NCBI GenBank assembly: GCA_037969075.1 | Contig: JBBKWS010000079.1 | Location: 1 to 23,769 of the forward strand | DNA from: Bdellovibrionales bacterium | Lineage (GTDB): Bacteria > Bdellovibrionota > Bdellovibrionia > Bdellovibrionales > UBA840 | Direction: 5' to 3' | Length of the DNA stretch: 23,769 nucleotides | Part shown: piece by piece, positions 1 through 23,769 of the stretch | Numbering within the stretch: the stretch's first letter is position 1 | How the letters are laid out: every line of letters begins with the position of its first letter | Notes under the pieces: generated by a model | Database searches by the model: none | What the model saw: only the letters and a program-made list of their open reading frames with translations | What the model was told of the DNA's origin: nothing | Position numbers and translations under genes: made by a program

Positions 1-71
1 ATGCCAATGACACAAAACCATGTACTTATGTTTAATAGAGCAAATAGATCCGCTACGCTTAAAAAGCCCAT
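1..71 (-). CDS. 5' end of a CDS running off the window; hydrophobic N-terminus, possible membrane protein
   Basis: Manual translation from ATG at 71 gives MGFLSVADLFALLNISTWFCVIG..., open to the window edge. Purine-rich GGAAGAG lies 6 nt upstream. Confidence 0.5.
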   Translation of the reverse strand, partial: MGFLSVADLFALLNISTWFCVIG

Positions 72-161
72 CTATTGCTCTTCCAATAGCTGTCAATATG
101 AAGATGTGGTTTTTAGATGTAGCACTTGGAGAGAGTAAGCCATCCACTCATTCTTAACTAC

Positions 162-190
162 AAAAGCCACATATCTTGTGGCTTTTTTTT
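162..190. terminator. Intrinsic terminator hairpin, potentially bidirectional
   Basis: Perfect 10-bp stem AAAAGCCACA-tatct-TGTGGCTTTT with T-runs on both strands, immediately after the stop of 189..401(-). Confidence 0.8.
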
Positions 191-401
191 ATTTTTGAAT
201 CATCTGTTTAATTTTAAGAGCTTTTTCAAAATGGTCCAATTTATGTGTTTTTATCCACCACGTAGCCACTTCCATTAAAGACTTGGGATCATCATTTTTA
301 TTAGCAAAAAAAGCATAAAAAGAAAGGCCTACACTAGATCCTTTTTTTGCGATCTTTTCGTTGCAGACTTCAATGATTTTATCTTTCATTTTCTGATTCA
401 T
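189..401 (-). CDS. Small conserved hypothetical protein (resembles DUF6500 family, from memory)
   Basis: 70 aa with AGGA SD upstream. Motifs KIAKKG..VGLSFYAFFANKNDDP and WWIKTHKLDHFEKA are recognised from a small conserved family. It lies 43 bp downstream of sulP on the same strand. Confidence 0.75.
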   Translation of the reverse strand: MNQKMKDKIIEVCNEKIAKKGSSVGLSFYAFFANKNDDPKSLMEVATWWIKTHKLDHFEKALKIKQMIQK

Positions 402-444
402 GATTAATTCCTAGATATCACCGTCTGACCGCTCATTAATTACA

Positions 445-1977
445 TCAAGCCAAGTCATCCGACACAACACCGTAGTGAGGATCTTCATAAATATTTACTT
501 CTACCATTGATCCAGCATTATCTAAAAGTCTAATACAGTCAGGGCTTAAGTGTTTCAATCGTATCTTTTTATTTAACCTGGTATAACGATCTGTTAACTT
601 TTGTACAGCTTCAATACCGCTATGATCTACGATTCTAGATTCTTTAAAATCCACGATAACTTCGTCACTATCATTTTGTGGATCAAATTTTTCTTGAAAA
701 GTGGCAGTAGAAGCAAAAAACAGAGGACCCCAGATTTCGTAGTGTTTAACCCCGTTATCATCTATGTATTTACGAGCACGAATTCTAACTGCACTCTGCC
801 AAGCAAACACCAATGAATTTGCAATCACCCCAATGATAACCGCTGAGGCTAGATCAAAGATCACCGTTAAGACAGTCACTAAGATTAAAACTATGGCGTC
901 AGATTTAGGGATTTTGTGTAGAATACGAAAACTTGTCCACTCAAAAGTGCCTACGCAAACCATAAACATTACTCCCACAAGGGCAGCTAAGGGAATTTTT
1001 TCAATCAAGTCCGAGCCAAATAGAATAAATGATATTAATGCTATAGCTGCAACGAACCCCGATATTCTTGTTCTTGCTCCCGAGGTCACATTGATAATGC
1101 TTTGCCCGATCATCGCACAACCACCCATACCACCAAAAAACCCAGTCACAATATTTGCGGCCCCTTGTGCTACGCACTCTTTATTTCCTCTTCCTCTAGT
1201 CTCTGTCATCTCATCGATAATGGTAAGAGTAAGAAGAGATTCGATCAGACCCACTCCAGCAAGTATCAATGAGTAGGGAAAAATAATTTTAAAAGTTTCC
1301 CAACTAAATGGGACATCAGGAAGATGAAATAATGGAAAGCCACCCTTGATTGATGCAAGGTCACCCACCGATTTTGTCGGGAGACCAAAGAATATTACTA
1401 TGGCAGAAATAACCACAATAGCCAAAAGTGAGGATGGGATAGCCTTTGTAAATTTAGGAACCAAATAAATGATAGCCATGGTTACAGCCACCAAGCCTAG
1501 CATCAAAAATAAAGCCGAGCCCGCGATCCATTCAGACTCCCCGCCACTAACCGGGATCTTGAATTGCTCAAACTGAGCCAAGAAGATAACGATAGCAAGG
1601 CCGTTCACAAAGCCAAAAATCACTGGCTCAGGCACTAATCTAATAAATTTACCCAATCTAAACCATCCAAGAACAACTTGAATCAAACCCATTAACACAA
1701 CAGCAGCGAAGAGATATTCTACTCCGTGGGCTTTTACTAAACTTACCATCACAACAGCTAAAGCGCCGGTCGCACCAGAAATCATCCCAGGTCTTCCACC
1801 AAAAATGGAAGTAATTAAACACACCATAAAAGCTGCATACAACCCAACAAGTGGGCCGACCCCTGCTACAAATGCAAAAGCTACAGCCTCAGGAACCAAT
1901 GCAATGGCAACCGTAAGGCCAGATAGCACTTCAAGCTTTAAATTGTACTTTCCAAAGTATTTGGTAAAAATCGGCAT
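445..1977 (-). CDS. SulP/SLC26 family inorganic anion transporter with C-terminal STAS domain
   Basis: Motifs SGLTVAIALVPEAVAFA, GLYAAF, GGRPGMISGATGA, QGAANIVTGFFGGMGGCAMIGQS; STAS signature GPLFFAS...VDFKESRIVDHSG. Confidence 0.93.
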   Translation of the reverse strand: MPIFTKYFGKYNLKLEVLSGLTVAIALVPEAVAFAFVAGVGPLVGLYAAFMVCLITSIFGGRPGMISGATGALAVVMVSLVKAHGVEYLFAAVVLMGLIQVVLGWFRLGKFIRLVPEPVIFGFVNGLAIVIFLAQFEQFKIPVSGGESEWIAGSALFLMLGLVAVTMAIIYLVPKFTKAIPSSLLAIVVISAIVIFFGLPTKSVGDLASIKGGFPLFHLPDVPFSWETFKIIFPYSLILAGVGLIESLLTLTIIDEMTETRGRGNKECVAQGAANIVTGFFGGMGGCAMIGQSIINVTSGARTRISGFVAAIALISFILFGSDLIEKIPLAALVGVMFMVCVGTFEWTSFRILHKIPKSDAIVLILVTVLTVIFDLASAVIIGVIANSLVFAWQSAVRIRARKYIDDNGVKHYEIWGPLFFASTATFQEKFDPQNDSDEVIVDFKESRIVDHSGIEAVQKLTDRYTRLNKKIRLKHLSPDCIRLLDNAGSMVEVNIYEDPHYGVVSDDLA

Positions 1978-2158
1978 GTTTTTGTCCTAGTAATAATAAT
2001 TGTGATTGTACGGATAGGCACAAGTAGCATCATCCATTGAGGGAGGCAATTTGATATTAAACTAGGAAAACCTTATCTTAGAGATACATAGCGCCAAAAA
2101 AAATAGCAAGAATCATTCATTTTCTCGCCATTGCAGTATGATTATGTCACAATAGTCC

Positions 2159-3322
2159 ATGGCTGATGAGATTAAGTATTTTATATTAATTATTTGCGTA
2201 TTATTAGTTCCTAAGTTTTTACTTAGATTTCGTATCCCGGCTGGCATTACGGCGATGGCCCTAGGGGTTTTGACCGCTCATTTTTTGGGTTGGTTTGGCA
2301 CAAGTCCGACCCTAGAAGTTCTTGCCACTCTTGGTGTTACTTCTTTGTTTTTATTTGCTGGCCTTGAAATTGATCTTTACGAACTAAGAAAAGATGCGCC
2401 AACACTGCTAAAACATATTCTCATATCTCTTATTATTATATTTATAAGCGCTTATTGTCTTCACTGGGCGCTAGATATAAACTTCAGGATTGCAACTATT
2501 CTATCGCTCGGTCTAAACACCCCTTCAACTGGTTTTATTTTAAATTCAATCAGTGGATTCGATTTAACACAAGAGCAAAAGTACTGGATTAGATCAAAAG
2601 CTATTGCTAAAGAGGTTTTAGCTCTGATGATTTTATTCTTCGCCTTGCAATCAGAATCTATGGGACAATTAAGTATTTCGTTAGGTGTAATCATTGTAAT
2701 GATTCTTGTCTTGCCTTTAGCTTTTCAGTTTTTTATTAAAAAAATTGCGCCTTATGCACCTGATTCAGAGGTCACATTCATGATCCTAATGGCCTTTATT
2801 TGCGGAGTCGTAACAATGAAGCTTGGCGCTTACTACCTTATTGGGGCATTTATTGCAGGCGTTATTGCGGCTCAATTTAGGCACTTTATTAAAACAAATG
2901 ACTCTGAAAAAATGCTATACTCGATCAGCTTCTTCGCAAGCCTATTGATTCCATTTTATTTCTTTAAGGCTGGCGTTAAAATTGATTTATCTACCGTAAG
3001 TATCAACAGCCTGTTGTACGGTGTTGGGTTTTTAGTAATATTTGTTCCTATTCGTTATCTGAATGTATTTGTTTCAGTTCGATTTTTCTTAAAAGATTAT
3101 TGGGACAGTCGATATAAAATATCATTATCACTGATGCCCACTCTGATTTTTGGATTGGTTATCGCAGCTATCTTGAGAAATCAATTTAGTGTAAATATTG
3201 ATATAATAAATGGATTAGTTATTTATACCATCGTAGCAAGTATTATCCCGTCGATCTTTTTAAAGGGCGCGCCTAGGGAACTATATGACCCTAGGTTTTT
3301 AGAAAAGCGTACAAAAGATTAA
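2159..3322 (+). CDS. Cation:proton antiporter (CPA2 / Na+(K+)/H+ exchanger family), no C-terminal KTN domain
   Basis: About 12 hydrophobic segments. Motifs LATLGVTSLFLFAGLEID, LIGAFIAG and PFYFFKAG are typical of the Na_H_Exchanger family. Confidence 0.85.
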   Translation: MADEIKYFILIICVLLVPKFLLRFRIPAGITAMALGVLTAHFLGWFGTSPTLEVLATLGVTSLFLFAGLEIDLYELRKDAPTLLKHILISLIIIFISAYCLHWALDINFRIATILSLGLNTPSTGFILNSISGFDLTQEQKYWIRSKAIAKEVLALMILFFALQSESMGQLSISLGVIIVMILVLPLAFQFFIKKIAPYAPDSEVTFMILMAFICGVVTMKLGAYYLIGAFIAGVIAAQFRHFIKTNDSEKMLYSISFFASLLIPFYFFKAGVKIDLSTVSINSLLYGVGFLVIFVPIRYLNVFVSVRFFLKDYWDSRYKISLSLMPTLIFGLVIAAILRNQFSVNIDIINGLVIYTIVASIIPSIFLKGAPRELYDPRFLEKRTKD

Positions 3323-3324
3323 AT

Positions 3325-5142
3325 CTACTGTTCCCAAACTTCGATAGTCGACACTGGTGAGTCTGCCTCGTTCTCATACGAGTGACCACCTAAAACCCAA
3401 AGCCTATCATTGATATCTAATACCATTGAAAAACCTTTTGTTTCATTCATGTATCGCCCTAAGTGAAACCAAGACTCGCCCTCTAAAGCATAAATATGAT
3501 TTACATATTCGTAATTATATTCACCTAATTTAAACATTCCGCCGAACACGTGCATTTTACCATTAAGAATACCCGCAGCCGGAGCAAATGTCGCAAATGG
3601 AAGTGGGGTTAATTCTTTAAAACTTAAGGTAGACGGATCAAACTCTGTGACACTATTTAATAGATCAAAGTGCGATGCTCCAACACCAATCCCGCCAATT
3701 AATAAAATCTTATCGTCACTCACAATACCAGTAAAAGCACGACGGTAAGGGGTTGGCATAGGAATGATTTGGTCTATCATTTTTTCTGTTTTGCAATCAA
3801 AGACCTCTATAGTCGAATGGAACTTACCATCATAGTCATTTTCAAATTTAGGCGTACTATCCCAACCGCCGATGATGTAGATCTTTGATCCTACTTTTGC
3901 CACCACATTAGATGACCTTGGCTCGCGTAAATTTCCTACTTGAGTCCAGGTATCTGTTTGCGGATTGTAGCGATCAATTCTTGATGAGCTCTTCCAGCCG
4001 GGTTTATGCTCGGCAGAAAACATAAAGCCGCCAAACGCATATAGATTATCATTACAAGTCTCAACATCATAACCATGGGCTTTAATTGGGCGAGGCTTCC
4101 CTTCAGACCAAGTCTTCGTTGTAATGTTATATATATCTAGTCGATCTAAAAAGCTAACTTCAGGATATGTGTGCTCTTGTCCTTGGTGACCACCAAACAA
4201 ATAAATCTTATCGTCGATGTTGGCTGCGCCAAACGATGAACGTGCTGGCATAGGGATTACTGATGGAAGACTGCGCTTGTAAGATAAATCTCCACTAATA
4301 CTTGGTGCATACAAATCTCCATCCATTCGAGCAACAACAACTGCCTCAGAATATGTACCGGTAACCACATTGCGGTTCAATTTATAAAGCTCAAATTTAT
4401 CTGACTCGTTAGAGGCAAAAACAATATTGTTATGACGGTCAAATGTAGGGGCAAAGCTTTCAAAGCTAGTAAAAGTAATTTGCTCTATTTTTTTATTAGA
4501 CAGATCAACTTTATAAATATTCCACTGATTGTCTTTAAAACAAGTCATTAGCATTTGTGAATCATCAAAATTTAAATTTGGAGCCATACACTTGTCAAAA
4601 CCCGTCGACAGAAGGGTGCTGACTTGCGGATCAAATGTTTCCATCCAAACTTGCTTTTTATCCTTAGTAAGAGTTTTTTGGTACACCACAAAACTTCCAT
4701 AACTAGAAAGTTTAGGGAAATACAATGACTCATCCGCAGTAATTTCTTTTACCGCGCCTGTGTCTCTATCTAAAATTTGAATTTGATTTTTATTATTTAT
4801 AAACTCTGAATAAGCCAAAAACTTTTTATTAGCAGACAAGTGCGGATGCAAAACAAAGCCCGTCGTTTTTGTAATCTGTGTTTGCTTGCCTGTTTCTAGG
4901 TCTTTTAAATACACATTTAATTCGCGCTCGTTACGACCTGCAACAAATACTAACTCACTAGCATCTCTTGCTAAAAATGGGTAAATGGCAAAGTCAAAAG
5001 CAACATCGACCTTAGAAGTGGAGCGGCTATCTTGAATCCATAGGCTTTTTTCGTGGTTGGCGCTTTCATACATAAAGGCCATTTTTTCATTAGCAGCAGC
5101 AAAACAAGAAAAGCATACAAGGCTTAGTATTATTAACTTCAT
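3325..5142 (-). CDS. Exported protein: TolB/PD40-like beta-propeller fused to a Kelch-repeat beta-propeller
   Basis: Start moved from TTG 5196 to ATG 5142, which has a GGGAGA SD and yields signal peptide MKLIILSLVCFSCFAAA. The N-half has PxLS/PxF(D) repeats (HPHLSAN, FPKLSSY, APNLNFD, APTFDRH). The C-half has six Kelch GG motifs (IYLFGG, LYAFGG, IYIIGG, ILLIGG, MHVFGG, LWVLGG). Confidence 0.85.
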   Translation of the reverse strand: MKLIILSLVCFSCFAAANEKMAFMYESANHEKSLWIQDSRSTSKVDVAFDFAIYPFLARDASELVFVAGRNERELNVYLKDLETGKQTQITKTTGFVLHPHLSANKKFLAYSEFINNKNQIQILDRDTGAVKEITADESLYFPKLSSYGSFVVYQKTLTKDKKQVWMETFDPQVSTLLSTGFDKCMAPNLNFDDSQMLMTCFKDNQWNIYKVDLSNKKIEQITFTSFESFAPTFDRHNNIVFASNESDKFELYKLNRNVVTGTYSEAVVVARMDGDLYAPSISGDLSYKRSLPSVIPMPARSSFGAANIDDKIYLFGGHQGQEHTYPEVSFLDRLDIYNITTKTWSEGKPRPIKAHGYDVETCNDNLYAFGGFMFSAEHKPGWKSSSRIDRYNPQTDTWTQVGNLREPRSSNVVAKVGSKIYIIGGWDSTPKFENDYDGKFHSTIEVFDCKTEKMIDQIIPMPTPYRRAFTGIVSDDKILLIGGIGVGASHFDLLNSVTEFDPSTLSFKELTPLPFATFAPAAGILNGKMHVFGGMFKLGEYNYEYVNHIYALEGESWFHLGRYMNETKGFSMVLDINDRLWVLGGHSYENEADSPVSTIEVWEQ

Positions 5143-5149
5143 GATTATC

Positions 5150-5179
5150 TCCCGTGAATGTGTCTCATCATTCCCGGGA
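5150..5179 (-). promoter_or_regulatory. 5'-UTR hairpin covering the Shine-Dalgarno of the TolB/Kelch gene
   Basis: mRNA UCCCG-G-GAAUG-[AUGAGACA]-CAUUC-A-CGGGA-GAUAAUC-AUG; the 3' arm contains most of the GGGAG SD. Confidence 0.45.
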
Positions 5180-5265
5180 TTGTGGTTTGCAGTCAAAAGT
5201 TTTTTCGCATTGAAAACTAAACGAGTTTTTTGTGCGGTGTGTGAGTCGCTATATGGCTTTATAGG

Positions 5266-6147
5266 CTACAAGGACTGGATCAAATAATCTAATCCACCCT
5301 GAACCGCAGCAACCTGTGCATCTACACAAATCGCATCTGTCACCTTAGGGCTATCAGGATAGACCTCAGTGGTTGTTGTGTATTTGGCATTAGAAAACCC
5401 GGCGCAGAGAGAAAGCTTTTTAATTGGATAATTGATCACACCCTCTCCTGTGATTTTTTCACCAATAATTCTACCGCCCTCATCGTGAGGTGCGATGTGT
5501 GTTACTTTTCTTACAGAATCAATGACTGCCTTTTGAAAATTTTCTTGTGGGTTCTCGGTGTCTCCTACTACATAAAAACCATCAGGAATTTCCCACAGCT
5601 CTTGCTTAACTCCATCTCTAGCTTCTAGATCAGGCCTGAACACAGTGTTGTCAGTGTCAGTAGTTTCATGTAGATCGAAGTGAGCAAATGGTTCGATCTT
5701 ATCAGAAGACATGGCCTCTAAAAAAAGTTTACATTCTTCTGCTGGGCTATATTTAAAAAATGAGCGATTGGGATCGATAGCATCTTTGTTCCAACGGTTA
5801 ATGGTTTCATAGGCCCACGGACTAATACACGGGGCGATTACAAAATTGAATTTTTCTTGGTACTTACCAACCAATCTTTCGGCACAACCTAGCGCGCCAT
5901 GCACTCCGCTTGTTTCGTAACCATGAACGCCACCAGTAATTAAAATTGTCTTTTTAGATATATCGAAGTTTTTTGATTTCAATAAATACAAAGGGTACAT
6001 GTCAGGATTTAAGGACAAGGAGCCGTAAGAAGAGATATCGACATTAGTTTTAAGCATCTGAATTTTAGTAACCACTTCATTTAAATACGAGCGTTTAATA
6101 CTTTGTTTTTTAAACCATGTTTCTTTATCAGCTTTATTCCATGTCAT
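5266..6147 (-). CDS. M14 family zinc metallocarboxypeptidase (AstE/AspA-like superfamily)
   Basis: Zn-ligand motifs GGVHGYE and DLHE, NR motif (INRW, DPNRSF), catalytic-type Glu in TTEVYP. ATG 6147 has AGAGG SD 8 nt upstream. Confidence 0.85.
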   Translation of the reverse strand: MTWNKADKETWFKKQSIKRSYLNEVVTKIQMLKTNVDISSYGSLSLNPDMYPLYLLKSKNFDISKKTILITGGVHGYETSGVHGALGCAERLVGKYQEKFNFVIAPCISPWAYETINRWNKDAIDPNRSFFKYSPAEECKLFLEAMSSDKIEPFAHFDLHETTDTDNTVFRPDLEARDGVKQELWEIPDGFYVVGDTENPQENFQKAVIDSVRKVTHIAPHDEGGRIIGEKITGEGVINYPIKKLSLCAGFSNAKYTTTTEVYPDSPKVTDAICVDAQVAAVQGGLDYLIQSL

Positions 6148-6175
6148 AATCAATGCCTCTCTATGTTAGATCAAT

Positions 6176-7009
6176 TTATTTTAAAGTGGGCTCCCACTTA
6201 TCTGGGTCTTTTGGCGCTTTTGCTTGCAAGCTAAACTGCTTACGATTTTTAGACATTACACCCGCTGGACTTGGGGTAGCTAATTCAATTCCACCATTCA
6301 TAAGTGTGTCCAATGAGTTTACTTTTATGTTAGAGCCAAACAAACCTAAGTCAGCTTGAATTCCACTTTTTCTCCAAAAAACCGTATTGTCCCTAATTAA
6401 ATAGGCGTAACCATTGTCGACATTAATTTGTACAACAACTTGCTTTGCTCCTTCAGAGAAACCAAGTTTAGTGACAGCACCAATTTTTATTCCTCGGTAG
6501 GTAACTGGGTCACCCTTACTTACCGACTCGGCATTTTCGGTGATTAGTATATAAGTGCTTGTTTTATCTAGAATGTCTGTGGAACTAGAATTCAAAGCTT
6601 CAAAAATATTTTGTGGCGGGGCCTTTTCATTACCCGGCAGTGCCTCTAAATAAGTACCATCAATAAGCGTATCTAACCCAGAGACTCCTTGAAAGCCAAT
6701 TTCTGGAGTGACTAGCGAGTACTTAGCTCCTTTACGAGCAAAATTACTTGCAGATTTATCTAACTGCAGTCTTACCACCACATGCTGTTGATTACTTGAT
6801 AATGATATTCTTTTTACGACCCCGATAGTTACTCCTCGAAAAAACACTCTTGTGCTTTCTACTTTAATACCTTTAGCTGACTCAAAAAGTATTTCTATTA
6901 CTGGGCCATGACTTCGATAATAGTTGATCAACATACCTGTCGTAATTAGAAACGCAAGCAGCGGAAAGATCAATATATACCAATTTTTCTTGAGACTATA
7001 ATTTGACAT
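6176..7009 (-). CDS. pqiB: PqiB/LetB-like MCE (MlaD) domain protein with two MCE domains
   Basis: N-terminal TM helix (WYILIFPLLAFLITTGMLI); MCE repeats FRGVTIGVV and YRGIKIGAV; GVSGLDTLIDG and FWRKSG motifs. ATG 7009 overlaps the 3' end of pqiA. Confidence 0.85.
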   Translation of the reverse strand: MSNYSLKKNWYILIFPLLAFLITTGMLINYYRSHGPVIEILFESAKGIKVESTRVFFRGVTIGVVKRISLSSNQQHVVVRLQLDKSASNFARKGAKYSLVTPEIGFQGVSGLDTLIDGTYLEALPGNEKAPPQNIFEALNSSSTDILDKTSTYILITENAESVSKGDPVTYRGIKIGAVTKLGFSEGAKQVVVQINVDNGYAYLIRDNTVFWRKSGIQADLGLFGSNIKVNSLDTLMNGGIELATPSPAGVMSKNRKQFSLQAKAPKDPDKWEPTLK

Positions 7010-7595
7010 TTTGTTTACCCTTTTCTTCCCATATAATTTTTGGATCAAAATAGGAAGACGCAAGCATTGTGAATATTACGACAAGCACAAAAAAAGCAGA
7101 ACCAAGTTCTGGTATAACCGTGCCCCACTTACCAAACTTAACTGCCCCTACAAGTACAGCTAATAAAAATATATCTAGCATTGACCAGCGACCAATAGCT
7201 TCAACGAATCTATAGAGCGCCGTTTTAAACCTTGGGTGCGGGCTATTGCTACCGCTCAAACTTAAATAAAATAAAATGAGTAATTTAAGTAAGGGCAGAA
7301 GAATGCTCGCCAAAAAAACAACTAGAGCCACAAGATAAGAGCCTGATTCATACAACGAAATAATACCAGAATAAATTGTTGAGCTACTAACATTCCCATA
7401 CATTTCAAAGGTCATAAATGAAAGCAGATTTGCAGGAATGTAAAAGATCAATGCTGTTAAAGAAAATGCAAGGCAAAGATCTGCTGATTTATGCGCTAGC
7501 GCTGGATTCTTGTGACCACACTGTGGACAACGAAGGTCCTCAGCACAGCTAAGCATAAAAGCGCAGGTAGAGCATGGAACGCGGTTTTCATTCAT
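6996..7595 (-). CDS. pqiA: Paraquat-inducible protein A (single PqiA domain with CxxC..CxxC zinc ribbon)
   Basis: CSTC...CPQC, YIPANLL, FLASILLP and GRWSMLDIF signatures; 199 aa. Confidence 0.92.
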   Translation of the reverse strand: MNENRVPCSTCAFMLSCAEDLRCPQCGHKNPALAHKSADLCLAFSLTALIFYIPANLLSFMTFEMYGNVSSSTIYSGIISLYESGSYLVALVVFLASILLPLLKLLILFYLSLSGSNSPHPRFKTALYRFVEAIGRWSMLDIFLLAVLVGAVKFGKWGTVIPELGSAFFVLVVIFTMLASSYFDPKIIWEEKGKQNVKL

Positions 7596-7923
7596 AATTA
7601 AATAGTATTAGCTTAAAGCACAAGACACTACAATCTGTTGATTAAGATATCTTTAGTATATAGATATATTGCGTCCAAAGCGTATATATCTGCTAAAGAA
7701 TGTGTACATTATAAAAAACTCTCATTTAGAGCTTCTGGCTTTGCCCTTTTAGCTTTATTTACTTCGCTAGCAGCAGTTAAGTTTGGCTACCTAGTTCCTG
7801 ATACTTGGAGTGAATTTATGGGCGAAGACTGCGCCGGTCACATTGAAGTAGTGACTAGGCTACTTAAAGCTCTATCGGCTATTGAGGACTTAACTGATTA
7901 AGATAATACTAAATAGCCAGGCA

Positions 7924-10173
7924 TTACTCTTGTAAGCAATCGACATAATATTTTTTAACCCCATTTTCAATTTCTATTACTAGTCCATGAACATCAGTTT
8001 CAAAACCCGGAAACTCTTCGTTAAATTCCCTAGCAAACTGAAGGTACTGTACAATCAATTCATTGATTTTCTCTCCAGGCACCAAAAGTGGAATTCCCGG
8101 AGGATACGGAGTTAATAGTACAGCTGTTGTTTCTCCTAAAAGCTTGTCTATCTCAACACGCTTGATTTTACCATGAGACATCATCCTAAATGCATTTGCG
8201 GGAGTGGTCGTCACTTTAAATTCAGAGAGATACATTTCAGTTGTAAGCTTAGCAATATTTTCTTTTTTATAAGACGTATGAATTTTTTGACAAAAGTCTT
8301 TCAAACCAAGATCTTTGTATTTTGGATTTCTGTTTGAGAATTTAGGAAGTATTTTTGACATTAGAGCATTGTTATCATAATCTGTTTTGAACTGCTCTAG
8401 CATCGCAAGAAGAGTATTCCATCTTCCCTTTGTAATCCCAATAGTAAACATAATGAAAAATGAATATAAACCGCACTTTTCAACAATCACGCCGTGCTCG
8501 GCAAGGTACTTTGTCACTATGGCAGCCGGAATCCCTGTTACATCAAACTCTCCTGTCATTTTTAAACCAGGAGTCAAAATTGTCGTTCTAACTGGATCTA
8601 ATATATTAAAACCATCCGCTACATTTCCAAAACCATGCCAGTCTTCGTTCGATTTTAATGTCCAATCCTCTTGAGTCCCAATCCCTTCTTCGGCGAGCTT
8701 GTCAGGCCCCCACACCTTAAACCACCAATCATCACCCCACTCAGCCTCAGTCTTTCGCATGGCTCTGCGAAAATCAATAGACTCCACAATACTTTCTTCA
8801 ACAAGCGCCTGACCGCCAGGCCCATCCATCATCGCAGCAGAGACATCGCATGACGCAATAATAGAATACTGCGGACTAGTTGATGTATGCATAAGATAAG
8901 CCTCATTAAATAAATGCTTATTTAGTTTTTTATTTTCTGAATCACTTACTAAAATTTGAGACGCCTGACTTAGACCCGCCAGCATTTTATGAGTTGATTG
9001 CGTTGAAAAGACAATCGATTCCTTTGTTTTGGGTCTATCCTTTCCTATGGCATGCATGTTTTTATATAAATCATGAAAGCCTGCGTGCGGCACCCAGGCC
9101 TCATCAAAATGCAAAACCTCCACCTTGCCGTCGAGCAAGCCTTTAATTGTCTCAACATTATAACTAATCCCATCGTATGTACTTTGCGTGAGAGTCATTA
9201 TCCTTGGTTTTTTTGTTTTATCTTTAATCAGCGGATGAGCGTCAATTTTCTTTTGGAGTGTTTCCATAGAAAACTCTTCTTTAGGAATAGGGCCAATGAT
9301 TCCAAAATGATTTCTTGTTGGAGTCATATATATTGGGATTGCGCCCGTCATAATAATCGCATGTAAATTGGATTTATGGCAGTTGCGATCAACTAATACA
9401 ATATCATCTGGGCCGACGCAAGAATGCCAGACTATCTTGTTAGATGTTGAAGTTCCATTAGTTACAAAAAACAAATGATCTGCATTGAAAATTCTAGCTG
9501 CATTTTTTTCTGAGGCCTCTATGGGACCGGTATGATCTAACAGCTGTCCCAACTCATCGACCGCATTACAAACATCGGATCTTAAAAGATTTTCACCATA
9601 AAACTGATGAAAGACCTTGCCAACGGGCGATTTTAAAAATGCAACTCCGCCAGAGTGGCCTGGACAATGCCAAGAATACGATCCTTTTTGAGCATACTCT
9701 AATAATGATTTAAAAAATGGAGGTACTATTGAATCTAAATAGTCTGCTGTTTCTCGAACAATGTGTTTTCCAATAAACTCTGGTGTGTCCTCATCAAGAT
9801 GTAAAAATCCATGCAACTCTCTAAGAATACTATTCGGAATATGCCTAGAGGTTTTTGTTTCACCGCATAGATAAATAGGTACATCAGAGTTCTTCTTGCG
9901 AATAGTCGTTACCGAATGTTGTAACTCATTAAGTATGCCGCCGCTTTGATCTGGACCAGACTTTTCAAAGTCCTCATCATCGATAGAAAAAATAAATGCT
10001 GCCGCATGTTTTTGATGTTGCACAAAATTCATAACATCTTTACGGCTAGTTGCAGCGAGTACAGAGACCCCCAATTGTTCGATTGCCTTGCTGATCATTC
10101 GAATTCCTTCGCCGCTAGCATTATTGGCGTGGAAGTCTTCATCTATTATTACAACAGGAAAATCCAGCTTCAT
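7924..10173 (-). CDS. Class-I (AAT-fold) PLP-dependent Orn/Lys/Arg decarboxylase with N-terminal wing domain; ornithine decarboxylase by context
   Basis: Motifs WHCPGHSGG, TNGTSTSNK, DRNCHKS, HFDEAW, PLP-lysine motif QSTHKMLAGLSQAS and PYPPGIP. SD GGGAGGA upstream. Substrate inferred, not shown. Confidence 0.93.
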   Translation of the reverse strand: MKLDFPVVIIDEDFHANNASGEGIRMISKAIEQLGVSVLAATSRKDVMNFVQHQKHAAAFIFSIDDEDFEKSGPDQSGGILNELQHSVTTIRKKNSDVPIYLCGETKTSRHIPNSILRELHGFLHLDEDTPEFIGKHIVRETADYLDSIVPPFFKSLLEYAQKGSYSWHCPGHSGGVAFLKSPVGKVFHQFYGENLLRSDVCNAVDELGQLLDHTGPIEASEKNAARIFNADHLFFVTNGTSTSNKIVWHSCVGPDDIVLVDRNCHKSNLHAIIMTGAIPIYMTPTRNHFGIIGPIPKEEFSMETLQKKIDAHPLIKDKTKKPRIMTLTQSTYDGISYNVETIKGLLDGKVEVLHFDEAWVPHAGFHDLYKNMHAIGKDRPKTKESIVFSTQSTHKMLAGLSQASQILVSDSENKKLNKHLFNEAYLMHTSTSPQYSIIASCDVSAAMMDGPGGQALVEESIVESIDFRRAMRKTEAEWGDDWWFKVWGPDKLAEEGIGTQEDWTLKSNEDWHGFGNVADGFNILDPVRTTILTPGLKMTGEFDVTGIPAAIVTKYLAEHGVIVEKCGLYSFFIMFTIGITKGRWNTLLAMLEQFKTDYDNNALMSKILPKFSNRNPKYKDLGLKDFCQKIHTSYKKENIAKLTTEMYLSEFKVTTTPANAFRMMSHGKIKRVEIDKLLGETTAVLLTPYPPGIPLLVPGEKINELIVQYLQFAREFNEEFPGFETDVHGLVIEIENGVKKYYVDCLQE

Positions 10174-10202
10174 TCTTATTCCTCCCGAGTCGCCTCGCCT
10201 AG

Positions 10203-10220
10203 TACGACTATTTATGCACG
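10203..10220 (-). promoter_or_regulatory. Possible weaker ARG box upstream of the decarboxylase
   Basis: Minus strand cgTGCATaaatAGTCGta: left half matches TGMAT, right half is 3/5 of ATKCA. It lies 30 bp upstream of the decarboxylase ATG. Confidence 0.4.
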
Positions 10221-10246
10221 AAAGTTACTTTATAAGCAATAAAACA

Positions 10247-10275
10247 TTGACAATTTCATATACGTAAATAATTAT
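10247..10275 (+). promoter_or_regulatory. Sigma70-type promoter of the argCJBR-hss operon
   Basis: Perfect TTGACA (10247-10252), 17-bp spacer, AATTAT (10270-10275, 4/6 match to TATAAT). Confidence 0.65.
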
Positions 10276-10301
10276 GCATATATGGTGCATAATAATTCAT
10301 T
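10263..10301 (+). promoter_or_regulatory. Tandem ARG boxes (ArgR operator), 18+3+18 bp
   Basis: cgTAAATaattATGCAta (10263-10280), tat spacer, ggTGCATaataATTCAtt (10284-10301). Both fit NNTGMATwwwwATKCANN with canonical 3-bp spacing, and argR is in the operon. Confidence 0.85.
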
Positions 10302-11340
10302 TAATGATTTTAAAAAATCAACGTGTTCGATAGTGGGCGCTCGAGGCTACGCAGGTTTAGAACTTGCTAGGCTTTTACTTGCACATCCTCAAGCAAGTCT
10401 AACTCATTGTTTTGCAACATCTGCTTTTGATTTATCAGCACACCTGTCTAATCCCAAAGCTACACAAGTTCAGTGCCTACCTGATACAGAAATTATGGCA
10501 AACCTAACTGACTATGTGTTTTTAGCCACTCCTGCAGAAGTTTCATTGAAGCTAGCACCTCAGATTATTGCCTCTGGAAAGATAGTCATTGATTTAAGTG
10601 GAGCCTTCAGACTTAAAAAAAGTGACTATCAAAAGTGGTACGGCTTTGAACATACACAAAAAAACACTTTGTTAGATGCGACCTATGGATTGATTCCCTG
10701 GGTGGGGCCATCACGCTCAGAGCGAATGATTGCAAATCCAGGCTGTTACGCTACCTCTATCTTATTAGCACTACTTCCATTAATTAAAGATAATTTAATC
10801 CTCTTGGATTCTATTGTCATAGATGCAAAATCAGGTAGCACTGGCGCCGGAAAAAAAGCTACAGAAGGTCAATTATTTGCTGAAGTTGATGGCGAGTGTC
10901 TGCCTTACAGGGTTGGCCAACATCAACATCTTCCTGAGATTTTAGAAACTATCGAAACTCTTACCGGGGTAAAACTAAACCCCCACATGACAACCTCATT
11001 ACTACCCGTTCGACGAGGAATACTTTCTGGTATATATGCTAAATTAAATGCAAAAAAATCTGTAGAAGATGTAATTCAATCTTACAAAAAATATTATGCC
11101 GACTACCCATTAGTTCGACACGGTTTAGTTTCTGAGAAACCCGAGGGACTCCTCTTAAAGCGTGTCGTTGGAACAGCGAAAACACATATAAGCTATTCGA
11201 CCCAAGAACAGAATTTATATGTATTCTCTTGTATTGATAATTTACTTAAAGGCGCAGCTAGCCAAGCTGTAGAAAATTTTAACCGCTTACTTGATCAATC
11301 CATTGATACTGGATTAAATCAATTGGAGGCCATGACATGA
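10282..11340 (+). CDS. argC: N-acetyl-gamma-glutamyl-phosphate reductase
   Basis: IVGARGYAG, IDLSGAFRL, catalytic ANPGCY, AKSGSTGAG, HQHLPEI, DNLLKGAASQA. Confidence 0.97.
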   Translation: MVHNNSFNDFKKSTCSIVGARGYAGLELARLLLAHPQASLTHCFATSAFDLSAHLSNPKATQVQCLPDTEIMANLTDYVFLATPAEVSLKLAPQIIASGKIVIDLSGAFRLKKSDYQKWYGFEHTQKNTLLDATYGLIPWVGPSRSERMIANPGCYATSILLALLPLIKDNLILLDSIVIDAKSGSTGAGKKATEGQLFAEVDGECLPYRVGQHQHLPEILETIETLTGVKLNPHMTTSLLPVRRGILSGIYAKLNAKKSVEDVIQSYKKYYADYPLVRHGLVSEKPEGLLLKRVVGTAKTHISYSTQEQNLYVFSCIDNLLKGAASQAVENFNRLLDQSIDTGLNQLEAMT

Positions 11341-12533
11341 CACCAGGTCCTGGAGTTCGTCGTACCCCTTTACCAAAGGGATTTCTTGCAAGTGGAGTTA
11401 ATTGTGGAGTTCGCAGATACCGACCTGATATCGGCCTTTTGATATCAGAAGTTCCTGCTGTAGCGGCTGGAGTTTTTACATTAAATGAATGTCGAGCTGC
11501 CCCAGTACTTTACACACAAAGACTTTTACCATCCGATAACGTGCGAGCGATCGTAACAAACTCCGGGCAGGCTAATGCTGCAACTGGATCAGAGGGTATT
11601 GAAAAGAATTTAATGATGGTTTCGGCCATTGCGAAAAACTTAAATTGCGATTTAAATCAAGTGCTTGTAGCAAGCACAGGGAAAATTGGTGAGCAATTAG
11701 ATACAGAAAAGATTCTACCATCTATTTCAGATCTTGTTAAGCGGGCCAATGATTCAGCCGAAAGCTTTGCCACCGCAATTTTAACAACAGATCTTGTACC
11801 TAAATCAATATCCACAACAGTAGTGCTATCGACAGGTACGGTTAGAATCACTGGTATATGCAAAGGCTCAGGAATGATCCACCCAAATATGGCCACCATG
11901 CTTGGTTACATCCTTACTGATGCGAAACTTACTAAAGAACATGCTCAGGATCTATTGAAAAAAACTACCGATGTCAGCTTCAACATGATCAGCGTTGATG
12001 GTGATTCATCAACAAATGATTGCTGCTTTTTAATGGCAAATGGTGTTTCTGGAGTGAGCCCGGTAGATGAAAAAGATATTCAAAAATTTGATACGGCTGT
12101 AAAAAAAATAATGATATTTTTAGCTAAGTCTATTGTAGCCGATGGAGAGGGCGCTTCTAAACTTATAGAAGTGCAAATCAAAGGTTCAGACAATTTCGAA
12201 CTTGCACGCAAAGCCGCAAGAGGACTTACGCTTTCTCCCCTAATCAAAACCGCCGTTCATGGTGAGGATCCTAACTGGGGAAGAATTCTTGCGCGCTTAG
12301 GCGCAGAAAGTATACCTGCTGAGCAACTAAATAAAATGGTTCTTAAAATTCAAGGAGTGACCTTATTTGAAAAAGGCCAGCCCGCACAATTTTCCCGTGA
12401 CGAAGTGAAGAAGTTATTAAAGCAAGCAGAAGTAAAAATCGAAGTAAATCTTCACTCTGGAAAAGAAATTGCCACTGCGTGGGGATGCGATCTTTCGCAT
12501 AAGTATGTAGACATCAATACGGAGTACTCATGA
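11337..12533 (+). CDS. argJ: Ornithine acetyltransferase / glutamate N-acetyltransferase (ArgJ)
   Basis: NSGQANAATG, ASTG.IG, autoproteolysis site KGSGMIHPNMA|TML, DGDSSTND, DGEGA, DPNWGRI, WGCDLS..YV.IN..Y. ATGA overlap with argC; GGAGG SD. Confidence 0.97.
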   Translation: MTPGPGVRRTPLPKGFLASGVNCGVRRYRPDIGLLISEVPAVAAGVFTLNECRAAPVLYTQRLLPSDNVRAIVTNSGQANAATGSEGIEKNLMMVSAIAKNLNCDLNQVLVASTGKIGEQLDTEKILPSISDLVKRANDSAESFATAILTTDLVPKSISTTVVLSTGTVRITGICKGSGMIHPNMATMLGYILTDAKLTKEHAQDLLKKTTDVSFNMISVDGDSSTNDCCFLMANGVSGVSPVDEKDIQKFDTAVKKIMIFLAKSIVADGEGASKLIEVQIKGSDNFELARKAARGLTLSPLIKTAVHGEDPNWGRILARLGAESIPAEQLNKMVLKIQGVTLFEKGQPAQFSRDEVKKLLKQAEVKIEVNLHSGKEIATAWGCDLSHKYVDINTEYS

Positions 12534-13354
12534 AGCAAATAGTTGTTATTAAATTAGGTGGCTCTGCCTTACAAGACAAGACTACAGTCAGCGGACTAGC
12601 TACTTTGATAAAAGGTTACCAAAAACAACGATACAATGTGGTGATAGTTCATGGTGGCGGCCCGGCAATCAATAAAGAGCTAGAAAAGCGCTCTATTACC
12701 TGGAAGTTCGTCGATGGCCAGAGACAAACAACTCCAATAATGATGGATGTTATTAACGACGTCCTTGCTAAGCAAGTAAACTCAATGCTCGTGGACTGCC
12801 TAAGATTTGAGGGTGTTCGATCTTCAGGGCTTTCTGCGGCCGATGATAGAATATTATTATGTAGCCAGCTAAGCCCTGAGCTTATTCAAGTAGGTAAAGT
12901 CGAAACTGTAGATGTTACTGCTATCAAGCCTTATTTTGAAACTGTCCCAAGAGTGACTCCTGTTATCGCGCCCATAGGAATTAGCTTTGAAACCAAAGAA
13001 ATAAAATATAATATCAATGCCGACTGGGCTGCAGTGAAAATTGCTATTGCTCTGAAAGCAAAGAAACTAATTTTTCTAACTGATCAGTCTGGTATTTTAG
13101 ATGCACAAAAAAGATTAATTGAAAAAACTGACCCTGAAGAATTGCAAAAACTTATCGACTCAAAAGTTATTTATGGTGGCATGGCAGTGAAAGTTAGGGC
13201 CATGAGTACCGCTCTTGAATCTGGAATTAAATCAGTACAAGTCATGCATGCGGCATCTACAGCCGAGGCGGTAAACAACAAGTGTCTAGGAACCCTTCTC
13301 GTTAACAAACCAACAAACTTAAAAAATGGATTCTACAGTGGCAGAGCAAAGTAA
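12530..13354 (+). CDS. argB: Acetylglutamate kinase
   Basis: VIKLGGSA, VHGGGP.I, G.RQT, NINAD, LTDQSGILD, GGMAVKV. ATGA overlap with argJ. Confidence 0.95.
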   Translation: MKQIVVIKLGGSALQDKTTVSGLATLIKGYQKQRYNVVIVHGGGPAINKELEKRSITWKFVDGQRQTTPIMMDVINDVLAKQVNSMLVDCLRFEGVRSSGLSAADDRILLCSQLSPELIQVGKVETVDVTAIKPYFETVPRVTPVIAPIGISFETKEIKYNINADWAAVKIAIALKAKKLIFLTDQSGILDAQKRLIEKTDPEELQKLIDSKVIYGGMAVKVRAMSTALESGIKSVQVMHAASTAEAVNNKCLGTLLVNKPTNLKNGFYSGRAK

Positions 13355-13814
13355 AACAGAGGCACAAGAAAGACTTTTGATTTTAAGACAGTTACTTAAA
13401 GACAAAGTTGCCGGAACTCAAGAAGAAATATGTAGCGCTTTACGAGCTAAAAGCTTTGATATTACGCAAAGCACAGTTTCTCGTGATCTAAGACGAATTG
13501 GTGCGGTGAAAACCATTAATGCTAGTGGTGATTTTATATACCGTCTACCCGAGGACCACCGAGTTTTTACTCCAATTAGTGGAAGTTTAAGCGAATTAGT
13601 CACCGACATTCAGAGCAATGAAGTGATGATTGTTGTACACACTAAACCCGGATCAGCTAGTTTACTAGCCACTCACATTGATAACGCAAAAAAATCACTT
13701 GGAATACTAGGAACACTAGCCGGAGACGACGCTATTTTTATAATTCCAGCATCTATTAAAAAAATTTCAACAGTAATAAAAAAAACACAAGAACTTCTAG
13801 ATCCAGAGACTTAG
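13326..13814 (+). CDS. argR: Arginine repressor family regulator
   Basis: wHTH with TQEE and TQSTVSRDL; C-domain HTKPGSA...ID and GTLAGDD. Overlaps the argB end. Confidence 0.95.
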   Translation: MDSTVAEQSKTEAQERLLILRQLLKDKVAGTQEEICSALRAKSFDITQSTVSRDLRRIGAVKTINASGDFIYRLPEDHRVFTPISGSLSELVTDIQSNEVMIVVHTKPGSASLLATHIDNAKKSLGILGTLAGDDAIFIIPASIKKISTVIKKTQELLDPET

Positions 13815-13854
13815 TTTTTTAAAGATTTGCGATAGGTCGCATAAAGGAGGCATA

Positions 13855-15294
13855 ATGCAAAAAAACAATTCTTCAACCAACTACGGTGAAATCACAGGTC
13901 CCATTGTCATTATTGGATTTGGCTCAATTGGCAAAGGTACACTACCTCTTATTGAAAAACATTTCAAATTTGATAAATCACGATTGGTTGTAATTGATCC
14001 ATCTGCAAAAGATAAAAAGCTTTTAGAAGAGCGAGGAATTCAATTTGTTCAAAAAGCTGTTACAAAAGAGAATTACAAAGACTTACTTAAACCTTATTTA
14101 AAAAATGGTGACGGCACTGGTTTTTGCGTCAACCTGTCAGTCGATGTTTCATCTCTTGATATGATAAAGTTTTGCCGAGATATCGGCGTCTATTACATAG
14201 ACACCGTCGTAGAGCCTTGGACCGGTTTTTATTTTGATGATACCAAGAGTACAGCTGATAGGTCTAACTACTCTTTAAGAGAAACTGTTTTAGAAGAAAA
14301 GACAAAAAATAAAGGTGGCATTACGGCTGTTTCATGTTGTGGTGCGAATCCCGGAATGGTTTCTTGGTTCGTAAAGCAAGCTCTACTAAATCTTGCTAAT
14401 GATCTTAAGATAGAACACACAGTGCCTGCAAACCGAACCGAGTGGGCCTTATTAATGCAAAAGGTTGGCGTCAAAGGAATACACATTGCCGAAAGAGACA
14501 CTCAAATATCTAAACGACCAAAGCCGATGAATATTTTTGTTAATACATGGTCAGTGGAAGGATTTGTTAGCGAAGGTCTACAGCCAGCCGAATTAGGCTG
14601 GGGTACGTTTGAAAAATGGATGCCCGAAAATGCATCCACTCATACATCTGGTTGCGGGGCTGCAATTTATCTTAACCAACCTGGGGCGAACACGAAAGTA
14701 AGAACATGGTGTCCAACGCCAGGTCCTCAGTATGGACGACTTGTAACTCATAACGAATCCATCTCAATAGCTGACTACTTTACAGTTAGAAAATCTGATG
14801 AAGTAACTTATCGACCAACATGTCATTACGCTTATCACCCAAGTAATGATGCCATCCTGTCGCTAGAAGAAATGTTTGGTAGGTCTGGTGAACGCCAACA
14901 TGAACAACACATTCTTGACGAAAATGAAATCACCGAAGGGGTTGACGAGCTAGGCGTTTTATTATTTGGGCACGAAAAGAATGCTTATTGGTACGGCTCA
15001 CAACTATCTATCGAAGAAGCTCGAAAGCTAGCTCCATATCAAAATGCAACTGGCCTTCAGGTAACATCTGCAGTTCTAGCAGGAATGGCCTGGGTGCTTG
15101 AAAATCCAGAGGCAGGAATTGTAGAAGCCGATGAAATGGATTTTGCAAGATGCCTTGAGTTTCAATTGCCTTATTTAGGCCCGGTAAATGGATTCTATAC
15201 TGATTGGAATCCATTAAAAGACAGACCTGGATTCTTTCCAGAAGACATTGATGCTAGTGATCCGTGGCAATTCAAGAATGTCATAGTACGCTAA
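13855..15294 (+). CDS. hss: Homospermidine synthase
   Basis: GPIVIIGFGSIG NAD-binding motif, DTVVEPW, SCCGANPGMVSWFVKQAL, NTWSVEGF.SEG.QPAELGWG, HNESISI, YRPTCHYAY, QNATGLQV, DPWQF. Strong AAAGGAGG SD; 40 bp after argR. Confidence 0.97.
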   Translation: MQKNNSSTNYGEITGPIVIIGFGSIGKGTLPLIEKHFKFDKSRLVVIDPSAKDKKLLEERGIQFVQKAVTKENYKDLLKPYLKNGDGTGFCVNLSVDVSSLDMIKFCRDIGVYYIDTVVEPWTGFYFDDTKSTADRSNYSLRETVLEEKTKNKGGITAVSCCGANPGMVSWFVKQALLNLANDLKIEHTVPANRTEWALLMQKVGVKGIHIAERDTQISKRPKPMNIFVNTWSVEGFVSEGLQPAELGWGTFEKWMPENASTHTSGCGAAIYLNQPGANTKVRTWCPTPGPQYGRLVTHNESISIADYFTVRKSDEVTYRPTCHYAYHPSNDAILSLEEMFGRSGERQHEQHILDENEITEGVDELGVLLFGHEKNAYWYGSQLSIEEARKLAPYQNATGLQVTSAVLAGMAWVLENPEAGIVEADEMDFARCLEFQLPYLGPVNGFYTDWNPLKDRPGFFPEDIDASDPWQFKNVIVR

Positions 15295-15307
15295 TACCCG
15301 TACTTCA

Positions 15308-15333
15308 CGGCTCGCCAAATAAATGGCGAGCTG
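15308..15333. terminator. GC-rich hairpin between convergent hss and APC permease genes
   Basis: CGGCTCGCCA-aataaa-TGGCGAGCTG, 10-bp stem with one G-U pair. No clear U-tract on either strand. Confidence 0.6.
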
Positions 15334-15338
15334 GTAGG

Positions 15339-16769
15339 TTAATATTTTTCTAAAATTAAATATTTTCTATCTTCTTCAGGAAGAGAATCTCGCTCTTTTT
15401 TCCCAGAGTACCAAAAGATAATTGCCAAAAGAGTAATACCACCAAAGATGCCCCACTCTAAAGGCCAAACAAGACTTAAGGGTGAGGCTGGAATAAGTAA
15501 GGCCCCAAGAATAAATACAGATCCAGCAGCAGCAATATAGCCTACTAGTTTTGGGTGTTTTACTTGGTAAGGGCGTTCTAAATTTGGGTAGTCTTTACGT
15601 AATTTTAAAAACGATAAAGACACTCCTAAAAAAGCCATGGCTATGCACAAAGAGCCGACATCTACAAAGGCAACCATAGCACCTCTTCCTAGAAAAGATG
15701 ATAGAAGCGTAAACCCTCCAGTAAAAAGTATGGCTACACTTGGAGTACTATATTTCTCATCGACTTTACCAAAAGTCTTTGAAATTAAACGACCTCTGCC
15801 AAGAGCAAATAAAACTCTTGAGCCTGCCAAGAAAAAACCATTCCAACTTGTAAACAAACCAAGTAAGGCCGCTATTAAAATAATATCTGGCAACCAAGCA
15901 TTTGAAAATAAGTGATCAAAAGCAGCTGCTGCTGGCAAAGTACCCTGAATGGTGCTCTCCCAAGGGGATGCAAGCGAAGTAGATAATATTAGTAAGACAT
16001 AAAAGACAGCCGATGCAAGTATGCTGACAACGATGATCCTACCAAGATTTTTAGCAGCAATACCCGCTCCAGCTTCTTCTGCAGCTTGTGGAATTGTATC
16101 GAACCCCACAAACCAAAAAGGAGCGGTGATAAAAACACTAATTATTCCTGCGGAAGAATCTATAAAATCAGTATGTGCAAACATAGGACTAAGGTTGCTC
16201 CAGTCTCCAAATATCAAACCAGCACCAACAAATAGTAGAACCGCAGTTAAAAATAAATACGTAAGCCAAATTTGTACTCGCACAGCGTACTTAGGTCCGT
16301 AATAATTTACCGCTGTGATAATTCCTGTAAATACTAAAGCTAAAAGTAAATGGGATGCAAACACTTGGTCACCACCAACGCTATACAAAGGAAAAATATC
16401 AAGACCCGGGACCAAATAACCCAGTACTTTTCCAACAGATATGGCCTCAAAAGCTGATACAGACAAATAACCAAATGCTAAGAACCATCCAATGATAAAA
16501 GACTTTGATACACCAAAGGCTTTGTAAGCATAAGCTACCTCTCCTCCTGCAACAGGAATCATAGACGTTACTTCTGCATAGCAGAGGCCAATAAGAGCCA
16601 TAAAAATACCGGCTAATCCAAAAGCGATGATTGCGCCCATTGGACCTGCTGATGAAAACCAGTTTCCTATGCCTGTAACCCATCCCACACCAATCATTGA
16701 GCCAAAGGCCAATGAAAAAAAGCCGATTAGAGAAATTCCACCTTTAAGTTTTTTACGATCAATTATCAT
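15339..16769 (-). CDS. APC family amino acid/polyamine permease
   Basis: GSMIGVG (TM1), YAEVTSMIPVAGG, FVGFDTIPQAAEE (TM6), SRVLFALGR, ERPY; about 12 TM segments. Confidence 0.92.
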   Translation of the reverse strand: MIIDRKKLKGGISLIGFFSLAFGSMIGVGWVTGIGNWFSSAGPMGAIIAFGLAGIFMALIGLCYAEVTSMIPVAGGEVAYAYKAFGVSKSFIIGWFLAFGYLSVSAFEAISVGKVLGYLVPGLDIFPLYSVGGDQVFASHLLLALVFTGIITAVNYYGPKYAVRVQIWLTYLFLTAVLLFVGAGLIFGDWSNLSPMFAHTDFIDSSAGIISVFITAPFWFVGFDTIPQAAEEAGAGIAAKNLGRIIVVSILASAVFYVLLILSTSLASPWESTIQGTLPAAAAFDHLFSNAWLPDIILIAALLGLFTSWNGFFLAGSRVLFALGRGRLISKTFGKVDEKYSTPSVAILFTGGFTLLSSFLGRGAMVAFVDVGSLCIAMAFLGVSLSFLKLRKDYPNLERPYQVKHPKLVGYIAAAGSVFILGALLIPASPLSLVWPLEWGIFGGITLLAIIFWYSGKKERDSLPEEDRKYLILEKY

Positions 16770-16915
16770 TAGAGCCTTTCTTAAAAAATAATTACTTAGT
16801 GGGGGCTGCTAAACCCAGAACCACTTATTTAACCTACTTTATATACTGTGAATTTCAATAACTTATGTAAAGAATTTCCTAGATGGACTGTGTTCCTGCA
16901 CTCAATATTTATTAT

Positions 16916-19291
16916 TTAATAACGCTTTTCCCACTGTAAAACAACCTCACCAGCCTGTTCACTTGATTCATTAGGAGCCCAAGACGTTGCAATGACCCAG
17001 CGCTTCGAAAGTCTTTTTCTAATTTCTAATGAAGCATACTGATCAAGACTCGTCCCGATACCTGCTGTCAAGCCTTTACCAAGAACAATCGTTGCTGAGT
17101 AAACTTTTGTGACTGAGTTATAAGACACACTTCGAATCGGAGTTGAAGCAAAAGCCCACAATCCAAATAATCCAACAGCTTTGTCTGCCATTGCAGCTTG
17201 CGCATTACCCGAAGTTTCGGCATCTCCCCCAACCAAATTATCTCGTGTGCGGTCGAATAGTAGAACCGATACAATATCTGGACGATCTAAATAAGGCTCA
17301 CTGCTTAAATCGATGTTTGGCTTTTGTGTTGTGCCAGTGACCCGAATCATGACTTTATGGTTTGTCTGTTGCACATGAAATTTACCATCTATGGGAAAAT
17401 CCGCATCGGCTGTTTCATCAAGATTCAATCTCATTGAATCCACGAAGACAGTTCGCTTTAAATATGTAATTTTGAACGGCTCAATCTTTATATAACCCTT
17501 ATCTATATCACCTTCCCATCCATAGTTGATAGTGATCGGGATAAATGGATCAGCCAATGGATATAAAAGTCGAATCGCACCAGGGCTTAAAGTTTTTATT
17601 TTAAAACTAAGATTTATTTTAGTAGAAGGTTTTTTTTGAATAACCACGGGAGCTAGATGAATTCGCGAGTCTCTAGCAATTCTGGGCATTCCTCTTACAG
17701 GGTCAAGAGGAGGTAATTCAACTTGTAAATCATCAATACTTGCATCCACATCAATATTAATTTTTTTAAAATCCGCTGTCGCGCGCGCTTTAAGTATTGA
17801 TGAGACTTTTACTTTTTGTTTTTTCGACTGAAGATCGGTGGACAAAATCGCTTCGATTGAGATATCACCAGATTTATCCTCTACACTGACAGGGCTTTTT
17901 ATTATTAAATCAATTGCTCCATCTAAAACGTTAAGTGGCGCAGGCACCATAATTTGACCTGCAAGAAGAATTTCTCGCACTTCTTTAAATCGTGAAATAT
18001 GAACTTTTGAATCGATAATTGGATTTAAAAGCCATTTTTCATGTGTACGCATAACCTGAAGACTTGCCCCTAAGTTCAAATTGAAGATTGCATTTTTCAC
18101 TTCTTGCACACGAAGTTCAGCATCAATTGCCGGCAACCCGTCACCTTGTGAAGATAGCAATCTGTTCAACCAAACATCTGCTGTCATTTTAACTTGTAAG
18201 AAGGATGCAAGTTTACAGCTGCATGATGCTTCGATTTGCTTTTTTAGAGATTCATCCATAAAAAATAAAGGTACCGGAGCTTTGACAGTGGCGCTCCCCT
18301 TAGAATTAAGCCATTCTCCTTTTTCAATAGGAAGAATATAGTGGACGTTTATGTTATTTAATTTACTGATTGGACCTGGCAAACCATTAATATCGATTTG
18401 CAGTTTCACGTCTAGCATTCTTTTGTCAGCTAAAATCTGCAGTTGAGGCTTCCATCGAATCCATTTTGAATTCATTTTATACGCACCCTCAATATCCGAT
18501 GCAACTTTTAACTGTTCATCTTTATAAGTAATAGAAATTGGAGTTTTAACTTTGAGGGAATTACTGTTTACGTTTATTACAAAGTTCATAAACGAAGTCT
18601 CTGTACCAAAATGCTTAAGATCAACCGATCCCACTAGATTAACCATTGCTGCAAGTTCAGTTAAATCTTGCAGCTCTACTTCAAATGAGACTTTGTGTGA
18701 TTGCACTTCTGGTTTAGAAATTTTTATAGAAGCCAGAATCGGCTTTGAATCCCCTGACTGGTATTCAAATTTATCGATTGAAATATCTATCTTGTTCAGT
18801 GTAACCCTATCTTGGTAACTCTGAAGAGTTTGAACGATTGATGTGACCTGCTCCAAGGCATCAGATGGATCAAATGGTTTTTGCTTTACATTTGGATCTA
18901 GTTTCTGTCGAATACTTACAGATGAAAGGCTTTTTATATAAAAATTTTTAATTTCAACTTCAGTTCGTGGAAATATAATTGTCGCGCTCAAATCAATAGT
19001 TAGTTCTTCGAGATTTATTATAACTTCAGGATCTAGTTTGGTTACCGAGATATTATCAAATGAGATTTCAAAATCCCAATTCATTCTTTTAACGTGATTA
19101 ACAGAAAAATGAATATCGCTCCAGCTAATTTGTAGATCCTCTGGCAGAAGATGCCTTTCGACAGTTTGCCAAGACTCCTCAGGGTTAAAGTACACCCAAA
19201 GGCCTGCACTCAAAACAACAACTATAGTAAGTGTAGTTATCGCAGTGAAAATGATAAAAATGCACTTGAATGTTTTTTTGAGACGATCCAT
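16916..19291 (-). CDS. tamB: Translocation and assembly module TamB-like protein (DUF490 C-terminus)
   Basis: Uncleaved N-terminal TM anchor, beta-rich body, motif VTGTTQKPNIDLSSEPYLDRPDIVSVLLF, C-terminal QWEKRY. ATG directly follows the stop of the Omp85 gene (TAG-ATG). Confidence 0.8.
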   Translation of the reverse strand: MDRLKKTFKCIFIIFTAITTLTIVVVLSAGLWVYFNPEESWQTVERHLLPEDLQISWSDIHFSVNHVKRMNWDFEISFDNISVTKLDPEVIINLEELTIDLSATIIFPRTEVEIKNFYIKSLSSVSIRQKLDPNVKQKPFDPSDALEQVTSIVQTLQSYQDRVTLNKIDISIDKFEYQSGDSKPILASIKISKPEVQSHKVSFEVELQDLTELAAMVNLVGSVDLKHFGTETSFMNFVINVNSNSLKVKTPISITYKDEQLKVASDIEGAYKMNSKWIRWKPQLQILADKRMLDVKLQIDINGLPGPISKLNNINVHYILPIEKGEWLNSKGSATVKAPVPLFFMDESLKKQIEASCSCKLASFLQVKMTADVWLNRLLSSQGDGLPAIDAELRVQEVKNAIFNLNLGASLQVMRTHEKWLLNPIIDSKVHISRFKEVREILLAGQIMVPAPLNVLDGAIDLIIKSPVSVEDKSGDISIEAILSTDLQSKKQKVKVSSILKARATADFKKINIDVDASIDDLQVELPPLDPVRGMPRIARDSRIHLAPVVIQKKPSTKINLSFKIKTLSPGAIRLLYPLADPFIPITINYGWEGDIDKGYIKIEPFKITYLKRTVFVDSMRLNLDETADADFPIDGKFHVQQTNHKVMIRVTGTTQKPNIDLSSEPYLDRPDIVSVLLFDRTRDNLVGGDAETSGNAQAAMADKAVGLFGLWAFASTPIRSVSYNSVTKVYSATIVLGKGLTAGIGTSLDQYASLEIRKRLSKRWVIATSWAPNESSEQAGEVVLQWEKRY

Positions 19292-21022
19292 CTAAAACTC
19301 TTCTCCAAAACTGATATTGTAGACCCACTCGCGAGGATAGTCAGATGTTTCTATCGAGTTATTCCAAACCTGACCACGTGCTGCTGAAAATCGGAGAGTA
19401 CCAAACGGAGAAACCCAACGAAGACCTGCACCATAAGAAATAAATGTGGGCGAAATAAATTCATATTGGCGTGTGCCAAGCTTAGCCGAATCAAACAATA
19501 ATAATGGCTCAAGATTATAAGGGGCAACTTGAACAAGTCTAAATTCAAAACCAGCAAGAAGTGAAGAAATATATCCTCTTCCTTCGTTATCCAATGTATG
19601 ACGTGAAAACCCACGGATATTATTGTTACCACCATAAAAAATACGAAGATCCACTGGTAAATCGGTAATCTCGGTTGGATCGTCTCGGTGGTGGGTATCA
19701 ACAAATGTAGTTTCGAAGCGACTTGCAATTACAATAAGTGGAGGGGCGTAAGCATTTACATTGTATAAATACTTAAGCCTTATATCATAGCGATCGACAT
19801 TAAGACCTGAACCAATTTTCTTTCTCTGTCCCGTGTACTTAACATCTCCTGTCCAACCTTCAAATTGTGAGCGCGAAAAAGCTTCGTAAGAGTGACTTGC
19901 GGCTGACAGAGACCCATCCCAAGATAAATAATTGAGTTCGTCAGGCCCTTGTCCACTCACAGTCTTAAGATAATTGAGCGTTGGGCCCAATCTACCCTTC
20001 ACTCTAATATGAGAAATATCCCATGCCCGCCCGATATCAGACCCGACCTCACCCTTATTGGACTCGAATGATCTTTCATTTTTACGCTCAAATTTAAGTC
20101 GTGGGCCGACAAAAGTTCGATACGAGTTCGCAAGGACATAAAGTTCTGAACTAAGCTCAAGAGTTTGTCTAATATTTGAAGCATGAAGTTGGGCTAAAAA
20201 GCTTGAGGCCCTATCATCGAGACGCGAATTTTTAAACCAAACATCAGCAAACGGAAATTCTTCCGTCGAAGCACCCACACTAAAGCGCAGAAGTTTTGGC
20301 TTACCAACTTCAGAAATAAAATTCAAATCAACTTTATCGTCATGACAAATAGTAGTTATATAGGCATTTTGAAATAATCCTTGCGCCATCACACGGTCGA
20401 TGGTGATCTCGGTCTCGATAACATTGTATTGCCCGCCTGGCTCGAAGGCTTCATATCTTTTTAAAGCCTCCAGATCTAATGTACCGTAGCCAGAACGAAA
20501 AATTTCGCCGATTGACTGAACTGGCCCAGCCTCAACATCTGCGAACATTTTATAATCCCAGGCTTGTGCTCGCATTTCGATTTTAGGACATGCATGACCT
20601 TGACGTTTTGCTTCGAGTTCAATCCAGTTTTTAACCTCATCTAATTTTTGCGGAACCATCGGCTCCCCGACAATCTTTCTTTTTTTACTAACCTCCACCA
20701 CCCCATTAGACCCGGTAATAATCAGCTGACTGGTCTCAGCTCTCTTGCCCTTTTTTACAATCAATTTATCCCCAGTGTTCTCAAAGGTCGCATCAAGATA
20801 GCCTGCATTCTGCAAAAGAACATTCAGTTGGTACTGCGCTTGAAGAAGTGGGACTTTTTTCCAAGCTTGATCTGATTCTTTAGTACCACAAACTAAAACC
20901 TTCTCGTTTTCACTAAGGTCAAAGCTACTATCAATGATCATAATATCGGGGTTTGAACACAGTTTTTGATCGGCGAAGGCATAAGAACTAAAAATGAGGA
21001 AATAGAGCATGGTTTTCAACAT
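19292..21022 (-). CDS. tamA: Omp85 (BamA/TamA family) outer membrane protein, TamA-like
   Basis: Signal peptide (..SSYAFA), POTRA-like region, FYGGNNNIRGF lid-loop motif, YGAGLRWVSPFGTLRF, C-terminal ISFGEEF. Paired with tamB. Confidence 0.85.
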   Translation of the reverse strand: MLKTMLYFLIFSSYAFADQKLCSNPDIMIIDSSFDLSENEKVLVCGTKESDQAWKKVPLLQAQYQLNVLLQNAGYLDATFENTGDKLIVKKGKRAETSQLIITGSNGVVEVSKKRKIVGEPMVPQKLDEVKNWIELEAKRQGHACPKIEMRAQAWDYKMFADVEAGPVQSIGEIFRSGYGTLDLEALKRYEAFEPGGQYNVIETEITIDRVMAQGLFQNAYITTICHDDKVDLNFISEVGKPKLLRFSVGASTEEFPFADVWFKNSRLDDRASSFLAQLHASNIRQTLELSSELYVLANSYRTFVGPRLKFERKNERSFESNKGEVGSDIGRAWDISHIRVKGRLGPTLNYLKTVSGQGPDELNYLSWDGSLSAASHSYEAFSRSQFEGWTGDVKYTGQRKKIGSGLNVDRYDIRLKYLYNVNAYAPPLIVIASRFETTFVDTHHRDDPTEITDLPVDLRIFYGGNNNIRGFSRHTLDNEGRGYISSLLAGFEFRLVQVAPYNLEPLLLFDSAKLGTRQYEFISPTFISYGAGLRWVSPFGTLRFSAARGQVWNNSIETSDYPREWVYNISFGEEF

Positions 21023-21155
21023 AAAGCAGCTCTACGTGTTAGGAATATTTTGCGGTTTTGTCACGATATTTGCCGGTTGATTCTGCAAAATCTCTATGTT
21101 TCTAAATCTCTGTATGCCATTTAATCCAAATGAAAACAACCCAGCCCGTGACTCA

Positions 21156-23747
21156 CTAAAATAACGATTTACAAGAAGTCGCATCCATTTCCATATGAGG
21201 CATATCCGCTAGTTCTTTGTGATTATTAAGACTGGCCTCAATGGCAATAAAGCCTTCGCTATTGGTAGTTCTTGTCAGAAAAATGGTATCTCCTGGTGCA
21301 TACTCGGCGTTGCCAGTGATTTTTTGCACGGCCCCTTTAATATAGGCATCTACCGCATTTAAACTTGGCCTTACTCCTCTTAGTAGTGGATTTTCGGCTC
21401 TTAAAAAATCTTCTATTAGACGTGCATCTACTTCTAATTTAAGCCCTGATGACTCCAGCATCTCTACTCGAATCGCATCTATCGCGCGCGATAAAATTTC
21501 AGTGCTAATTTTCATAGGTAATACTGATGAAACCGACACCACATCCATTCGATTGATAATATAATCTGGCACTTTATTTTCAAATAACTTACGAAGTTCT
21601 GCTGTAGTCATTTCTATAAGCCTTTTATTAATCTGCTCCTCTGTCCACTTCACCACATCATCAGGAAAGATAGTATGAGCCCCCTCATTAGAGGTAAGAA
21701 CAATCATGTGCTTATTTAGACGACGAATTTTATTATCGCCACCTTCAACAATGCCCTTATCAAACATTTCCATCAGAGATTCAAAAAACAATAAATTAGC
21801 CTTCTCTACTTCATCAATAATTATAATCCCGCCAAACTTACCTTTTGCAGGATCATCTAACCAATCCATTAAACGACCCGCGGTGTGTTTACCAAAAGTA
21901 ACTCCACCCGGAACACCAAGAAGCATACTCATCTTAATATCGTTAGCATCACTATACTGACTGGCCTTAATCATAAAGACTCGCTCTTTTGATTTAAGCG
22001 CTAGCTCGGCGAGTACCTCTGCCGTTTCCGTTTTACCAGTACCAGATCTACCAAGCACTAAACCAACCTTTACGCCCCTCTTGCCTTCATTACGAACCAC
22101 GGACAACCATAAATTAACAAAATCATTTACCATTCGCTCTTGACCCAGAACCCGCGCACTTACTTTTTCAAATAAATCTTTGCGGTATTTTTCCATGGCT
22201 TTCGCATCACGAGGATCGGCCGGTAGCCCATGCTCTTTTTGAACAAAATCATATACATCTGTTTTGTTTAAAGTTACGCGAGAGACTCCTTCTTTATATC
22301 GCTTGTGATTTAGTAAGTCGTCGGCAAAAACAAAGCTGCCGTCCAAAACTCCTTTATCAGGAAATACCAATCCGACTTTACGAATTATAAGCTTCATTAC
22401 ATCTTCATTAATTTCTGAGTCAGCATATAGAATTTTAAATAGTGGCATCCATGATTTTTTAAAAATTTCTAAGATTTCTGCCTCAGAAAACTCTCTGACC
22501 GCTACTTCTTGAACTCTTCGTAGCAAAGCTCCATTATGTTTGAACGTCGACCTAAACTCCGGTGATGTGCTTGCGCCAATTAGCATGATTTTACTTGATG
22601 TAGATTCGATGAACGGTTTGATAGCCTCAATTTGAACTTCGGTAAGAGTATGAAACTCATCAATAAATACTATCACCCTGCGGTCAATTTGCTTTTGTAC
22701 TTCATTAATAGCAGAAAAGTAAGCTTCAATGGCATCGGCTTGACCCGCTGGCTTATCTGTTTTTGCAAGCCTTGAAATACGGCCAGAAGTGGTCGTGATG
22801 ACTGTGGCATTTTTAAAAATCTCTGTAACTACATTATCCGTGTATTGTCCTGTTACTAAACCAAATGAAAAGCCCTCAACAATGGCTGTTTTACCTGCTC
22901 CGGCTGATCCAATGAGTACGGCATTTTGTTGCCTATGCCTCGATAAAACCATTAGTAATCGTTCAACCACATCTTCTCGGCCAAGAATTTTGGCGTACTT
23001 ACCATCTTTTAATTTATCATAAACATCATCTGTCATGAACTTAGTTGTACCAGCTAAAAGAATGTCAACCGGGCCAGAATCTCCAGCCTTTACAGGGCCC
23101 GCTGATTGACGCCCTTTCTTTAGCCCGCGAATTTGGTCTTCGAACTTTACATATCCCTCTAAGGCTTCTCTTTGCTTAATATCCTCAATCCCTAAAGCTT
23201 CTCTAGATAAGGATGCATGTTTATACGCAGTACTAAGCTCAGAAATAATGTGTGCGTTAATACCACTAAGCTCTGGAAAAAGCTTTGAACCCACTTCTGT
23301 ACGCAACTTTGCTGCCTCGAGAGCTTCATCAATATATCTTATGAATTCTGTTTTAGTAGCGCTAGTATTTCTAGAAGGATGAGACTGAAGCCAAATAGTT
23401 AAACGATCTCTAAGATCTAATAGTTTAGATTCACCACTTTGCAAAACATTCGACGGATGCACGTGACTACGGTTAGTAATTTCGCCGATAGTTTTAATAT
23501 AGTACTCAATAACTTTTTTACTTTTTTTATCGTTGATAGCTGTAATAGCCTGCTCTATCACTACATCCGCCACATCGGTATAGCGATAGTCTTTTAAAAC
23601 ATCGAGCCCTGCTATAATTCTACGTTCGTTATTACTATGAATGGCGTCCCAGATGACTAAGAACTCAGATTGCTTCGCATCAAGTGCGACCGCTTGTAAA
23701 TTAGAAGATATGAAAAGAAGAGCTAAAAAAACTATAAAAGCGCGCAT
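21156..23747 (-). CDS. ClpA/ClpB-like double AAA+ ATPase with predicted signal peptide and non-canonical N-domain
   Basis: D1: ILGRE, GSAGAGKT, VFIDEFH, ALLRR. D2: VLGQE, GRSGTGKT, IIDEVEKA, LTSN, NRMD, GVRP. No M-domain. ATG 23747 has GGGGA SD; N-terminus MRAFIVFLALLFISSNLQA. Confidence 0.85.
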   Translation of the reverse strand: MRAFIVFLALLFISSNLQAVALDAKQSEFLVIWDAIHSNNERRIIAGLDVLKDYRYTDVADVVIEQAITAINDKKSKKVIEYYIKTIGEITNRSHVHPSNVLQSGESKLLDLRDRLTIWLQSHPSRNTSATKTEFIRYIDEALEAAKLRTEVGSKLFPELSGINAHIISELSTAYKHASLSREALGIEDIKQREALEGYVKFEDQIRGLKKGRQSAGPVKAGDSGPVDILLAGTTKFMTDDVYDKLKDGKYAKILGREDVVERLLMVLSRHRQQNAVLIGSAGAGKTAIVEGFSFGLVTGQYTDNVVTEIFKNATVITTTSGRISRLAKTDKPAGQADAIEAYFSAINEVQKQIDRRVIVFIDEFHTLTEVQIEAIKPFIESTSSKIMLIGASTSPEFRSTFKHNGALLRRVQEVAVREFSEAEILEIFKKSWMPLFKILYADSEINEDVMKLIIRKVGLVFPDKGVLDGSFVFADDLLNHKRYKEGVSRVTLNKTDVYDFVQKEHGLPADPRDAKAMEKYRKDLFEKVSARVLGQERMVNDFVNLWLSVVRNEGKRGVKVGLVLGRSGTGKTETAEVLAELALKSKERVFMIKASQYSDANDIKMSMLLGVPGGVTFGKHTAGRLMDWLDDPAKGKFGGIIIIDEVEKANLLFFESLMEMFDKGIVEGGDNKIRRLNKHMIVLTSNEGAHTIFPDDVVKWTEEQINKRLIEMTTAELRKLFENKVPDYIINRMDVVSVSSVLPMKISTEILSRAIDAIRVEMLESSGLKLEVDARLIEDFLRAENPLLRGVRPSLNAVDAYIKGAVQKITGNAEYAPGDTIFLTRTTNSEGFIAIEASLNNHKELADMPHMEMDATSCKSLF

Positions 23748-23769
23748 CAAAAATCCCCATGGATTATGA

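Follow-up and report, generated by a model that had tools for sequence, protein, structure and literature searches.

The window (the whole stretch of 23,769 nucleotides analysed, from a Bdellovibrionales assembly) carries a bipolar gene cluster in which a decarboxylase gene is transcribed leftward and argC-argJ-argB-argR-hss rightward. All six genes lie where a preliminary description of this DNA had placed them. The features of the locus, with strand where one applies, are as follows.

7924-10173, minus strand: decarboxylase gene, Pfam OKR_DC_1 plus N and C domains
10180-10185, minus strand: ribosome-binding site GGAGGA of the decarboxylase gene, read from the sequence
10203-10220: ARG-box-like site 1 (PWM score 13.4), which overlaps the -10 element of the leftward promoter predicted at 10211-10239
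10211-10239, minus strand: predicted leftward promoter TTGCTT-17-CATAAA for the decarboxylase gene, found by eye in aligned intergenic regions
10247-10275, plus strand: predicted rightward promoter TTGACA-17-AATTAT for argC-argJ-argB-argR-hss (10 of 12 consensus matches)
10263-10280 and 10284-10301: tandem ARG-box-like pair with a 3-bp gap, spanning the -10 and the argC start
10282-11340, plus strand: argC, N-acetylglutamyl-phosphate reductase (TIGR01850, 300 bits, cut-off 234); start codon uncertain, possibly leaderless
11337-12533, plus strand: argJ, ornithine acetyltransferase/N-acetylglutamate synthase (PRK05388, 464 bits, cut-off 351; TIGR00120, 423 bits, cut-off 298)
12530-13354, plus strand: argB, acetylglutamate kinase (TIGR00761, 192 bits, cut-off 151)
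13326-13814, plus strand: argR, arginine repressor (TIGR01529, 135 bits, cut-off 130; both Pfam domains)
13855-15294, plus strand: hss, homospermidine synthase (HSS) of the Alphaproteobacterial type (773 bits versus the Blastochloris viridis enzyme)
15302-15339: strong hairpin between hss and a convergent amino-acid permease gene (-22 kcal/mol, z -4.2)

The translational coupling proposed for argCJBR is borne out by measured overlaps of 4 nt (argC/argJ and argJ/argB) and 29 nt (argB/argR), and in a profile search argJ scores above the cut-offs of the bifunctional ArgJ models. The 40 bp between argR and hss include a ribosome site, GGAGG, but form no stable structure (z 0.06), and a terminator scan made no call there, in agreement with the earlier reading that hss follows argR without a terminator. 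A promoter-like match upstream of hss (13827-13856) was discarded because it overlaps the start codon. The length of the gap shared by the decarboxylase gene and argC, 108 bp, also agrees with that reading. The fold of the hairpin behind hss was matched by none of 200 shuffles; it has no U tract, and it likely marks the 3' end of the transcript.

The tetranucleotide fit of the contig (0.971, against an assembly median of 0.980) is inside the range of the assembly, and contamination was rejected. The left flank is 74% to 78% identical to a genome of the same genus (G001), the remainder of the tested stretch (to 19900) was not found in that genome, and the TamA-like gene of the stretch is absent from all five family members compared, so the cluster region looks accessory.

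Derivation from the arginine cluster of the order

Among 63 argJ loci fetched, 38 have the complete arginine cluster usual for the order, argH-argG <- -> argC-argJ-argB-argF-argR. Across the same loci argF is present in 46, hss in 10, and the decarboxylase gene in 9; argF was found together with hss or the decarboxylase gene in none. The decarboxylase gene occupies the argG-argH slot in every intact locus. In the ancestral cluster argF directly precedes argR, whereas in the hss-type cluster argF is missing and hss comes after argR. Back-to-back promoters and three ARG-box-like sites are common to both types. We infer that the window cluster is derived from the argHG <- -> argCJBFR cluster, remodelled gene for gene. 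The linkage is not peculiar to one genome, as it might have been: a synteny survey finds the arrangement in further genomes, and its recurrence with different flanks argues against chance. Homologues of the adjacent permease, M14 peptidase, and pqiAB genes are absent from the 63 loci, and these genes were rejected as parts of the module; the M14 protein was also discarded as an acetylornithine deacetylase (weak Shewanella match, 33 bits against a cut-off of 400).

The derived loci vary. The hss gene overlaps the argR stop codon (TAATG) in G134 and starts 11 nt past argR in G232; in G182 and G541 it is inverted, facing argR, and therefore needs its own promoter, with no ARG box in front of it in G182. 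In three genomes (G152, G435, and G420) hss is present apart from argCJB, and in G141 argR is missing between argB and hss. The decarboxylase gene has an in-frame stop in G134 and a shortened wing domain in G131, G232, and L077. Genomes G226 and G198 retain argCJB with neither argF nor hss, which leaves room for other uses of ornithine.

Among the 251 genomes of the order, 15 have hss, and 14 of these also carry argJ and the same decarboxylase; no decarboxylase of comparable identity was found in the hss-negative genomes of the order. None of the 15 hss genomes, 5 of which are <90% complete or >5% contaminated, has argF, argG, or argH over cut-off, whereas 49 of the 51 hss-negative genomes with argJ that were examined do have argF. 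Because these genomes are related and the module probably has one origin, the counts do not represent independent events. The absence of argF, argG, and argH first noted for the window extends to its whole assembly (90% complete); carAB, listed as missing along with them, is encoded elsewhere in the genome, adjoining pyrB. Weak matches to the argG family (19 to 29 bits) were discarded because they belong to other PP-loop proteins, and ornithine carbamoyltransferase (OTCase) matches (49 to 152 bits) because they belong to PyrB. Carriers of the module appear unable to make arginine, i.e., to be auxotrophs.

In trees, ArgCJB of the hss-type loci form one clade (11 of 60 rows, FastTree support 1.0; 12 of 29 rows in a second tree, support 100/100) that spans six families and a second class, which indicates a single origin followed by horizontal transfer. 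That origin likely lay near genus g14/g84. The argJ pattern matched none of the viral contigs searched; of the collection of named genomes, 3 of 64 parts were scanned. A decarboxylase 71% identical to that of the window is on record under Bdellovibrio bacteriovorus.

Predicted control by ArgR

Bipolar arginine clusters under ArgR are known, e.g., argE <- -> argCBH in E. coli. Like these and the argHG <- -> argCJBFR cluster of the order, the window cluster has argC, argJ, argB, and argR in a divergent layout, with the same kind of promoter region and three ARG-box-like sites. It differs in that argF, argG, and argH are gone from cluster and genome, the decarboxylase gene makes up the leftward arm, and the rightward arm closes with hss; with these two genes in place of the late arg genes, the product would be a polyamine. 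The intergenic region is homologous in both cluster types, with ARG-box-like site 1 at an equal position. The leftward promoter pattern TTGC..N17..CATAA(T/A), on which a sigma-70 scan made no call, is conserved and serves argG in the ancestral type, and the rightward TTGAC keeps its offset in most of the relatives aligned, whether of the ancestral or the hss type.

ArgR regulons have tandem 18-bp ARG boxes, 2 to 3 bp apart over the promoter; the region has such a pair of ARG-box-like sites, at 10263-10301, and it is the only tandem pair above threshold in the whole assembly. With a starting consensus adjusted after viewing the window, 118 box-like sites were found in 58 intergenic regions, against 2.4 in shuffles. 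The three-box pattern occurs in 10 of 11 hss-type regions, 23 of 43 others, none of 4 argR-less regions, and none of 1160 shuffles. We predict from these sites that arginine-bound ArgR represses both arms through three inherited ARG boxes. Control could instead be vestigial, or the signal changed (the genes being expressed constitutively or activated, or ornithine or a polyamine being sensed), which would suit the G141 cluster without argR, the boxes of G134 that depart from the three-box pattern, and the inverted hss of G182 without a box. We give this very little probability: the DNA-binding and arginine-binding motifs of ArgR, QSTVSRD and GT(L/I)AGDD, match those of argF-type loci, box spacing is kept in nearly all hss-type regions across six families, and boxes are missing where argR is missing.

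The two enzymes and the proposed polyamine route

The decarboxylase, a protein of 749 aa, falls below every NCBIfam cut-off, including those of the ornithine decarboxylase (ODC) models. Its wing domain and PLP core are present, with the PLP lysine motif STHK at residues 393-396. It is 64% identical to a Ralstonia solanacearum MolK2 homologue, which may differ from the assayed SpeC of that species, and 69% identical to Gallionellaceae proteins. The motifs H-C-P-G-H (C170) and D-V-C-N-A (C202, N203), which are drawn from our own alignment and are not a published specificity rule, are found in all nine cluster decarboxylases aligned, in E. coli SpeC and SpeF, and in the Ralstonia homologue, and are absent from the aligned CadA, LdcC, AdiA, and LdcA. 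In a quick tree of 23 rows, which leaves out LdcA itself and gives no direction of transfer, the decarboxylase joins the proteins of Ralstonia and Gallionellaceae in a clade (SH-aLRT 92) that excludes SpeC/SpeF, CadA/LdcC, and AdiA. Characterised ODCs of Bordetella pertussis and R. solanacearum fall in the LdcA clade according to the available part of PMC8503589, while that of PMC6257575 cautions that tree position may not predict decarboxylase substrate. The protein is likely an ornithine decarboxylase of the Betaproteobacterial type. It shares fold, wing domain, and clade with the LdcA subfamily, which includes the lysine decarboxylase LdcA of Pseudomonas aeruginosa and the ODCs SpeC of R. 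solanacearum and Odc of B. pertussis (PMC6257575; PMC8503589), and P. aeruginosa ldcA is described as likewise arginine-regulated. Unlike the genes for those enzymes, its gene belongs to an arg cluster and occurs in Bdellovibrionota; the cluster decarboxylases have no conserved antiporter gene as a neighbour, and the wing is shortened in some carriers.

The HSS of the window contains PF03435 and PF16653, in keeping with the saccharopine-dehydrogenase-like two-domain fold of bacterial HSS, and aligns with B. viridis HSS (PDB 4plp) over residues 10-479. The motifs with N162, E210, W229, E237, H296, E298, Y323, and D361, the active-site residues named in the available part of PMC4725965, are unchanged, and the nearest named matches outside Bdellovibrionota are Alphaproteobacterial (74% to 75%). 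The enzyme likely joins two putrescines to homospermidine.

The claim that the cluster is a self-contained unit fails, as argD is missing from both the window cluster and the ancestral arginine cluster; an aminotransferase encoded elsewhere would have to act. No protein over the argD cut-off was found in the genome (G000), which encodes AstC-like and GabT-like enzymes, and an AstC-like aminotransferase is present in all 24 genomes tested. The genome also has SpeA and agmatinase over cut-off, which could supply HSS independently of the module, and a gene resembling DHS/SpeY (G000:C42:29120-30085) that is over the cut-off of PF01916 and under all NCBIfam SpeY/DHS cut-offs. Its 321-aa product compares in length, the only property compared, with three tested SpeY proteins (321 to 327 aa), and in G199, G045, and G010 its 75% orthologues immediately follow speA. 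SpeY is a DHS homologue that couples agmatine, is linked to an arginine decarboxylase, and yields G44G. By gene content, the module is not the sole polyamine route of this genome. A SpeY-like protein is encoded in all 15 hss genomes, in most alongside the SpeA route. The HSS and SpeY routes are called mutually exclusive in the available text of Li et al. 2026 (PMC13625781), to which the co-occurrence of hss and a SpeY-like gene in one genome is a possible exception.

Three observations support the proposal that the early arg genes feed ornithine to putrescine and homospermidine: the synteny, the lack of late arg genes in the hss genomes, and the ODC-like features of the decarboxylase. We consider it quite probable that the cluster, an arg cluster minus argF, argG, and argH plus decarboxylase and hss, provides a route, repressed by arginine, that leads from glutamate via ornithine and putrescine to homospermidine. 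Substrate, regulation, flux, and purpose would then be as follows. ArgJ, ArgB, ArgC, and an aminotransferase from elsewhere, likely AstC-like or GabT-like, would make ornithine by the usual acetyl cycle; without ArgF, ornithine would be barred from arginine, and the divergent decarboxylase would likely convert it to putrescine, two of which HSS would condense. When arginine is plentiful (prey, rich medium), ArgR would shut both arms, and polyamines would come from arginine via SpeA, the SpeY-like protein, and agmatinase; when it is scarce, the auxotroph would turn to de novo ornithine. The module is likely an arginine-sparing second polyamine route, a reading based on the SpeY-like protein of all the hss genomes, in most beside the SpeA route.

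If the decarboxylase were instead a lysine decarboxylase like LdcA, the module would make cadaverine or mixed HSS products and ornithine would serve something else. The best PDB match is indeed LdcA (6q6i, 760 bits), the best NCBIfam score is to LdcC, though far under cut-off, and PMC6257575, as far as its text is available, names the whole subfamily lysine decarboxylases. This seems quite improbable to us: the protein has CPGH and DVCNAV, as in ODCs, where LdcA has TPGH and DLSVSV; its 64% to 69% identity is to a Betaproteobacterial branch in which the enzymes tested are ODCs (PMC8503589); and the cluster has no lysine gene, while ornithine has no outlet to arginine. Alternatively, ornithine from argCJB might go mainly to another sink, such as ornithine lipids, the AST pathway, or nitrogen storage, with hss and the decarboxylase gene a co-transferred island and HSS fed by SpeA and agmatinase. 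Genes of the OlsB family (PF13444) in G015, G182, G226, and G198, the ast operon in G000, the G226 and G198 loci with argCJB but neither argF nor hss, and the presence of SpeA and agmatinase favour such a sink. It is nevertheless unlikely, given that G000 has no match to PF13444, that no ornithine cyclodeaminase was found in the five genomes tested, and that the decarboxylase gene sits exactly in the argGH slot of all intact loci and tracks hss in 14 of 15 genomes.

Beyond the homospermidine route itself, we see about an even chance that the operon was rebuilt in place with its regulator kept, giving a mobile module of three sources (native argCJBR, Betaproteobacterial-type ODC, Alphaproteobacterial-type HSS) in arginine auxotrophs, in which ArgR toggles between two routes to one polyamine, the first using SpeA/SpeY and prey arginine, the second ODC/HSS and glutamate. 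If true, such an ArgR-switched module would break the stated mutual exclusion, for which the genomes with HSS and SpeY-like genes offer a testable case. Ancestral and derived states stand side by side here, with the operon product apparently changed by a swap of late genes while promoters and repressor are retained. This offers a reason why genomes scored as "broken" for the arginine pathway retain argCJB, and suggests that Bdellovibrio-like predators need polyamines when their prey supplies no arginine, a subject on which no paper was found in the literature searched.

The cluster was not found in that literature either, although a mention in the original HSS transfer paper, the Ralstonia SpeC paper, or preprint supplements is possible. 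Loci with hss and an ODC of the alanine-racemase fold, with or without speB, likewise link a decarboxylase to a putrescine-dependent HSS route (Li et al. 2026, PMC13625781); unlike the loci described in the available text, the window has an AAT-fold decarboxylase of Betaproteobacterial type, and ornithine synthesis and a repressor belong to the unit. Viral arginase-ODC-HSS and ODC-HSS routes are also modules from ornithine to homospermidine that move between genomes, but, as described in the available part of PMC9992855, begin at host arginine or ornithine, whereas the window module would begin at glutamate. Engineered Corynebacterium producers of ornithine and putrescine with attenuated argF follow an equal design (argCJB on, argF off, ODC added); in contrast to those strains as far as described, the window module is natural, keeps its predicted ArgR control, and would reach homospermidine.

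The argCJBR-hss locus and its recurrence

The window is one complete contig from an assembly of 2.5 Mb with 90.2% completeness and 5.7% contamination. Its annotation bore out the six genes and overlaps described previously, together with the 108-bp divergent gap and the 40 bp between argR and hss. The reported lack of a terminator between argR and hss also holds: this gap contains no stable hairpin (z 0.06), and a strong hairpin 3' of hss (z -4.2, folding versus shuffles) closes the unit. The nearest named ArgJ proteins are those of Pseudobdellovibrio (80% identity) and Bdellovibrio (69%), and the top named matches of the decarboxylase and HSS are from Bdellovibrionota, which makes Bdellovibrionales the probable order.

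Among 251 genomes of the order, this one (G000) included, ArgJ was matched in 73, HSS in 15, and the cluster decarboxylase at ≥61% identity in 14, with only a 35% partial match in two others. Of the 72 remaining argJ genomes, 62 were sampled, yielding 63 argJ loci; G075 and G141 were inspected separately, and eight genomes, in most of which the argJ match was short or split, lay outside the set. The arrangement argH-argG divergent from argC-argJ-argB-argF-argR is complete in 38 of the 63 loci, and argF is present in 46. Ten loci contain hss and nine the decarboxylase, and none of these has argF, argG, or argH. Linkage of hss to argCJB is not peculiar to G000. The derived order, with the decarboxylase divergent from argC-argJ-argB-argR-hss, occurs on a single contig in G000, G015, G034, G028, G131, G232, G227 (truncated where the contig ends), G134 (whose decarboxylase has one in-frame stop), and G250, and a named Pseudobdellovibrio assembly (locus L077) has the entire module. 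In G182 hss is inverted, G141 is missing argR, and in G196, G135, and G075 the module is distributed over more than one contig. The arrangement is real and recurrent, is assembled from known enzymes, and as such is apparently undescribed.

A 400-genome survey of the phylum added three close HSS proteins. G541, from another class, has the module with inverted hss and without argF, argG, or argH; G435 and G420 have hss without the module, and argFGH are present in G420. Distant HSS (39% to 47%) occur in 14 further phylum genomes, and the two such loci inspected adjoin ABC transporter-like genes with no arg genes nearby. Thirteen metagenome loci comprised five full modules, one partial module, two of the argF type, two with argCJB only, and three that were too short; several have an ArgJ 96% to 100% identical to that of a locus in the counts above and do not represent independent cases.

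Several variants were also observed. In G152 (99% complete; L170:8214-10057), a short argR frame followed by hss is a module remnant; argCJB and the decarboxylase were not found in this genome. In G182, the leader of the inverted hss (L022:12199-12470) lacks an ARG box and carries a pair of AT-rich inverted repeats, which may constitute a control element of another kind. A separate, distant HSS type (~40%) lies beside ABC transporter-like genes in G375 and G262 (L193, L194) and is present in 14 of 34 genomes of family f18.

Arginine genes, the decarboxylase, and polyamine routes

The preliminary description reported argF, carAB, argG, and argH as absent from the window. Genome-wide, argG has no match, argH nothing over the cut-off, and PyrB is the sole carbamoyltransferase; carAB is present elsewhere, adjoining pyrB. 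None of the 15 hss genomes, 10 of which are ≥90% complete and ≤5% contaminated, has argF, argG, or argH over the cut-off. By comparison, 46 of 51 hss-negative argJ genomes examined have argF in the locus and three more elsewhere; none was found in G226 and G198. Since 178 of the 251 genomes lack any argJ match, arginine auxotrophy appears to be widespread in the order; the distinctive trait of hss-type genomes is retention of the early arg half. In G226 (L069) and G198 (L074), argCJB(R) is retained and argF, argH, and hss were not found genome-wide; both have OlsB-family genes, so their ornithine may be used for lipids.

None of the three class III aminotransferases of G000 passes the argD cut-off. 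One appears HemL-like in sequence and neighbours, and the others lie in these runs:

G000:C142:1150-6429 (L189): ast-like operon; AstC-like aminotransferase, M20 deacylase, AstA, AstD-like protein
G000:C39:449-9750 (L014, L188): single run; GabT-like aminotransferase, carbon-nitrogen hydrolase, 874-aa distant decarboxylase, ATP-grasp-like protein, aldehyde dehydrogenase

AstC and GabT of E. coli are able to replace ArgD. The AstC-like enzyme, detected in all 24 genomes tested, is the likeliest candidate substitute. The C39 run, whose decarboxylase is 32% identical to that of the window, is possibly an amine or GABA pathway.

The window decarboxylase passes no NCBIfam cut-off. Its best solved relative is a lysine decarboxylase, LdcA of P. 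aeruginosa, and it shares 69% identity with Gallionellaceae proteins, 64% with an R. solanacearum homologue, and 30% to 39% with five E. coli enzymes. According to Li et al. (2021, PMC8503589), the LdcA clade includes the tested ornithine decarboxylases (ODCs) from B. pertussis and R. solanacearum; according to Carriel et al. (PMC6257575), substrate is perhaps not predictable from phylogeny. In our alignment, C-P-G-H and D-x-C-N-A are shared by all nine cluster decarboxylases, the Ralstonia protein, and E. coli SpeC and SpeF; the corresponding motifs are T-P-G-H and D-x-S-x-S in CadA, LdcC, and LdcA, and A-P-G-H and D-M-G-I-E in AdiA. The window enzyme is a likely ODC. An arginine decarboxylase in the module would duplicate SpeA and leave ornithine unused. 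We consider a pathway from glutamate through ornithine and putrescine to homospermidine probable. In L017, L018, L077, and L164 (G131, G232, G075, and the named Pseudobdellovibrio assembly), the decarboxylase is ~620 to 650 aa and has lost most of the N-terminal wing domain; it is an extended-type core without the receiver domain.

G000 also encodes SpeA and agmatinase, each over its cut-off, and a protein of the DHS family. DHS-family genes are present in all 15 hss genomes (47 of 55 genomes tested), as are arginase-family matches, and SpeA-sized frames occur in nearly all 15 (cut short in G028 and G141). A 75%-identical orthologue of the DHS-like gene lies directly behind speA in G199, G045, and G010; the G000 protein itself falls under the NCBIfam SpeY cut-offs. 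If it is SpeY, the hss genomes would hold both SpeY and HSS, routes called mutually exclusive (Li et al. 2026, PMC13625781), and ArgR retention would be understandable, arginine being the second precursor for the product that both routes share. We give even chances to ArgR acting as a switch between the two.

Predicted promoter layout and probable origin of the module

ARG-box-like sites were scored with an ARG-box consensus, adjusted after the window was read (≤2 mismatches), giving 118 in 58 upstream regions versus a mean of 2.4 (maximum 9) in 200 base shuffles. Three boxes, in the window at 10203-10220, 10263-10280, and 10284-10301, recur at spacings of 58 to 63 and 20 to 21 bp in 10 of 11 hss-type and 23 of 43 other regions, and in none of four loci without argR or 1160 shuffles. 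The window's is the only tandem pair above threshold in G000; single sites elsewhere in the genome score equally high and are individually weak evidence. No ARG box was found in the stretches fetched around speA, the DHS-like gene, or the ast genes. In alignments of both cluster types, box 1 overlies the -10 of the predicted leftward promoter, and boxes 2 and 3 extend over the rightward promoter's -10 and start. Given this shared layout, the decarboxylase likely inherited the predicted argG promoter and, with it, the predicted repression. At the beginning of argC (10282-10340), no ribosome site precedes the gene and the ATG coincides with the predicted transcription start, between boxes 2 and 3; argC may therefore be leaderless; an out-of-frame ATG at ~10305, ahead of a six-A run, would give a normal ArgC N-terminus if the assembly is one base off.

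In trees of concatenated ArgC, ArgJ, and ArgB, the hss-type loci group as a single clade (11 of 60 rows, FastTree 1.0; 12 rows at 100/100 in a tree of 29 chosen rows), next to argF-type loci from genera g14 and g84. The clade covers families f1, f5, f9, f10, f12, and f13 and a second class. Keeping g14 together, a constraint chosen after the first tree was seen, was rejected (p-AU 1.5e-7). Between G000 and G541, ArgJ and HSS are 76% and 77% identical, against 40% for PyrB and 39% for the AstC-like enzyme. Counter to simple transfer, however, the two genomes share 68% identity in the DHS-like protein and just 50% to 53% in ArgB and ArgR, and argF-type loci do not follow family labels either. 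The likeliest history is that the module arose once and then spread horizontally.

Elsewhere in the window, an M14-family peptidase (5266-6153, minus strand) weakly matches a Shewanella N-acetylornithine deacetylase model; it is also present in G001, which lacks the cluster, and is thus probably unrelated. A divergent ClpA/B-like AAA+ ATPase (21156-23750, minus strand), far under all Clp cut-offs, lies upstream of a TamA/TamB-like pair. The ssb-lysA-miaA-mutL region occurs twice in the assembly (contigs C103 and C58) in similar, non-identical copies, which fits the 5.7% contamination, as would be expected if the bin included another, closely related population.

Follow-up and report, generated by a model that had tools for sequence, protein, structure and literature searches.

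On the minus strand of the window (the whole stretch of DNA analysed, 23,769 nucleotides in length), a gene designated P0001 encodes a protein that is, by its sequence, a divergent Clp/Hsp100 two-ring ATPase and an extra copy beside the genome's ClpA and ClpB. It belongs to a previously undescribed family for which export is predicted, and it ends in a short cysteine tag. The explanation we favour, with a probability of roughly 0.45, is that P0001 is cargo delivered into prey, where its ring would run on prey ATP and pull prey proteins apart. The idea of an exported effector, already raised in the original prediction, is the best reading because the signal-like start is conserved and all named relatives come from a phylum with predatory cultured members; it is strengthened because the tag is common to other ATP-dependent enzymes. 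Clp ATPases are cytoplasmic, and the periplasm is generally without ATP; an exported bacterial Clp motor would break the rule of cytoplasmic Hsp100 machines.

Gene, domains and place among the Clp/Hsp100 proteins

The features of the gene and its product are as follows.

21156..23747, minus strand: AAA+ gene P0001, 863 aa, divergent Clp/Hsp100 two-module protein (ORF and domain searches)
23754..23758, minus strand: ribosome-binding site GGGGA, 6 nt 5' of the P0001 ATG (sequence)
23685..23747, minus strand: predicted Sec signal peptide, residues 1-19 or 1-21 (hydropathy rule and family conservation)
23295..23690, minus strand: HEAT/ARM-like helical N-domain, residues 20-151 (structure model)
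23043..23294, minus strand: low-confidence helical linker, residues 152-235 (structure model)
22218..23042, minus strand: AAA+ module D1 (motif alignment)
22887-22910, minus strand: D1 Walker A, residues 280-287
22728-22778, minus strand: D1 pore loop, AKTDK where ClpB has AKY
22656-22670, minus strand: D1 Walker B, residues 360-364
22515-22520, minus strand: D1 Arg fingers R410/R411
21204..22217, minus strand: AAA+ module D2 (motif alignment)
22029-22052, minus strand: D2 Walker A, residues 566-573
21891-21920, minus strand: D2 pore loop, GVPGGVTFG instead of GYVG
21810-21824, minus strand: D2 Walker B, residues 642-646
21549-21551, minus strand: D2 Arg finger R733
21369-21371, minus strand: D2 sensor-2 R793
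21159..21179, minus strand: C-terminal tag (T)SCKSLF with C859, C-x-x-L-F (sequence and low-confidence tethered helix in the model)

Only 22 bp separate the ATG at 23747 from the end of the contig. Contig C9 matches the window end at the start of P0001 exactly over 119 bp; on it, a stop some 45 codons upstream closes the frame, without an in-frame ATG between, and a divergent gene is situated some 200 bp away. Positions 20500-23769 are covered without indels by contigs from two runs of one sample, from which this DNA may stem. With a clean ATG, the GGGGA site and the closed upstream frame, the open reading frame at 21156-23747 is confirmed. A true start further downstream, which would have undermined the original prediction, is unlikely because the second in-frame methionine is residue 238 and a start there would remove a domain that relatives conserve. 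Upstream of the gene, consensus promoter patterns for sigma-54, FliA and sigma-70 gave no strict match on the one strand scanned.

ClpV (TssH) proteins are linked to type VI secretion clusters; by Pfam search and contig overlap, the neighbours of P0001 are tamA/tamB and a glutaredoxin-like gene. The pair tamB and tamA, single-copy in the genome, occupies window positions 16916-21022, 133 bp downstream of the AAA gene. A functional tie of P0001 to tamA/tamB was dropped, since the linkage is not conserved in relatives: matches to tamA, tamB or the upstream gene were found at 0 of 28 family loci (mostly 1.5-kb flanks), and no conserved neighbour gene of the AAA family emerged among the loci compared. 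Elsewhere in the window, 7924-15294 holds an Arg/Orn/Lys decarboxylase-like gene, argC-argJ-argB-argR and a homospermidine-synthase-like gene, which we take to be a polyamine/arginine cluster, the gene names being given by sequence resemblance.

The hallmarks of class I Clp/Hsp100 proteins are present, namely two tandem AAA+ modules, Walker A/B motifs, sensors, Arg fingers and the fold. Thus, the two modules with intact Walker A/B motifs and an arginine finger, as originally described, are confirmed, and sensors can be added to them (sensor-1 is T394 in D1, and the D2 sensor-1 region reads TSN at 685-687). The AlphaFold model has a mean pLDDT of 92.4, and its top Foldseek matches are ClpC, ClpA and ClpB chains with TM 0.72-0.75 by target length, these being core-only chains. 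By homology, P0001 would form a hexamer, hydrolyse ATP and thread substrates.

The N-region of about 230 residues is indeed not of the Clp type, with no Pfam match to Clp_N (PF02861) at E<=0.01. Compared by VIA-align, the N-domain model resembles HEAT/ARM solenoids (best Z 9.2, rmsd 3.8, 111 aligned); as many such solenoids match, the model points to a common arrangement only. Foldseek gave nothing for the N-domain at E<=0.001, and the ESM Atlas gave no usable match for residues 20-235. This HEAT-like domain is likely a target-binding domain.

P0001 is not ClpA, ClpB or ClpC, since the Clp N-domain, the M-domain, the ClpP-docking loop and the canonical pore tyrosines are all missing. An IGF/IGL ClpP-docking loop after D2 sensor-1 is a trait of ClpA/ClpC; it is absent from P0001 at the aligned position, where the host's own ClpA has MG and a ClpC control has LGF. 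No ClpP in the host genome was matched by a ClpP motif. The coiled-coil M-domain between D1 and D2 is missing, leaving a gap of about 110 residues relative to ClpB. P0001 stays below the curated NCBIfam cut-offs for ClpA, ClpB, ClpV, ClpG and ClpK, its scores being about one sixth or less, with 158/885 for ClpV, 155/993 for ClpA, 152/1232 for ClpB and 108/1900 for ClpK (score/cut-off). Neither an HExxH motif nor two N-terminal membrane helices, as in FtsH/M41 proteins, were found in P0001. The ordinary ClpA and ClpB of the host genome are kept, both without signals.

Compared with ClpA/ClpC, P0001 shares the tandem AAA+ modules, fold and catalytic residues, with Walker A motifs spaced 286 aa apart (280 in the ClpA of the same genome). 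It differs in its identity of only about 20-25%, the signal peptide, the Cys tail, the HEAT-like domain replacing Clp_N, the lack of the IGF/IGL loop and pore tyrosines, and the ClpA score of 155 bits against a cut-off of 993. Hence, of the original label "ClpA-like", ring spacing and fold stand, while membership in ClpA does not. The best PDB sequence matches are ClpB/Hsp104 (E 9e-31); both they and P0001 are without the ClpP loop, which suggests remodelling without a docked protease. Unlike ClpB/Hsp104, P0001 lacks Clp_N, is predicted to be exported and has no M-domain, which implies no Hsp70 coupling. The likeness to FtsH concerns the relatives: in 60 of 84, an AAA+ ring feeds a C-terminal M41 domain with HExxH. 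P0001 itself has no M41 domain, the relatives' rings are Clp-type, the third being most like ClpB D2, and they have one signal where FtsH has two membrane helices.

Signal-like start, long relatives and distribution

P0001 begins with MR and an uncharged hydrophobic core (best 10-residue KD window 3.5), followed by a cleavage-like site after LQA or AVA with small residues at -3/-1. The marks of a Sec/SPI signal, namely a basic n-region, a hydrophobic core, the -3/-1 residues and family conservation, were all found by rule (signal calls throughout follow a simple hydropathy rule), and P0001 is predicted to be exported via Sec. A lipobox Cys after the signal is absent, the sole cysteine being residue 859, so the protein does not classify as a lipoprotein (SPII); lipobox-like cysteines occur in 2 of 68 signal-bearing family rows. 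P0001 has no second membrane segment, because its peak 19-residue hydropathy beyond residue 25 is 1.1. A return membrane segment is also missing in 83/84 family rows, the one exception being a mis-started signal.

A signal-like start was found in 68/84 aligned relatives, and in 81 of all 113 top family rows, vs 2/114 ordinary Clp matches; several of the misses are mis-started database entries with the signal in the DNA (P0005 in L005; P0128 in L007). The Sec-type N-terminus that the original prediction described (MR, core, LQA) is borne out as a single hydrophobic segment with a cleavage-like site. Its idea of an exported protein gains support from this family-wide start, and most homologs do carry signal-like starts, as it had proposed to check. 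Its alternative of a membrane-anchored remodeller fares poorly, as P0001 has no second membrane segment.

A related reading keeps the protein on the predator side: the start would be an uncleaved anchor or unused, and the ATPase would work in the predator cytoplasm, like FtsH. ATP is available there, and the long relatives join AAA+ to M41, as FtsH does. We hold this to be quite improbable in view of the single hydrophobic segment with its basic N-end and cleavage-like site, the almost general lack of a return segment and the clean start and ribosome-binding site; moreover, it would leave the shared tag unexplained.

Six close relatives share 39-49% identity with P0001, far above ordinary Clps, and a profile search extends the family to about a hundred 50%-clusters. 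Among the 84 aligned rows, hand-picked from 113 top rows for good D1-D2 coverage, 60 continue into a third AAA+ ring and carry a zinc protease of the FtsH type (HExxH); Peptidase_M41 matches are present among the family rows scanned. We read these long relatives as self-contained ATP-dependent proteases that would digest what they unfold. In a FastTree phylogeny of 94 rows rooted on 11 Clps, P0001 falls in a starred 10-row short clade inside the M41-bearing forms; given this nesting, the short clade likely arose by loss of the third ring and protease. A split partner, with third ring or M41 provided in trans, was rejected: neither a long form nor a free M41 partner turned up in the host genome, which has only FtsH, or in genome G401. 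Genome G405 holds both long and short forms.

Both pore loops of P0001 are without the canonical tyrosine (AKTDK in D1, GVTFG in D2), and for this reason P0001 may thread weakly or not at all. The only candidate to replace the lost pore tyrosine is an aromatic residue at position 618 (F618 in P0001), kept in 9/11 short-clade rows. P0001 could thus be delivered without threading, as an uncoupled ATPase draining prey ATP or as a scaffold or partner subunit. Besides the loss of both tyrosines, such a role would suit the GYVG-like loop, which in the long forms is best kept in the third ring that P0001 lacks (Y/F in 32/57 rows with the residue), and the D-to-N change in the D2 Walker B motif of 57/84 family rows. 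However, the short clade conserves loops of its own (LAKTDKPAGQA and GVPGGVxF) and a mostly intact D2 Walker B, and no partner was found in the host genome or G401, with both forms together in G405; we rate a non-threading role as improbable.

All named relatives belong to the Bdellovibrionota or are MAGs placed in that phylum, which is the outcome of the taxonomic check suggested at the outset. Cultured members of the Bdellovibrionota are known as predators. The AAA family occurs in at least 24/401 genomes of the phylum, a lower bound as two candidates were scored per genome; by the same scoring, it was found in 0/26 genomes of genus g11, where a tagged kinase was found in 24/26. A metagenome scan added one fragment and one known locus.

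Several further proteins deserve mention. P0140 at L017 (G015:C172) is a long family member of 2327 aa with a C-terminal FGE-sulfatase domain fusion. G403:C30:425607-430214 and G403:C11:57270-60736 hold more multi-AAA ORFs (1217, 935, 929 and 784 aa) beyond ClpA/ClpB, and two other signal-bearing triple ClpB-D2 proteins, P0226 and P0261, do not carry the tag.

A terminal cysteine tag on unrelated proteins

C859 is the only cysteine of P0001. Neither this cysteine tail nor the loss of both pore tyrosines formed part of the original prediction. A Cys within the last 25 residues is found in 74/84 relatives vs 2/114 ordinary Clps, and the C-x-x-x-L/F motif in 57/84 family rows vs 0/114; internal cysteines amount to 0.08% in the family vs 0.26% in controls. 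A median of 8 residues follows the tag Cys, and the linker ahead of the tag is highly variable in length among close relatives.

The tag recurs in unrelated enzymes. Counted over the 30 top loci per family, ABC1 kinases have a signal in 29/30, the tail in 30/30 and a single Cys in 29/30 cases, with 24/30 loci from one genus; CP-ATP-grasp proteins have a signal in 27/30, the strict tail in 14/28 and a Cys among the final 25 residues in 28/29. In 773 kb of genome G403, from regions chosen partly for their AAA and kinase matches, 9/722 ORFs end in C-x-x-L-F vs 0.1 expected. All nine pass a loose rule for signal-like starts, which 341/722 pass as well; four are adjacent, and four are ATP-dependent by Pfam or homology, the set including a long AAA-M41 protein, two ABC1 kinases and one CP-ATP-grasp enzyme. 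Taken together, these sequences tie the long AAA form and the tag into one phenomenon, which covers at least three ATP-dependent families that are unrelated to each other.

One G403 locus, L008 (G403:C41:36109-52897), consists of five adjacent signal-bearing genes (863, 1677, 1441, 1251 and 308 aa), with a C-terminal tag on four and an N-terminal tag on one, encoding an ABC1 kinase, an AAA-M41 protease, two unknowns and a hydrolase; this gene group is a candidate effector island.

Enrichment in the host genome is modest, with 4/2211 complete ORFs tagged vs 0.72 expected, beyond which the tag is also on P0001 and on a 5'-truncated Hanks-type protein kinase (G000:C146:1-654). A looser motif showed no significant association with signals there (p 0.35). 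Tagged, signal-bearing ORFs without a Pfam family lie at G000:C140:6928-9540, C65:41557-42711, C14:7623-8645, C14:14445-15509 and C6:17102-18079, and several tagged host proteins with hydrophobic helices could insert in membranes. The same genome holds near-identical 912-aa ORFs resembling isoleucyl-tRNA synthetase (G000:C55:9393-12131 and C91:1976-4714), a duplication that fits 5.7% contamination or a strain mix.

The AAA gene itself was the sole clearly tagged long ORF in random samples of G208 (193 kb) and G172 (200 kb). A scan of G126 for exact C-x-x-L-F-TAA/TAG gave 30 matches, none at the end of a credible ORF, with a pattern that is blind to the kinase tail C-E-M-V-F-N of this genome. 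At L052-L061 (G172:C5), an ORF family ends in a shared CVRRF tail of the kind typically seen in DGR-target-like lectin folds.

The tag also occurs at the N-end, just after the signal, in 4/273 signal-bearing ORFs of G403 vs 0.29 expected and in 4/793 of the host genome vs 0.93 expected. Here, the cargo includes an AMP-binding/acyltransferase enzyme, an aldehyde dehydrogenase, an alpha/beta hydrolase and a Tsp/Prc protease; because the latter two carry the tag, not all tagged proteins need ATP or cytoplasm.

As Tsp/Prc proteases are normally periplasmic, this cargo raises the reading that P0001 is exported and tagged but never acts in the prey cytoplasm. Its site would be the periplasm of the prey, the junction between predator and prey or the predator surface, to which it would be tethered, and it would use ATP leaking from damaged prey. 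The tagged acyl-ACP-type AMP-binding enzyme and aldehyde dehydrogenase speak against it, as the cofactors of such enzymes are cytoplasmic. Known Cys-containing C-terminal tags give surface display, according to bioRxiv 2023.06.07.544157, which would suit an outside location, as would an ATP uptake system of B. bacteriovorus that is cited in PMC13689555. PMC13689555, however, describes a prey cytoplasmic membrane that is kept intact, with prey macromolecules degraded behind it; on balance, we consider an outside site rather unlikely.

The nearest known counterparts of the tag are MYXO-CTERM-type sorting signals, which likewise place an invariant Cys in a C-terminal tag on unrelated exported proteins (bioRxiv 2023.06.07.544157). 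Every known C-terminal signal with a Cys requires both a membrane helix and an Arg cluster, which in the MYXO-CTERM type follow the Cys; the P0001-type tag has neither, also occurs at the mature N-end and has cargo that includes ATP-dependent enzymes. No mention of Bdellovibrio was found in the passages of the preprint that were searched, and four tagged non-AAA proteins gave no NCBIfam match to MYXO-CTERM-type signals at E<=1. In the literature searched, mostly outside subscription papers, no published description of the AAA family or the tag was found.

Predicted route into prey

For delivery into prey, we envisage the following course. After export by Sec to the periplasm of the presumed predator, P0001 would remain idle there for want of ATP, so that no immunity gene would be needed to protect the predator itself. 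The tag would be read by a second sorting step as a short, flexibly tethered helix at the free end of the mature chain, its Cys perhaps forming a disulfide to a carrier or taking a lipid modification. In the prey cytoplasm, the hexamer would, by homology, assemble, and prey targets would be captured by the HEAT-like N-domain and then undergo ATP-driven unfolding or disassembly. P0001 would itself descend from exported three-ring Clp-M41 fusion proteases by loss of ring and protease. More generally, and tentatively at somewhat short of even odds, we propose a hitherto undescribed two-step route of the Bdellovibrionota in which Sec and a terminal single-Cys C-x-x-hydrophobic-F/L tag send cytoplasmic-type enzymes into the prey cytoplasm to run on prey ATP, the cargo being Clp-type motors, Clp-M41 proteases, ABC1 and Hanks-type kinases and ATP-grasp ligases. 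If true, this would make P0001 the first Hsp100 of a bacterium to serve as an injected effector, and the tag a portable signal for protein delivery into bacteria. The host genome holds 3 secretins and 8 matches to PilB/GspE-type ATPases.

Instead of being cargo, P0001 might, by analogy with HSP101 in Plasmodium PTEX, drive the delivery machine as its motor and unfold the tagged cargo where it meets the prey membrane. The hydrophobic helices of several tagged host-genome proteins without a Pfam family would fit such a task. Nevertheless, the AAA family is patchy (24/401 genomes; 0/26 in g11 against 24/26 for the tagged kinase, two candidates being scored per genome) and has no conserved neighbour gene, and we regard a delivery motor as highly improbable. 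PTEX does, according to PMC7355975, provide the precedent of an Hsp100, HSP101/ClpB2, that acts outside its maker's cytoplasm at the host interface and drives export across a host-side membrane. This protein, however, is eukaryotic, keeps its NTD, M-domain and tyrosine pore loops and has a dedicated pore partner in PTEX, whereas none was found for P0001.

Delivery of P0001 as cargo would bear on the question of how predators of the Bdellovibrio type bring about the death and digestion of prey whose inner membrane stays intact. Predator secretion is called largely unexplored in PMC12622784, and secreted predator proteins alone can kill prey according to PMC11003981. A tagged ABC1 kinase, CAE80164.1, is present in B. 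bacteriovorus; from matching name and strain, it is probably Bd2345/Q6MKP3, the other ABC1 entry being the UbiB-type Bd0422. Because this tagged kinase sits in a genetically tractable species, the tag makes the question of prey delivery testable. Bd2345 was not found in five supplementary files on the empty-bdelloplast proteome (PMC11003981), a study in which, as its authors state, early proteins can be missed. In PMC12546842 (supplement 5), Bd2345 shows no significant change at other time points of predation, and at 30-60 min it is up by 0.88-0.94 log2 (FDR 0.03-0.04, imputed values).
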